Below are positions 1-64,000 of a DNA stretch of 64,000 bases, one piece after another (position 1 is the first letter of the stretch; each line of letters begins with the position of its first letter). The notes below the pieces were generated by a model that made no database searches, was not told the origin of the DNA, and saw nothing but the letters and a program-made list of their open reading frames with translations. Source of the DNA: Longimicrobiales bacterium (lineage in GTDB: Bacteria; Gemmatimonadota; Gemmatimonadetes; Longimicrobiales; Gaopeijiaceae). The DNA is taken from NCBI GenBank assembly GCA_965219445.1, contig CBDCNQ010000002.1, positions 128,001 through 192,000 on the forward strand. Reading direction: 5' to 3'. Position numbers and translations under genes: made by a program.

Positions 1-838
1 GTGTCCGTCTGAGATAGCCCTTCAGTCGCTGCCAGGCGTCGAGCGCAGGCTCGGTCCGAAGCTCCGGATCTTCATCGATGCGGAGCCAGAACCCATGGTT
101 CACTTCGTCATAAATGTGGACATCGTTCTCGACCCCGGCGGCCCGGAGCGCCGAAACGAATTCGTTCACGGTCTCCGGCGGGATGCCATTGTCCATCTCG
201 GCAAAGCTGCCGTACACCTCGTGATCGATCGAGGTGAGGACCGTTGGGTCCGTGACGAGACTTCCGTAGAAGATGGCCGTCGCTTCGTGCTCTTCACCGC
301 CGAGAGCGTAGCTGAGCGCCACGCCACCCCCGAAGCACCACCCCATGGTACCCACCCGCCCGGTCACATCGTCCCTTCCCCGAAGGAATCGTGCGGCGGC
401 ATCGAGATTGGCGATCATCGTTTCGGGGTCCGCCCCGATCTCCCTCACCAACGCCATGTTTTCATCCGGATTTGACCCGACCCGTCCGGAGTAGAGATCG
501 GCGGCCAAGGCGACGTAACCCTCGGCAGCCATCGCGTCGGCGACCTCGCGGACTCGATCCACCAGCCCATCCCATTCGTGAATCAAGATCAAGGCCGGGA
601 AGGGGCCCCTCCCCTCGGGGACGGACAGGTATCCGACGGCGGCGTCATCCCCGGCGAAGTAGGAAACCGACTGGCCGCTCAGAGGACCCGCCATGCCGAG
701 AATGGCCGCCGGGAGAGCGTCGTCGGTCGGAGAGGACTCTGCGGGTGGCGCGTCTCCGGTGCAGGAGGCTCCAGCGAAGAGAATCGCCAGAATGAGCACC
801 AGGCCGCTGGTTCGGTCAAATCCTCCGATCGCTGTCAT
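1..838 (-). CDS. Dienelactone hydrolase family lipoprotein (3' end runs off window)
   Basis: Manual translation from ATG 838 (not in ORF track): MTAIGG...AGASC lipobox, LIHEWDGL, nucleophile motif GWCFGG, HGF; no stop before base 1. Confidence 0.85.
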   Translation of the reverse strand, partial: MTAIGGFDRTSGLVLILAILFAGASCTGDAPPAESSPTDDALPAAILGMAGPLSGQSVSYFAGDDAAVGYLSVPEGRGPFPALILIHEWDGLVDRVREVADAMAAEGYVALAADLYSGRVGSNPDENMALVREIGADPETMIANLDAAARFLRGRDDVTGRVGTMGWCFGGGVALSYALGGEEHEATAIFYGSLVTDPTVLTSIDHEVYGSFAEMDNGIPPETVNEFVSALRAAGVENDVHIYDEVNHGFWLRIDEDPELRTEPALDAWQRLKGYLRRT

Positions 839-1070
839 GGTTCTTTCCCTTTACGTGATGGCAGTCCACGAATGGTGGTCCGGGAGCGTTTCCTCAACTG
901 AACGCGACCAGGTGACGAGCATAACGTGAGAGCGGCCTGATCGCGAGCCGCCCGAGACTTGCAAAATCGAGAAGGACGCACCGAAACTCCTTGATTTTCA
1001 AGGAAAAAAAGTCGAAGCTTCGACGCCCCGCTTTCACAGATATCGCCTCACTTTTGGACGGTTGGAGCAT

Positions 1071-1886
1071 GTGAGCCGCCAATCAACATGGGCCTTGGGC
1101 CCGTCAGGGTTCGCGAACCGGTTCTTCGCCGGGGTTGGGCGCGCGGCCAGCTTGGTCGCGGAGCACGCCGGGCAGCTCGGCCTATTGGTGTGGAACATCG
1201 GCGTTGCGTGCGTTAGGCTACGGGTGTCCCGCCGAGACATCCTACGCCAGATCTACGCCATCGGAATCCAAAGCATTCTCATCGTGTTGGTGGCGGCCGG
1301 CCTCATCGGCATCGTGACGAGCCAACAGGGCGGCTACCAGATGCAGAGTCAACTCCCGCTCTATGTCATGGGATCCATCGTCGTGGAGAGCGTCATTCTC
1401 GAGATGGGCCCGGTCCTCACGGCCATCGTGATGATAGGTAGGGTCGGCGCGCGGATTACGGCGGAGCTCGGCACGATGAGGGTTTCCGAACAGATCGACG
1501 CCCTTTATTCGGTGGGCAGGGACCCGGTCGAGATCCTCGCTGCACCACGGGTGCTGGCGACGATCGTCTCGATGCCGCTACTGGTATCGCTGGCCAACCT
1601 CGTCGGTATCACAACGGGGATGATTTCTGCCCAGTACACGCTTGGGCTTGGCTCCGAGACGTTTTTCTACGGTGCCCGCTTGTTCTGGCATTCGTACGAC
1701 ATGTTCTATTCGCTCATGAAGGCGTTGGTGTTCGGCGCGGCGATTCCGCTCATCGCAGTCCACATGGGCCTCCGAACGACCGGTGGAGCGGAGGGCGTCG
1801 GGAGAACCACGACGCACTCCGTGGTATTCATGACCCTGACGATTCTCGTCATCGACGCCATGTTCCCTCCCCTTTTCCTCAATTAG
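1071..1886 (+). CDS. mlaE: MlaE-family ABC permease
   Basis: EMGPVLTAIVMIGRVGARITAELGTMRVSEQIDAL and GGAEGVGRTTT signatures; exact start (1062/1071) uncertain. Confidence 0.9.
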   Translation: MSRQSTWALGPSGFANRFFAGVGRAASLVAEHAGQLGLLVWNIGVACVRLRVSRRDILRQIYAIGIQSILIVLVAAGLIGIVTSQQGGYQMQSQLPLYVMGSIVVESVILEMGPVLTAIVMIGRVGARITAELGTMRVSEQIDALYSVGRDPVEILAAPRVLATIVSMPLLVSLANLVGITTGMISAQYTLGLGSETFFYGARLFWHSYDMFYSLMKALVFGAAIPLIAVHMGLRTTGGAEGVGRTTTHSVVFMTLTILVIDAMFPPLFLN

Positions 1887-1894
1887 GCCGGCCC

Positions 1895-2692
1895 GTGTCT
1901 GTTACTGGAAACGGGTCGGGGGCGGTCATCGAGTATCGGAACGTATTCAAGGCGTTCGACGCCCCGGTCCTCTCGGGTGTGACGCTCTCCGTGTACCAGG
2001 GCGAGATGGTCGCTCTCTTCGGCCCTTCTGGAACGGGGAAGAGCGTGCTCCTCAAGACGACCATCGCCCTCGTCACACCGGATCGGGGAGACGTGACCGT
2101 GAGCGGGGAGTCCGTCTACTTCGGAGGCCGTGACGTGATTGAAAAAATCCGTCGGAAGGTCGGATATGTCTTTCAATACGCCGCGCTCTTCGATTCGCTG
2201 ACGGTCTTTGAGAATATCGAAATGGGGATTCCGGAACAGAGCATGAAGCGGATGAGCGAAAAGGACGTGGCACACCGCGCCTGGGAGGTATTGGACCTCG
2301 TCAACCTGGAACCCCGGCAGGTGCTGGGTATGCTTCCGGCCGAGCTGTCGGGTGGGATGAAGAAGCGCGTCGGCATCGCAAGGGCCATCGCGGGACACCC
2401 GGAAATCTTGCTATGGGACGAGCCCACTACGGGACTCGATCCGGTGAACACGGCCGCCATCGAGCGACTCATCAAACGGCTTTCGGACGACCTGCAAGTG
2501 ACGTCTCTGCTGGTCACCCACGATATCGAGGGTGGCCTCGAAATGTGCGATCGGGTCGCGATGCTCGAAGGAGGGCACCTCCGTTTCCTTGGCTCACCGG
2601 AGGAATTTCGAGAGAGCGGCGACCCGGTAGTGAACGCGTTTGTGGATCGGGAAGCTGCGACCGTGGCCTTGGACACGTTGGAAATCAGTTGA
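1895..2692 (+). CDS. mlaF: MlaF-family ABC ATP-binding protein
   Basis: Walker A GPSGTGKS, LSGGMKKR, DEPTTGLDP; between mlaE and an MCE gene. Confidence 0.9.
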   Translation: MSVTGNGSGAVIEYRNVFKAFDAPVLSGVTLSVYQGEMVALFGPSGTGKSVLLKTTIALVTPDRGDVTVSGESVYFGGRDVIEKIRRKVGYVFQYAALFDSLTVFENIEMGIPEQSMKRMSEKDVAHRAWEVLDLVNLEPRQVLGMLPAELSGGMKKRVGIARAIAGHPEILLWDEPTTGLDPVNTAAIERLIKRLSDDLQVTSLLVTHDIEGGLEMCDRVAMLEGGHLRFLGSPEEFRESGDPVVNAFVDREAATVALDTLEIS

Positions 2693-2720
2693 GTGACGAC
2701 CCGGTAAACAGGAGCATCCC

Positions 2721-3677
2721 TTGACGGTAAACGAGATCCCAGGCTCTTCTGGCGGGCAGGTCGAGGAGGTCGTGCCTCCGCAGGCCGGAAAGCGGCAGGT
2801 TCGTATTGGAGTGTTCGTGCTCGCTGGGTTGATCGCGACCATCTATCTCCTCTATCTCCTCACCGATCCTGCAACGTTCCGGAACCGGTACCGAGTCACG
2901 ACGACCGTCGACAACGTGATGGGGCTCCGCAAGGGCGACCCGGTCCAGATGCGGGGGGTGAACATCGGTCAGGTCAATGACTTCGTGCTGGGCCCGACGG
3001 GTGACGATGTCGTGATCGTCCTCGAGATCGAGGGCCAGTGGATCCTTCCCGAGGGCTCGACGACTCAACTCGTGACTCCGGGACTCATGGCTCCCAGAAC
3101 CGTGGAAGTCCTGCCGGGCCCCGGGCCTGGAACGATCGGTCGCGGGGGCACGATGCCGGGCATAGCGATGAAGGGGTTACTGGACGATACGGAGTCCCTA
3201 GGGGAGAAGGGGCAAATGGCTCTCGACAGGATCACCGAGCTGCTGTCCCCGGAGAACCTGGACGCAATCGGTGAAAGCGCCGGAGGTCTCAGCACGCTTG
3301 TAGGTGACCTCTCGGATATCGTGGAGTCCGAGAGCGACAACCTGAAGGCATTGATCGAATCGTTGAGCCGGGCAGCGGACGGTCTCGCGGAGATGACCGC
3401 GGGTGGGCCGGAGCTGCGGGAGGATCTGACGAGCACGATGGCCTCGGCGGACTCCCTCATGGTGCGCCTCAACGCCACGTCGGAGAGCATCGAGGGGGTC
3501 GTCGCATCCCTTGAAACGATTCTCAACCGCATGGAAAACGGCGAGGGCACCCTGGGCCAACTCTCGGTCAACGATTCGCTCTTTACGAGCTTGTCAGCGG
3601 CCGTCGAGAGCGCCCGTCTTCTCATGGACGACGTTCGGGAGAATCCCGGACGCTACATCAACGTCTCCATCTTCTAG
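2721..3677 (+). CDS. mlaD: MlaD/MCE family protein
   Basis: N-terminal TM helix, GLRKGDPVQMRGVNIGQV MCE motif, helical C-terminus ending GTLGQL...NPGRYINVSIF. Confidence 0.88.
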   Translation: MTVNEIPGSSGGQVEEVVPPQAGKRQVRIGVFVLAGLIATIYLLYLLTDPATFRNRYRVTTTVDNVMGLRKGDPVQMRGVNIGQVNDFVLGPTGDDVVIVLEIEGQWILPEGSTTQLVTPGLMAPRTVEVLPGPGPGTIGRGGTMPGIAMKGLLDDTESLGEKGQMALDRITELLSPENLDAIGESAGGLSTLVGDLSDIVESESDNLKALIESLSRAADGLAEMTAGGPELREDLTSTMASADSLMVRLNATSESIEGVVASLETILNRMENGEGTLGQLSVNDSLFTSLSAAVESARLLMDDVRENPGRYINVSIF

Positions 3678-3717
3678 AGATCCCTTAAGAGCCGTCCTGC
3701 CCTCCCAGGTTGTCCTA

Positions 3718-6700
3718 CTACCACCCCGGAGACAGCACGAATCCCCAGTGCGCTCCCTTATCCGGGCGCTGGAACGGATGCGCATAGTAGGCCTCCAGGA
3801 TCAGGAATCCGAAGAGGTTGAAGCGCGCCCCGCCGCCCACAGAGAACACCGGTACGCGCTGCCCACCTGAGCGCACGAAATCGAAGTTGACCTCGTTGAA
3901 ATCGTTGAAGGCGAGTCCCGCGTCCCCAAAGACAAAAACTTCGGTGGGAAGATACGGGAAATTGAGAAGCGCAAACCGCGGCATTCCGATTAGCGGAATG
4001 CGAAACTCGAGGTTCACCACGCCGAGGCGGTGACCGAAGAGGCGGTCGAATCCGGCGCAAGTACCCACTACGGCACCCGGCTCCAGGGAGGTTGCCGCAC
4101 ATTCGTCCGCCCCGTCCTGCCCCCTGAAGCTTTCGAAGGAGTACCCACGAATGAAGGTCTCGTAACCCAAGAAGAAGGGTTGAATCGTCGCAGTAGCGCG
4201 GTCCGGGTCCAGATTTCCGTACCGGCCGAAATGAAGAGCTCGGGCCGCGAACGTCATGTTCTTGCCGGGGCTAACGTAACGCCGGTAATCCGCTACGACG
4301 GTCGTGAAATTCTTTGTACCGAGGGCCTGCCCCACCTCCAACCGAAAACGCCCGCCTGACACAGGAGAGGTGAAGCCCATGTTCGAGTTGTCGCCGACTA
4401 GTGCAAGGGAGCCCGTGGCGAGATTGAGGGCGTCTCTAGAGGGAAGGGACGTGTCCTGGCGTCCCAAGAAAAAACCGAATTGATCGAAAACGAATGTCTG
4501 TTCTTCGAGGTCGAAGGAATAGCGCTGGACCCCTATGTTACCCTCCACTCGACGCGTCGTGGAGAACGGATAGGCGGCCATGTAACTGAGCTGACTTACG
4601 TTGATGCGTTGCAATATCTGGGTGATGCTCTGGCTGCCGTCGGGGTTCAGCTCCCGAAACGAGAAGCCCTGAAGGTAGGGAATCCGACCGCCGCTTACTC
4701 CCCAATTCATTCTCTTCGCCTGGTTTATGTAAAAGGCCTGTCCGCCGATGTCCTTGAACGACCCCTGAGCCTGAACCATCACGCCAAGCGTCCGATTGCC
4801 AAGCATGTCACTGAAGAATGCCGACGCGCCGCCGGCGGCATATTGCCCGAACCGATCCGTGCCCACCCCGATGGTCGGCTGCCCTAGGTAATCGAGGGAG
4901 AGGGAGGAATCGTACTCGACCGCGTTCTCGGCGAGATAGGTTCCGCTAGGTGCGAGTCCCATGATCGGATCGGCGAGGTACCCGGCGATGCGGCTCGACC
5001 GCGACGGCGCCGTCGGCGGGAGGAGGCGGCCCGGCTGCTGTGCGGAGGACGCGGAGATCAGTTGGCCACCCGCATCGGCTTCGCCGGCCTGGAGACTGTA
5101 CACGTGGAACTCCATCTGGTCGAACACGGTGAAGAGGATCGTTCCGGCGTCTCGGGCCACGGATAGCGTCGGAGACATTCCGGTGATCCCGCTCACGGCG
5201 GTCTGCAGCATGGTGATGCGGCGGAGGTCCCGTGATTCGAACGTGTACTGGTAGATATCGCTGAAGCCGTCCTGGTCCGACACGAAGTATAGGCTTCGCC
5301 CGTCCGGCGCATATTGCGGATTGATGTGCTTGACCTCGCCGAACACACTGAGCGTGGTTACCTCGTTGGAGGCCACATCCAGGAACGCGATCTGCGGCTT
5401 GCTGTACTGGAGGGCCTCGAAGTCCGTAATCGCTCCCCGATCGGAAACGAAGGCGATCGTAGATCCGTCCGGCGACCAGGTGGGCTGAAGGTCGGCGTGC
5501 TTATCGTCCGTGAGCTGCCTCAGCGCACCCGTGCCGACATCCCACGTATAAATATCGCTCACGCCCCCGGCGAGTCCCGAAAAGGCGATGAATTGGCCGT
5601 CCGGGGACCAGGCCGGACTGGTAATCGCCCCAATGCCGTCGAGGGCGATTTTCCGTTCGATGTCGCCGCTCTCGACATCCACGATCGCCAACTCGTTGTC
5701 CCCCTCGGCGAACACCGCGAAAACGAACTGGGTGCCGTCTGGCGACCAGTCTCCCGCCGAGTCGATGAACCGTAACGCATCGATATGAGAGTCGCGGTTG
5801 GCGCTGACCAGCGTCCTCTGGATTTCACCGGTCCGCGCATCGGCCACGAAGAGGTCGATACCGAAGAGATCCTTCTCGGACAGGAAGGCGACGAGGCTTC
5901 CGTCTGGACTCACCGACGGAGATACGTTCTGGCGCCCCGCCCCGGTGGATGGCGCCAGGAGCAGCGCTCCGGACTCCCCCGGAGCCTGCCTACCGGCCAT
6001 GAGAGGCAAGTACTCCGCCTCGACCGCCTCTCTCCAGGCCACCGAGAGACTGTCCGAGCTGATGCCCAGCACCTGATTCAAGGCGGGCTCCACCCCGATC
6101 CGGAGCGCCCTTCGGAAAACGTCTACAATCCGGTCATCGCCGTACTGCCCGCCGACATAGGCCCACAGCGCCTGCCCATAACGGTACGGGAAGAACCGAG
6201 TGTCTGTCGTCATTTGCTGGAGGGTGGGCAGGTCTTCCCTGCGAATGGCGTCGCGAAGCCACATGGCGGTGAGCGGGGCATCTCGCCCGGAGGACAAATA
6301 CTCCGCCATTCCCTCGATGAACCAGAGCGGAAGGAGCGACAGACCGCGAATACCGGCACCCGAGCGGCCCTGCGCCACGTTGTATTGGAATGCGTGTACG
6401 AGCTCATGCCCCAGGACGTGGTCGGTATCCGGATATGACCCCGTCATAGGCATGATCACGCGATTCTTGAGCGACTCTGTGACGCCTCCCGTGCCCTCAC
6501 TCAGCCGCCCGCGGAGCGTATTCGTCTGCTGGAAATCGGGGTGATCCGCATAAAGAATGATGGGCTTGGGCTGTTCGAATTCATGCTGAAACAGGCGCGC
6601 GAGCCGCTCGTACCACCGTTCACCCATGCGCGCGGCGTCCTCGACCGCGTCGGCCTCTTCCGGATAGAAGTGGATGTCGTAATGAGGGGTCTTGAGGATC

Positions 6701-6858
6701 CTGAAGTCGAATGTCTCATACTGGACCTTGTTCCGCCCGAAGTACTGGCCGGACGCCGAGGTCGGGATTACGGTACCGGACACAGCCAAAAGGAGCACAA
6801 CGAGGAAGCCCTGCTTCGAGCCCCAGGCCCGCGAATTCGTACGAGTATCAAGCATCAT
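3718..6858 (-). CDS. Outer-membrane protein: metallopeptidase-like domain + TolB/PD40 beta-propeller + Omp85/BamA-type barrel
   Basis: Start at ATG 6858 after GGGGAG RBS (ORF-track extension to 7614 overlaps another gene); QYFGRNKVQY, HELVH (HExxH), EGMAEY, repeated WSPDG, IRGY, terminal W. Confidence 0.8.
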   Translation of the reverse strand: MMLDTRTNSRAWGSKQGFLVVLLLAVSGTVIPTSASGQYFGRNKVQYETFDFRILKTPHYDIHFYPEEADAVEDAARMGERWYERLARLFQHEFEQPKPIILYADHPDFQQTNTLRGRLSEGTGGVTESLKNRVIMPMTGSYPDTDHVLGHELVHAFQYNVAQGRSGAGIRGLSLLPLWFIEGMAEYLSSGRDAPLTAMWLRDAIRREDLPTLQQMTTDTRFFPYRYGQALWAYVGGQYGDDRIVDVFRRALRIGVEPALNQVLGISSDSLSVAWREAVEAEYLPLMAGRQAPGESGALLLAPSTGAGRQNVSPSVSPDGSLVAFLSEKDLFGIDLFVADARTGEIQRTLVSANRDSHIDALRFIDSAGDWSPDGTQFVFAVFAEGDNELAIVDVESGDIERKIALDGIGAITSPAWSPDGQFIAFSGLAGGVSDIYTWDVGTGALRQLTDDKHADLQPTWSPDGSTIAFVSDRGAITDFEALQYSKPQIAFLDVASNEVTTLSVFGEVKHINPQYAPDGRSLYFVSDQDGFSDIYQYTFESRDLRRITMLQTAVSGITGMSPTLSVARDAGTILFTVFDQMEFHVYSLQAGEADAGGQLISASSAQQPGRLLPPTAPSRSSRIAGYLADPIMGLAPSGTYLAENAVEYDSSLSLDYLGQPTIGVGTDRFGQYAAGGASAFFSDMLGNRTLGVMVQAQGSFKDIGGQAFYINQAKRMNWGVSGGRIPYLQGFSFRELNPDGSQSITQILQRINVSQLSYMAAYPFSTTRRVEGNIGVQRYSFDLEEQTFVFDQFGFFLGRQDTSLPSRDALNLATGSLALVGDNSNMGFTSPVSGGRFRLEVGQALGTKNFTTVVADYRRYVSPGKNMTFAARALHFGRYGNLDPDRATATIQPFFLGYETFIRGYSFESFRGQDGADECAATSLEPGAVVGTCAGFDRLFGHRLGVVNLEFRIPLIGMPRFALLNFPYLPTEVFVFGDAGLAFNDFNEVNFDFVRSGGQRVPVFSVGGGARFNLFGFLILEAYYAHPFQRPDKGAHWGFVLSPGW

Positions 6859-7143
6859 TAGGACTCCCCGTTTTCCGGTGTCTGCGCATCCACACAAGGT
6901 ACCGCGTGATCTGTCCGTGAACCAATCTTCGTGCTCTTCAATTTTCGTGCCTTTCAACTTCTCGAACCGAGTACCCCACACCGGGTCGACTGTCCCTCGG
7001 TTGTCGAGTCGCCCCAAGAGGAACCCCCGGAGCGAGCCCACGAGTTCCAACCTTGGCCCTTTACGCCGCTCGCTCGCAGGTGCAAGATTCCTGCCTGTAA
7101 CTGGTGGGGGCTGGCGTAGTCTTTGTTGTTTGCACACGAGGGA

Positions 7144-8385
7144 ATGATGATATCCTTTCGGATAGGGATATTGGCGACATGTCTGAGTACGGTGGCCTGT
7201 ACAGATATGGCTCCCGGTGCGATCGAGCTGGGCGAGCTCGAACCACTGAATCCGCCCCTTGGAGAGGGCAGTCTGTGGCCTAAACTGTCCACCCATGGGG
7301 ACGAGGTCGTCTTGAGCTGGCAGGAACCTGATGGCACCAATTCCTGGTCTGTTAAAACGGCCATACTCGATGGGGCTGGGTGGTCCCCGGCACGGACCGT
7401 AGCCCGCTCGACGGAGCAGAGGGGGTTCTTCATCAATTGGGCCGACTTCGCTTCGGTCGATTTCTTGGAGGCGGATCTGCTGGTCGCCCACTGGCTCCTC
7501 CGTGGTCCGGACGGTGGGTACGACTATGGCGTACGGGTCGCTCGGTCGAGGGACTCGGGTCGGACCTGGACCGAGCCTTGGACGCCGCATACGGATGAGA
7601 CCCGCACGGAACATGGATTCGTGTCGAAATTCCCCCTGGAGAACGGGGGAATCGGCTTCGTTTGGCTGGACGGCCGCGACTCGGTCGACAGGGACGGAAA
7701 GACAGGCACACCGGGCGCGATGGCGTTACGATACCGGTCGCTCGATCGGGATGGAGTCCCGGGTGTGGAATTACTCATCGACGAGCGTGTCTGTGACTGC
7801 TGTCAAACCGACGCGGCCGTCTCGGCCTCCGGACCAGTCGTGGTCTACCGGGATCGGTCCGAGGAGGAAGTACGAGATATATATGTCACCCGCCTCGTCG
7901 ATGGGCAGTGGACGGAGGGTATGCCGGTCCACCGGGACGGCTGGGTGATTCCAGCTTGCCCGGTGAATGGGCCGGCCGTGGCGGCTCGCGGGAACGAAGT
8001 CGCGGTCGCATGGTTTACTGCTGTCGGAAATGACCGCAAGACACAGGTGGCTTTTTCGTCGGACAGCGGTGTACACTTCGGGGAGCCGATCCGCGTCGAC
8101 GATGGAGTTGCTCTTGGGCGCGTCGATGTGCTGTGGCTCGAGAATGGCTCGGCTCTGGTCATGTGGCTGGAGCGGCGCCCCCGCACGGGGGAAGTGCTGG
8201 TGCGCCAGGTGTGGCCAAATGGACGAATTGGGGGAGAGGCGGTTGTGACCACGACATCTGCGGGGCGGGACAGCGGGTTCCCGCAAATGATCCAAGACGG
8301 CATGGGTCGGGTCGTGTTCGCGTGGACCGAGACGGGGAACGTCCGACGCGTGCGCGTGACGAGAACAAGCGAGGCTCTCCAATGA
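7144..8385 (+). CDS. Exported BNR/sialidase-like beta-propeller lipoprotein with Cys motifs
   Basis: Lipobox-like STVAC, Asp-box repeats SRDSGRTW and SSDSGVHF, CDCCQT and CPVNGP motifs. Confidence 0.7.
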   Translation: MMISFRIGILATCLSTVACTDMAPGAIELGELEPLNPPLGEGSLWPKLSTHGDEVVLSWQEPDGTNSWSVKTAILDGAGWSPARTVARSTEQRGFFINWADFASVDFLEADLLVAHWLLRGPDGGYDYGVRVARSRDSGRTWTEPWTPHTDETRTEHGFVSKFPLENGGIGFVWLDGRDSVDRDGKTGTPGAMALRYRSLDRDGVPGVELLIDERVCDCCQTDAAVSASGPVVVYRDRSEEEVRDIYVTRLVDGQWTEGMPVHRDGWVIPACPVNGPAVAARGNEVAVAWFTAVGNDRKTQVAFSSDSGVHFGEPIRVDDGVALGRVDVLWLENGSALVMWLERRPRTGEVLVRQVWPNGRIGGEAVVTTTSAGRDSGFPQMIQDGMGRVVFAWTETGNVRRVRVTRTSEALQ

Positions 8386-8891
8386 CCCGGGCGTCCAGGG
8401 CTACCTTCGCTTTGTTGCTGTGGATTACGGCGTGCGCCCCAGGCGATCTGAGGCCGCCCCAGGTGGGGGATCCGGCTCCTGAGTTCCAGGCGATGTCGCT
8501 CGATGGCGAGCGTTCCGTTGCTCTCGGCGACTACGTGGGCCGGACGCTCCTTGTGAATATATGGGCGACTTGGTGCGCTCCGTGCCGCCAGGAGACGCCC
8601 TACCTTCAGTCCGTTTATGAGGAAAATCAGGAGCGTGGGCTGATGATCGTGGGGGTTTCCGTCGACTCGCCTTCCGCCCTCGACCTGGTGAACGAATTTC
8701 TCGAAGAGATGGGGGTTACGTACGATATTGTGCTCGATCCCGAGATGGTGAGCACGGATGTCTTCGCGCCCATCGGGTACCCCGCGTCCTACCTCATCGA
8801 CCGAGAGGGGGTGATCCGCTTTACCCGACTGGGTCCGATCGCGGAGGGAGACCCTGCATTTCTCGAAGCCCTGGAACAGACCCTCAACTAA
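8382..8891 (+). CDS. TlpA/ResA-like thioredoxin lipoprotein
   Basis: ATG 8382 overlaps upstream TGA (ATGA); NIWATWCAPC redoxin motif. Confidence 0.88.
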   Translation: MTRASRATFALLLWITACAPGDLRPPQVGDPAPEFQAMSLDGERSVALGDYVGRTLLVNIWATWCAPCRQETPYLQSVYEENQERGLMIVGVSVDSPSALDLVNEFLEEMGVTYDIVLDPEMVSTDVFAPIGYPASYLIDREGVIRFTRLGPIAEGDPAFLEALEQTLN

Positions 8892-8917
8892 CGCGGGCTG
8901 ACCGTATCAAAGGCATT

Positions 8918-9901
8918 CTGGAGCGGTCTGAGCGGGCGCAAATACTCGTCGTCGGGGACCTCATGCTCGATCGATACGTCTCGGGCCCCGCAACGAGGAT
9001 CTCGCCGGAGTCTCCCGTGCCTGTCGTTCAAGTGGAGAAGGAATGGGCGGGTGTGGGCGGCGCCGCCAATGTAGCCGCCAACGTCGTCGCCCTCGGTGCC
9101 CAGTGCGAACTTGTCGGCTGCGTCGGCGCCGATGATGCAGGACGCGAGCTCCGAGAACGCCTCAATGCGCTTGGGGTGGGCATCGAGGGTCTGGTGGAGC
9201 GCAGGGAACGCCCCACGACCGTAAAGACGCGGGTCCTGGCCGGGCATCAACAGGTCGTGCGCATCGACCGAGAGGACTCGGACGACGTGAGTCCCGAGGC
9301 CGTTCGGCTGCTTCAAAAAGAAGCCCGTAGGGGACTCGCTGGTTGTGGCTCGGTCGTGCTCGAAGACTACGATAAGGGCGTACTGGTTCCCGACGTCATC
9401 CAGGAGGTCCTCGACGGTGCGAAGGCGGGGGGAGCTCCCTCAATCGTCGATCCCAAGCGTCGGCGATTCTTCTCATACGCCTCGGCCACAGTCTTCAAGC
9501 CGAATGCGAATGAGTTGGAGGATGCACTGGGAGAGCCGGTTCGTCCCGAGGACGGCGCTTGGATGGAGGGGGCCCGTTCTCGGCTGGGCTGCGAGCATCT
9601 TCTCCTGACTCTGGGCGGACTCGGAATGTCATTATGTTCCGCAGAGGAGGGCACAACGCTTTTCCCCGCGTCGGACCGAACGGTCTTCGACGTCTCAGGC
9701 GCGGGAGACACGGTCACCGCAGCGGTGTCGCTCGCGCTGGCCCTCGGCGCATCCGTGTCCGAGGCGGCCGTTCTCGCGAACCACGCGGCCGCGGTCCAAG
9801 TGACCAAGGCCGGGGTGGCGACAGTGACGAGGGAGGAACTCTACGAGCACACCTTCGACGTCAGGGCCGCCCGGGAGGTAGGTGGGTCCGCCGAGTCGTA
9901 A
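8918..9901 (+). CDS. rfaE1: D-glycero-D-manno-heptose-7-phosphate kinase (HldE kinase half, RfaE1)
   Basis: ILVVGDLMLD (reads upstream of ATG 8963), RISPESPVP, GGAANVA, DVSGAGDT; start uncertain. Confidence 0.88.
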   Translation: MERSERAQILVVGDLMLDRYVSGPATRISPESPVPVVQVEKEWAGVGGAANVAANVVALGAQCELVGCVGADDAGRELRERLNALGVGIEGLVERRERPTTVKTRVLAGHQQVVRIDREDSDDVSPEAVRLLQKEARRGLAGCGSVVLEDYDKGVLVPDVIQEVLDGAKAGGAPSIVDPKRRRFFSYASATVFKPNANELEDALGEPVRPEDGAWMEGARSRLGCEHLLLTLGGLGMSLCSAEEGTTLFPASDRTVFDVSGAGDTVTAAVSLALALGASVSEAAVLANHAAAVQVTKAGVATVTREELYEHTFDVRAAREVGGSAES

Positions 9902-9984
9902 AGTGCTTCTCCGGCGGCCTCATTCGGCATGGATGGGATATACGTTAACTATATGTAAAAATTTGACTTATAGGTGATGATCGA

Positions 9985-10374
9985 ATGAATAACTTTAAGT
10001 TCGTTCATACCTCCGAGGCCCCGGAGGCCATCGGCCCGTACTCCCAGGCCGTTGTCGCAGGGGAGTGGGTCTTCGCCTCCGGCCAAATTCCGATCGACCC
10101 CACCACCGGGGAGCTCATCGACGGAGGGATCGCCGAGCAAACCGATCGAGTCATGAGGAATCTGGCTGCCGTGCTTGAAGAGGCGGGGCTTTCTCTGAAT
10201 CAAGTCGTAAAGACGACGGTGTATCTTGCCGACATGGGGACGTTCGGAGCGATGAACAAGGTATACGCCAAGCATTTCGGGGATCATCGCCCTGCTCGGG
10301 CGACGGTGCAGGCCGCTGCATTGCCCAAGAACGTGGGCGTGGAGATCGATGTCATTGCATGCATGCCGTCATGA
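9985..10374 (+). CDS. ridA: RidA family enamine/imine deaminase
   Basis: APEAIGPYSQA, SGQIP, RPARATV, VEIDVIA. Confidence 0.92.
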   Translation: MNNFKFVHTSEAPEAIGPYSQAVVAGEWVFASGQIPIDPTTGELIDGGIAEQTDRVMRNLAAVLEEAGLSLNQVVKTTVYLADMGTFGAMNKVYAKHFGDHRPARATVQAAALPKNVGVEIDVIACMPS

Positions 10375-11414
10375 CCGAACTCCTGGAGAATCTGTGGGTG
10401 CAGCGCGCGGGCTTCGTGGTCGGTGGCCTCCTGGTGGGCATCGTGTTGGAGTTCGTCGTCATCCAGCGGGCCCACAAGCTCGCCGAGCGAACCCGCTTCA
10501 AGTGGGACGACTTGCTCATCGGCTCGCTCCGTGGCGTGGCGACCACGTGGGCGGGTGCCGGTGGCGTCTACCTCGCGCTCAACGTCGGCACTCCGGATCC
10601 GCTGCTCCTGAGCACGATGCGAAGCGTGCTCATGGTCGTCGTGATCCTGTCCGTCGTAATCGCCGGGATGCGGGCAGTGGGGGGAGCGGTCGAGATGCTT
10701 TCGGGCCGCACGGGTGGTGCGATCAAGTCGCCGACGCTGGTCGTCAACCTCGCTCGGATTGCTGTCGGGGTCCTGGGGCTCTTCATCATCCTCCAGAACC
10801 TCGGGATCGACATCACGGCGCTGATCACGGCACTCGGTATCGGAGGAATCGCGATCGCGCTCGCGCTCCAGGACACACTGGGAAACCTCTTCGCCGGAAT
10901 TCAAATCATCCTGTCCAAGCAGGTGCGTCAGCGGGACTACATTCGTCTGTCTTCAGGAGAGGAGGGGTGGGTGACCGACGTGAAGGGCCGGAACACCACG
11001 ATCCAAACCTTCCCGGATGGCAACCTCGTCACCGTGCCCAATTCCATGCTCGCGTCCTCCATCGTGAAGAACTTTTCGATGCCGAGGACCGCGCTCTGGG
11101 TGACTCTTAGCGTCGGCGTGAGCTACGACAGCGACTTGGAGCACGTGGAGGCCGTCTCCCTGGAAGTGGCAAAGCAGGTGCTCGCCGAAGAGGATGGCGG
11201 CGTGCCGGGGGAAGACCCGATCGTCCGCTACCACACCTTCGGGGACTCGAGCATAAACTTCGACGTCCGCATGATGGTGCGTGAGTTCAGAAGCCAGGGT
11301 CCCGTGAAACACGAGTTCATCAAGCGGTTGCATCGGCGTTTCGGAGAAGAAGGCATCGAGATCCCCTTCCCGATCCGCACGGTGATGATGAAGGATGGAA
11401 GCGACCCGGAGTAA
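10371..11414 (+). CDS. MscS family mechanosensitive channel
   Basis: ATGA overlap with ridA; LGIGGIAIALALQDTLGNLFAG, VGVSYDSD, IEIPFP. Confidence 0.9.
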   Translation: MTELLENLWVQRAGFVVGGLLVGIVLEFVVIQRAHKLAERTRFKWDDLLIGSLRGVATTWAGAGGVYLALNVGTPDPLLLSTMRSVLMVVVILSVVIAGMRAVGGAVEMLSGRTGGAIKSPTLVVNLARIAVGVLGLFIILQNLGIDITALITALGIGGIAIALALQDTLGNLFAGIQIILSKQVRQRDYIRLSSGEEGWVTDVKGRNTTIQTFPDGNLVTVPNSMLASSIVKNFSMPRTALWVTLSVGVSYDSDLEHVEAVSLEVAKQVLAEEDGGVPGEDPIVRYHTFGDSSINFDVRMMVREFRSQGPVKHEFIKRLHRRFGEEGIEIPFPIRTVMMKDGSDPE

Positions 11415-11450
11415 GAGGTCGGTGGGACCGACCAGGGGTAAGAAGTCGGT

Positions 11451-13538
11451 CTATGACGAAGCTGGAGGGTGTTCCGACCTGACGGACCGCTGAAGCGTGG
11501 TGCCGATCCACGCCTCCAACGTCGACCGGTGGCGGCGCGTGGTGATGAAGGTCAGCGCGTCTCCAGGCTCGACCCGCGTGAAGCCCCTCGGCACCACGAC
11601 CCGATCCCCGCGCCGCAGAAGCGCGATGAGAGCCTCCGCGGGCACCTTTATCTCGCGGATGGCGTGGAAGCAGATGTCCGTGTGATGTGTGGTCACCTCG
11701 AGCGCGACGTGCACCGAATCCCCGCCGGCGTCGGGTGGCAACGCATTGGTCCGCTTCAACAGCCGTTGGTGCTCATCGGCTAGCTCTTTGAACGCCCAGA
11801 TCATCTCGGCCCGCTTCAACACGCCGACGACACGAGTCCGGTCGTCCGGATCCACCACCGGCATCTGATAGGCGCCCAGGGCACTGAATCGTGCGAACGC
11901 GTTCCGAAGGGTCTCGGCGGGAAAGGTGGTCTCCACTGCCGTGGTCATGACCTCGGCGACCGTTCTCTCGGATCCTCCGGCCACAATGGACCGCTCCAGA
12001 TCAGCCAGTGCGACGATCCCTACCAGACGCTCGTCGTCATCGAGGACTACCCAACTCCGTGTGTGCTCATCCCGCACGAGCTCGGCCAGTTGATCGAGGT
12101 CCATGGACGCGGGTACGCTCCTCACCTCCTCCTCCATGGCGTCAGCCACGAGAAGGATGTCGAGCGTCCCCATCTCACCCTCGGAGAGGCGGAACCCACC
12201 GAGCCTCCGCAACTTGATGGAGTAGATAGAGTCCGGGTTGAGGCGGGAAGCGATGATCTGCGCTAGCACCACCGCCAACATGAGTGGGAGGATGATCCGG
12301 TAGTCGTCGGTCATCTCGAAGAGGATGACGATCGCAGTCATGGGCGCGTGGGCTGCCGCACCGAACACGGCGGCGGCGCCGACCAGGGCATAGGCTCCCG
12401 GAGACGCCGTCACCGTGGGGAACAGTCCGCCCATCAACGAGCCGAAGACGCCCCCGGTCATCGCCCCTATGAAGAGAGCCGGAGCGAACACTCCGCCGGA
12501 ACCACCGGCGCCGAGGGTGATGGAGGTGGCGAGCATCTTCAGGACCACGAGCATCGCCATCATGCCGACGCCGAGAGCCCCGGCGAGCGCCAGTTCAACG
12601 CCCTCATGTCCGACGCCGAAGATGTGTGAACTCCCGAACGCCCCCATGGCTCCCACTGCCAGGCCACCCAGGAGTGCCTTAGCCCAGGCAGGGACCGACC
12701 ACAGCTCGAACCGCTCCTCTACCTGATAAACCATCCAGACGTAGGCCAGAGCCACGATGCCTGCGATCAGACCAAGGACCAGATAGAGCCCGAACTCCCA
12801 ATTGCTCGCGAGAGTAAATTGCTCGACGAGGCTGAAAGAAGGTTCCGTCCCCAGGGCCGACTGCACCACCGCCGTGGCTGCCACGGATGAAACCACGACC
12901 AATCCGAAGGAACGGGAGGCGAACCCACCGAGGATCACCTCCATGGCGAAGAGCACCCCTGCGATGGGAGCGTTGAACGTGCCCCCGATGGCCGCGCCCG
13001 CGCCCGCAGCCACCATGATCCGTACCTCGCTGGCCCCCAATCCGGCGATCTGGCCCACGGTGCTGCCGATGGATGAACCGATCTGCACGATGGGACCCTC
13101 ACGCCCCACGGATCCGCCGGAACCGATGGAGATCGCGGACGCCAACGCCTTCACGATGGCCACACGAGCACGAATGCGTCCCCCGCGCTGTCGCACTGCG
13201 AACTGGACTTCGGGGATTCCATGCCCCTGGGCCTCGGGAGCCCAGCGACGGACGATCCAGGACACCACCACCATGCCCACGGCCGGGGCGAGCACGAAGG
13301 GCACCCACTCCGGCAGCGGGGCCAAGACATCGGAATGGCGGCCGCCCTGATCGAAGAACAACCACTGCACCACGGCGATCATCCACCGGAGGCCGATCGC
13401 GGCGACCCCGGAAAGCAGGCCGATGGCCGTGGCGAGGGCCAGCGGCCCGGCCGTGGTGGAACGGCGCAATTCGAGGCGCAGGCGATGAAGGATCTTGCCG
13501 TTCCGGACAGCCTTCGGGAGGCCCATGCCAAAGGTCAT
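11451..13538 (-). CDS. ClC chloride channel/antiporter with CBS pair and TrkA-C domain
   Basis: GHGIPE, GSVGREGP, FNAPIAG, GSGGVFAP, IYS motifs; C-terminal CBS and RRGDRVVVPRG. Confidence 0.92.
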   Translation of the reverse strand: MTFGMGLPKAVRNGKILHRLRLELRRSTTAGPLALATAIGLLSGVAAIGLRWMIAVVQWLFFDQGGRHSDVLAPLPEWVPFVLAPAVGMVVVSWIVRRWAPEAQGHGIPEVQFAVRQRGGRIRARVAIVKALASAISIGSGGSVGREGPIVQIGSSIGSTVGQIAGLGASEVRIMVAAGAGAAIGGTFNAPIAGVLFAMEVILGGFASRSFGLVVVSSVAATAVVQSALGTEPSFSLVEQFTLASNWEFGLYLVLGLIAGIVALAYVWMVYQVEERFELWSVPAWAKALLGGLAVGAMGAFGSSHIFGVGHEGVELALAGALGVGMMAMLVVLKMLATSITLGAGGSGGVFAPALFIGAMTGGVFGSLMGGLFPTVTASPGAYALVGAAAVFGAAAHAPMTAIVILFEMTDDYRIILPLMLAVVLAQIIASRLNPDSIYSIKLRRLGGFRLSEGEMGTLDILLVADAMEEEVRSVPASMDLDQLAELVRDEHTRSWVVLDDDERLVGIVALADLERSIVAGGSERTVAEVMTTAVETTFPAETLRNAFARFSALGAYQMPVVDPDDRTRVVGVLKRAEMIWAFKELADEHQRLLKRTNALPPDAGGDSVHVALEVTTHHTDICFHAIREIKVPAEALIALLRRGDRVVVPRGFTRVEPGDALTFITTRRHRSTLEAWIGTTLQRSVRSEHPPASS

Positions 13539-13614
13539 GAGAGGAAGTTGACAATATGGGTGGGTTTATCCAACCTGGCCTGCGCCCTTCTGGCCAGAGA
13601 ACTGAGGAAAAACC

Positions 13615-14892
13615 ATTCCGGACTTCCTGTCGAGCATAGCTGCGAACGACTGGCTTCGAGCTGTCGGCGGGTTGTTTGCCCTTAGCATCCTGGCGTGGGC
13701 TACCAACGTCGTGGTGCGCCGCTTGTTCGTAGGGCTGGTCCACCGTGTGGCGAGCAGGACCCAGTCCACCTGGGACAATCGCCTCATCGAGCGACGGGTC
13801 TTCCACCGGTTGGCCAACGTCGCTCCGGCGCTCGTGACCTACGCTGGAATCGGATTGGCGCTGGGGGTCGCTCCCGACGCCCTGGCCGTCGACCCGCCGT
13901 CGACGAGCTGGGAGGCCCTCGTGCTTACCGGTGCGACGCTGGTGCGCCGCGTGTCGCTGGCGTGGGTGGTGGTGGCGCTCACCACGGCGGCCGGCGGCTT
14001 CCTGAATGCCCTCAACGACGTCTACACCGAGACCTACACCGAGACCAGTGCCCGCCCCATCAAGGGCTACCTCCAGGTCATCAGCCTCTTCCTGTATGTG
14101 GGGGCGGGCGTCGTGGTCATCTCCGTCCTGGCAGATCGCTCGCCCGTGGTCTTCCTGTCGGGCCTCGGGGCGCTCACGGCCGTCCTCATGCTGGTCTTCC
14201 GGGACACCATCCTCTCACTCGTGGCCAGCGTCCAGATCATGTCCAACGACATGATCCGTATCGGGGACTGGGTCGAGATGCCCCAGGCCAACGCCGACGG
14301 CGACGTCATCGACATCGCGCTTCACACGGTGAAGATCCAAAACTGGGACAAGACCATCTCCGCGATCCCCACCCATAAGTTCATCTCCGAGTCGTTCAAG
14401 AACTGGCGCGGGATGAGCGAGTCCGGCGGCCGGCGCATGAAGCGCTCGATCTACCTGGACATGAGCTCCATCCATTTCCTGTCTGACGCAGAGGTGGCCC
14501 GGCTCTCGCGCTTCGAGTTCCTACACGATTACTTGCAGGCCAAACGGAGGGATCTGGAGGTCGCCAACGCCCGGAAAGTGGAGGGCGACGACCTCATTCC
14601 GGATCCGCGACGCCTCACGAATGTGGGTACGTTCCGGGCGTACGTGAGGCACTATCTGAGCAATCACCCCAAGATCCACCAGGGGATGACGCTCCTCGTG
14701 CGGCAGCTCCAGCCGGGGCCCCAGGGCCTGCCCCTCGAGATCTACTGCTTCTCCAACGATACGAACTGGGAAAACTACGAGGGAATCCACGCGGACATCT
14801 TCGACCACCTCATCGCGAGCCTCCCGGACTTCGGGCTCCGGGCGTTCCAAGAGCCCGCGGGCAGTGACTTGGAGGCGTTACGTCCCAGCTAA
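13615..14892 (+). CDS. MscS family channel, YbdG-like
   Basis: LGALTAVLMLVFRDTILSLVAS, NWDKTI, NWRGMSESGGRR, RRLTNVGTFRAY; start proposed at ATT 13615 (ORF track: TTG 13672). Confidence 0.88.
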   Translation: MPDFLSSIAANDWLRAVGGLFALSILAWATNVVVRRLFVGLVHRVASRTQSTWDNRLIERRVFHRLANVAPALVTYAGIGLALGVAPDALAVDPPSTSWEALVLTGATLVRRVSLAWVVVALTTAAGGFLNALNDVYTETYTETSARPIKGYLQVISLFLYVGAGVVVISVLADRSPVVFLSGLGALTAVLMLVFRDTILSLVASVQIMSNDMIRIGDWVEMPQANADGDVIDIALHTVKIQNWDKTISAIPTHKFISESFKNWRGMSESGGRRMKRSIYLDMSSIHFLSDAEVARLSRFEFLHDYLQAKRRDLEVANARKVEGDDLIPDPRRLTNVGTFRAYVRHYLSNHPKIHQGMTLLVRQLQPGPQGLPLEIYCFSNDTNWENYEGIHADIFDHLIASLPDFGLRAFQEPAGSDLEALRPS

Positions 14893-14965
14893 GCGGAGCA
14901 CGGACTCTGGGCGAATCCACGAGAGCGCCGGTACAGGCCATGAGATCGGATCGAGTGGCACCGAG

Positions 14966-14994
14966 TAGACAGGTGGGAGAGGTCTGTCTACAGT
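14966..14994 (+). promoter_or_regulatory. Putative sigma70 promoter of selC
   Basis: TAGACA-17 nt-TACAGT, ending 43 nt upstream of the tRNA; overlapped by 8-bp inverted repeat GTAGACAG/CTGTCTAC. Confidence 0.5.
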
Positions 14995-15037
14995 TTGGCT
15001 ATGCCAGCTGTGCCATCTGATGGGACGACAGCTACAT

Positions 15038-15134
15038 GGGGGCGGAGGAGGTCTGGTGGCCTCACTGGTCTTCAAAACCAGCTCGCCCGGCTAAACCCCG
15101 GGTTGGTGGGTTCGATTCCCACACGCTCCCGCCA
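15038..15134 (+). tRNA. selC: tRNA-Sec (anticodon UCA)
   Basis: 97 nt; extended acceptor stem, 6-bp D stem with 4-nt loop (GAGGTC-TGGT-GGCCTC), anticodon arm CTGGT-CTTCAAA-ACCAG, long variable arm, T arm GTGGG-TTCGATT-CCCAC, encoded GCCA end. Confidence 0.95.
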
Positions 15135-15138
15135 TCGG
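15067..15138 (+). repeat. attL: 72-bp direct repeat (3' part of selC)
   Basis: Identical to 21503-21574. Confidence 0.95.
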
Positions 15139-15285
15139 TGAAGCGGCCTAAATGACAGTCCCGTTTTCACCACCCACACGGGACTGAGCCCCGCTCGGCG
15201 CGAAGAATCAGCTAAAAGAAACGTTGAAAACTGGGAGGGATGTGTGAAATCTTTATAGGATACCCGAAACCTGAAGGAATCGAAC

Positions 15286-15786
15286 TTGGCGACCAGATCC
15301 CAAGGAGTTACGGGCGTGATCCCTTGTCGGGAGACGAGGGGGTTCTCGCTCATCGAGCTCACAGTTGTCCTTGTGCTGGCAGGCGTAACGGTTGGTCTGG
15401 CCAGCAACTTGTTGGGCGGGTACGAACAGAGGGTTGCTGCGCAGCATGCGGCACAGCTGTTCGTCCGGGACCTGTCCCTGGCGCGGGCCCATGCCGTGCG
15501 TGGGCGGGAATCGGTCGTGATCCGCTTCTCCGAGTCCAGTCGCTGGTACTCGATATCGACGATGACGACGGGTAAGGAGCTGGTACGACGCCGTTTCAAC
15601 GTCAACGCCGACATCCCTCTCGCGGCCATCGACCTCGAAATACCCGGCGACACGCTCCTCTTCACTTCGAGGGGGATCTTGAGCGATGTGGGCGGGCAAC
15701 TGGGGACGGCGACGTTCTCGGCGGGGGTCGATACGTACGCGGTGTCGTTCAACATCATGGGAGCGTCGAAGGTTGAGAAACGGTGA
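15286..15786 (+). CDS. FimT/GspH-like minor pilin
   Basis: Class III signal RG|FSLIELTVVLVLAG; ARAHAV, FTSRG. Confidence 0.8.
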   Translation: MATRSQGVTGVIPCRETRGFSLIELTVVLVLAGVTVGLASNLLGGYEQRVAAQHAAQLFVRDLSLARAHAVRGRESVVIRFSESSRWYSISTMTTGKELVRRRFNVNADIPLAAIDLEIPGDTLLFTSRGILSDVGGQLGTATFSAGVDTYAVSFNIMGASKVEKR

Positions 15787-16184
15787 GCGGAGAACCATGT
15801 CCTCCCAATTGCCGCTGTGGCGGCTTTACCCTCATCGAAGTCATGGGCGCGCTCCTGATCTTCGTGATGGGCGTGCTCATGGTGCTGCGGCTCGGCGCCG
15901 CCATGGCCACCCAGCTGGAGTCCTCCGGCGTTGCCTCCGAGCTCGTCGTTATCGCCCACGAGCAGATCGACTCGCTGGCAGCGACGCCCTTCGACTCGCT
16001 GGAGGCGAAGACCGAGCAGAACGACTTCAAGGTGGGGGCGAACGAGATCGAGTACACCAAGACCGTGACGGTCAGCTTGGTGAACCCGCTCTTATACCAG
16101 CTCGACGTGGACGTGTCGCTAAAGGACACGTTGGCTTGGGGTCCCGGCTACTCCGTGACGACGTTCTCGGCAGGCGCCTGGTAG
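15783..16184 (+). CDS. PilV/GspI-like minor pilin
   Basis: GG|FTLIEVMGALLIF; GTGA overlap with the previous gene. Confidence 0.8.
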   Translation: MSGEPCPPNCRCGGFTLIEVMGALLIFVMGVLMVLRLGAAMATQLESSGVASELVVIAHEQIDSLAATPFDSLEAKTEQNDFKVGANEIEYTKTVTVSLVNPLLYQLDVDVSLKDTLAWGPGYSVTTFSAGAW

Positions 16185-17035
16185 GAGCACGCGCTGGTTT
16201 CTCGCTCGTGGAAGCCGTGGTGGCCCTGTTGCTCTCGTCCCTGGTCATAGTGATGGTCGGCGGGATCTTCTTGGCTCAGAACCGTTCCTACCTGGTGCAG
16301 CTCGGAGTGACCGACGCGCACCACAACGCGCGCGCGGTCACCGAGCTGCTTTCCAGCGAGCTTCGTTCGGTGATGGAGGGCGGCGTGCTGCTCGCCGAGA
16401 GCGACGAGATGACCGTGCGCACGCCGCTCGTGGTGGCTGCCGTGTGTGCGACAGATGGCGTCATAGTCGGCGTGCACACCGAGGGCGGAGAGGCGGCCAT
16501 CGAGACCCATGAAGAAGAGCTGGCCGGCTTCGCCGTCATGGACGCCGCAGGGGGGTGGGACTACTACGACGTCGACTGGTCGGCGATCGACGACGGAAGC
16601 TCGAGCGGCGTCATTGCCGGGGACTGTTACGGCAACGGGGCCGACACGGTGGGAGCCCGCGACGACTTCCACTCCCTCAAGAGCCTCGACAGCTACCATC
16701 CGACGGTACCGGGCGTCGGCGACGTGATCCTGCTCTTCAGCAAGACGACGTTCAAGTTCCAGACCTCGGTTCTCGATCCGACCACAGTCGGGCTCTTTCG
16801 CCAGGTCAATGACGATCCGCTGGTCGAGTTCGCGACCGGCATGGACTCGACGGCACAGTTTCAGTACCGAACGACCGAAAACTCCTCCTACGAGGAATCC
16901 GTGTTGGGCTCCTCTCTCGAACACGTCGACGTCGTACGCATCGTATCCGAGGTCAAGGAGCCGGCCCCGCCGGGCATAGAGGGCGCGATCCGGTACGGGT
17001 GGTCCGTGAACGTCGCGCTGAGGAACGTGCGGTGA
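16178..17035 (+). CDS. PilW/GspJ-like minor pilin
   Basis: AG|FSLVEAVVALLL, ends VALRNVR; start either CTG 16178 or TTG 16136. Confidence 0.78.
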   Translation: MVGARAGFSLVEAVVALLLSSLVIVMVGGIFLAQNRSYLVQLGVTDAHHNARAVTELLSSELRSVMEGGVLLAESDEMTVRTPLVVAAVCATDGVIVGVHTEGGEAAIETHEEELAGFAVMDAAGGWDYYDVDWSAIDDGSSSGVIAGDCYGNGADTVGARDDFHSLKSLDSYHPTVPGVGDVILLFSKTTFKFQTSVLDPTTVGLFRQVNDDPLVEFATGMDSTAQFQYRTTENSSYEESVLGSSLEHVDVVRIVSEVKEPAPPGIEGAIRYGWSVNVALRNVR

Positions 17036-18069
17036 GGCACTCAACCGCGGTCGGGCCGTCGCGTGGCGGCTTCGCAATGATCTTCGTGTTGCTCATGCTG
17101 TTCGCGATCTCGATCACGGCGGTTACGGGCTACCTCGTCGTGAGCTCGGAGTTCAGCATGTCGAACCACTCGAAGGAGGGCGCGGGGGTGATCGCCGTCG
17201 CGCACGGGGGCATGCAGCGCTTCCTCGCCGATCAGGGGGGGGTGGTCGGGGACTCCGCCATCTACGTGATCGGCTGGGGCATCGCCACCGTGACCAGCCG
17301 CAAGCTCATGGAGACGGACTCGTTCAACCACCTGTACTATATACGCTCCGAGGGCACGCTCACTGACGTCAGGTTCCCGGGCGCTCCGGTCGCCAGGAGG
17401 GTCGTCGGGGCGTTCGCCTGGCACCGGCTGAGTCCGCTGCCCCACCGTGCGGCGGTGATTATCTCCGCCGACGAGATCGATGCCCGGGTGAGTGCAGGGG
17501 GAGAGATCGACGGTTACGACGAGTCCTCGGCCGCGCAGTGTTCCGGCGGAGGGACAGCCGGAATCACGGGGGCCATCGCGAAGGACCGAGTCCTCGGAGA
17601 CGTCGACGGCAACCCGGACGAAGAGCTGCGATCGTGGGTCGTCGACGACATGGCCGACTCTCTCGGCCTACGGTGGGATGTGCTCCAGGACCCGAGTTTC
17701 CCGGTCGAGTTCGACGGCTCACCGCCGAACTTCGCTTCCCTGCCTGCCGATTCATTCCCGCTGGTACGCTATCAGGGCAACCTTTCACCCGGGAGCTCGT
17801 GGAGCGGGCGGGGCGTCCTGGTGATCACCGGCAGGTTCGACTCCTCTTCTGGGTTCTCTTGGGACGGAATCGTGCTGGCCGGCTCCACCGACGACGGGCT
17901 CGACGGTGACATCGACGGGATGCTCATGGGCGGCCTGGACGGGCCGAATCCCAACTCGAACGTCGACTTCCGGATGGACGTCGACTACAACGCTTGCTAC
18001 GTGTACGCCGCTAATAGGGCGCTCTCGTATTTGGAGCTCGTCGACCACGCGATCTTCGACGCGTACTAG
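17032..18069 (+). CDS. PilX/GspK-like protein
   Basis: GTGA overlap; RGG|FAMIFVLLML lacking Glu5 (PilX trait), YYIRSEG, GRGVLVITG. Confidence 0.72.
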   Translation: MRHSTAVGPSRGGFAMIFVLLMLFAISITAVTGYLVVSSEFSMSNHSKEGAGVIAVAHGGMQRFLADQGGVVGDSAIYVIGWGIATVTSRKLMETDSFNHLYYIRSEGTLTDVRFPGAPVARRVVGAFAWHRLSPLPHRAAVIISADEIDARVSAGGEIDGYDESSAAQCSGGGTAGITGAIAKDRVLGDVDGNPDEELRSWVVDDMADSLGLRWDVLQDPSFPVEFDGSPPNFASLPADSFPLVRYQGNLSPGSSWSGRGVLVITGRFDSSSGFSWDGIVLAGSTDDGLDGDIDGMLMGGLDGPNPNSNVDFRMDVDYNACYVYAANRALSYLELVDHAIFDAY

Positions 18070-18283
18070 CAAAGCGTCCCGTTGCTTGCGAACGCGCGCA
18101 TAGGCGCCGGCGCGCACCTTCGATCCCATCGAGGGCTCTTCTGCGGACCGCGGGAGTCCTGGCACAAATCCTTTGTACACGGAACCGGCGCGTGCCTATC
18201 TTTGAGAGTGGACCCGCAACGATCCGAGCTCCACTGACGCGCCGCTCCCACGAACGCGTCGGGACCGGGCCGGACCCATCGAG

Positions 18284-18799
18284 GTGGCCCCTTTGAAGAG
18301 GCATTATCAACTCTTGACAGCTCGGCGGTTTGCCAGGGATGGCCGCCGCGGCTTCACGCTCATCGAGCTGGTTTTGGTGGCGACCATCACGGGTTCACTG
18401 GCGGCGCTCGCCATTCCGAACGTGGTCCGCGTCCTGGAGGAGTCGAGGGTCACCGAGGCGATGTCGGACATCAGGATCTTCGCGGCCACCGCGAGGGACC
18501 ACAAGCTCGTGAACGGCACGTTTCCGGACTCTTTCGACAAGTTCGGGTTCAACGACCCCCCCGTCGACCCTTGGGGAAACGAGTACGAATACTTACTGAT
18601 CGAAGGTCAGTTTGAGATATACCCGCCGGGTAAGAAGCCCAGGCAGGACAGGTTCCTCAGGCCGGTCAACCGAGACTTCGACATATTTAGCAGAGGACCC
18701 GACGGGGAGACGTCGGATAACCTGACCGATCCGGAGAGCTTGGACGACGTCATCCGAGCCAACGACGGCGGCTTCGTGGGCATCGCGGAGGACTATTGA
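18284..18799 (+). CDS. GspG-like pilin/pseudopilin
   Basis: RG|FTLIELVLV, DPWGNEYEY, SRGPDG, DDVIRAN. Confidence 0.85.
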   Translation: MAPLKRHYQLLTARRFARDGRRGFTLIELVLVATITGSLAALAIPNVVRVLEESRVTEAMSDIRIFAATARDHKLVNGTFPDSFDKFGFNDPPVDPWGNEYEYLLIEGQFEIYPPGKKPRQDRFLRPVNRDFDIFSRGPDGETSDNLTDPESLDDVIRANDGGFVGIAEDY

Positions 18800-20949
18800 G
18801 CCTGGTGCGCGTGGAGTTCTTGCGGACGCGTGTCGCGCGGAGGATCATGAGCCTCTTCGTGATCGGGTCGCTCTTCCCGATCGCTGCCCTGGTAGCTCTC
18901 TCCTACGGAGCGGTATCCCGCCAGCTCGAGTCGCAGAGCGAACAGCGCTTGGCGGACCTCACCGACATCGCCGCCCAGTCGCTTCTCGAGCGATTCGACT
19001 TCTTCCACTCGTGGCTCCGAGGCGTCGGCGTGCTCGGGACCGTAGGCATGAGCCAGGCCGCGGACGGCGCCTCCGTGCCCTTCACTGATCTGGTTCCGGG
19101 CAGTGTCGAGGGGTTGGCGCTCGAAGAGGACGGGCGCGTGCGCACGATCACTGGCACGGTCGGACAGCTGCCACCACTCGGGGCTGCGGACGGGGAGCAG
19201 TTGGCGATGGGCCAGCCCTTGGTCAAGGCCTCCGTCGGCATCGACGGCGCTCCCCCGAGCATCTTCATGGCGCTGCGCACACGGCCCGGCGACCCCGACC
19301 GGGGGGTATTGTGGGCACGTATTACCGGCGACTCACTGTGGGCGACGACGATGCTATGGGCGTCGACCTCGGCCGTCCACGATCTCTGTATCCTGGACAC
19401 GGGCAGCCGGCCCTTCCACTGCAACCAGGGCGAGGGGAGTCGTCTGCCGGCAACGGTCCCTCCCGTGGCCAGCCGTGGATCCAACGCGGGTCTGCTGGAC
19501 GTCGAAATGGGTGCGGAGGTCTACAAGGCCGGCTGGCGGGAGGTCTACCTGCCTCCCACGTACGGTACCCCCTCGTGGACGGTCGTGGTGAGCGAGTCCA
19601 GGTCGACGGTCTACAGTCAGGTCGAGTGGTTCGCGTACTATCTGCCGGTGTCCGTGGTGAGCGGACTCTCGTTTGTGCTGCTGCTCGCCAGTGTCGTCGT
19701 GCGCCGCACGATGGACCCGCTCGAGCGGCTCACGGAGGGCACGCGTCGGATTTCGAAGCAAGACTTCGGCTCTCGAGTAGACGTCGAGAGCGAGGACGAG
19801 TTCGGCGAGCTCGCCGCGTCGTTCAACACGATGGCGGAGCGCCTGGGTCTCCAGTTCCGGGAGATCAAGGCCGGCCTGGCCATCGACCGCGCGGTGCTGT
19901 CGGCAAGCGGCCGCGAGATCGCAATGCGGGCGGTTCTCGACGGGGTCGGCGATGTCGTGCCGAGTACACACCGAGCGGTCCTGCTCATGGAGCCGGGATC
20001 GAGCGTCGAGGGGAGCCTGTATTCCGTGAGCCAGTCGGACGACGGCGTCGTGGAGAGCACCTGCTCGCTCGATGAGGCGGATTCCGATTGGCTCTACGGC
20101 GACGGCATGCACGTGTTGACCTCCAAGGGCACCGAAGTACCCGCGGTGTTCGGCGGCGCGGGCTTCGCCGACGATGATCGACGCGTGCTCGTGCTGCGCC
20201 TCGTCGTCCAGGGAGAGGCTCTAGGCGCAGTGGCCATCGCGCGGCGGGCCGACCGTGACTTCTCCGAGGAGGAGGTTCGCGGGGCGGGGCATTTGGCGGA
20301 TCAGGCCGCGGTCGCCCTCAACGATCTCAAGCTCCGCAGTGAGCTCGAGGAGATGAGCTGGGAGGCGCTGCGTGCGCTGGCCAACGCGATCGACGCCAAG
20401 TCGGCGTGGACAGCGGGTCACTCGGAGCGGGTCACAGGCCTCGCGCTCGAGGTCGGGCGGGAGCTCGAGCTGAGCGACAAGGAGCTCGACATCCTTCATC
20501 GAGGCGGGCTCCTTCACGATCTGGGCAAGATCGGCGTGAGTCTGCAGGTGCTCGACCACCCCGGTAAGCTCGACGAAGAGATGCGCAAGGAGATCGAGGC
20601 GCACCCGGTTATCGGGGCGCGCATCCTCGAACCGATCCGCGCCTTCCAGCCGATGCTGCCGATCGTTCTGTACCACCACGAGCGCTGGGACGGCCTGGGG
20701 TATCCGGAGGGCCTCAAGGGACTGGAAATCCATCCGCTTGCGCGGCTGTTGGCGGTCGCTGACGTGTTCGACGCGATGGTGTCGGCCCGTCCGTATCGCG
20801 GGGGCATGGATCCGCAGCGCGTCCTCGACGAGATCCGCAGCTGTTCGGGCACTCAGTTCGATCCCGAGATGGTCGCAGCCCTGATGCGCGTCATGGAGAG
20901 CGGCTGGCTTCTCCGAAACCTCCCGCAGCCCGTGCTGATCGATGCGTGA
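18796..20949 (+). CDS. Membrane sensor HD-GYP phosphodiesterase (periplasmic domain-HAMP-GAF-HD-GYP)
   Basis: Two TM segments, HAMP (DEFGELAASFNTM), GHSERV, LHDLGKIG, HHERWDGLGYP, ADVFDAM. Confidence 0.9.
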   Translation: MSLVRVEFLRTRVARRIMSLFVIGSLFPIAALVALSYGAVSRQLESQSEQRLADLTDIAAQSLLERFDFFHSWLRGVGVLGTVGMSQAADGASVPFTDLVPGSVEGLALEEDGRVRTITGTVGQLPPLGAADGEQLAMGQPLVKASVGIDGAPPSIFMALRTRPGDPDRGVLWARITGDSLWATTMLWASTSAVHDLCILDTGSRPFHCNQGEGSRLPATVPPVASRGSNAGLLDVEMGAEVYKAGWREVYLPPTYGTPSWTVVVSESRSTVYSQVEWFAYYLPVSVVSGLSFVLLLASVVVRRTMDPLERLTEGTRRISKQDFGSRVDVESEDEFGELAASFNTMAERLGLQFREIKAGLAIDRAVLSASGREIAMRAVLDGVGDVVPSTHRAVLLMEPGSSVEGSLYSVSQSDDGVVESTCSLDEADSDWLYGDGMHVLTSKGTEVPAVFGGAGFADDDRRVLVLRLVVQGEALGAVAIARRADRDFSEEEVRGAGHLADQAAVALNDLKLRSELEEMSWEALRALANAIDAKSAWTAGHSERVTGLALEVGRELELSDKELDILHRGGLLHDLGKIGVSLQVLDHPGKLDEEMRKEIEAHPVIGARILEPIRAFQPMLPIVLYHHERWDGLGYPEGLKGLEIHPLARLLAVADVFDAMVSARPYRGGMDPQRVLDEIRSCSGTQFDPEMVAALMRVMESGWLLRNLPQPVLIDA

Positions 20950-21412
20950 GCCAACTCAGACCGGAGAGAGGAGGGGCCCCGGGCCCCGGGCCGCCGTCCG
21001 TCAGGGTGGGGCTCGGTTCACGTCCATATTCCTGATCGCCGTCGCGGCGATCGCCGTGCTTGCGTTGGAGATCGTCGGCAACCGCGAGAGCTCCGGTATC
21101 GGCTACACCGTGCTGGCCGCCCCCCCGGAAGAGCTCGTGGGCATGTGGGTTACCGAGGATCCCGGATACTCGGATCGCGCTCTCGTGATCGGCTACGACC
21201 ATATCGAGCTCCACCTCGGGGAGGAGGGCGGGATCCAATCTGATCCGATCCTGTCGATCCGGGCGGTGCAGGGCCCGGACCGCTGGACGTACGAGATCGA
21301 CTACGAGAGCTCGGTAGGTGACAAGACAGTGGTGATCCACCTCCATCCGGATGGCGTGCTCCGGCTCAGAAACCCCGCGGACATGGTGTGGAGGCGGAAG
21401 CCGACCCGTTGA
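20942..21412 (+). CDS. Hypothetical membrane-anchored protein
   Basis: Overlaps HD-GYP stop; single hydrophobic segment followed by beta-rich domain. Confidence 0.6.
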   Translation: MREPTQTGERRGPGPRAAVRQGGARFTSIFLIAVAAIAVLALEIVGNRESSGIGYTVLAAPPEELVGMWVTEDPGYSDRALVIGYDHIELHLGEEGGIQSDPILSIRAVQGPDRWTYEIDYESSVGDKTVVIHLHPDGVLRLRNPADMVWRRKPTR

Positions 21413-21502
21413 CGCTCGGCAAATGGCTAGTAATCCCATCAGATTCCCACCAGATTTCCACCGCACTCACACTACTTCACAAAGCTGAGAGATGGCTTGA
21501 AC

Positions 21503-21574
21503 GGTCTTCAAAACCAGCTCGCCCGGCTAAACCCCGGGTTGGTGGGTTCGATTCCCACACGCTCCCGCCATCGG
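21503..21574 (+). repeat. attR: second copy of the 72-bp selC repeat (partial tRNA)
   Basis: GGTCTTCAAAACCAG...CTCCCGCCATCGG identical to 15067-15138; 5' part of the tRNA absent. Confidence 0.95.
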
Positions 21575-21580
21575 GCCCAT

Positions 21581-22165
21581 GTGCTCATACTTTCCGTCTC
21601 GCTCATGGCCGCTGTTGACGCCGCGGCACTCGAGGGTCAGCAGCCGTTGGCCGACCCTTCCCAGGATTCCGTGGAAGCCGTAGAGGGGCCGGATAGCCCC
21701 GGGCGCGCTTCCCCGGGGGGTGCTTTCGTGAGATCGATGTTGATTCCGGGCTGGGGTCAGGCGGTCTCCGAATCCCCGGGGCGGGGCGCGTTCTACTTTA
21801 CGGTTCAATCCGTCGGTGTCTGGATGATCCTCAAGACTTCGAAGACCTTAGGAAGCGCGAGCGACATCCTCGCCATGCGACGCCTCGAGGCGACGCAGCG
21901 GCTGAGCGCAGACCCGTTGGTCGATCCCGCCGATCTCGCCGCGGCGATCGACGCCGATCCGGGGGTGGTGAGCGCGCTCGAGCTGAAAGGGATCCGGCGC
22001 CAACAGAGAGAGGATTGGCTTTCCTTCGGCGTGTTTTTCCTCCTTCTCGGTGGTGCCGACGCGTTCGTGGCGGCGCACTTGGCGGGTTTCCCCGACCCGC
22101 TGGAAGTCGCCATCCGTCCACTTCCAGACATGGGGCTCGAGGTTGGATTCAGTCTGGTGTTTTAG
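21581..22165 (+). CDS. Hypothetical exported/membrane protein (DUF5683-like)
   Basis: Signal-peptide-like N-terminus, RSMLIPGWGQ, ADAFVAAHL. Confidence 0.65.
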   Translation: MLILSVSLMAAVDAAALEGQQPLADPSQDSVEAVEGPDSPGRASPGGAFVRSMLIPGWGQAVSESPGRGAFYFTVQSVGVWMILKTSKTLGSASDILAMRRLEATQRLSADPLVDPADLAAAIDADPGVVSALELKGIRRQQREDWLSFGVFFLLLGGADAFVAAHLAGFPDPLEVAIRPLPDMGLEVGFSLVF

Positions 22166-22198
22166 GGCGGGCCCACACGAGTAGAGTCTGCCCCGCCG

Positions 22199-22936
22199 TC
22201 ACGTTTTCCAAGTCTGGAGCGAGGGGCTTTCTCCCGCTGTGAGCACCAAGAAGCTACGGTGGTAGATCCAGTCCCCCAGATTTACGTAAAAGCGACCCGA
22301 CCCGGCCTCGTGAAGAAGCGGTATGTGGGAGTGACCCAGGACGATCAGGTCGAGATCCCCCTCGGACGCCAGCTTTTCGACCGCCCACTTGTACAACACC
22401 TTCGAGCGAGCTTCCTCTGCGGTGGAGGGACCCGCGAACCGGGCTCTCGTCCGAGAGATGCGGGAGGCCAGAGCCGCGCCGATATCGGGGTGGAGCCAAC
22501 GGAAGAGCGTCCGCGTACCTCGGCTCCGTAGCCCCGCCTTCAGGATGCGGTACGGGAGGTCGGCCCTACCTAGACCATCTCCATGCGCGATCAAAGTCCG
22601 CCGTCCCGCAAGGTCCCGGACGACCGGATTCGGCTGGAGGGTCAGACCGATATCATCGCTGAGGAACGTGCCGCCCCACCAGTCGTGGTTCCCCCCCATG
22701 AGGGTCACGGGAAGACCCCCATCGACTAGCTCGGCCAGGGCCCCCAGCACTCGTGTGTGTCCGCCTGGAACGACCGAGCCGTATTCGAACCAAAAGTCGA
22801 AAAGATCCCCGTTGAGGACCAATTCGGACGCATGATCGGCTGTATACATCAACCAGCGTACGAACGCTCGCTCGGTTTCGGGAGGTACGGCCCCGAGGTG
22901 TACGTCGCTTGCGAAATGGATGGGCTTCTCAGACAT
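22199..22936 (-). CDS. lpxH: UDP-2,3-diacylglucosamine diphosphatase (LpxH-like)
   Basis: SDVHLG, GDLFDFW, GNHD, AHGD, GHSH, NLGDW. Confidence 0.82.
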   Translation of the reverse strand: MSEKPIHFASDVHLGAVPPETERAFVRWLMYTADHASELVLNGDLFDFWFEYGSVVPGGHTRVLGALAELVDGGLPVTLMGGNHDWWGGTFLSDDIGLTLQPNPVVRDLAGRRTLIAHGDGLGRADLPYRILKAGLRSRGTRTLFRWLHPDIGAALASRISRTRARFAGPSTAEEARSKVLYKWAVEKLASEGDLDLIVLGHSHIPLLHEAGSGRFYVNLGDWIYHRSFLVLTAGESPSLQTWKT

Positions 22937-23075
22937 GGGGATCGGAAACTAAACTGGGTGTATAACCTGGGGAAGACAGCTTCTCGTGGCATGGCAGTGT
23001 GTTTTCACCGCGATGCGTCTGCAGTTTCGGAGGAGGACCAGTCGGCTCAACTGATCGGAGGCGCGCTTTAGCTCC

Positions 23076-23759
23076 ATGAGATTACATGCAGTTCTCCCGG
23101 CCCTGGGTCTCTTTTTCGCGAACACAGCGTGCGGTGGTGGATCGTTGGGGACACCCGCTCCGATTCTGGATACGGACCGAGCCGTTCGCCAGGCACGCCT
23201 CGAGAACCCGTTTCCGAACACATCGCAGGTCATCTTCGAATGGAGCATCAGAGAGCCGGACCTCCGGCTCGAGGGGATGGGGGTCGCGCGCCTCCAGCAC
23301 CCGGATCGTGCCCGTCTCGACCTCTTCATGGAGAACGGCGAGGCCGTTTTGGCGGCCAGCTTGGTGGAAGACCAACTGAGGGCTCGAGAGGGCACACAAC
23401 TACAGGTGGTGCCTTCACCGGCTCTGCTCTGGGCTGGATTGGGCGTGTTCCGGCCGGGCGAGGGTGCCACCCTGCTCGGCGCCGATGACTTCGAAGATGG
23501 TACGGTCCGTCTACGGTACCGCCTCGCCGACGGTGACGAGCTGCACTACGAGCTTCGTTCTGGCCGAGTGACGAGGGCCGAGCTGCGCCACGAGGGAGAT
23601 GCGGTGCACCGTGTCGCTCTCAGCCGAGAGAGCGGAGGGGAGTTGCCTACGGAGGCCATCTACCGCAATCTGGCTTCATTCAGTGAACTCACGGTGACGG
23701 TCGAGACCGTCGAAAGGGTGGATTCTCATCCATCGGATATCTGGAACCCGGTTCCCTAA
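23076..23759 (+). CDS. Hypothetical lipoprotein
   Basis: Lipobox-like ANTAC, PDRARLDLF; adjacent to lptE-like gene. Confidence 0.65.
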   Translation: MRLHAVLPALGLFFANTACGGGSLGTPAPILDTDRAVRQARLENPFPNTSQVIFEWSIREPDLRLEGMGVARLQHPDRARLDLFMENGEAVLAASLVEDQLRAREGTQLQVVPSPALLWAGLGVFRPGEGATLLGADDFEDGTVRLRYRLADGDELHYELRSGRVTRAELRHEGDAVHRVALSRESGGELPTEAIYRNLASFSELTVTVETVERVDSHPSDIWNPVP

Positions 23760-23760
23760 C

Positions 23761-24276
23761 GTGTCGCTCTCGTTCCGAGGAGTTCTGGGCGGCCTTTCCC
23801 TCGTCGCTGTGCTCGCGGCGGGCGGGTGCAACTACGGGTTCCGCTCGGGCAGTTTTCCTGAGCACATCCGAACCGTCGCCATCCTACCCTTCGATAACGA
23901 CACCAACCGTTTCGAACTCACTCAAGAGATCCACCAAGAACTGTTGAGTGCGCTGCCACGTGCCTTAGGGGTCACCAACGCGGGGGAGGACGTAGCCGAT
24001 GCGGTGGTCCAGGGACGGATTCTACGGTACGACATGACCGCTCCTCTCTTTCGGCCGGGCCAACAATCCGGCCAAGTGGATGTGCTCCAGCGCCAGGTGA
24101 ACATCCGGGTCGAGGTGGAGCTGATCGACCTCGTCGCGAACTTGATCCTGTGGGATGAGGTGGGCCTGAGTACCCAGGGCCAGTATCTCGAAGGGGAGTC
24201 CGAGGAAATCGGACGCGCAGAGGCTATCGAGCTTCTCGTACAGCGCATCGTGGATGGGGCGCAGTCGAACTGGTAG
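23761..24276 (+). CDS. lptE: LptE-like lipoprotein
   Basis: AGGC lipobox followed by NYGF, IRTVAILPFDN, ends QSNW. Confidence 0.7.
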   Translation: MSLSFRGVLGGLSLVAVLAAGGCNYGFRSGSFPEHIRTVAILPFDNDTNRFELTQEIHQELLSALPRALGVTNAGEDVADAVVQGRILRYDMTAPLFRPGQQSGQVDVLQRQVNIRVEVELIDLVANLILWDEVGLSTQGQYLEGESEEIGRAEAIELLVQRIVDGAQSNW

Positions 24277-24330
24277 GTTGGCCCCCGGGAAAATTGCCTG
24301 GGCGACCGAGGTCTGCGCGTCGGGCGGTCC

Positions 24331-25377
24331 CTAGGGCGTGCCCCGCACGCCAAGCACCGTGGTGACCCCAAACGCCTCGAGGGTCATCCACAAGCCGAAC
24401 CCCACGTAGAGTATCATCATCGCGTGCGACTCTTGGACCGACAGCTCCAGGTCCCGGAGCATGAAGACGAGCATCACGACCGTGGCAATGACGAGGAACG
24501 TCATCATGGGCACGATCTGCGTAAAGTTGACCGCGATCGTGCCGGTAACCATGACGGCCAGCGGAACGGCCACGAGCAGGTCGAAGACGTTGCTGCCCAA
24601 CACGTTGGAGACGCTGGACTGGGTACGACCCATCATCGAGGCTCGCATGCTGACGAAGGTATCCGGCACCGACGTCGCGGCGGCGACGATGGTCATCCCC
24701 CACAGGAAGGTGGGCGTCTGGAGCATGTCTCCGAGAGTGATCGCCACTCGAAGCAGCGCCTCCACACCGATGAGAATGAGCAGGATGCAGCCGACAAGAA
24801 TCCCCCACTCCTTCAGCGCCTGGATCCCGGCCTTGCGAGGGTGGTTCAGCCTCTGCCGCTTCACCTCTTCGAACTGGATGAAGAGATAGAGCCCGTAGAG
24901 CAACAGCGGGAACATGGCGAGGGTGCGCGTGAACGACCCCGTGTACATTTCGCGGCCGCCCGGCGCGATTGTCGTCGGTGCGCCGCCATAGATCACGGAA
25001 AGGCTCAGGATCAACATGAGCACCGCCACGGACAGGAGATAGAACTGCGCCTCTCGGTACACCAGGTTCCGTTTCGCTTTCAGCGGCCGCCCGCGAGCGT
25101 ACACGGAGAACGCGGGAATGACGAGTATGTTGTAGATGGCCGAGCCGATGATGGCCGATAGCCCTAACTCGAAATCCCCGTGCACCGGGAAGGCGAGCAT
25201 CGCCACCACGAGTTCTGGCATGCTCGACGCGATGGCCAGAATTACCGAGCCCTTCACTGCATCCGGAATACCGTAGTGCTGGGCGAGTCTATGTGTAGAT
25301 TCTTCGAGCCGGGAGCAAGCTACCCACAAGAGGGCGGACCCGAAAAAGGTGCCACCAACGACGAAAGCGACCGTCAT
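24331..25377 (-). CDS. Sodium:calcium antiporter (CaCA)
   Basis: Alpha repeats ASSMPE...GSAIYN and ATSVPD...GSNVFD. Confidence 0.88.
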   Translation of the reverse strand: MTVAFVVGGTFFGSALLWVACSRLEESTHRLAQHYGIPDAVKGSVILAIASSMPELVVAMLAFPVHGDFELGLSAIIGSAIYNILVIPAFSVYARGRPLKAKRNLVYREAQFYLLSVAVLMLILSLSVIYGGAPTTIAPGGREMYTGSFTRTLAMFPLLLYGLYLFIQFEEVKRQRLNHPRKAGIQALKEWGILVGCILLILIGVEALLRVAITLGDMLQTPTFLWGMTIVAAATSVPDTFVSMRASMMGRTQSSVSNVLGSNVFDLLVAVPLAVMVTGTIAVNFTQIVPMMTFLVIATVVMLVFMLRDLELSVQESHAMMILYVGFGLWMTLEAFGVTTVLGVRGTP

Positions 25378-25440
25378 AGCGCGAAGCTGTCCGAGCCCAA
25401 GAGGGAAGGCAAGTGGGTCAAGGAAACCCTCACGAACCCC

Positions 25441-26775
25441 CTAGGCCAACGGAGTCTCGAACCAGCCCCAAAACACCACCATGATCACAGTCGCGACGAC
25501 CAGGGTCACGAGCATCACCGGCGTGCCCTTTTTGAACCACAGGCCCGGTGTGATCGCCAAGCTCGGATCGTTTTCCTCGCGCGCCAAGCGCTCGGAGATC
25601 GTGACGATGAACACGTTGGCCGTCGAACCGATGTGTGTGCCATTCCCGCCGAGTCCTACGCCCATCGCGAGCCCCCACCATATCGGCGTCACGTTGATCC
25701 CCTGTGTCTCCATACCTAGGATGATCGGGATCATCGCCGCGGTGAACGGAATGTTGTCGATCGCCGCCGACAGGAAGGCGGCGACCCACATCAACACAAT
25801 CGTCGCCACCAGGAGATCATTTTGGGCGAAAGGCAAGATGAACTGACCCACGTAGACGAGGAACTCACTGTGCTCCACGCCGCCGACCACCATGAAGAGG
25901 CCGATGAAGAAGATCAGTAGCGGGACCTCGAGATGCTCCACCGCGTGATCCATCAGCAGGTCCCGGGACGCGAACACCAACGCGGTCATGCCGAGCGCTG
26001 CAACGAACCATGGCTCCCATCCCAAGCGCCCATGAAGAATGAAGAGGACGACCATGGCGCAGAGAACGATTACAGAGGCTTTCCAGAGCCTCGGGTCCTT
26101 GATCTCCCCCTCTTCATGGAAGGTGTCGGCCGGCTCTACGGCGAGCTCTTTCCGGAAGAGGAACTTGAGAAACAGGAGGGCCACGAGCCAAACCGCGGCA
26201 ACCGGTGGCCCCATGCGGATCGCGAAGTCGTTGAATGAAATGTCCGCGGCCGAGCCGATCATGAGGTTCGGAGGATCGCCCACGAGCGTGCCGATGCCAC
26301 CCGTATCGGAAAGCAGTGCGGCCCCCAGGAGGTAAGGAATCGGATTGATCTTCTGCGCCTTCGCGATCAGGATGATCAGCGGCCCGAAGATGACGACGGT
26401 CGTCACATTGTCGAGCAACAGCGAAAGTACAGTGACACAGGTGCCGAGAAGCACCAGCATCAGGTAGAGCCGACCTTTGCTGAACGCAGCCAGTTTGAAC
26501 GCCAGCCAAGCGAAACCCCCGGTCGGGATCATGATGGAGACGATCGTCATCATCGCCGCGAGCAGGAAGATCACGTTCCAGTCCACCGCCTCGACCGCTT
26601 CCACCGGGTCGTAGAAGCCGTAGATCTGGCCCACAATCACCATCACGATCGAGCCCGCTGCCGCGACCTTCGATCGCTCCATTCCATGCAGTTGCTCAGT
26701 GAAGATGCCGATGAACGTCACCGCCAGAACGATCCCCGAGGCGATCATCGCTTCCGTCAGTACTAGCTGCTCCAT
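25441..26775 (-). CDS. ArsB/NhaD/SLC13 family permease
   Basis: LDNVTT, GDPPNLMI, IDNIPF, LGGNGTHIGSTANV. Confidence 0.88.
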   Translation of the reverse strand: MEQLVLTEAMIASGIVLAVTFIGIFTEQLHGMERSKVAAAGSIVMVIVGQIYGFYDPVEAVEAVDWNVIFLLAAMMTIVSIMIPTGGFAWLAFKLAAFSKGRLYLMLVLLGTCVTVLSLLLDNVTTVVIFGPLIILIAKAQKINPIPYLLGAALLSDTGGIGTLVGDPPNLMIGSAADISFNDFAIRMGPPVAAVWLVALLFLKFLFRKELAVEPADTFHEEGEIKDPRLWKASVIVLCAMVVLFILHGRLGWEPWFVAALGMTALVFASRDLLMDHAVEHLEVPLLIFFIGLFMVVGGVEHSEFLVYVGQFILPFAQNDLLVATIVLMWVAAFLSAAIDNIPFTAAMIPIILGMETQGINVTPIWWGLAMGVGLGGNGTHIGSTANVFIVTISERLAREENDPSLAITPGLWFKKGTPVMLVTLVVATVIMVVFWGWFETPLA

Positions 26776-26877
26776 TCCTGTGGTCTCCGGAGGTTGAGTC
26801 GATAGGCGCGTAAAGGCTCAGGTGGCGACGCGGTTCATGATCTGCACGCTGATCGCCACCCGAGGAATTAGGACCCG

Positions 26878-27258
26878 CTAAACTTGAATCGGCGTCTCGA
26901 AGCCTTCCGGCTTGAGGGTCAAGACAGAGCAGTCTACGCTGTTCAGAATCGCTTCGGCGGTATTTCCGATAAGAAGTCCGGGAACTCCGGCCCGTCCGAC
27001 CGTGCCGATGACCACCCGGTCCACTTCGAGCCTCTCCGCGAGGTCGGGAATGACCTCTTTGGCCTCACCCTTTATCAGGTGAACGGTTCTCTTGTCGTGC
27101 GGGTGGGGACCCAGAAGGCGATCCAACTCGGATTGGTGGGCGGCCCCGATACTGAGGTTCGCGCTATTGGCGCTGGCGAGCCCAGCTGCACGCGCTAACA
27201 CTGACTTCTCGCCCTCACTGCCGTCCGCCACAAAAAGGATACTCTTGAACCGTCGCAC
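26878..27258 (-). CDS. Universal stress protein (UspE-like, probably internally deleted)
   Basis: MRRFKSILFV N-terminus and GTVGRAGVPGLLIGNTAEAILNSVDCSVLTLKPEGF C-terminus in only 126 aa. Confidence 0.7.
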   Translation of the reverse strand: MRRFKSILFVADGSEGEKSVLARAAGLASANSANLSIGAAHQSELDRLLGPHPHDKRTVHLIKGEAKEVIPDLAERLEVDRVVIGTVGRAGVPGLLIGNTAEAILNSVDCSVLTLKPEGFETPIQV

Positions 27259-27457
27259 TTGGCTATCCGCCTTTACATCTAGAATGTGGACCCAGAAAGA
27301 TGTTACGCCTCATCCACGAGCTCAGGTATATATCGGGGCGAACGCGCGTGCGTCAAGCTGGTGGGGAGTTGTCCGACAGGGAGCGTGATCCTGTGGGTAG
27401 CGGTACTTTTGGCTGCGTATCTCGTTTTCTACTTCTGGACCGTGGACCTGAGGGGTG

Positions 27458-28381
27458 ATGACCGTTCTAAGGTTGGGAACCCGGGGCTCGCTCCTCGCTC
27501 TGACCCAGAGCAAGTGGGTTGCGGCCGCGCTCGAGACGAACGGCGGGCCCAAGGTCGAGGTCGAGGTCATCCGGACGGTGGGCGACCAACGCCTCGACAA
27601 GCCTTTGCACGAGATCAGTGGTAAGGGCCTCTTTACCCGGGAGCTCGACGAGGCGCTTCTGAGTCAACGGGTCCAGCTGGCCGTCCACTCGCTGAAGGAC
27701 CTCCCCACGGTGCTGCATGAGGGCCTTTGCATCGCCGCCACGCCGGGTCGGATCGATCCTCGGGATGTTCTCGTGGGGCCAGAGGCAGACCAGACGACTC
27801 TGGCTTCGCTGAAAAAGGACGCCGTTGTGGGTACCAGTTCACTTCGACGGATTGCTTTGCTGCAAGCCTTCCGGCGGGATGTGACGCCCCGGACCATCCG
27901 TGGCAACGTCGATACGCGACTGCGCAAGCTCGATGAGGGACAATTCGACGCGATCATCCTGGCGGCGGCCGGGCTCACCCGCCTTGGGCTCGCACGGCGG
28001 GCGACTGAGTGGCTGGAGCAGACGGCGTGGCTGCCGGCGCCCGGGCAGGGCGCCCTCGCCATCGTGACCCGGACCGACGACGCCGAGGCCAGACGGATGG
28101 TCGGGACCCTGCACGATCCGGAGTGCTTCGCGGCGGTATCGGCCGAACGCACGTTCCTCGGGGCCCTGGGTGGAGGGTGCCAGGTGCCGATCGGAGCGCT
28201 GGGTGTTCCATACGACGAGAAGCTGCGCTTGTGGGGACTCGTGGCCAGTTCCGACGGGAGGCGTGTGGTCCGGGGCGACCTTACAGGAAGCATGGCCGAT
28301 CCCGAAGCGCTCGGCCATGCACTTGCGGACCTGCTTCGCGATCGTGGAGCCGAAGCGATCCTGGCGGAGTTGACCGAATGA
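27458..28381 (+). CDS. hemC: Hydroxymethylbilane synthase
   Basis: [46 protein letters not shown]. Confidence 0.96.
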
Positions 28382-28839
28382 GGGTCTTGTCGAGAGAGGC
28401 ACTCCTGGCCCATTTCGGGCGACCTCGTGACGTGACCTTGGTGTTCACCAACGGCTGCTTCGACCTTCTTCACCCCGGCCACGTCGAGTACCTGGCGCAG
28501 GCAAGGGCGCTCGGGGATCTGCTCGTGGTCGGCTTGAACTCGGATGACTCGGTGCGACGGCTGAAGGGCGCCGGGCGGCCATTGGTGGCGGGGGTGGATC
28601 GCGCTGCTGTGCTTGCCGGCTTGACGAGCGTGGACGCCGTCACCTTGTTCGATGAAGACACGCCGCTGGAACTGATCAGTGCGTTGCTCCCCGATGTGCT
28701 CGTCAAGGGAGGCAATCACGATCCGGACGGCATCGTCGGCCGGGAAGTGGTCGAAGAGGCCGAGGGCGACGTCCGCGTGCTCCCCTTCGTGGAGGGTTAC
28801 TCGACTACCGACATCCTGAATCGCCTGAAGGAGATGTAA
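28378..28839 (+). CDS. rfaE2: Heptose-1-phosphate adenylyltransferase (HldE transferase half, RfaE2)
   Basis: ATGA overlap; [38 protein letters not shown]. Confidence 0.93.
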
Positions 28840-28855
28840 TGAGGGGGACCGGACC

Positions 28856-29572
28856 ATGAGCCGAGCTGACGGACGTTTGGCAGGGCAGCTCAGAGCCCTC
28901 ACCCTCGCCCTGGACTCGGCCCCCTACGTCGAGGGTTCCTGCCTCATCAGTGCCGGGCAGACGCGTGTTTTGTGCGCCGCATCTGTGCAACAGGGCGTTC
29001 CCGAATGGCGGGAGATGAGTGGTGCCGGCTGGGTGACGGCAGAATATGGAATGCTGCCCCGTGCCACCCACACTCGCGCGGGCCGAGAGCGGGGTCGGAT
29101 CGGCGGGCGTACGCAGGAGATCCAAAGGCTGATCGGTCGATCGCTTCGGTCGGTAGTCGATCTGGAGGCGCTGGGCCCCCGGACCGTCATTGTCGACTGC
29201 GACGTTCTCCAGGCGGACGGAGGCACGCGGACGGCTTCCGTCACGGGCGCCTCTGCTGCCTTGTGGAGTGCGTTCGACGGCCTGGTGAAGGAGGGCATGA
29301 TCGAGCGGAACCCGATGCGGGAGATGGTGGCCGCGGTGAGCGTCGGAATTGTGGACGGCGAGCCCGTTCTCGACCTCGACTATCCGGAGGACTCCGCGGC
29401 ACAGGTCGACATGAACGTAGTGGCGACCGAGGCTGGGTACTTCATCGAAGTGCAGGGCACGGCCGAGGGGCATCCCTTCAAGCGGGACGAACTGGACGAG
29501 CTTCTCGAGCTCGCCACCGAGGGTATCGGCACCTTGGTCAGAGCTCAGAAGGCTGCACTCGGGATGTCTTGA
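28856..29572 (+). CDS. rph: Ribonuclease PH
   Basis: [46 protein letters not shown]. Confidence 0.96.
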
Positions 29573-30186
29573 TGGATCTCGTGGTGGCGACGAGGAGGAT
29601 GCACAAAATTCAGGAGATCCGAAAAATCCTCGCGGCGGTCCCAAACCTTCGGGTGCTGGACCTGAATGAGGCCGGCGTGCCGTACGACGCCGCCGAGGAG
29701 GATCTGGAGCCCTACGATACGTTCGAGGAAAACGCCGCCTCCAAGGCCTCCTACTTTCAGAAGATCACCGGGTTGCCCACGGTAGCTGACGATTCCGGAA
29801 TCGAGATAGACCTACTCGACGGTGCTCCCGGGGTCCGGTCCAAGCGATTCGCTCCGGACCGGGGCCTCTCGGGCGTCGCTCTGGATCAGGCCAACAACGA
29901 GTATCTTCTCACGTCGCTGGGAGACGTCCCCCTCGCCGAGCGGACCGGGCGTTATGTCTGCGTAGCGGTGCTGAACCGGGGGGATCCGGACGACGTGACT
30001 GTCGTGCGAGGGGAGGCTTCCGGCCGGATCTTGAATGCTCCCCAGGGTTCCGGGGGCTTTGGATACGACCCCCTTTTTTTCGATGAGCGGCTGGGGAAGA
30101 CGTTCGCCGAAATCGCTCCGGAAGAGAAGAACGCCCGGAGTCACCGCGGGAAGGCGTTCCGGACCTTGGCGGAGCGGCTGGGTTGA
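29572..30186 (+). CDS. rdgB: Non-canonical purine NTP pyrophosphatase RdgB/HAM1
   Basis: TFEENA, ADDSG, GAPGVRS, GFGYDPLF, SHRGKA; follows rph. Confidence 0.93.
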   Translation: MDLVVATRRMHKIQEIRKILAAVPNLRVLDLNEAGVPYDAAEEDLEPYDTFEENAASKASYFQKITGLPTVADDSGIEIDLLDGAPGVRSKRFAPDRGLSGVALDQANNEYLLTSLGDVPLAERTGRYVCVAVLNRGDPDDVTVVRGEASGRILNAPQGSGGFGYDPLFFDERLGKTFAEIAPEEKNARSHRGKAFRTLAERLG

Positions 30187-30536
30187 TGGCGACTCCCGCC
30201 ACGACCCCGCGTGACATCAACCCCACGGAAGATGGCACTGCGCTCCGAATCGTGTGGGAGGACGGACACGAGTCGGTCTACCTGCCGTTCGATCTCCGGA
30301 TGTCGTGTCCGTGCGCTGGCTGTGTGGATGAGGTTTCGGGCCGGCGCACGCTCACCGAGGCGATGGTGCCTCCGGGCGTGTATCCCACGGCCATCGAGTA
30401 CGTAGGGCGGTACGCGCTTAGGTTCGTGTGGAGTGATGGGCACGACACGGGGCTGTATTCCTACGACCTTTTGAGAGGGCTTTGCGCTTGTGAGGAATGC
30501 GTGAGCACATCCGGACCGTCGCAGTCCTTAGATTGA
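30186..30536 (+). CDS. DUF971 / GBBH N-terminal-like protein
   Basis: WEDGHES, LRMSCPCAGC, VGRYAL, WSDGHDTGLY. Confidence 0.85.
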   Translation: MATPATTPRDINPTEDGTALRIVWEDGHESVYLPFDLRMSCPCAGCVDEVSGRRTLTEAMVPPGVYPTAIEYVGRYALRFVWSDGHDTGLYSYDLLRGLCACEECVSTSGPSQSLD

Positions 30537-30575
30537 GGAGAGCGAAGGGAGGTTGAGCCGACCACACCAAGGGTC

Positions 30576-31583
30576 TTGGAGCCCAAGGGGGGAAAAGTGA
30601 TCGTCGTTACCGGCGGTGCCGGCTTCATCGGATCGAATCTTATCGCGGAGCTCGAGGGCCGGGGCGAGACGGACATCGTCATCTGCGATCGGCTGCGACA
30701 AGCGGACAAATGGCGAAACATCAGTAAGCGTGAGCTAGCTGCGCTCGTGTTCCCCGAGCAGCTTCCCGAGTTCCTGGAACGGAACGCGTCCAGGATCGTG
30801 GCGATCTTCCACATGGGCGCGATCTCTTCGTCCCAGGAGACCGACGCCGACCTCATCGTTGCGACGAATGTGCATCTGTCGGAGAACCTCTGGCGGTGGT
30901 GTGCCGAGAAGGAAGTGCCGTTCGTCTACGCCTCGTCCGCTGCCACCTACGGCGACGGCTCGACCGGCTTCGACGACGACGGCTCAATCGCGGGCCTTTC
31001 ACGCCTCCGCCCCATGAATCCCTATGGGTGGAGTAAACACCTCTTCGACCGCAGGGTGGCGCGGTGGGTGACCGATGGAGTTACGGTTCCCCCGCAATGG
31101 GTGGGCCTCAAGTTCTTCAACGTCTACGGCCCCAACGAATACCATAAGGGCGCCATGCAGAGCTTGGTGTCGAAATCGTTTCCGGCGGCGGCGGCGGGCG
31201 ACCCCGTCAAGCTCTTTCGCTCACACGACCCCAATTATGCTGACGGCCGCCAGAGCCGGGATTTCGTGTATGTTCAGGACTGTGTCTCGGTGATGCTCTG
31301 GCTTCTCGACCACCCGGAGGTCTCCGGGCTCTTCAATCTCGGCACGGGCAAGGCGCGCGCGTTCTCGGATCTGATCGGGAGCATGTTCGCCGCGCTGAAC
31401 ATGGAGCCCAAAATCGACTGGATCGACACGCCGGCCGAGATCCGGGATAACTACCAGTACTTCACGCAGGCCGAGATGGGTCGCCTGAGGGAAGCCGGTT
31501 ATCACACGGAGTTCATGTCCCTCGAGGACGGCGTCGGAGCGTACGTGAGACTTTTCTTGGACACGGACGACCCCTACAGGTAA
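30576..31583 (+). CDS. hldD: ADP-L-glycero-D-manno-heptose 6-epimerase
   Basis: VTGGAGFIGSN, YASSAATYG, YGWSK, FFNVYGPNEYHKG, YQYFTQA. Confidence 0.93.
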   Translation: MEPKGGKVIVVTGGAGFIGSNLIAELEGRGETDIVICDRLRQADKWRNISKRELAALVFPEQLPEFLERNASRIVAIFHMGAISSSQETDADLIVATNVHLSENLWRWCAEKEVPFVYASSAATYGDGSTGFDDDGSIAGLSRLRPMNPYGWSKHLFDRRVARWVTDGVTVPPQWVGLKFFNVYGPNEYHKGAMQSLVSKSFPAAAAGDPVKLFRSHDPNYADGRQSRDFVYVQDCVSVMLWLLDHPEVSGLFNLGTGKARAFSDLIGSMFAALNMEPKIDWIDTPAEIRDNYQYFTQAEMGRLREAGYHTEFMSLEDGVGAYVRLFLDTDDPYR

Positions 31584-31590
31584 CCCTACG

Positions 31591-31634
31591 GGCAACCCAA
31601 CGCCTTCCGTTACGGTAACCCAACGCATTCCGTT
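31591..31634. repeat. Imperfect tandem repeat (23-bp period) between convergent genes
   Basis: GGCAACCCAACGCCTTCCGTT / GGTAACCCAACGCATTCCGTT. Confidence 0.6.
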
Positions 31635-31640
31635 CGGCTC

Positions 31641-33302
31641 TCAGGGCTTCGTCGCGGGACGTACGCCCAACTCTCGGGCCTGACCCATCAAACGAGCGTC
31701 CTGAGGAAAACGGGACAGTCCTTCTTGGACCGCCTCGAGGGCAAGGTTCGGCTGATCGAGTTGGATGTGACTCTGCGTCAAATAGACGTCACGGGCCGCA
31801 TCAGACGGGGGTAGGCCGGAGACGAGGGCCAAGGCCTCCTCCGATCTTTCGGCCATGAGAAGTCCGCGCACGAACGCGAGTTGAAGACGTAGTTCGTTGG
31901 GATTGAGGTCTATGGCCTGCTCAAGCCATTCGAGACCGCGATCTTGCTGCCCCGCGTCGATCAGGCGCATGCCCATCCACCACTGAGCTCGGAAGGCCTC
32001 GGGGTGCTCCTCGGCTAGCGTCATGAACACCGCCTCCGTGTCCCGCCAAGCGGCGTTCCTCGTCCACGTTCGTGCACCGCCGAGGACAAGGAGGAGAGTC
32101 ACCGCACCGACCGCGCTCCATCTCAGTCGAGGGGGTGATTCGCGCAGAAGCCCAACCCCATACTGTCCTGCGCCCACCGCCAGCAGGGATACACCCACCG
32201 ACGGAAGATAGAGTGTACGTTCCGCGATCCAGACGCCGACCGGGAATAGAACGTTCCCCACGACGGCGAGCGAAAGGGCGATCCATGCGATCCCAAGCAC
32301 TATCCACGGCGACCGCCGGAGGCTCGCGACCGCCAGCATCCCCATGGCCAGGAGCACCCCGCTCCCCACCCAGAAGCGGAGCGCTCCGATGCCCGTCGGA
32401 AGGATGACCCCGGGCCCGTAGTCCGCGACGAGGTCGGCTGGAAACAGGAAAAGCCGTGCGAACTCAGTGACGTTGGCTACGGCCGTGCTCAGCCGGAGCG
32501 AGGCCGGCAACGCCACGATGTAGGGCGCCGCATCCCGATGGACGAGTGTGCCGAGCACCTGGTGGCGAAGTGCCAGGTACAGAAGGAGGACGCCGGCGAG
32601 TGCCGCGAATAAGGGTAGCTGCGGAGAGAGCGCCGGAGCGCCGTGGATAGGATCACCATCCCCTGGGGCCTGCCCCGCCTGTCTGGCGCCGTGGGGGAAG
32701 AGCAGCGTGAGGATCACGAGCAAGGCGGGGAGCACGACTCCGCTCTCCTTTGCAGCGAGCGCCAGCGCATAGGCGAGCCCGACCAGACCCACGCGGATCC
32801 ACTCCGAGCGAAAGCGGTGGAGGTAGACCAGAGCGCCCGAGAGCACGAACAGAGCCATCAGGGCATCGCCCCGGCCCACCGAGTTGGCCACCGCTTCCAC
32901 GTGAACGGGATGGACCGCGAAGATGGCGCCTCCGAGGAGCGCGAGGAGAGGTGCCGCACCGAGCGTCGTCAGAAGGATCGTGACGAGGGCAGTATTGGCG
33001 GCGTGGAGCGCAACGTTGAACCCGTGAAAGGGAAGGGGGCTTCCGGACCCCATGCTCCAGTTGAGCGCATACGTGAGCGACGTCAACGGCCGATACGGGG
33101 ATCGTTGTGGGGGCACCCTTCCCCGATACGGCGAGGTCAGGATCTCGCCGGTATTCGCCAGACCGTGGACCGTCGTGTTTTCGACGATGTCACCGGTGTC
33201 GTCGAGAGCGAAGCCATTGCCGAGTGAGGGGAGGTAGACGACGAGCGACCATACCACGGCGATCACCGCGGCGCTCCGCGAAGACACGCGGACCTTGCCC
33301 AT
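31641..33302 (-). CDS. TMTC-like (DUF1736) membrane glycosyltransferase with TPRs
   Basis: ATG 33302 after AAGGAG; FALDD, YRPLT, HPVHVEAV, AKES, AERTLYLPS, RNAAW, C-terminal TPR-like helices. Confidence 0.8.
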   Translation of the reverse strand: MGKVRVSSRSAAVIAVVWSLVVYLPSLGNGFALDDTGDIVENTTVHGLANTGEILTSPYRGRVPPQRSPYRPLTSLTYALNWSMGSGSPLPFHGFNVALHAANTALVTILLTTLGAAPLLALLGGAIFAVHPVHVEAVANSVGRGDALMALFVLSGALVYLHRFRSEWIRVGLVGLAYALALAAKESGVVLPALLVILTLLFPHGARQAGQAPGDGDPIHGAPALSPQLPLFAALAGVLLLYLALRHQVLGTLVHRDAAPYIVALPASLRLSTAVANVTEFARLFLFPADLVADYGPGVILPTGIGALRFWVGSGVLLAMGMLAVASLRRSPWIVLGIAWIALSLAVVGNVLFPVGVWIAERTLYLPSVGVSLLAVGAGQYGVGLLRESPPRLRWSAVGAVTLLLVLGGARTWTRNAAWRDTEAVFMTLAEEHPEAFRAQWWMGMRLIDAGQQDRGLEWLEQAIDLNPNELRLQLAFVRGLLMAERSEEALALVSGLPPSDAARDVYLTQSHIQLDQPNLALEAVQEGLSRFPQDARLMGQARELGVRPATKP

Positions 33303-33562
33303 CGTAAGCTCCTTTCGGTCGTCCCGTTCAGCGGTCGTGGCAGGCGATTCCGATGGACCGCACCCAGGCGACCACGCCCCTCGAGGATCCTCACCTGGGA
33401 TCTTCAATCATCGCGAGGGAACCGCCACGGGTGCAATCGTTTTTTGGGAGGAGGAGAGCGTGGAGAGCCAGGTCTGACCTGTCCACCAGTCCCTTACCGC
33501 GTACATTCAGCGCCAACTCGGCTTCACCTCGACTGAACCTCCTCCAGGCCCAAGAGCTGCTC

Positions 33563-34687
33563 ATGACCGACTCCTCTCGCCGCGATTTCCTACGGACCCT
33601 GTGTATTGCCACCGCAGCGGCGGCGCGGCCCCGGCTAGCGTTCGCACAGGAAGTTCGGGTGCGAACGATCGCGGGCACGGGCGTGGCCGGATACGAGATG
33701 GAGGGCTCGGGCGGTCTTGTGGCTACGCGGACCCCCGTAAACAATCCATACGGCATCGTGGTCGGACCCGATGGAGCCCTCTATTTCTGCGAGGTGGATA
33801 CGGGGCGGACCCGGAGAATGGACTTGGAGACAGGGTGCCTCACCACCGTTTCCGGGAACGGTGAAGCTGCCTACTCGGGGGACGGCGGACCGGCACTCGC
33901 CGCGTCCTTTTCGGCACCACACGAGATCCGGTTCGACCGCGACGGCCACCTCTTCGTCGTTGAGCGCGATGCGCATGTAGTACGTCGTGTAGACGCACAG
34001 ACCGGACTCGTGTCTACCGTGGCAGGGACGGGCGAAGCCGGATTTTCAGGGGATGGCGGGCCGGCCGTGGCTGCTCAGCTGCGCCAGCCGCACAGTATCG
34101 CGTTCGTGGCGAACGGCGACCTGCTCATCTGCGACATCGGCAACGGGCGGGTTCGCAGCGTGGATATGGGGGACGGCACGATCTCGACCCTCTCCGGCAC
34201 CGGGGAACGCCAACCCACCCCCGATACCGCACCGCTCGAGGGCACACCGCTCAGGGGGCCGCGCTCGCTCGACACCGACCCCGCGGGTAACGCCTACCTC
34301 GTGCTTCGCGAAGGCAATGCCGTGTTCCGGCTCGACACCAGGGCGGGCCGGCTCCGTCGTGTCGCGGGTACCGGAGAGAGTGGCTTCACTGGGGATGGAG
34401 GTCCGGGAGGGATCGCGACCTTCAACGGACCCAAAGGGATCGCCTACTCGGCTTCCGATCATGCTCTGTACATCGTGGACACGGAGAACCATGCCATCCG
34501 CCGTTTGAATCTGGACACGGGCGTCCTCGACACGATCCTGGGCACCGGCGAACGCGGCGACGGCCCCGACGGCGATCCCATGCGGTGCAAGCTCGCCCGC
34601 CCGCATGGCGTGTTTGCGCACGAGGGTGTGTTGTACGTGACGGATAGTGAGAATCATCGCGTGCGGGCGCTGGAGGGAGTTCTCTGA
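33563..34687 (+). CDS. Tat-exported NHL-repeat protein
   Basis: SRRDFL twin-arginine signal; repeated AGTGxxGxxGDGGP and DTENHAIR. Confidence 0.85.
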   Translation: MTDSSRRDFLRTLCIATAAAARPRLAFAQEVRVRTIAGTGVAGYEMEGSGGLVATRTPVNNPYGIVVGPDGALYFCEVDTGRTRRMDLETGCLTTVSGNGEAAYSGDGGPALAASFSAPHEIRFDRDGHLFVVERDAHVVRRVDAQTGLVSTVAGTGEAGFSGDGGPAVAAQLRQPHSIAFVANGDLLICDIGNGRVRSVDMGDGTISTLSGTGERQPTPDTAPLEGTPLRGPRSLDTDPAGNAYLVLREGNAVFRLDTRAGRLRRVAGTGESGFTGDGGPGGIATFNGPKGIAYSASDHALYIVDTENHAIRRLNLDTGVLDTILGTGERGDGPDGDPMRCKLARPHGVFAHEGVLYVTDSENHRVRALEGVL

Positions 34688-34793
34688 AGGGGTTCTATCG
34701 CGCCGCATTCACGGACTTCTATGGCGGGTTGTGACGGCAAGATCGCAATTCAGACGTTCGCCGCGATGGTCGAGGAGAAGTAGGACAGCCCCC

Positions 34794-35570
34794 TCAATCA
34801 CCTCCACCGAACATGTTCGACAGCGTCCCGATTCCGTCGATGTGGATATCGACCGTGCTACCCAGCTTCATCGGGAGCGCCCCCAACGAGGTTCCGCAGG
34901 TGATGATGTCCCCAGGGAGGAGCGTCATACCACGGGCGATCCTCTGGACCAGTTCGAGCGGGGAGAAGAACATGTCACTCACGGGATAGTCCTGCCGAAC
35001 CTTACCGTTCAGCTGGGACGTGACTTGAAGCGACTGCAGGTCGAGGTCCGTCGCGATCACCGGCCCGAACGGCGTGAACGTGTCGAAGCTCTTCGCGCGG
35101 CTCCACTGGGCGAACGAGGGATCCTCGGTGATGATGTCGAGGGCGGTCGCGTCGTTGACGCACGTGTAGCCGAGGACGTGGTCGCCGACGTCCTGCATCG
35201 AGACGTCTTTGCAGCGCTTGCCGATCACGACCCCGAGCTCGCCCTCGAAGATCACCCTGCCCTCGTAGGTCTCCGGTCGGACGATGGTACCGCCCGGGGC
35301 GAGGATACCGGAGACGGGCTTGTAGAAATAGAGAGGCTCCGGGGGCTGGTCCAAACCGTTCTTGGCCGCCGCGGCGCCAAAGTTGTTCCACAGTCCGATT
35401 ATCTTCGTGGGCAGGCACGGGGTCAGGACCTCGACCGAGTCCATAGGGATGGTTTCGGACGTGGGCTTCGGTCCGTTGAACATGTCGCCCGTGTGAACGG
35501 AGATCTGCCCGTCGTCAAGGGTGCCAAACTTGATATCCTCGTTGTGTTTAGCACGAATCCATTGAGTCAT
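34794..35570 (-). CDS. Fumarylacetoacetate hydrolase family protein
   Basis: FEGELGVVIG, GYTCVND, RAKSFDTF, LLPGDIITCGT. Confidence 0.9.
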   Translation of the reverse strand: MTQWIRAKHNEDIKFGTLDDGQISVHTGDMFNGPKPTSETIPMDSVEVLTPCLPTKIIGLWNNFGAAAAKNGLDQPPEPLYFYKPVSGILAPGGTIVRPETYEGRVIFEGELGVVIGKRCKDVSMQDVGDHVLGYTCVNDATALDIITEDPSFAQWSRAKSFDTFTPFGPVIATDLDLQSLQVTSQLNGKVRQDYPVSDMFFSPLELVQRIARGMTLLPGDIITCGTSLGALPMKLGSTVDIHIDGIGTLSNMFGGGD

Positions 35571-35852
35571 GACATTAACCTCAATGTGTGTCCCGCATCA
35601 GTGATCCTCATGGTCTCTCGCTCGTCGTAGGCGCACGCACCCTCACCTTCGTCCCACGGTAAGCTGGGAAATAATTAGTCCGACGCAACAAGGCGGGCCG
35701 TCTGGTTATGAGGTGGGTGGCGGTGGGCCCGCCGCTGAGGCGCGCGCTGGCGGGTGCCTTCGGGACCCTACTAAGATGGGCTGTTCGAACACGCCTTGTC
35801 TGCGCCAACTTCGAGGCCGAGACATTTTACGGCACCCCACCAAGAGAGGAGA

Positions 35853-37388
35853 ATGAATGTGGCCGACGCACAAACCATTCGAGCGTTTCTCGACAGAGCC
35901 GACGGCGCGTCTCCAGCGATCGGAGCGCCGGGCCGGGCCTACCTCGACTACGCAGGACTCGCCGAACACGTGGATGGCACCGTCTCTTCCCTGAACGAGC
36001 TGGGGCTCGGCCGCGGTGACCGCGTCGGCATCGTATTGCCGAATGGGCCGGAGATGGCGTCGGCGTTCGTGTCGCTTGCTGCCGGGACCACTACGGCGCC
36101 GCTCAACCCAGGCTACCGCCGCAAGGAGTACGACTTCTACCTGGAAGATCTGGGAGCGAAGGCTCTGATCGTCGAGGCGGGGAGCGAGTCCGAGTCCGTG
36201 GACAGCGCACGAAGCCTGGGCATCTCTGTGTTTGAGCTGCGTGTACCCGAGGGCGCACGGGCCGGGCAGTTCGAGCTCGAGCCCGATCCGGATGTCGAAC
36301 TCGGCCCGACTGTTTCGCCGGGACCCGCTGAGCCCGATGATGTGGCACTCGTGCTCCATACCTCCGGAACCACGTCGCGCCCCAAGATCGTCCCTCTCCT
36401 GCACCGAAACGTGTGCGCGTCGGCCAAGAATATCCGGACCACGCTCAGCCTGACGCCCGAGGACCGCTGCATGAACGTCATGCCGCTGTTCCACATCCAC
36501 GGGCTCATGGCGCCGGTCCTCTCGTCACTCTCCGCGGGCGCCTCGGTGGCGTGTACCCCGGGCTTCAACGCGCTCAAGTTCTTTTCATGGCTCGACGAGA
36601 TTGAGCCCACCTGGTACTCCGCCGTACCCACGATGCATCAGGCGCTCCTGTCTCGGGCGGGGCGCAACGAGGAGTCCGTCGCGCGCGCGCGGCTGCGATT
36701 CATCCGCTCCTCGTCGGCGTCTTTACCGCCCCAGGTCCTGGGCGAACTCGAGGAGACGTTCGGGGTGCCGGTCGTCGAGGCCTACGCCATGACCGAGGCC
36801 GCGCATCAGATGACATGCAACCAACTTCCCCCCGGTGTGCGCAAGCCCGGGACGGTAGGGCCGTCAGCGGGTCCCGAGGTCTCGGTGATGGACGCGGAGG
36901 GCAACCTGCTCGAGCCCGGCGGCGTGGGTGAGATCGTCATTCGCGGTCCGAACGTGACTCCCGGCTACGAGAACAACCCCGAGGCCAACGCTACGGCCTT
37001 CACCAACGGGTGGTTCCGGACCGGCGATCAAGGCGTCATGGACGAGGACCGCTACGTTACGCTCACCGGCCGACTCAAGGAGATCATCAACCGGGGAGGC
37101 GAGAAGATTTCACCGAAGGAGGTCGACGAGGTCCTCATGGATCACCCGGCGGTGCAGCAGGTCGTGACGTTCGCCGTTCCCCACGACAAGCTCGGTGAGG
37201 AGGTCGGCGCGGCCGTCGTGCTCCGTGAGGGTGCCGAAGCGACGACCGGCGAGATTCGTGACTTTGCCGCTGAACGGCTGGCCGCCTTCAAGGTTCCACG
37301 CACCGTATTGGTGCTTGACGAGATCCCAAAGGGCCCCACCGGCAAGCTGAGGCGCATTGGGCTCGCGGAGCAGCTGGGCCTCCCCTGA
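35853..37388 (+). CDS. Acyl-CoA synthetase, oxalate--CoA ligase type
   Basis: ATG 35853 after GAGAGGA; LHTSGTTSRPK, PLFHIHGL, WYSAVPTMHQ, EAYAMTEAAHQM, RTGDQG, KGPTGKL. Confidence 0.85.
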   Translation: MNVADAQTIRAFLDRADGASPAIGAPGRAYLDYAGLAEHVDGTVSSLNELGLGRGDRVGIVLPNGPEMASAFVSLAAGTTTAPLNPGYRRKEYDFYLEDLGAKALIVEAGSESESVDSARSLGISVFELRVPEGARAGQFELEPDPDVELGPTVSPGPAEPDDVALVLHTSGTTSRPKIVPLLHRNVCASAKNIRTTLSLTPEDRCMNVMPLFHIHGLMAPVLSSLSAGASVACTPGFNALKFFSWLDEIEPTWYSAVPTMHQALLSRAGRNEESVARARLRFIRSSSASLPPQVLGELEETFGVPVVEAYAMTEAAHQMTCNQLPPGVRKPGTVGPSAGPEVSVMDAEGNLLEPGGVGEIVIRGPNVTPGYENNPEANATAFTNGWFRTGDQGVMDEDRYVTLTGRLKEIINRGGEKISPKEVDEVLMDHPAVQQVVTFAVPHDKLGEEVGAAVVLREGAEATTGEIRDFAAERLAAFKVPRTVLVLDEIPKGPTGKLRRIGLAEQLGLP

Positions 37389-37451
37389 TGAGCGAATTGG
37401 GGCAGGACGCTGAGCGCACGCCGATGAGGGTTTGCTGATGAAGGCACGCCG

Positions 37452-38441
37452 ATGAAGATCTGTATCTACGGCGCGGGCGCGATCGGAGGCTACCTGGGGG
37501 TGCAGCTCGCCCTGGCGGGCGAGGACGTCACGTTGATCGCACGGGGACCCCATCTGGAGGCCATGCAAAAGGTCGGGCTGAAGCTCCTCATCGACGGTGA
37601 GGAGCGCGTGGTGCATCCCGCGTGCACCAGCGATCCGTCCGAAGCAGGTCCCCAGGACTATGTGATCGTCACCCTCAAGGCCCATTCCGCTCCGGCTGTC
37701 GTCACACCCATGCAGGCCCTGCTCGGCCCCGAGACTGCCGTGGTGACCGCCATGAACGGTGTGCCCTGGTGGTACTTCTACCGGGTGGAAGGAGAGTGGA
37801 CGAACCACCGGCTCGAAAGCGTCGACCCCGGCGGGGTTCAGTGGGACGGGATCGGGCCCGAGCGCGCGATCGGATGCGTGGTCTATCCGGCCACCGAAGT
37901 GGTCCAGCCCGGCGTGATCCGACACATCGACGGCAACCGGTTCGCGCTCGGCGAGCCTTCGGGGGAGAAGAGCGAGCGCGTCCAGGGCCTCGCCGGTGCG
38001 CTCATCTCGGCCGGATTTCGGTCTCCGATACGCCGAATCCGAGACGAGATCTGGATGAAGCTTTGGGGCAACCTCTGCTTCAATCCCATCAGTGCGCTCA
38101 CGTTGGAGACCCTCGACGTGGTCGCCACCCAGGCGGGCACCCGAGGCGTCTCAAGGGCGATGATGTTGGAAGCCCAGGCAATCGGCGAAAAGCTGGGCGT
38201 GCGCTTCTCGGTCGACGTCGAGAAGAGGATGGACGGAGCCGCCGCCATCGGGGCGCATCGCACCTCGATGCTGCAGGATCTTGAGCGGGGGCGACCCATG
38301 GAGATCGACGCGCTGGTCACCGTGGTCCAGGAGATGGGGCGTCTGGTCGAGGTGGCGACCCCGACGATCGACGTGGTGCTGGCCCTGGTCCAACAGCGGG
38401 CCCACGAGGCGGGCCTCTATAATTATCGTTCCGAGCCCTAG
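37452..38441 (+). CDS. Ketopantoate reductase family (PanE2/oxalyl-CoA reductase-like)
   Basis: GAGAIGG, NGVPWWYF, KLWGNLCFNP, SMLQDL. Confidence 0.85.
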   Translation: MKICIYGAGAIGGYLGVQLALAGEDVTLIARGPHLEAMQKVGLKLLIDGEERVVHPACTSDPSEAGPQDYVIVTLKAHSAPAVVTPMQALLGPETAVVTAMNGVPWWYFYRVEGEWTNHRLESVDPGGVQWDGIGPERAIGCVVYPATEVVQPGVIRHIDGNRFALGEPSGEKSERVQGLAGALISAGFRSPIRRIRDEIWMKLWGNLCFNPISALTLETLDVVATQAGTRGVSRAMMLEAQAIGEKLGVRFSVDVEKRMDGAAAIGAHRTSMLQDLERGRPMEIDALVTVVQEMGRLVEVATPTIDVVLALVQQRAHEAGLYNYRSEP

Positions 38442-38507
38442 GGCACCGAAGGCACGACTGCACTCGAAAGCCCTGGTACCCCAACGTGCGATGCCTGCTA
38501 GCCGAAC

Positions 38508-40016
38508 CTACCCGCCGAAGCTCGGCACCAAGAGCGTCCAGTAGATCAGAATCAGCGTCATCGCGGTGAACACCACGAGGCTGGTCCAGCCGAACCAGCG
38601 TGCGAAGGTCGACGGATAGAACGCCCGGTCCTGCCGTGGGATGATGACCAAGCAGTAGTAGAAGTTCAGAAAGAAGATCACCGGCGCGACGAACGCCGCC
38701 AGCGCCGAGGCCACAAGCACCAGGAAGACGGGACGTTCGAGACCCGCCACGATGAGCGTTGAAGTAACGAGGGAATACAACATGGTCACACGGTAGATGT
38801 TGTACTCCGAATACCACGTCGCACGATGGGCTGCGGTCAGGCCGTCGTGGTCGATCCCGCTGAGCTCCGCCGTACCGCGGAACAGATTGCGGGAGCACGC
38901 GCCCACGATCCGGGGCCAACCGTCGAAGTAGTTGAAGGCTGTCGAGAACGTCGCCGCGAACGCACCCAGCATGAACACGGACATCATCCCGGGGCCGAGG
39001 CTCTGCGTGAAGATGCCCGCGATCTCACCCATGACTGCTCGGCCCTCGACCGGGTTCGGGTAGAGCCATACGGCTGCCAGAAGAAGGAAAATGCACGCCA
39101 GCACGAAAGAGACCACGTGACCCTGGCGGAAGTCCCAGATGCCGATCTTGAACCACTTCTGGCAATACTCCTGAGCGTTCGCCGGAAGCTTGGACGTATC
39201 GACGGAGAGATCGTTCCGGTTCGGATTGAACGGATCGAAACGGTTGGCGAGACCCATGTTCTCCATCCGATCGCGAATCTTACTCATGCCTTTCTTCTTG
39301 GCCTTGCCCCACTCGGAGGCCTGAAGCGATACGTCCATCCCGGTGGGTAACAGCCCGAGGAACGCAGCGATGATCAACCAGGACCCATCCGGGATCTCTA
39401 CCAGGAAGAAGTGGCCCATCTCGGAGAGCGGGGCAGGCGCCACGAAGTACACGGCCAGCGTCGAGAACACGAGAATCGCGGCGAGGATCTTCGCGGCGAG
39501 CTCGACCGCCTTGTAGCGGCCGCGCAGGATGATCGCTACGGAAACCACGGCCAGGATCAGGCCGTACATCGTGAGCGAGATCGGTAGCCCCATCGCCTCG
39601 GTGCCCACGTAGTACAGGACGGCCGCAGCGGCAATGAGGCGACCCGCTTGTCCCAGAGCGCACTGGATCAGAGTCGTGATCAACACATACCAGAGCGGCC
39701 ACTTCTTCCACGCCGTGCTGTACGCCTCGATCATGCTCTTCCCGGTCGCATTGGTGAAGCGGAAAGCCATCTCGAAGCCGTAATACTTGAACACGTACGC
39801 GACCGGGACGCACCACAGCAGCGCATACGCGAAGCGACCCCCCGCGGTGGGCGCGGTGACCAGGTGACTGGTGCCGATCCCGGTCATCATCAAAATGACC
39901 CCGGGACCGAAGTGGCTCATCAGTCCCTTGAGGGTCATGTCGGGCATCTCCAGGTCGGAGAATGTCTCATCAACTACAGGAATCGTCTCGGGCAGACTGC
40001 TCGGGTGGGAGTCCAT
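38508..40016 (-). CDS. Nramp-related membrane transporter
   Basis: GPGVILMMTGIGTSHLV, RFTNATG, multiple TM segments. Confidence 0.75.
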   Translation of the reverse strand: MDSHPSSLPETIPVVDETFSDLEMPDMTLKGLMSHFGPGVILMMTGIGTSHLVTAPTAGGRFAYALLWCVPVAYVFKYYGFEMAFRFTNATGKSMIEAYSTAWKKWPLWYVLITTLIQCALGQAGRLIAAAAVLYYVGTEAMGLPISLTMYGLILAVVSVAIILRGRYKAVELAAKILAAILVFSTLAVYFVAPAPLSEMGHFFLVEIPDGSWLIIAAFLGLLPTGMDVSLQASEWGKAKKKGMSKIRDRMENMGLANRFDPFNPNRNDLSVDTSKLPANAQEYCQKWFKIGIWDFRQGHVVSFVLACIFLLLAAVWLYPNPVEGRAVMGEIAGIFTQSLGPGMMSVFMLGAFAATFSTAFNYFDGWPRIVGACSRNLFRGTAELSGIDHDGLTAAHRATWYSEYNIYRVTMLYSLVTSTLIVAGLERPVFLVLVASALAAFVAPVIFFLNFYYCLVIIPRQDRAFYPSTFARWFGWTSLVVFTAMTLILIYWTLLVPSFGG

Positions 40017-40126
40017 GGTCTGTGGGTTGACGCTCTTTCTGGAGGAGCCGGCTCAGGGGACGCGCGAGGCACCATATTGCGCCATGGTCGAATGGCAGGC
40101 AATCTCTGAGGAGAATCCCCACAGGC

Positions 40127-41221
40127 TCACGGGAGCCACAGCTCGGGATTTTCGAAGAACGTCGAGAAGGCGAACCAGAACGACACGTAGGCCTCGGGGA
40201 TCATCGCGAGCCTCTGACCCGTTAGGGAGCCCGAAAGCGCTCTCCCCTCGAGACTCCACTCGCTCTCCGTTTCCACATCCACGAAGGCGCCGTTCCTCGC
40301 CTCGAAGGTCAGCATCTGGCCACCGGCCGATGGCCGATACGCCATCGCCGCGGACGCCTCGCTGTCCCAGAATACGACGATCGGCTCCTGGCCGTCGCCG
40401 GTCTCGTGGATCGCCGTGAGGTCACCGGCGTCGCGGAGCGCACCGAAGGGGAAGGCGAGCCCTCCTCCATTTTCGAAGGGAATCCCCAGCACGCGCTCCT
40501 TCGGAGCTCTCCGGGGATCGAACTCGTCTTGAGGGAAGAGCGTGAGGGAGTTGGTCTCGACTTCGTAGTTCCCATACGGATACCTGGTGTAGGTTCTCGA
40601 GAATCCGGTGTCCTCGCTCAGGACCCGCGTGTCGGGATGGAGCGCCACCCAATCTTCCCATTCGATCTCCAAGGCCGGAACCATCTCCAACTCCCGACCC
40701 TCCGCGGGGCCGCAGCGCCCTCCGGCCAACATCTGTGGCCACAAGGACTCGGCCACGCCAGAGGGGGAGCGGTCCACCATCACCAGATTGTTATTGAAGA
40801 GAAGCCCAGACACGCCGAATTCTGCTCCCTCGGCCGCCCCGCGGTCGAAGACCATGCTGGACCCGGTGAGGGGGCAATACGTGACGGCAAGACCGACGTC
40901 GTTCAAATTCACGATCTCATGCCACCAGAGAATGTTGTGCGGGACGGCTATGTATTCGCCCGCGACTTCGAGACCGATCACCCGGTCGGTGCCGAGTAGG
41001 TAGTCGGTCTCGGGATCACTCACCGCGACCAGCCTGGGATCTGAAAGTGCGGGAATTCCATCCCTTGCCGCCCCCGAGATGAGCCCAATCTGCAGTTCCT
41101 GGCACAGCGCGGTCATCGTTTCGCCCGGTAACGTCCCCCCATCACCACATGCCGAAATGCCGACTGTGGCCAAAATCAGGATGGGCAAGGGGAAGCGAAA
41201 TCCACCGGATCTATTGGGCAT
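40127..41221 (-). CDS. DUF3179 family lipoprotein
   Basis: ATG 41221 after AGGAGG; ISAC lipobox, DGIPAL, WHEIVN, TYCPLTGS, FGVSGLL, SFWFA. Confidence 0.82.
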   Translation of the reverse strand: MPNRSGGFRFPLPILILATVGISACGDGGTLPGETMTALCQELQIGLISGAARDGIPALSDPRLVAVSDPETDYLLGTDRVIGLEVAGEYIAVPHNILWWHEIVNLNDVGLAVTYCPLTGSSMVFDRGAAEGAEFGVSGLLFNNNLVMVDRSPSGVAESLWPQMLAGGRCGPAEGRELEMVPALEIEWEDWVALHPDTRVLSEDTGFSRTYTRYPYGNYEVETNSLTLFPQDEFDPRRAPKERVLGIPFENGGGLAFPFGALRDAGDLTAIHETGDGQEPIVVFWDSEASAAMAYRPSAGGQMLTFEARNGAFVDVETESEWSLEGRALSGSLTGQRLAMIPEAYVSFWFAFSTFFENPELWLP

Positions 41222-41496
41222 GTGCTGTACCTCCTGGGCCGCCGAGTCAGCACTTTCTTCGGGCTCTTCGTACAGCGCATTGAGCTGGAATCGTGATCTG
41301 CTCCTAAATTCGTGCACCCCTCCAGCAGTTCCCGCGCGATGGCCGTGACCCTATGATGCACCATGGCGGGCGGCAACACGATGGCGGACTGCTTCGCGAC
41401 ACCTCCGAGCGGAGGCCACGCCCTCTGAGGGCCGTGCCCGCCCGCTCGCCATAGTGCGTCCTCCCTTCAGGAGAAAGTACCATGTGATTCGCGCTT

Positions 41497-42276
41497 GTGA
41501 TGTTCATCGTTGGGCTCCTACCTGAGGTCGTCTCGGCCCAGGGGCCGGACACGGTGTTTCTCGAAGAGCTCACTTGGACCGAGGTGCGTGATGCGCTCGC
41601 CGGGGGTGCCACCACGGTGATCATTCCGACCGGTGGGACCGAGCAGAACGGGCCCCACATGCTGCTGGGAAAGCACAACTACCTCGTTGGCTACAAGGCA
41701 GGAGAGGTCGCTCGTCGTCTTGGCAACGCGTTGGTGGCTCCGGTCATGGCGTATGTGCCTGAGGGGGACGTAGACCCACCTACCGGGCACATGCGCTTCC
41801 CCGGCACGATCACGACGCCGCCAGAGGTGTTCGAGCAGGTGCTGGAGTTCGCCGCCCGAAGCCTCAAGCAGCACGGGTTCCTCGACATCGCGCTGCTTGG
41901 CGACAGTGGTGGCAATCAGACGTCACAGGCCGCTGTGGCTGAGCGACTCAACCGTGAGTGGGCGGCCACCCCGGTCCGGGTGCATCACCTGACGGACTAC
42001 TATCCCGGTCCGGGCGACGCGTGGCTGGTCACTCGAGGTGAACGCCAGGAGGACGTGGGCTCGCACGCCGGCATGCACGACACCTCGAGTCTCATGTTCC
42101 TCAACCCGTCCATGCTGCGGCTCGACGAGCTGCGGCCCGGCACGGGCGGCCGCGGCAACGGTGTCGTCGGCAACCCCGCGCGCTCGACGGCTGCCTACGG
42201 TGAGCAGATTCTGGAGATGCAAATCGACGCTGCCGTTCGCCAGATACGCGCGCTTCGGGAAAGTAGCAGGCGATAG
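41497..42276 (+). CDS. Creatininase family protein (natural start ATG 41482 blocked by TGA at codon 2)
   Basis: EELTWTE, GGTEQNGPH, DSGGN, HAGMHDTS. Confidence 0.8.
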   Translation: MMFIVGLLPEVVSAQGPDTVFLEELTWTEVRDALAGGATTVIIPTGGTEQNGPHMLLGKHNYLVGYKAGEVARRLGNALVAPVMAYVPEGDVDPPTGHMRFPGTITTPPEVFEQVLEFAARSLKQHGFLDIALLGDSGGNQTSQAAVAERLNREWAATPVRVHHLTDYYPGPGDAWLVTRGERQEDVGSHAGMHDTSSLMFLNPSMLRLDELRPGTGGRGNGVVGNPARSTAAYGEQILEMQIDAAVRQIRALRESSRR

Positions 42277-42469
42277 AGATCGTGCCTGGGCGTGAGAAAA
42301 CGAGGATCCGGATGGCTTCCAGAGCAGAACAGTGTTCCGAAGGGTATCGGGATCGGAGCGCTTTTGGCCGTAGGGCGCGTGCTGTTGCGCGACGTGCTAG
42401 GCTGCGGAACTCCTCATCACACTTCCCAGTGGTCAACGCCCCGAGCAGTGGCTGAGCGACAGCCTGATC

Positions 42470-42945
42470 GTGTTCACGTGGGGGCCACCGCCCGTCGATC
42501 TGTGGATGCTGGATCTTTCGGATCCGGACAGCCCGAGGGCGGAGGCTTACCTGGAGCAGGAGGCCGACCTCCGTGAAATCGCGGTCTCACCGGATGGCAC
42601 ACTGGCGGCTTATCAGTCCGACGAGACGGGAACGCGAGAGATCTACGTTCGAAGTTTCCCTGACCCAGGTGAACGGACACTGGTGTCGGAGGGTGGAGGT
42701 GAGTTCCCCTTCTGGTCCCCAGATGGCAACACAGTCAACTACTGGACCCTACCCGTCGCTCTGGGAGGAGGAGGAGGAGGAGGAGACCTCTTCATGGCCG
42801 CCCGCCAACTGGTTCGAGGAGCTTCGCCAGCGGATGGGGAATTAATATGAAAGTGCTGAAGCCCGAGTTGGCTGCGGTCGTTGGTGCGGAGCGATTCCTG
42901 GCCGAGATCCAGGTCACAGCGAACCTCCAGCCCCCGCGGTACTGA
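42470..42945 (+). pseudogene. Remnants of a Ser/Thr kinase-PD40 propeller gene
   Basis: SPDGTLAAYQSDETGTREIYVRSFP...PFWSPDG fragment, then 42847-42945 MKVLKPELAAVVGAERFLAEIQVTANLQ kinase N-lobe fragment. Confidence 0.75.
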
Positions 42946-42951
42946 TGTGAA

Positions 42952-42986
42952 AGACGGCCACCCCCATCGTTCGGAGGTGGCCGTCT
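42952..42986 (-). terminator. Putative intrinsic terminator of the NIPSNAP gene
   Basis: Stem AGACGGCCACC...GGTGGCCGTCT, short T run on the minus strand. Confidence 0.55.
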
Positions 42987-43015
42987 CCCCGTTCCGCCAA
43001 CATGTAGGCTAGGCC

Positions 43016-43486
43016 TTAGTTGAGCCTCGAATAGTCGGACGCACTCATCATGAATACCTGACTATTGACATTCACCGGGTATTTTGCCCGGAGAGTGATC
43101 CACTCCGGGTCGTCACGGAAGGCTGCCCAAACCTCTTCCCGATGGGCGCGGTCGCGATAGGCCAACATCCAAATCAAGGTGTTGGAATCCTCTAGGCTCT
43201 GCCACACAGCGACGACCTCTGCGCCGTGCTTCTCGAAAATCGCGACCTCTTGCTCCCGAAAGCGCTGATGCAGCTCGTCGATAGAACGCTCGTAATCGCC
43301 GACGCCGTCGCGCGAGGTGTTTGCCGTGTACATCCGGATCTCGAAGCAGCGTGAATTCGCCGCCACATTCGTGGAAAACTCGCCCGGGAGTTGAGCGGCC
43401 GGGCCACAGGCCGGCTGACTCTGCTGGGCATACGCCGGACTGCTGACAACGAAGCAGATGATGGCTGCGATGATCGCGGTCCTCAT
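43016..43486 (-). CDS. Exported NIPSNAP family protein
   Basis: Signal peptide; FEIRMYT, LHQRFR, FEKHG, WAAFRDDPEW. Confidence 0.8.
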   Translation of the reverse strand: MRTAIIAAIICFVVSSPAYAQQSQPACGPAAQLPGEFSTNVAANSRCFEIRMYTANTSRDGVGDYERSIDELHQRFREQEVAIFEKHGAEVVAVWQSLEDSNTLIWMLAYRDRAHREEVWAAFRDDPEWITLRAKYPVNVNSQVFMMSASDYSRLN

Positions 43487-43750
43487 TTTGTCCTCTCTTT
43501 GAGTAATGACAGGTTTGGCCTTACGCTGAGGCGAGACAGATAACTACTACTGATCCCTCAATCGGAACAGATATGAGGTTCCTGGGAGTCGTAATCATAC
43601 TGGCAATCCTAGCACCCAACAACAGTGTTTTGTGCGTCTACAGTGTCGGTGCGGGGAGGTGTACGTGATAACGGCGAAGGCGTTTAGGTGGGCGTCGTGA
43701 GCACCTACCCGCCTAGATAGCCAACAGCCCCGAACGCCGGTGGTTCCACG

Positions 43751-44164
43751 TCAGCGGCCCCTCCTCGTCATCACTTCGATGACCCCGCCAGGAAAACCGG
43801 TGCCGTACTTGGTGGTGGCGTCGGAGGCGGAGAGGAACCGCATGGTTTCGATTTCATCAGTGATCACTCGGTAGAGGTGAGCGAGCTCGCCGCGGAGAAT
43901 TCCATCGACCACGACTCGCGCATACGAGGGTCCATAGCTGATACTGCCGCCGCGGAGTTGTAGCCAGCGCGGGTTTAGGTTCTCGACCGCCCGCCAGGCG
44001 CTCTGGCCCGGGAATAGTTCGAGCTGGGGTCGGTCGATCAGACGCGAGTTCCCCTGGGACGCGACAGAAGTCGTGAATTCCTCTCCGAAGGGCGTGCCTG
44101 ATGACGAAGCACAGGCGGAGACGACGAGGGCTAGGACGACGGATGCGCAGCGGCGGAAAGACAT
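43751..44164 (-). CDS. Small lipoprotein with TonB-plug-like motif
   Basis: VSAC lipobox; LNPRWL, VVVDG, ASDATTKYGTGFPGGVIEV. Confidence 0.7.
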   Translation of the reverse strand: MSFRRCASVVLALVVSACASSSGTPFGEEFTTSVASQGNSRLIDRPQLELFPGQSAWRAVENLNPRWLQLRGGSISYGPSYARVVVDGILRGELAHLYRVITDEIETMRFLSASDATTKYGTGFPGGVIEVMTRRGR

Positions 44165-44313
44165 GGATGGCCCCCCAATCATCGGGTGTGACCTTGAAAT
44201 TCTACCTTATCCGGGTCGTTCACGCCACGGCGAGGGCATGTTGCATACGGTAGCCGTCCCCTTCACTTTCGGGGCCGGTGGCAACGCATGCCGCACACTC
44301 GAGGAGACCGGAC

Positions 44314-45762
44314 ATGACACAACCAGGATCGCACACGTCTCTCCCGGATCAGGGGGCAAGTCGGCGGAAATTCTTCAAGTTCCTGGCCGCCAGTCCGCTG
44401 GCGGCCCTGGCCTACGCGGCGCTGCCGTCGAGCTGGCTGGAGCCTGAGCCTGTCGCGGGCGAGGTGCCACCCAGCAGGCCGGCACCGTTGCCCTGCGTCA
44501 ACTGCGGCGCCCCGGTGCTCCCGCCCGGCCTCGATCAGACTCGTGTAGTCCCGGCGATCCGTCCCCAGGAGATCCCTTCCCAGGAGCTCCCTCCCCAGCA
44601 AGCCCAGGAAGAACAGTTGACGGGGAGCCTCATTGCGTCGCCCGACGACGCGACCAACGTCTGGGACTTTGAGCGCGTGACCCATGAGAACAACCTGGCG
44701 CAGCACTGGGACTACCTGCACATGGGCGTCGACGACTACGAGACGCGCGTGGCGAACAGGGAGGGCTACCAGCGTCTGATGCTCCGTCCCCGCCGGCTCA
44801 GCGCGGAGCCCTCGAGCGAATTCAGCACGTCGATCGAGATCCTCGGCCAGCAGTTCGATTCACCCTTGTTCCTCTGCCCCGTGGCGGCCCTCCAGGCGTA
44901 CCACACGCAGGGGGAGGCCGGCGCCGGGCGGGCAGCTCGACGCAGGGGCGTGCTGCAGCTCCAGTCGCATTCGAGCTCGAATTCGTATGAAGAGATCGCC
45001 GAGGCGCGGGGCGAGCCGCATTGGTTCCAGATCTACACGAATCCCGACTGGAACCGTAATCAGCGGGTGATCAACCGCGTGGCGCGCGCGGGCTGCCCCA
45101 CACTCGTGTGGACGATCGACCTCCTCGGGGGAAGCAACCGGGAGCTGTCGCGGCGGTCGCTCGTCGGCGAGGGCAGGGAGGCAGAGCTCTGCACGCAGTG
45201 CCACAACCACCAAGAAGGCTACGAGCGGCCAATGCGCCGTGATCTAGACGGGCCAGAGGGTGAGCGTCCTCCGTACACCTGGGACTGGGTCAATCGTCTC
45301 AAGGACGCCAGCGACATGAACCTCGTCGTGAAGGGTATCGTCACAGCGGAAGAGGCAGAGCTGGCGATCGAGCACGGCGCCGACGGGATCTACGTCTCGA
45401 ACCACGGTGGACGGGCGGTGAACAGTCTCTGGTCGACGATCGATGCCTTGCCCGAAGTAGTCGCGGCAGTGAGAGGACGGGTCCCCGTGATGATCGACAG
45501 TGGGGTCCGTCGCGGCGGCGACGTCTTCAAGGCCCTCGCGCTCGGTGCCGACGCGGTCGGCATCGGTCGCCCCTACGTATGGGGCCTCGGAGCGTTCGGC
45601 GAGGACGGAGTCGACAGCGTGATCCAACTGATCATGGACGAGTTCCGCATGGTCATGCGGCAGACCCGGACCAACTCGATCGATCAAATCACTTCCCGCT
45701 TCGTGATGGAAGCGAAGAATCCCATCATGACGCGGCGCAACGAGTTCGGGTTCGGGCTGTGA
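44314..45762 (+). CDS. Tat-exported FMN-dependent alpha-hydroxy-acid dehydrogenase with CxxCH motif
   Basis: ATG after GAGGAG; SRRKFFKFL; LRPRRL, WFQIY, VVKGI, SNHGGR, DSGVRRGGD, GRPY; CTQCH. Confidence 0.88.
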   Translation: MTQPGSHTSLPDQGASRRKFFKFLAASPLAALAYAALPSSWLEPEPVAGEVPPSRPAPLPCVNCGAPVLPPGLDQTRVVPAIRPQEIPSQELPPQQAQEEQLTGSLIASPDDATNVWDFERVTHENNLAQHWDYLHMGVDDYETRVANREGYQRLMLRPRRLSAEPSSEFSTSIEILGQQFDSPLFLCPVAALQAYHTQGEAGAGRAARRRGVLQLQSHSSSNSYEEIAEARGEPHWFQIYTNPDWNRNQRVINRVARAGCPTLVWTIDLLGGSNRELSRRSLVGEGREAELCTQCHNHQEGYERPMRRDLDGPEGERPPYTWDWVNRLKDASDMNLVVKGIVTAEEAELAIEHGADGIYVSNHGGRAVNSLWSTIDALPEVVAAVRGRVPVMIDSGVRRGGDVFKALALGADAVGIGRPYVWGLGAFGEDGVDSVIQLIMDEFRMVMRQTRTNSIDQITSRFVMEAKNPIMTRRNEFGFGL

Positions 45763-45773
45763 GGACGAGAAGC

Positions 45774-46358
45774 ATGGCGGTCGCGCACATGGCTTCTCGG
45801 ACCGGTCTTGCACGGACCGTGACGGCCGGCATCGTCGGCCTGGCACTGTTGCAGGCGGGGCCGGCGTCCGCGCAGCGGTCCTCCGTCGATTTCACGGTGT
45901 CAGGCACTTCGACGGTACGGGGATGGACGTGTTCGGTGACTGGCTCGGCCCAGGTCACCGCCGGCTCGTCGACCCCGGTGCGGGGGCTCGATGGTGGAGT
46001 CCAGACCGCCACGCTCAGCGTGCCAGTAGACGATTTCACGTGTCCTGACGAGGAGATGAGGGAACATCTCCTGGAGGCGATGAGGGCAGACGAGTTCCCG
46101 GAGATCACCTTCCGGCTCGAGGGCTACGAGGCGAATAGCCAGGGCGCCGTCACTACTGGTACGCTCACCATCCTCGATGCCACTGAAGAGGTGAACTTCC
46201 CCCTCTCGCTGACGCCGTCCGGATCGGGTGCCCAGATTGAAGGAGAGCTGGCTTTGGACATGACCGCCTACGGTGTGGAGCCACCTGTGGTCATGCTCGG
46301 CCTGCTAAGGGTCAGGCCACGGATTCGCATCCAGTTTTCGGGCATCATCACCCCCTAG
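45774..46358 (+). CDS. YceI family protein
   Basis: Signal peptide, GTSTVRGW, FPEITF, GTLTI, MTAYGVEPP; 11 nt after the dehydrogenase. Confidence 0.8.
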   Translation: MAVAHMASRTGLARTVTAGIVGLALLQAGPASAQRSSVDFTVSGTSTVRGWTCSVTGSAQVTAGSSTPVRGLDGGVQTATLSVPVDDFTCPDEEMREHLLEAMRADEFPEITFRLEGYEANSQGAVTTGTLTILDATEEVNFPLSLTPSGSGAQIEGELALDMTAYGVEPPVVMLGLLRVRPRIRIQFSGIITP

Positions 46359-46453
46359 GGGGGATAGGCGAAGCTTGCGTTCACCACATTAGCCGCGCAG
46401 CAGAAACGCTCCTCTTCTGGACAACCTCTGGGTAGCCACGCCCACGCTGCCGT

Positions 46454-46954
46454 TCACTTTTTCCACGGAAAGTGGAAGTTCAGGTATGTGATCGACTGCG
46501 AGTCCCCAAAATCCTTCCACCCGTGGACCATGCCCGGTGGGATGAACACCAAGTCCCCCGCTCTGACAATCCGTTCCACTCCACCGCGGATCGAGCTGCC
46601 CCGCTGATCACCCGGTCGTGACGCTGGTTGGGGATCCACTAGTGACCCACCGGTCACCAGCGTCGCCGACCCCTCCTGAATGACGTAGAGGTCGCTCAGG
46701 AACCCATGGATTGTGGCCGTTGGGGCGGTTCGGTGCAGCATCGTGACGCTGAAGACGTCTCCGCCCTCTAGAATCCTCCCGCTGGAGAGCTCGCCGACTC
46801 GCAATGCATTGAGCGCGGATTGAAGATCCGAGGCCTCCAAGACCACGGCTTCATCGTCCGTCGCTTCTTCTGGAAAGGTTGCCTGACTGAACCCAATGCC
46901 AGGGTACAGGGTCATCAAGACACCCGCGCACAGACTGGTCTTGAGAGCGCGCAT
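46454..46954 (-). CDS. Exported cupin domain protein
   Basis: ATG 46954 after AGGAGGAG; H..DLYVIQEGSATLVTGG, GDLVFIPPGMVH. Confidence 0.75.
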   Translation of the reverse strand: MRALKTSLCAGVLMTLYPGIGFSQATFPEEATDDEAVVLEASDLQSALNALRVGELSSGRILEGGDVFSVTMLHRTAPTATIHGFLSDLYVIQEGSATLVTGGSLVDPQPASRPGDQRGSSIRGGVERIVRAGDLVFIPPGMVHGWKDFGDSQSITYLNFHFPWKK

Positions 46955-47163
46955 CCTTCTCCTCCTTAGTCGCACGATCTGCCGGACGGCTTCTTCAGGG
47001 GATTGTCGGACGTGCGGGAATCGCTCCCAAGCGGGTCCGAGAGATGAAGATGCACCGCGCTGATATGCGGAGCAAGGAAAAACCAGGTATTAACTAGTAG
47101 ATAATCGGCTAACCAACGTCCGGTTTCCGTGGAACAACTGAACGACAGGGAGGTGACGGACCG

Positions 47164-47640
47164 ATGCGAACCATTCTGCTTTCGATCGTTCTGCTAGGGA
47201 TTGGGGGGCCTGCGGGTCTGATCGCTGTGGTTGACGCGCAGGATCCCCAGCAGCTTCCCGCGACGTACACTTCCATGGCCGAGATCGAGGCCGCGTTGGA
47301 TGAACAGGGAGAATCCGGCGGCGGCGGTGCTGGCGTACACATCTCAGAGCCTGACGACTTCGCACCGGAGGTTCTCGTGCGACGCCGGTTCGCGTCACAG
47401 CCGAACAATGCCAGCGTCCACGCAGACCGCGACGAAATCTATCAAGTCATTGACGGCAGCGGCACCTTCGTGTCGGGTGGCACCTTTGTGGATCTCCGGG
47501 ATCGGCCCGCTGGCATCCGAGGGGGCGAGGCGCGCCAGATCGGGGTCGGTGATTTCGTGGTGATCCCGGCTGGAACCCTACACTGGTTCAGTCAGATCAA
47601 CGGGTCCATCACGTACGTGAACATTCGGCTCGCACCGTAG
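47164..47640 (+). CDS. Exported cupin domain protein
   Basis: GGAGG RBS; HADRDEIYQVIDGSG, GDFVVIPAGTLHWF. Confidence 0.75.
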   Translation: MRTILLSIVLLGIGGPAGLIAVVDAQDPQQLPATYTSMAEIEAALDEQGESGGGGAGVHISEPDDFAPEVLVRRRFASQPNNASVHADRDEIYQVIDGSGTFVSGGTFVDLRDRPAGIRGGEARQIGVGDFVVIPAGTLHWFSQINGSITYVNIRLAP

Positions 47641-48015
47641 GACTGAAGGACGAGCCGATAACGCCCCTCTAAGCCACGTAGAGCGCGATCCTGGAGCGTC
47701 TGAAAGGGGTTCTGCTTGCGCCCACCGGCCCAGCACCATGTGATCTTGCGGATCACCTCCGGTCCACGTCTCTTGGATCAGTTGCGTCTGAGGACAGTAA
47801 TTCGTTCGTCGGCAGCCACTCCGAACTGCCGACACCCCCCGTTCAGAAGGAGGCCCGCATGAAGTGCCACCTGGTTTTTGTCGCAGTATCCTTGGCCGCC
47901 ACATCCCTCGCCATGGCGGGGTGCGGGGTCCCACGGTCGGATGCAAGTTCTGTTTATTCGCAAGCCACCTAATCAGCGCCTCGACGCCACCCTCAACCAC
48001 CGCGCATGGGGTATC

Positions 48016-49026
48016 ATGACTGCGAAAACAGCACGCCGGTTCAGAACCGCCATCATGATCATGATGGTCTGCATTCCCGTCGCCCTTGGCTATGAGTTCA
48101 TGAGCGACGGGAGGATTTCGATCATCGGTCTCGTCGTCGGGATCGCCCTCGCGATGCCGCTGGTCCTGCTCGAGGAGTCCACCTTCGACGAGCGGATGCG
48201 GCGTCTGCCGTTCTCGGTGGCACTACTGGCGAAGGCAATCACGTACATCGGATCCGTGATTGCCGTGTTCTCGGCGGTCGGCCTCGTCTTCGGTTTCCTT
48301 CAAGGCCTGACGATCGATGAATTTTGGGCGACTCTTTTAGAACCCACCCTCCCCCGCAAAGTCGCCATCGGTTTCCTTCTCTACGTGATCATCATCTTCT
48401 TTCGACAGCTCGATCGGATCCTCGGTCCGGGGGTGTTACTGAGCTACTTGCTGGGCCGATATCACCGGCCTCACCGCGAATCTCGCATCTTCATGTTCTT
48501 GGACCTCAAGTCCTCGACGTCGCTCGCGGAGGAGTTGGGGCACGAGGCCTACCTCGGCCTGATCAACGAGTTCTTCCGAGACATCTCCGGGCCAGTACTC
48601 GACAGTGCGGGTGAGATCTACGAGTACGTCGGAGACGAGGTCGTCCTAACGTGGAAGGAGGAGCGGGGGCTCAAGCATGCGAACTGCATCCGAGTGTTCT
48701 TCGACATCGACACGATCATGGAGAAGAGAAAGCAGGGGTATCTAGACCGATTCGGCGTCGTGCCGGAATACAAAGCCGGAGTCCATTTGGGTGAGGTAAT
48801 GACCGCGGAGATCGGAGATCTGAAGAAGGGGCTGATCTTCAACGGCGACGTGCTCAACACCGGCGCCCGGATTCAAGGAGAGTGTACCCGGCTGGGACGG
48901 CGTCTCGTTTCGTCGGCCGACCTCTTCCACCGCTTGGGTCTTCCTGATGAGTGGACGGGCGAGGCGATGGGGTCCGTGACCCTGAGAGGGAAGTCCGAGC
49001 CGACAGAGCTGGTGGCGTTCGCGTGA
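48016..49026 (+). CDS. Membrane adenylate/guanylate cyclase (class III)
   Basis: N-terminal TMs; FMFLDLKSST, YVGDEV, KAGVHLG, GDVLNTGARI. Confidence 0.88.
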   Translation: MTAKTARRFRTAIMIMMVCIPVALGYEFMSDGRISIIGLVVGIALAMPLVLLEESTFDERMRRLPFSVALLAKAITYIGSVIAVFSAVGLVFGFLQGLTIDEFWATLLEPTLPRKVAIGFLLYVIIIFFRQLDRILGPGVLLSYLLGRYHRPHRESRIFMFLDLKSSTSLAEELGHEAYLGLINEFFRDISGPVLDSAGEIYEYVGDEVVLTWKEERGLKHANCIRVFFDIDTIMEKRKQGYLDRFGVVPEYKAGVHLGEVMTAEIGDLKKGLIFNGDVLNTGARIQGECTRLGRRLVSSADLFHRLGLPDEWTGEAMGSVTLRGKSEPTELVAFA

Positions 49027-49392
49027 GCCTGGTAAGAAGGGAACACCGAAACCTTATCGCAAACGGGCCTCCCTGGGCCAGGCTTTGCAAGCCAGAGGTT
49101 GCCGGGTCGCATCTCTGGGCCGGTTCGTGTGTCGGTTGGGCCGGTTCTTGTGTCGATTCAAAGCGGCAGATGTGAGCATCGGCTCGCGGCAAGAGTAGCA
49201 AATCGTGCGCCCTGCCAAGGGTTTGTGTGGTTTCTTGCCGTAAAACGCACAACTTGAATCCGATACCGTCCAATGATTTCCGGGTAGGTGCATAACATCC
49301 AGTATTTACAACAGGTTACGTAGTTTCTTTCTTGTCTCGTTCTGCCAGCAGTGCCCTTTGCGATCCCGTTCCATCCCAGTTATGATTGGGGG

Positions 49393-50613
49393 ATGGATAA
49401 TGTGATTCGATCTCCCGTCAAGCGCCGCCTAGGCAAGCCCAAGGGCCGCCATCCCCACAAGCGGCTCTCGACCGCCTTCGTGCGCTCGGCACCGCCCGGC
49501 AGGCACTGCGATGGCAACGGTCTCTACCTTTACGTCCAGAAGACCGGAACCCGGAGTTGGATTCAGCGGCTCGTGATCCGGGGCCGCAAGCGCGAGCTCG
49601 GACTCGGCAACGCCCAACTGGTCTTGCTCGCCGAGGCGCGGGAGCAGGCGCTGGCCAACCGCAAGCTTGCCCGCGCGGGCGGCGATCCGCTGGCCGAGAA
49701 GCGGCGTTCGGCGGGCATTCCCACCTTCGCCGAGGCCGCTAAGCGCGTCATCGAGCAGAAGAGCGCCGGATGGCGCAACGCGGCGGTGCCGAGGAACTGG
49801 TATCGCAGCTTCGAGATTCACGTCTTCCCAAGGATCGGGAGGGTGCCGGTCTCCGAGATGACGAGCGCCGACGTGCTCGAGATCCTCACACCCATCTGGC
49901 ACGCGAACCCGCCGACGGCCCGGATCGTTCGCCACCGCATCCGCGCCGTGCTGGAATGGGCCATCGCCATGGACTGGAGAACGGACAACCCGTGCGACCG
50001 GCTCCTGCCGGTGCTCGGCTCCCAGCAACATGTCGTCAGACACCGGAAGGCCCTGCCTCACCGCGAGGTGGGGGCGGCCATCGAGAAGGTCCGGGCGGCG
50101 AAGGCGGGCAAGGTGGACGCGCTGGCGTTCGAGTTCATGGTGCTCACGGCGGCGCGGGGCGTCGAGGTCCGCGGGGCGGTATGGAGCGAGATCGACCGGG
50201 AGGAGCGCGTCTGGACGGTCCCCGCGAGCCGGATGAAGAGCCTGCGCGCGCACCGTGTGCCGCTGTGCGGCCGCGCGCTGGAGATTCTCGACGCGGCGCG
50301 GAAGCTGGGCGGCGGCGGGAGTCCGATCGTGTTCGTCGGCAAGCGCGGCAGAGAGGTGGGCGGCGAGCAGATGGGCCGGCTGCTCAGGAAGCACGGGATC
50401 GCGGCGGTGCCGCATGGGTTCAGGTCGTCGTTCAGGGACTGGGCCGCCGAAGAGACGGACCACCCCCGCGAAGTCGTCGAGGCGGCCCTGGCCCATGTAG
50501 TCCGGAACCCGGTCGAGGCCGCCTACATGCGCTCCGACCTGTTCGAGCGCCGGCGTCGGCTCATGGACGATTGGGCTGCCTACCTGAGTAGGGAGCTTAG
50601 GGCAGGTCCCTGA
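49393..50613 (+). CDS. P4-like tyrosine integrase with arm-binding domain
   Basis: PGRHCDGNGLYL, RELGLG, TAARGVE, HGFRSSFRDW, ALAH, AAY (R-HxxR-H-Y set); start uncertain (49351-49402). Confidence 0.93.
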   Translation: MDNVIRSPVKRRLGKPKGRHPHKRLSTAFVRSAPPGRHCDGNGLYLYVQKTGTRSWIQRLVIRGRKRELGLGNAQLVLLAEAREQALANRKLARAGGDPLAEKRRSAGIPTFAEAAKRVIEQKSAGWRNAAVPRNWYRSFEIHVFPRIGRVPVSEMTSADVLEILTPIWHANPPTARIVRHRIRAVLEWAIAMDWRTDNPCDRLLPVLGSQQHVVRHRKALPHREVGAAIEKVRAAKAGKVDALAFEFMVLTAARGVEVRGAVWSEIDREERVWTVPASRMKSLRAHRVPLCGRALEILDAARKLGGGGSPIVFVGKRGREVGGEQMGRLLRKHGIAAVPHGFRSSFRDWAAEETDHPREVVEAALAHVVRNPVEAAYMRSDLFERRRRLMDDWAAYLSRELRAGP

Positions 50614-50823
50614 TCGTTCAGATCCAACAATGCAGCCGAAGCGTCTCTCTGAACCACGCGCGTTTTCCGATGAATACGGAGGGTTGGGGAGTTCTTGCCT
50701 CGTCCTCCTCGATGCCTTAGCCGGAAGCCCGTCAGCTTCTCCCCCCTCGCAAGGAAGGGAACTCACCAAGTTCGGTGACCTAAGGCGCGAGGTACATCAC
50801 GCCCAGGCTTGAACATGACGACA

Positions 50824-52071
50824 CTAGGGCCCACCCCGTGCGTAAGAGACGACCATCCCGCCCTGGTGTAGACGATAGTGTTTTGGGAATCCCTCCTCGA
50901 AGGGGTTGGGGAGCCAGTCGATTTCGGGGTCTGCCGAAAGGGCGTCGCGCACCCTCAGGATCCGCCATCGCCACGTGTCACCGCGACGCCTGGCAATGCG
51001 AGTCGCCGCTTCGATTTCGCTAATCCCGAGGTCGAAGGACGTTTCTTCCCCTTTCGTTGCCTTCACCTCGACGTGCCACCTGATGCCGTAGTGGTTGAAC
51101 CGGAAATCGAAGCCGTGCCCGTCGCTTATCTCGTCCTTTTCGCCGTCTACGAGCGGGAGAACCTTCAGCCGTGACTCCGAAACCCATGCGCTCGGCCGCA
51201 CCGCTCGGCCCCCGAACTCCTTACGTAGATATCGGTAGGCGTGCATTTCCCCGACAATGCCAACCACTTCGGCCTCCTCCGGGGACAGACGCCGATGCCC
51301 GCTCCTGCCTTTCTTCTCCCCGCCGCCTCCAGAGCCGCCACGGCGCGCAGGCGGGCCAAGCGGCGTGAACTCGTCCTCGGCTGCCCGTGGCCCGCCGGGG
51401 TACTCCAGCGCGACGGTGTGCTGCCGAAGCAATTCCGTGTAATCGATCGTCTCGGTCTCGAAGGACTCGCCCGCGATCTCCACCTTTCTCCGCTTCCGCG
51501 CCGCCTCCCTCTCCTGCTCCGCTCGATCCCGTCGCCTCTCTTCGATTGCTTCCTCGTCGAGTCCCAGCCGGTCCCTGATCCCTTGTGGATCCGAAGGCTC
51601 GCCGCAGGCCGCGGCGAACCGCTCGTCGCCCAGGGCGGCCAATGCGAGACGCCAGAGGTCCGCATCGGACCACAGGCAAAGGTACGCCTCCGCCCCGAGT
51701 TCGGGAGCCGTCGGCCGATCGGGCACGGCGGATTCCGGGAGGTGAACCTCAAGCCAGGTTCGGTACAGGTCGTGCACCTGCAAGAGCACCCTGTTGAACT
51801 GGTCGCCATTGAGGCGGGCCGTGTCGTACGGGTCCGGGTCGATGCCGATCCCGCTTTCCTCCAGGGCAACCCGGAGCTGAGGAGCCGACGTCGCACCCGG
51901 CAGCGCTTCGAGGTTCCCCGCGTCCACGATCTCCCGGTAGCTCTCGCGGAGGGCGTCGACCACGGCCGCGAACGGGACTTCCTACCACCGGTTCGACCAG
52001 TTGTCAGGCGCCGTGAACGCGCGCGTCGCGCCTTCGATCTTCCGGAACAGCAGCGGCTCGCCGCAATCGAT
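50824..52071 (-). pseudogene. C-terminal part of a DUF3883/NOV (PD-(D/E)xK) nuclease-domain protein
   Basis: GIVGEMHAY, DGHGFDF, VEVKAT, GISEIEAA; in-frame TAG just upstream of 51963 and 5' end cut by the IS3 terminus. Confidence 0.75.
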
Positions 52072-52169
52072 TGCTCCAACCCCCGTTTCCTGGTCCAGGG
52101 TGACTAACGTAGGAGGGAGCTAGATTGGGGGCCGACACGACCCGTAGGAAGCGGGGGAGGGGGAGTCCG

Positions 52170-52436
52170 ATGCGGAAGACGAGATTCAGCGAAGAACAGA
52201 TCGCTATGGCGCTGCGCCAGGGCGAGGTTGGCACGCCGGTGGCGGAGATCATCAGGAAGCTTGGGATCAGCGAGCAGACGTACTACCGGTGGAAGAGGAA
52301 GTACGGCGGGCTCGGAGTGTCGGAGCTTCGTGAGCTCAAGGCGATCCGAGAAGAGAACCGTCGACTGAAGACGCTGGTGGCGGATCTGTCGTTGGACAAG
52401 ACGATCCTGCGGGAGGCGCTGAGAAAAAAATGGTGA
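52170..52436 (+). CDS. IS3 OrfA
   Basis: RFSEEQI, GISEQTYYRWKRKYGGL, EENRRLK; A7 slippery site at 52424-52430. Confidence 0.92.
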   Translation: MRKTRFSEEQIAMALRQGEVGTPVAEIIRKLGISEQTYYRWKRKYGGLGVSELRELKAIREENRRLKTLVADLSLDKTILREALRKKW

Positions 52437-53296
52437 GCCCGACGCAGCGAAGGGCGGGAGTCCGGTGGGCGCGGGAGGCCTACCAGCTACCCGAGCGTCG
52501 GGCATGCAGGGTGATGGGGTTCTCCCGATCCACGGAACGCTACCAGAGCGTGCGGCCATCACGGGAGCCGTTGCGGGCTCGGCTGAAGGAGCTGGCCGCG
52601 GTTCGTGTGAGCTATGGGTATAGACGGTTGCACATCATGCTGCGCCGCGAGGGCTGGCCGGTTAACCGGAAGCTGATCGAGCGCCTGTACCGTGAAGAAG
52701 GTCTTACGCTGAAGCGGAAGAAGCCGAAGCGCCGTCGCAGTGCTGTGCGACGAGAGCGATCCACTCCGGCTGCGTCGGTCAACGAGCGGTGGGCCATGGA
52801 TTTCGTGCACGATACGCTGTCCAACAGCCGGACGGTGCGGGTGCTGACGGTTCTGGATGTGTACAGCAGGGAGTGCGTGGCACTTGAGGCTGGTGTAGGG
52901 TTCAGAGGCGAAGACGTGGGCCGGGTGCTGAGTGCGGCAGCCGAGGAACGAGGGAGCCTGCCGAAGATGATCTCGGTGGACAACGGGACGGAGTTCACTT
53001 CGAGAGCGCTCGATCACTGGGCGTACTGGAACCGGGTCAAGCTTGACTTCAGCCGGCCGGGAAAGCCGACCGACAACCCGTTCATCGAGGCGTTCAACGG
53101 CAGCCTCAGGCGTGAGTGCCTATCGCAACATTGGTTCGTCGATCTGGACGACGCGCAGCAGACCCTCCACCATTGGAAGGACGAGTACAACAACGTGAGA
53201 CCACACAGTAGTTTGGACGACCAGGCCCCCGCCCACTTCGGCGGCGGCGGCCACTTCATCCCAACCCCAAATCGGCTCGGTTTCTCACCCTCCTAG
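52430..53296 (+). CDS. IS3 OrfB DDE transposase (-1 frameshift fusion)
   Basis: YGYRRL, WAMDF, DNGTEF, PGKPTDNPFIEAFNG, RPHSSL. Confidence 0.93.
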   Translation: MVSPTQRRAGVRWAREAYQLPERRACRVMGFSRSTERYQSVRPSREPLRARLKELAAVRVSYGYRRLHIMLRREGWPVNRKLIERLYREEGLTLKRKKPKRRRSAVRRERSTPAASVNERWAMDFVHDTLSNSRTVRVLTVLDVYSRECVALEAGVGFRGEDVGRVLSAAAEERGSLPKMISVDNGTEFTSRALDHWAYWNRVKLDFSRPGKPTDNPFIEAFNGSLRRECLSQHWFVDLDDAQQTLHHWKDEYNNVRPHSSLDDQAPAHFGGGGHFIPTPNRLGFSPS

Positions 53297-53430
53297 TGGA
53301 CCAGATTCGGGGGGCGGTGCAACAGGTGCTGGGACTAACATAGGATGTGGTACCGCTCTTGGGGGCAGGTCAGTCGCGGAAGCCCATATTTCGGGGGGTA
53401 GCCGAACAGATGGCACAAAAGGAAATCACG

Positions 53431-54336
53431 ATGAAACTCAGAACAACCGTGCTCCTCGCCGCATTGCTCGCCACAGCAGGGTGCGGAGGCGACGACGACA
53501 GCAGCGGGCTGCTGTCGCCCACCGCCCCGTCCCTGGTAACCGGGGTCGCAGCCCAGAACGACGCTGGACGTCAGAGCGACCCGCAGGTCGGCGCAACCAG
53601 CCTGATGGATGGTATGCGGGCCGCGATGGCGCCGGCAACCACCATCGACTTCTCCAGCGTGACATGGAGCTGGAACTCGGCAGAGACCCACCTGGAGCCG
53701 TCCAACATCCCGGATTCCAGGGTGCAGGCGGGGTCCAACGTCTGGCAGCGAGACGACGACACCGGGCTGATCCGGATCTTCAGCGACGAGGATCTCGGCG
53801 GCTGGACCTTCGTGACCGCCGGGTCCAGCTGGCCTCTGAGCACGCGGAGGCCAGGGCTGTACGTGTCGAACATCTCCGCCGCCGATGTCGAGCTGATCGC
53901 CTCCGGAGGCGGTGGCAGCGGCGGAAACGGGCCTCGGGGAGAGCCCAGGAACGAACCTGGGAACAGACCTCGTGCGGCGTGCACACTGGTCTACAACTAC
54001 CACGATTCGAGCGCGTACGACGGGCCGCTCGGCCACTATGTGTACGCGACTGACGGGGCGGGTTACACGCCATCAACGGCACAGGCCGGCTACATTGGAG
54101 CCTTCATCCACCTCGATCTATCAGGGGACTGCTCCGGCGGAAGCTCGGCCGATCGCACGGCTCTGTATAGTCTGGCGAAGCCAAACTCGTTCAGCTATCT
54201 CCGCTACGATCACTATGCGGAGTGGTCTCCCGGCGGGTCAGGCTCATGGCTGCAAAATGTAGAGGACTACGGCGCAATTCAAGGACGCCACTACTACTAC
54301 ATCGGTCAGGCGATGGCGAACTTGTCGACCCTGTAA
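53431..54336 (+). CDS. Hypothetical lipoprotein (possibly 5' part of a frameshifted longer gene)
   Basis: ATG after AAGGA; MKLRTTVLLAALLATAGC lipobox. Confidence 0.65.
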   Translation: MKLRTTVLLAALLATAGCGGDDDSSGLLSPTAPSLVTGVAAQNDAGRQSDPQVGATSLMDGMRAAMAPATTIDFSSVTWSWNSAETHLEPSNIPDSRVQAGSNVWQRDDDTGLIRIFSDEDLGGWTFVTAGSSWPLSTRRPGLYVSNISAADVELIASGGGGSGGNGPRGEPRNEPGNRPRAACTLVYNYHDSSAYDGPLGHYVYATDGAGYTPSTAQAGYIGAFIHLDLSGDCSGGSSADRTALYSLAKPNSFSYLRYDHYAEWSPGGSGSWLQNVEDYGAIQGRHYYYIGQAMANLSTL

Positions 54337-55019
54337 CCAAGATGTGGGTCCGTGTGATACTTTTTGGGACAAACGGCGGGACACAGAAACGAGGGCGGAT
54401 CGGATGGGCCGGGTCTGCCGCGGGGATGCCGGACATCACCATAACCTGGAACGGACTTGACTCACAGCTCATCCCGCCACGGCCGCCGCGCCCCACTCCA
54501 CGCGTGGAGTGCGTAGAAGGCTGCGTCGTCCAGCAAGGGCGGCGAGCTGGAACTCAGGCTCGTGCTGGACGAGCCTCTGATCCCCGGTTTACCCAAACTG
54601 CTCCGACCCAGATTCGACCCCCCGGCCATCTTCAGAGAGGTGACGGGGCGCACGCAGAGAGATGACTGGCGGGAGTGCGGAATAGGCCAGACCGACCGTG
54701 CCGAGTGCCTCTGGCGTGTCAAGCAGACCTCCGGCCCGGGGTCACTACTCGGCGGATCGTCGTACTCGTTCCTCTGGAAAGCACCGAGAGATCCAGGCTC
54801 GCACAAAATCAAAATCGGGTACGAGTACAAGGCCTGGGGTAGCTTCAAGGAATGGGGCTACAGAGATACCGCCTTCGAGGGCGTCGACGTGACGGTCACC
54901 GTGCCACCACCTCGGGCGGACAGAGGCCCGGTGACGACGCCGCTGGTGTGTGCCCCTCTGATCCCACCGGACACCGGATGGCCCTGCTCCGTGAAGATCA
55001 ACGCAGAGGACGAGAAGGG

Positions 55020-55370
55020 ACGACCCTCATCAAGCTGCACCGAGGCCGTCCCAAGATCTCGTACCTGTCCTATCCCGATTTCGACGAAGTGGCTCACCCA
55101 ACACTTGCGTTCTCCGTAGTTGTCCGGCTGGACACCATGGTGGCGACATTCCATGACTTCTCCAGGCGAGGCAACCCTCCGATCCTCCACAGGAAAGAGG
55201 CTTTCGTACCGGCAGACTATCCCTGTCGTGAGCGCTTCGCTCGATTGACGCGGCAGGAGGAAAAGCGTGGCCTACTCAATCGGGGAGAGATCGGTACGCT
55301 GCGCGGGTGGCATGAGCTCCTCGAGGCAGAGGGCTTGAGGGTGGCCGGGCATGTCCTGCGGCGGCAGTAA
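55020..55370 (+). pseudogene. C-terminal fragment of DNA phosphorothioation-associated putative methyltransferase
   Basis: LIKLH..PKISYLSYPDFD..HP.L...NPPILHRKEAFV..DYP..FARLTRQEE..GLL..IGT..GW recognised from that family; no own start. Confidence 0.7.
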
Positions 55371-55555
55371 TGGCTGACCGGGCTCCAGTCGAAGTCGATG
55401 TGCGGAGCGTAACAGGCCCAAGGTGGTGAGATACGGTGTGTGTGGTACTTGGCCAGGTCCGAGTGGACCTGACGTCGTGGTGTCTGGATATGGGGGTTGG
55501 CCCCGGGGATGCCCTTGGCAGGGATGGCCTGGACTTGTCGGTTGTCCTTGATTAT

Positions 55556-55576
55556 CTAATGAATGTAAGGCATTAG
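55556..55576. promoter_or_regulatory. Candidate TA operator
   Basis: Inverted repeat CTAATG-N9-CATTAG ~30 nt upstream of the antitoxin, preceded by TTGATT. Confidence 0.4.
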
Positions 55577-55608
55577 TGGGTTTTGGGGGGAATTCTTTGG
55601 AGGACACC

Positions 55609-55842
55609 GTGATCGAATCCGCTATCACGTCGAAGGGGCAAACGACATTGCCCAAGCCCGTACGGGAAGCGCTCGGCATACGGCCTGGGGACCGAGTGCG
55701 TTACGTAATTCTGGACCATGAGGTTCGAATCATCCCGGTGCGGCCCGTTCGTCGCCTGTATGGCGCATTCCAGTATGACGGTCCGCCTGTGACGCTGCAG
55801 GACATGGAGCGCGCCGTCACCGAGGGAGCGGTCGGGGAGTGA
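55609..55842 (+). CDS. vapB: AbrB/MazE-type antitoxin (VapB)
   Basis: GTG after GGAGG; ITSKGQTTLPKPVREALGIRPGD. Confidence 0.88.
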   Translation: MIESAITSKGQTTLPKPVREALGIRPGDRVRYVILDHEVRIIPVRPVRRLYGAFQYDGPPVTLQDMERAVTEGAVGE

Positions 55843-56246
55843 TTGCGCTCGATACGAATGTCCTGGTCCGATATCTGGTGGCCGATGACGCCAAGCAGGC
55901 GGAAGCAGCACGGGTGCTGCTGGCGGGTTTGACAGCTGAGCGGTGCGGCTTTCTGTGCCGCGAGGTGACGGTAGAGCTTGTTTGGGTGCTGGAACGGGCC
56001 TATCGATTCTCCCGTGACCGGATTGCGACCGTGCTCGAGCAACTGGTGGCGACTGAAGAGCTCGAGCTTGAGGCTGTCGATGATATTGCACGCGCAGCCC
56101 GTGGTTACCGTCGAGGCGGAGCTGACTTCTCCGACCTGATGATTGCCGCCGCCGCAAGAAGGTCCGGAGCGCATCCTCTCTACACTTTCGACCGACGAGC
56201 AGCCCAACTTAAGGGAGCAGAACTGGTGAAGGAGCCAAGCTCATGA
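55839..56246 (+). CDS. vapC: PIN-domain toxin VapC
   Basis: MIALDTNVLVRYL, ELVWVL, DFSDLMI, YTFDR. Confidence 0.92.
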   Translation: MIALDTNVLVRYLVADDAKQAEAARVLLAGLTAERCGFLCREVTVELVWVLERAYRFSRDRIATVLEQLVATEELELEAVDDIARAARGYRRGGADFSDLMIAAAARRSGAHPLYTFDRRAAQLKGAELVKEPSS

Positions 56247-56924
56247 GTACAGACTTGGAACACAGCACCGTTGGCACACCTAACCGTGAGGCCGATGATC
56301 GAATGTCAGTTTTATCCACCCTGGCTCATCAGGCTGTGACAGCAGTACCAAAGCTCGTGATTTCAGATCGATTGCGTAAGGCCGCCAAGTACGATCCCTC
56401 AAAGCAATACGAGTTTCGATATCGCGCGAAAGGTCATCGCGACCTTCCCCACGTTGTCAAGTTGTCTGGAGGACGCTCAAGCGGGATGCTCCTGTTCGCG
56501 CTCCTTGAGAACAAGATCCTCGACCCAGACCGAGGAGACGTAATCGTTTTCAACAACACCTCGGCGGAGCACCCGGATACGTACCGCTTCACGCGAGACT
56601 GCAAGGTCGCTTCTAGCCGTTACGGAGTACCGTTTTTCTGGGTTGAATTCCAGACCTATGAGGACGCCCGCAACGGCGAGTGGACCCGCATTCCATCCTA
56701 TCGCCTCGTCAATGACGAGATCAGATCTCCGGACAATCCAGATGGATTTCATTGGCGCGGCGAGGTCTTTGAGGAGTTGCTATCCTGGTCAGGATATATC
56801 CCGAATCAGTTCAGTCGCATCTGCACCAGAAATATGAAACTAGAGGCAACGCGCCTGTTCCTGAAAGACTGGTTGGCATGCAAGGAGTCCATCCCGAGGT
56901 TGGGTCAATAGGTGTGTAAATGTT

Positions 56925-58169
56925 TCAGGCGGCGTTTTTCCGCTGTTGGGTTGAGACGGGCTTTCCGTCTTCGAACTTTCTTCCTTCAAATACGTCCTTG
57001 AGGAGGTGAGGAGCGTCGAGCCTTCTGAAGCGCTTCTCCGCCACCAAGAGCAGCTTCCAGATCAGCGCCGTAGCGCTCTCGACCCGCTTGAAGCGCTTCG
57101 CCGCCGTTGTCCTGAGCCGTACTGCGGCAAAGGGGCTCTCGACCACGTTCGTCGTGCGTAGATGCTTCCAGTGGTCCTCGGGGAAGTCGTAGAACGCCAC
57201 CATCCGCTCCCAGTCGTCCTCGAGTACATCCACCGCCTTCGGATACCACGGTCTGTAGCGCCTGGCGAACGCCTCACGGGCCTTCAGCGCCTCGGACCGC
57301 CTCGGTGCGTAGACCACGGTCCTGAGAAGGTCCTTCGCCTCGCTCTGCTCCCGCTGAGGCAGCCGGTCCAGCACGTTCCTCATCTTGTGGTTCCAGCACC
57401 GTTGCTCGCCCGCCTCAGGCCATACCTGCCGTACTGCGCCCCAGATCGCCGCGTTGCCGTCCGCCATCAAAAGCCGGGGCGCCTCGATGCCGCGTGCCTT
57501 CAGATCCCGCAACACCTCGGACCAGGACTCGACCGACTCTCGGTAGCCCGATCTCAGGGCCAACACCTCCTTCGTACCATCTCGCATCGCACCGAGAACC
57601 ACCAGCAGCGCTGCCTTGTCCCGCTCGAGCCCCGCCTTCACGTAGATCCCGTCCGCCCAGACGTAGACGACCTCACGGTCGGCCAGCGAGCGCTTCGACC
57701 ATTCCTCGAATTTCCTTGTCCATCCCGCCCGCAGCCGCCAAATCGAAGACTTCGACAACGGGGCCCCCTCGCCCAGCAGGCCCCGCATCGCCAGCTCGAA
57801 GTCTCCCTCCGCCAGCCCGTGCAGATACAGCTCCGGAAGCAGAGCACCCACCTCCTTCGTCCGTCGTGCGAACAACGGCAACACCCGACTCTCGAACCGC
57901 TCCTCAATGCCTCGAACCCGGGGCCGTCGGAGCATGATCGTGCCCGAGCTCATCGCCAGCCGCCGAGCCTTGCCGTAGCCGTTGCGGTAGCCTGGCGCCG
58001 GGTCTACGACCGTCTTCCGCTCCGACTTCTCCCGGCCGAGCAACTCCGTCACTTCCTCCTCCAGAATCCGCTGGACCATCTCCTGGGCCTTCTCACGAAC
58101 CAGCGCTTCCAAGCACTCCCACGTCGGCGTGCTGGACTCACTCTCGGGTCCCACCATATTCTTCCTCAC
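56925..58169 (-). CDS. IS256 (Mutator) transposase
   Basis: YRNGY, LYLHGL, WADG, LMADG, QRCWNHK, LRTTNVVES. Confidence 0.95.
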   Translation of the reverse strand: MRKNMVGPESESSTPTWECLEALVREKAQEMVQRILEEEVTELLGREKSERKTVVDPAPGYRNGYGKARRLAMSSGTIMLRRPRVRGIEERFESRVLPLFARRTKEVGALLPELYLHGLAEGDFELAMRGLLGEGAPLSKSSIWRLRAGWTRKFEEWSKRSLADREVVYVWADGIYVKAGLERDKAALLVVLGAMRDGTKEVLALRSGYRESVESWSEVLRDLKARGIEAPRLLMADGNAAIWGAVRQVWPEAGEQRCWNHKMRNVLDRLPQREQSEAKDLLRTVVYAPRRSEALKAREAFARRYRPWYPKAVDVLEDDWERMVAFYDFPEDHWKHLRTTNVVESPFAAVRLRTTAAKRFKRVESATALIWKLLLVAEKRFRRLDAPHLLKDVFEGRKFEDGKPVSTQQRKNAA

Positions 58170-58272
58170 GAGGCATCGTTCCTTTCCCCCGGGCGCTCAC
58201 CCGGGATTCGCTGGTTAACTTCTTACTACCTAGCGGAAAGGGGTCGCCTCTTTTTTTACACACCCTTCTATG

Positions 58273-58653
58273 GGGCTGGCGGTCAAGACGCACCTTCCCC
58301 ACGCGCCGTCGGCTCATTTTTTGACCGTCGGCGTCCGCATGGTTTGGATTGCCCGGTCGACGACTCAGGGTGGGGAGGGGTGCGCTCGCAGGGTCCGCAT
58401 CGCAGTCCGGAAGACGTTCACAGCCGTCGCGTTCTCCGCTCTGGAGCGGGAACCATCCTTCTATCTGGGACTCTGTGGCCCATCGCTTCGTTCGGCTCTT
58501 CCAGGGGTGCATAGCCTTTGAGTGGGGGCTTGGGCTCTCTGCCCCGGCCCACGGTGTGTATGGATGCTGTCCCCTGTAACCGGTTCGCTTCCGTTTCGTC
58601 GGACCCCATGTTGTGACCGCTTTCGACCCCACGCTCGCCGATCCCAGGCCGGT
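58273..58653 (-). ncRNA. Candidate seek/bridge RNA region of the IS110 element
   Basis: ~380-nt non-coding end; contains ATAGAAGG and TCAAAGGC (RNA sense), both matching the reconstructed target. Confidence 0.55.
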
Positions 58654-59709
58654 TTACTCCGTCGCTTCCAGTCTCTTGGGGTCGTACGCTTCGCCCGTGC
58701 GCCACACCGCTAGCACGATCGAGGCGAGCTGACGCGCGATCGTCAGCTTCGCCAGATTCGGCTTCGTGCCCCCCTCCAGGAGTCGCTCGTAGTGGCGGTA
58801 CAAGGGTTCGTTTTCGGCCCGACCGATCACCGTCGTCGCTGCGCCCTTGAACACACGCTTCAGCGTGTGGTTGAAGTTCCGATTCAGCCCCCGCGTCTGC
58901 TGTACCGGTTCCCTTACCCACCGCCCACCCGGACCCCGCACCCAGTCCGACGAGCTCCGCATCACGACGCCCAGTCCGCAGTACGCCCAGAACCTGCTCC
59001 GGCTCTGGAACCGGTACGGCGTCACCACCACCGGCAGGAGCTCCGCCGTCCGGATCGGACCCAGACCCGGGCACGTCTTCAGCACATGCCACTCTCGATG
59101 CTTGCGTGCTTCCGCCAGCAACGCCTTCTCGGCCTTCGCCCTCAATGCCACGAGTGCGTCGTGCTCCTCGTACAGCAACCCGGCCGTCGTCCTGCTCGCT
59201 TCCGGCAGCTTGGCCAACCACTCCTCCCGGTCGCGCTTTAAGTAGACCGAGCGCCCCGCGCCGTAGGCCACTCCTCTCGAGCGCAGCACGCTCTTGAGCC
59301 GGTTCTTCACCCGCACCGTGTCGCCGACCAAGAAGTCGTAGCTCTTCGCCCGTTCCCCCAGCCGCCTGAACTGGCCCCGGTTCTTGTAGACCGTCGTCTC
59401 CAGTGATCCGATCCGCAGCTTCTCCGCCAGGGCAAACGCGTCCAGCTTGTCGGTCTTCGGGCCCCGGCTCTTGCCGACCCCCGCCACCGTCAGCTCCTCC
59501 ACGTGCGGCTTCAGCACCTCGTACAGCCACCCCGACAGCGTCCCTTCTTCCAGGCATAAGTGCCGGTTCCTCGGAATCCCTCGCAGCACCTCGATCAGCG
59601 CCCGCGCGTTCGTCTCCACCACCTGCGAGCCCAAGCGCTTGCCGCTGGGGCCTACAATCCCCAGCGTGCAGCTCGACGCGTGTGCGTCGAGTCCGATATA
59701 CCTCTCCAT
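58654..59709 (-). CDS. IS110 recombinase/transposase
   Basis: ATG 59709 after GAGGAG; YIGLDAH, LEEG, KTDKLDA (DEDD), PGLGPI, YCGL, SSD, ARQLA. Confidence 0.93.
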   Translation of the reverse strand: MERYIGLDAHASSCTLGIVGPSGKRLGSQVVETNARALIEVLRGIPRNRHLCLEEGTLSGWLYEVLKPHVEELTVAGVGKSRGPKTDKLDAFALAEKLRIGSLETTVYKNRGQFRRLGERAKSYDFLVGDTVRVKNRLKSVLRSRGVAYGAGRSVYLKRDREEWLAKLPEASRTTAGLLYEEHDALVALRAKAEKALLAEARKHREWHVLKTCPGLGPIRTAELLPVVVTPYRFQSRSRFWAYCGLGVVMRSSSDWVRGPGGRWVREPVQQTRGLNRNFNHTLKRVFKGAATTVIGRAENEPLYRHYERLLEGGTKPNLAKLTIARQLASIVLAVWRTGEAYDPKRLEATE

Positions 59710-60693
59710 GGGCATCCTCCTCTTGGGTAGGACGGGTTGGGTTGCTTGCTTGCGCGAATAATGATGAACGCGCACCCGCTCCCGGAGGAGAACGCCTCTT
59801 CGTCTTCGGGCTGCTTCGCTGCTGATCGGTACCGGTAGCGGTCGCCATGCCCCTATGATGCCTTTGATCCTAGCTCTCCATCCCCCGGCTAGGCCACTAC
59901 GGGAGTCGTTCTCGGGTCGATATCGCCATGATGTATCAGCGACATCGTCGCAACCGAGGCGGGGTCCCCAAAGAGGTCTTTGCCGAAAAGAGGAAATACG
60001 CACTGACACGTCCTTACGTCCGCTCGGAACAGCGATACCGAGATTTCTCCTCGGTTTGGCGCCCCTTCCATAATGCTGCCCTCGAGGGCAGAGCCTACGG
60101 GGACCAGGCTTGGTTCGGTGACGGAGGCGCCGAGTACCTAGCTTTCGTCGGACTTCGGGCAGACGAGCAACTTCGTGTTAAGCGTGTCGAGGCACGAAAC
60201 GCCGGTCCGGGAGCGTCCGGCTATGAGGGCGAGCATGTATACATGCCCTTAGCCGACATGGCTGTAGCCCGGGACGATGTGAACACGTTCTGGGACCAAC
60301 AAGATTGGGACCTCTCGTTGCCCAAGGCCGGAAGCCTCTCCAACTGCGTCTTCTGCTTTCTTAAGGGTGCCGCCAATCTAAGAGCTGTCCACAACAAAAT
60401 GGAAGAACAGAAGCAACAAGATAATCCCGGATTTGGTTCACTAGTGGGTACACCTTCCGATGTGTCATGGTGGATACGCATGGAACAAACCTATGGCCGA
60501 GACCTAGACGCCGAGGAGAGAGAAATCACAGGGACACCAGAGCACAATTTTCTTGGTTTCTTTGGAGCATCGAGTACCTTTTCCTATGAGTTTCTAGCTC
60601 AGAGTGACGAGTGCGAGATCACGAAATATTCGAGCACACTCCTACCGTGCGACTGTACGGAATGACCATCACATACACCCGCTGAGCCGCTAG

Positions 60694-61875
60694 ATGCGAT
60701 TGGTCAGCGACCGGGTAGCCTATCTGGATAACCAGGCGACCACGCCGGTAGACCCCCGAGTCCGCCACGCGATGTTCCCTTTCTTCGATAGTTGTTTTGG
60801 GAATCCGCATTCGAGGGACCATGTGTACGGATGGAACGCCACAGACGCTGTAACTGTGGCACGAGCTCAGGTAGCACAGTTCATCGGTGCAGACGATCAC
60901 GAGATCCTCTTCACGTCGGGAGCTACCGAGTCATGTAACCTAGCGCTACGTGGCATCGCGAGGGCCTCTGACGGTAAACGGAATAAGCTGATCACCGTGG
61001 CGACGGAACATCCTGCCGTTTTGGAAACAGCACTGGACCTGCGACGTCTCGGGTTCGAGGTGGTTGTCCTACCGGTGTCCTCCGAAGGTCTCCTCGATCC
61101 TTCTGACCTCGAGCGGACACTCGACAACCGAACCCTGCTCGTGTCTATCATGGCGGCAAACAACGAGATTGGTGTCCTCCAGGACCTTACTGACATCGCC
61201 CACTTATGCCATGCCAAAGGTGTGCTGTTTCATACCGACGCAACGCAAGCTGCTGGGCGGATTCGTATCGACGTAGGCACATGGGACGTTGACCTCCTTA
61301 GCCTGTCTGCCCACAAGTTCTACGGTCCAAAGGGCGTAGGAGCTCTATTCGTTCGATCCGGTGTATCGCTTGAACCAATGCTGACAGGTGGTGGCCAAGA
61401 GCGTGGGTTACGACCAGGAACAGTGTCACCAGCCCTCACGGTTGGCTTCGGCGAAGCATGCCGTATAGCTGGAGAGGAATGGAGAGACGATACCCGGCGA
61501 ATGTCTGAACTCACGGTACGCCTTAGGCAGGGCCTGCATGCCTTGTGTCCGAACATCCGTATCTTCGGCCATCTGCAACAACGGCTGCCGGGTTCCCTCA
61601 TGGTGGGTTTTCCGGGAATTCCGGCGAGCGAAGTCATTTCTATCGTGTCGGATCGCATAGCGGTGTCTACTGGTTCCGCGTGTGCTTCCGGTACCGCCGA
61701 GGCCTCGAAAGTCCTTCTCGCATTAGGTGTGGCACCGGATATCGCCATGACGGGTGTGAGAGTGAGCTTGGGACGCTTCACGAAGGAATGCGATATCGAG
61801 ACTGCACTCGCTGCCCTGTCTGACATTGCTCCGATTGCCGCCAGGAACCGACCCTACGATGACAAAGTTTCTTGA
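60694..61875 (+). CDS. Cysteine desulfurase (IscS/DndA-like)
   Basis: YLDNQATTP, FTSGATES, HTDATQ, SAHKFYGPKG (PLP Lys), STGSAC (catalytic Cys). Confidence 0.95.
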   Translation: MRLVSDRVAYLDNQATTPVDPRVRHAMFPFFDSCFGNPHSRDHVYGWNATDAVTVARAQVAQFIGADDHEILFTSGATESCNLALRGIARASDGKRNKLITVATEHPAVLETALDLRRLGFEVVVLPVSSEGLLDPSDLERTLDNRTLLVSIMAANNEIGVLQDLTDIAHLCHAKGVLFHTDATQAAGRIRIDVGTWDVDLLSLSAHKFYGPKGVGALFVRSGVSLEPMLTGGGQERGLRPGTVSPALTVGFGEACRIAGEEWRDDTRRMSELTVRLRQGLHALCPNIRIFGHLQQRLPGSLMVGFPGIPASEVISIVSDRIAVSTGSACASGTAEASKVLLALGVAPDIAMTGVRVSLGRFTKECDIETALAALSDIAPIAARNRPYDDKVS

Positions 61876-62413
61876 CCTTCGATTTGCACCAGGATCTCTG
61901 ACCGGTTTCACTCCGCGCGGTATCGCAGGGTTCGGAGACCTGCGGCCGGCAGCGGTGGTCCGAGAGCTCATTCAGAATTCCCTTGATGCCACCGCCGAAG
62001 CTGGGGAAACATCCGCGATCGTCCGCTTCCGGCTTACTCAAGTGAGAACGGACGATATCCCAGGAATTCGGAGCTACAAGAAAGCTTTTTTTGAAGCAGT
62101 GCAAAGTAATAAACGGAGCAATAATGGCACACTCCCGAGTCAAGCAGCGAGAGTCGTCCAGGTCATCAGGGAGGCACTGGATCGGGACAAGCAAGACGTT
62201 CTCTCTGTACTCGATAACGGTATTGGCTTGAACGAAGCTCGGTTGACTGCTCTGCTGAGTGATGGAATGAGTGTCAAGAGTGACGCGGCTACAGGCACGT
62301 TCGGCAACGGACACTCCGTCGTCATCCCGGCGTCCGACTTCCGCTACGTGCTTTATGGAGGAGTTACCAACTCGTACAAGAAACTTGTGACCTCATCACC
62401 TAAGGCATCGTAA
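61859..62413 (+). pseudogene. GHKL/HATPase-fold ATPase, probably 3'-truncated
   Basis: Overlaps the desulfurase end; RELIQNSLDA (N box), DNGIG (G1), GTFGNG (G2); stops at 184 aa. Confidence 0.7.
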
Positions 62414-63147
62414 TTCTCTTTCGCACGATACAGACGCGTCCAAGTATCAACCAGCTGTTCGGGCACATCATGGATCGTCATGATCAGCGGGGTATCGGAA
62501 GCAACTCGTCCCAAGCCAACACGGTCAACACGACGGGCACTACGACAACCACAGCAACCCCAACCGCCGCTGCCGGCGGGGAGTCGCCTTGTGGACGCTC
62601 ATCGGAACCGCGCATGGTCCTAGGCGCCTCGTCTCGGTGAGTAGGTACTCAGGATCGTGGCACGATACCGAACAGCGTTGCGACTCCACAGAGCTCTGTG
62701 GTCATGGCTACCTGAAAGGTGAACGTGGACCCCCGCTTTTTCAAGCTTCGCGATCAGATAGGTCCAAGAAATCTAGGGCCCCCGATTTCTCTGGACGGTG
62801 GATTTGGCAAGGAGCCGGGGTCCCAAGAAAGAGGGGGTTGCAAATGCTTTCAAAGGCTGGGGAGTCCGAAGTGAACGAAGGTCGCACACGACACCGCCAT
62901 CTATCGGGCTTGCAGGAAGGAGCACCGCCGCCTGCTCGAGCGATCCGGCGAGTGCGCCTCGACGGCGAGCTCAAAAGCACCGTCGCGCGCCGGAGCGAGT
63001 CCGCCCGTGCGCGAGACGGCTGGCGGGCTGCGGAGGCCGGGCGGCACCACGCTGCCCGGCAACTGGAGCTACTCATGGACGCGGAGGGCGGCGTTCTCTT
63101 CCCCGATGCAGCAGATCGAGTACATCGACTCCGACGGGCGGACCGGC

Positions 63148-63330
63148 GGTGACGAGCCAATCGGCGTCGATATCGAGCGATTGTTCTGCTGTCTGTGTGG
63201 TCACCGCAACAACGCCGTCACGGCTGCCGCCCTTTGAAAGGGCCTGCTCTAGCGCATCATCGAGCAGACGGCGATCCTCTGGCGCAAAGGTGCAAAACGT
63301 CCGTGGTGGGGTGCGACCACGCCTCTGCAC
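63148..63330 (-). pseudogene. cas3: Cas3 helicase fragment
   Basis: GVVAPHHGRFAP/EDRRLLDDALE...VAVTTQTAEQSLDIDADWLVT; frameshift at near-duplication TTTGCACC TTTGCGCC. Confidence 0.75.
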
Positions 63331-63539
63331 GGCGGTTCGAGATGCCCGCCAGTCATTCCCGCCATTTGATGGCGTTTTCTCGCCCTTTAAGCACGGCAGC
63401 ATCAGGCATGGTAGGACGGCAAGAACGGCAGATCATGCAGTCCTAGTTGAACTTAGACGATTTCTTGCCGGGGTTCACGCTCACTGGGATGTGCCTGATG
63501 TGCACTCGCCGATCAGCACCGACGCTCGCCGATCCGCGT

Positions 63540-64000
63540 TCAAAATCGGCCTCCAGGGAGCCGTCTCGAGCGCCATGTCGCGAAGCCGTGGATCATCGTT
63601 CCGGGACTCGAGGATCGGTGGAGGTCGTTCAACTCGACGATCCGCTTGAGGCAGGCCTGCAGGTCGCCATACTCTTTGAGCACCCGGTCATCCTTGGCGC
63701 GGATGGCCCGCTCGATTCGGGCGATCTCGCGGCGGGCCGCACTGTCGGGTTCCGGAGCGGCGGAGGGGCCGGATGCTGTAGATGTGTTGGTCCAGTTCTC
63801 GAGGATCGTCTCCGCCCGGCCCCGCTCGTCCGTTGTCCGGACGACGACCACGACTTCGATCCCGCGGCCGCGATCCCAAAGCGCCTCCCAGAGTTCGCGG
63901 TGCGCGGCACCCCAGGAGCGGAGCGCCGTCGGGGTCTCGTGGCCCGGATCGACGTAGACGAAGACGGCGCGCTCGGCGTCCAGCGCGACCGGGAGCCGGA
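63540..64000 (-). CDS. Hypothetical protein (5' end beyond window)
   Basis: Open frame from window edge: RLPVALDAERAVFVYVDPGHETPTALRSWG...WRSRRLPGGRF. Confidence 0.6.
   Translation of the reverse strand, partial: RLPVALDAERAVFVYVDPGHETPTALRSWGAAHRELWEALWDRGRGIEVVVVVRTTDERGRAETILENWTNTSTASGPSAAPEPDSAARREIARIERAIRAKDDRVLKEYGDLQACLKRIVELNDLHRSSSPGTMIHGFATWRSRRLPGGRF

What the first reader, a model, noticed from the sequence alone, without database searches (positions are those of the whole stretch)
55609..62413. Candidate new sulfur-transfer DNA-modification/defence operon: vapBC - NinC/PAPS-like PP-loop protein - cysteine desulfurase - GHKL ATPase
Seen: removing the IS256 block and one TCCATCCC copy restores a 477-aa ORF with a PP-loop variant (SGGRSS), RICT, GLRADE, CxxC and a terminal CxC. 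It overlaps vapC (ATGA), lies 28 nt before an intact desulfurase, and that gene overlaps a GHKL ATPase. Knowledge: Dnd (DndA+DndC) and Ssp (SspA+SspD) phosphorothioation systems pair a desulfurase with a PAPS-reductase-fold enzyme. This protein instead has the motif set I associate with lambda NinC-like proteins (SGGRT/SS, not SGGKDS). I see no dndB/D/E or sspB/C genes. Inference: a distinct adenylate-then-thiolate system acting on DNA or RNA, with a GHKL partner and a built-in PIN toxin. It is inactivated in this genome.
Basis: partly seen in the sequence, partly recalled or inferred. Interest (0 to 1): 0.85.

Follow-up and report, generated by a model that had tools for sequence, protein, structure and literature searches.

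The report
Broken copy of undescribed DNA-marking operon
This is a wrecked copy of a widespread but undescribed bacterial gene set in which a phage-type enzyme appears to have replaced the usual DNA methylase of a restriction system, probably to mark the cell's own DNA with sulfur.

Summary
In detail: a 2,981-bp IS256+IS110 element with an 8-bp duplication splits a 477-codon PP-loop gene, and intact alleles exist elsewhere. Relatives show the real unit: PP-loop enzyme, GHKL ATPase, protein B, DUF6339-like protein C (GHKL beside 62 of 70 PP clusters), with optional desulfurase (27 of 70) and DUF262-HNH nuclease (13 of 70). vapBC is not part of it. The enzyme is closer to lambda NinC than to SspD or DndC. 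The ATPase trio (PADLOC PDC-M33-like) usually occurs with a cytosine methylase or alone; all PP-linked ATPases form one clade, which suggests a methylase-to-PP-enzyme swap like BREX type 1 to type 4. Best reading: self-marking restriction-modification using adenylation then sulfur (0.55); the sulfur mark and defence are untested. I found no paper describing it; the scan had already noted the same system on other DNA (e1-3904387, e1-1928726, e1-1213833).

The parts
55014..55370 (+). 3' remnant of a TIGR04096 'phosphorothioation-associated putative methyltransferase'; left break of the remnant near 55014; neighbour, not core
   Evidence: NCBIfam positions 360-476 of 478, E 2.6e-30; contig pieces start or stop at 55014-55015
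55609..55842 (+). vapB-type AbrB/MazE antitoxin; local passenger
   Evidence: PF04014 E 2.7e-10; no hit beside homologs
55839..56246 (+). vapC PIN toxin; local passenger, overlaps PP start (ATGA)
   Evidence: PF01850 E 4.3e-14; PIN beside PP in 2 of 108 loci
56243..56895 (+). 5' part of the NinC-like PP-loop gene (SGGRSS, RICT)
56888..56895 (.). left copy of 8-bp target-site duplication
56896..59876 (-). 2,981-bp composite insertion element: IS256 transposase (56925-58169) plus IS110 transposase (58654-59709) inside imperfect inverted ends
   Evidence: Pfam; 16 full-length genome copies, 5 with exact 8-bp duplication
59877..59884 (.). right copy of target-site duplication
59885..60665 (+). 3' part of the PP-loop gene (GLRADE, NCVFC, terminal CDC)
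60694..61875 (+). intact IscS/DndA/SspA-type cysteine desulfurase, 393 aa (SAHKFYGPKG and STGSAC motifs present)
   Evidence: PADLOC SspA 466 and DndA 464 bits; below all NCBIfam equivalog cut-offs; sequence
61859..62413 (+). 5' fragment of GHKL ATPase (PDC-M33A-like); homology ends near 62370; rest of gene and genes B, C missing

Best explanation
The window holds a decayed copy of a restriction-modification-like defence operon. SHOWN: intact relatives encode a NinC-type PP-loop enzyme with five conserved cysteines, a ~650-aa GHKL ATPase, two ~280-aa proteins (B and DUF6339-like C), and optionally a cysteine desulfurase and a DUF262-HNH nuclease; related trios carry a C5 DNA methylase instead. 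INFERRED: the PP-loop enzyme is the self-mark writer. It uses ATP to adenylate a DNA site and, through a three-cysteine Fe-S cluster (RxC, CxxC) and a C-terminal CxC relay, replaces the adenylate with sulfur from the operon's desulfurase or a housekeeping one. The GHKL-B-C complex, with DUF262 where present, acts on unmarked DNA. Backbone phosphorothioate is somewhat more likely than a thio-base (about 0.35 against 0.2 overall).
For: GHKL on the same strand within 6.5 kb in 62 of 70 PP clusters, in two gene orders (45 PP-first, 17 PP-last); whole trio in 75 of 108 loci. In one phylum sample PP was in 15 of 401 genomes and GHKL in 14 of 401, all 14 PP-positive. Of 15 loci found from the ATPase side, 9 have a C5 methylase (4 with Z1 helicase and DUF4420 nuclease), 1 has PP, 5 neither. 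All 19 PP-linked ATPases form one clade (SH-aLRT 100) apart from 21 others (26 rows, 99). C5-methylase-PP fusions exist and 11 of 80 phage NinC-like loci have a C5 methylase, pointing to DNA as substrate. Fold: APS/PAPS reductase Z 10.3, rmsd 3.9, 192 aligned; tRNA thiolases NcsA 9.0, TtuA 7.8. Motifs kept in 67-70 of 70 clusters. Precedent for methylase-to-PAPS swap making PT: BREX type 4 (PMC12914056).
Against: No modification or defence was measured. The desulfurase is adjacent in only 27 of 70 clusters. The trio occurs with no detected writer in 6 loci (L223, L225-L229), so it may not need a mark. PP occurs without GHKL in L031, L048 and probably L026, L125. No nuclease motif was identified in B or C, and DUF262 is in only 13 of 70 clusters. 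PP-loop folds serve many non-sulfur reactions (GMP, NAD, FAD synthetases score Z 8-9). PT systems read in PMC12914056 use P-loop NTPases, not GHKL. Trees are quick searches, midpoint-rooted, and 17 of 19 PP-linked rows were picked through the PP gene.
Confidence: 0.55

Rival explanations
1. The PP enzyme writes a DNA mark without sulfur (for example adenylation or amidation of a base or phosphate); the desulfurase only builds its Fe-S cluster.
For: Desulfurase optional (27 of 70); DndA is cited as assembling the DndC cluster (reference title); non-sulfur PP-loop enzymes tie with thiolases in fold score.
Against: Terminal CxC kept in 67 of 70 clusters beyond the three putative cluster cysteines; DndA/SspA are also often replaced by housekeeping enzymes (PMC12914056); PbeA-like genes near 8 of 70 clusters versus 0 of 14 ATPase-first loci, a weak hint.
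Confidence: 0.17
2. The GHKL-B-C trio (PDC-M33) is a stand-alone abortive or DNA-sensing defence, and the PP enzyme is a co-travelling accessory acting on RNA, nucleotides or proteins, or an anti-restriction gene captured from phages or ICEs.
For: Trio without writer in 6 loci and listed alone as a PADLOC candidate; NinC-like genes are common in phages without the trio (0 of 80 loci); methylase-PP fusion L125 sits with ParB, topoisomerase and DUF3577 genes.
Against: Linkage persists across two gene orders, GC 25-75% and several phyla; a C5 methylase was found in only 1 of 85 PP+GHKL loci (L108, 4.3 kb away), as expected if PP replaced it.
Confidence: 0.2
3. It is a divergent Ssp or BREX type 4 system, or vapBC is the effector.
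For: Weak SspD (E 3.5e-10) and BrxP hits; HATPase_c_3 lies near 221 of 1056 canonical-cluster SspD homologs in a published table (PMC12914056 Supplementary Data 2); vapC overlaps the PP start.
Against: The conserved neighbours hit no SspB/SspC/BrxC/PglZ/SspFGH model; SGGKDS in 0 of 70; PIN adjacent in 2 of 108 loci.
Confidence: 0.05

Closest known systems
PADLOC candidate PDC-M33 (A, B, C/DUF6339)
   Same: GHKL hits PDC-M33A in 16 of 16 members; B and C hit M33B/M33C weakly; same order and sizes.
   Different: Scores are a third of a canonical copy (116 vs 305 bits); a distinct clade; carries a PP enzyme in place of a methylase. No paper found with the name.
paraMORC/MORC restriction-modification operons (Iyer et al. 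2008, PMC2292703, sections 4-5 read)
   Same: GHKL ATPase linked to C5 methylase, Vsr, Z1 helicase and PD-(D/E)xK nuclease; seen in relatives L221, L222, L231, L232.
   Different: No PP-loop, PAPS or desulfurase mention in that paper; the PP-linked clade showed no Z1 or Vsr. Which paraMORC family this is was not tested.
SspABCD-SspE
   Same: Desulfurase + PAPS-reductase-fold enzyme + ATPase + DUF262 nuclease; SspD is the best defence-model hit.
   Different: No SspB or SspC; GHKL instead of P-loop ATPase; enzyme 400-480 aa, NinC-like; DUF262 protein scores as HEC-05/GmrSD-like, only E 0.002 to SspE.
BREX type 4 (brxPCZL; PMC12914056)
   Same: Methylase replaced by a PAPS-fold writer; desulfurase sporadic (56%, PMC12839542).
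   Different: No BrxC, PglZ, BrxL or DUF4007.
Lambda NinC and phage PHROG 424 proteins
   Same: hhalign 99.65%, E 4.8e-25, 190 columns; shared SGGR(T/S)S, FCT/xCT, G(I/L)RADE, NCxxC; PHROG 424 E 2e-28.
   Different: Two large inserts; chromosomal operon; NinC is annotated 'unknown'.
DndABCDE and TdpABC
   Same: PP-loop writer with Fe-S cysteines; adenylated intermediate for Tdp (title only).
   Different: No DndC hit for P0001; no DndB/D/E among conserved neighbours; TdpC not comparable here.

Membership tests
Dnd | DndC ortholog | tested here: not met
   No DndC hit for P0001 in PADLOC (E<=0.05) or NCBIfam (E<=0.1); one relative E 0.0013
Dnd | DndD-DndE core in operon | tested here: not met
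   Conserved neighbours are GHKL, B, C; PbeC-like ABC ATPase in only 8 loci
Ssp | SspD-like PAPS-fold enzyme | tested here: inconclusive
   38 bits, partial; lambda NinC itself scores 52 bits
Ssp | SspB and SspC | tested here: not met
   No hits among conserved neighbours
Ssp | Cysteine desulfurase SspA or substitute | tested here: met
   466 bits; adjacent in 27 of 70 clusters
BREX type 4 | BrxC, PglZ, BrxL, DUF4007 | tested here: not met
   Only a weak BrxP PP-loop hit
Tdp | TdpC with TdpAB | not testable with these tools
   No model or sequence; paper not read, cited through PMC12914056
PDC-M33 | A (GHKL), B, C genes in tandem | tested here: met
   In relatives: E 4e-34, 2.5e-7, 1.6e-3; in the window only an A fragment
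NinC-like PP-loop family | SGGR(T/S)S, xCT, GxRADE, NCxxC, C-terminal cysteines | tested here: met
Any PT system | Phosphorothioate detected in DNA | not testable with these tools
   Needs LC-MS or iodine cleavage

The most novel reading that the evidence does not exclude
A further, independently evolved DNA sulfur-marking immune system in which a phage NinC-type enzyme displaced the cytosine methylase of a paraMORC restriction system and works with a GHKL clamp instead of a P-loop ATPase; by extension the many phage NinC proteins, lambda's included, are DNA thiolating anti-restriction enzymes.
Probability: 0.35. Interest if true: 0.88.

Novelty: new variant of a known kind. Interest (0 to 1): 0.66.

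Why it matters
PMC12914056 counts four established phosphorothioate systems, and its screen required a P-loop NTPase neighbour, so a GHKL-linked system would have been passed over. The copy in this window is dead; the value lies in the family.

Tried and rejected
PDB sequence searches with P0001 and alignments A1-A4 gave nothing significant. Foldseek gave no E<=0.001 match for PP. Protein C folded well (pLDDT 93) but matched only a C-terminal helical bundle at Z<=6.7; ESM Atlas gave no usable hit; protein B was not folded. DndC and SspD family searches of the own genome were blank (the SspD search also missed the split gene, so it is insensitive); a DndD search of 3 genomes rang nowhere, controls included, and is uninformative. 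No RNA holder was listed. vapBC as effector rejected. Long ORFs in L036, L042, L025, L032, L047 are shadow extensions or frameshifts, not fusions. Pbe and TIGR04096 neighbours are only weak support: PMC10853773 reports Pbe/CxC systems without PT, and two later ATPase-first loci gave weak PbeA-model hits. Literature searches without a description of this operon: PDC-M33, 0; DUF6339, 0; 0. Not seen: supplements of the bioRxiv PADLOC preprint (where PDC-M33 is probably defined; not requested), of PMC12839542 (too large), file 13 of PMC12914056, the Tdp paper, and most subscription journals.

Full report
Observation. The 8-mer TCCATCCC flanks a 2,981-bp insert (56896-59876); removing it and one copy gives a 477-codon frame with the stated motifs. 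Intact database proteins match at 471/477 and 465/477, and contigs of runs X2 and X4 (2 of 4 laid) carry the empty site. The insert encodes IS256 and IS110 transposases and occurs as 16 full-length copies in the genome, 5 with an exact 8-bp duplication. The desulfurase is intact. The GHKL ORF is 184 aa against about 650 in relatives; X2 and X6 contigs follow the window to 62370 and continue with other sequence. Profiles of the two downstream genes found nothing in the genome, which is 91.8% complete. The locus is thus broken twice.

The real unit. I examined 108 bacterial loci holding the PP gene. GHKL was present in 85, the whole GHKL-B-C trio in 75, a desulfurase in 35, DUF262 in 17; of the 23 without GHKL, 21 had short flanks by my cut-off, though L026 and L125 among them are probably true negatives. 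After clustering full-length PP hits at 90% (86 hits, 70 clusters): GHKL 62, desulfurase 27, DUF262 13; PP first in 45, last in 17. In the window's phylum sample PP was in 15 of 401 genomes and GHKL in 14 of 401, every GHKL genome also having PP; 13 of the 14 other PP genomes are in one family, so these are not independent. Titled relatives span Pseudomonadota, Acidobacteriota, Latescibacterota, Spirochaetota and Myxococcota. A PIN gene lay beside PP in 2 loci, downstream; 88 of 108 loci had enough upstream DNA to show vapBC. vapBC is adjacent only in close strains.

The enzyme. The model (pLDDT 81.6) best matches APS/PAPS reductases (Z 10.3, rmsd 3.9, 192 aligned), with tRNA thiolases and amidating synthetases close behind. 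A family profile aligns to lambda NinC at 99.65%; PHROG 424 scores E 2e-28, SspD E 3.5e-10, DndC nothing. SGG(R/S)(S/T)S is in 67 of 70 clusters, SGGKDS in none, NCxxC in 70, terminal CxC in 67. Reading RxC plus CxxC as a three-cysteine Fe-S site and CxC as a sulfur relay is inference from recalled APS reductase and TtuA chemistry; coordinates were not inspected. Fusions to a C5 methylase (P0179, L125, L128; partial in P0166, P0168) and C5 methylases in 11 of 80 phage loci point to DNA.

The partners. GHKL, B and C hit PADLOC PDC-M33A/B/C; C weakly hits DUF6339 and has no clear structural match. The DUF262 protein has DGQQR and a C-terminal HNH-like motif. Searching from the ATPase side in two other phylum samples (6 new hits of 391, 9 of 391) gave 9 loci with a C5 methylase, 4 of them with Z1 and DUF4420 genes, 1 with PP and 5 with neither. 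Four plasmid loci and three further genome loci likewise show the trio beside methylases and without PP. In a 40-row quick tree all 19 PP-linked ATPases form one clade (SH-aLRT 100) and the 15 methylase-linked and 6 writer-less rows lie outside. A C5 methylase was seen in 1 of 85 PP+GHKL loci. The direction methylase to PP is inferred; the tree is midpoint-rooted.

Mechanism. Most likely a self-mark written by adenylation then sulfur transfer, read by a GHKL-driven complex (0.55). Non-sulfur mark 0.17; stand-alone trio with accessory enzyme 0.2; known Ssp/BREX or vapBC-based 0.05. PbeA-like genes near 8 of 70 clusters (0 of 14 ATPase-first loci) and TIGR04096 in 3 loci plus the window lean towards phosphorothioate but are weak.

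Literature. PMC12914056: passages, section 6, a search of 12 of 13 supplements and part 1 of 5 of file 8; it documents the BREX swap, required a P-loop NTPase, has no DUF6339 or NinC, but lists HATPase_c_3 near 221 of 1056 SspD homologs, which I could not identify. PMC10853773: passages, no GHKL. PMC12839542: passages. PMC2292703: sections 4-5, paraMORC RM operons without PP enzymes. bioRxiv 2024.01.29.577857: passages, M33 not in main text. PMC8092258: passages, no GHKL term. Searches for PDC-M33 and DUF6339 returned 0 papers.

Verdict. A real, undescribed variant of modification-based defence, found here as a pseudogenised remnant and noted before by this scan on other genomes. New here: the NinC link tested, the vapBC claim rejected, and evidence for a methylase-to-PP writer swap.

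Noticed in passing
window 56896-59876: IS256 ends enclose both an IS256 and an IS110 transposase plus about 480 nt of non-coding DNA between them; the whole unit has 16 full-length genome copies, and several copies have swapped flanks, suggesting recombination between copies.
   Followed up: partly
L125:5897-8326, L128:587-2404, P0179: C5 DNA methylase fused to the NinC-like PP enzyme, in L125 beside ParB, topoisomerase and DUF3577 genes and without the trio; possible double anti-restriction writer on an integrative element.
   Followed up: partly
window 49351-54336: Decayed island upstream: tyrosine integrase (49351-50613), Tiamat TmtA C-terminal fragment (50824-51963, minus), IS3-like element (52125-53296) and an unknown 329-aa protein.
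   Followed up: no
L030:11395-18182; L021:1654-9197: PbeA/PbeC-like (CxC ABC ATPase) cluster with an RNA polymerase alpha-CTD/sigma-4 protein, inserted between PP and GHKL in L030 and directly upstream in L021.
   Followed up: partly
L033:2761-17336: Two divergent copies of the operon in tandem, with duplicated C genes and a B-C fusion; L042 has a C-C fusion.
   Followed up: no
window 15038-15134: tRNA-Sec gene.
   Followed up: no
window 62774-64000: Multi-copy repeats with many partial matches elsewhere in the genome follow the GHKL break.
   Followed up: no
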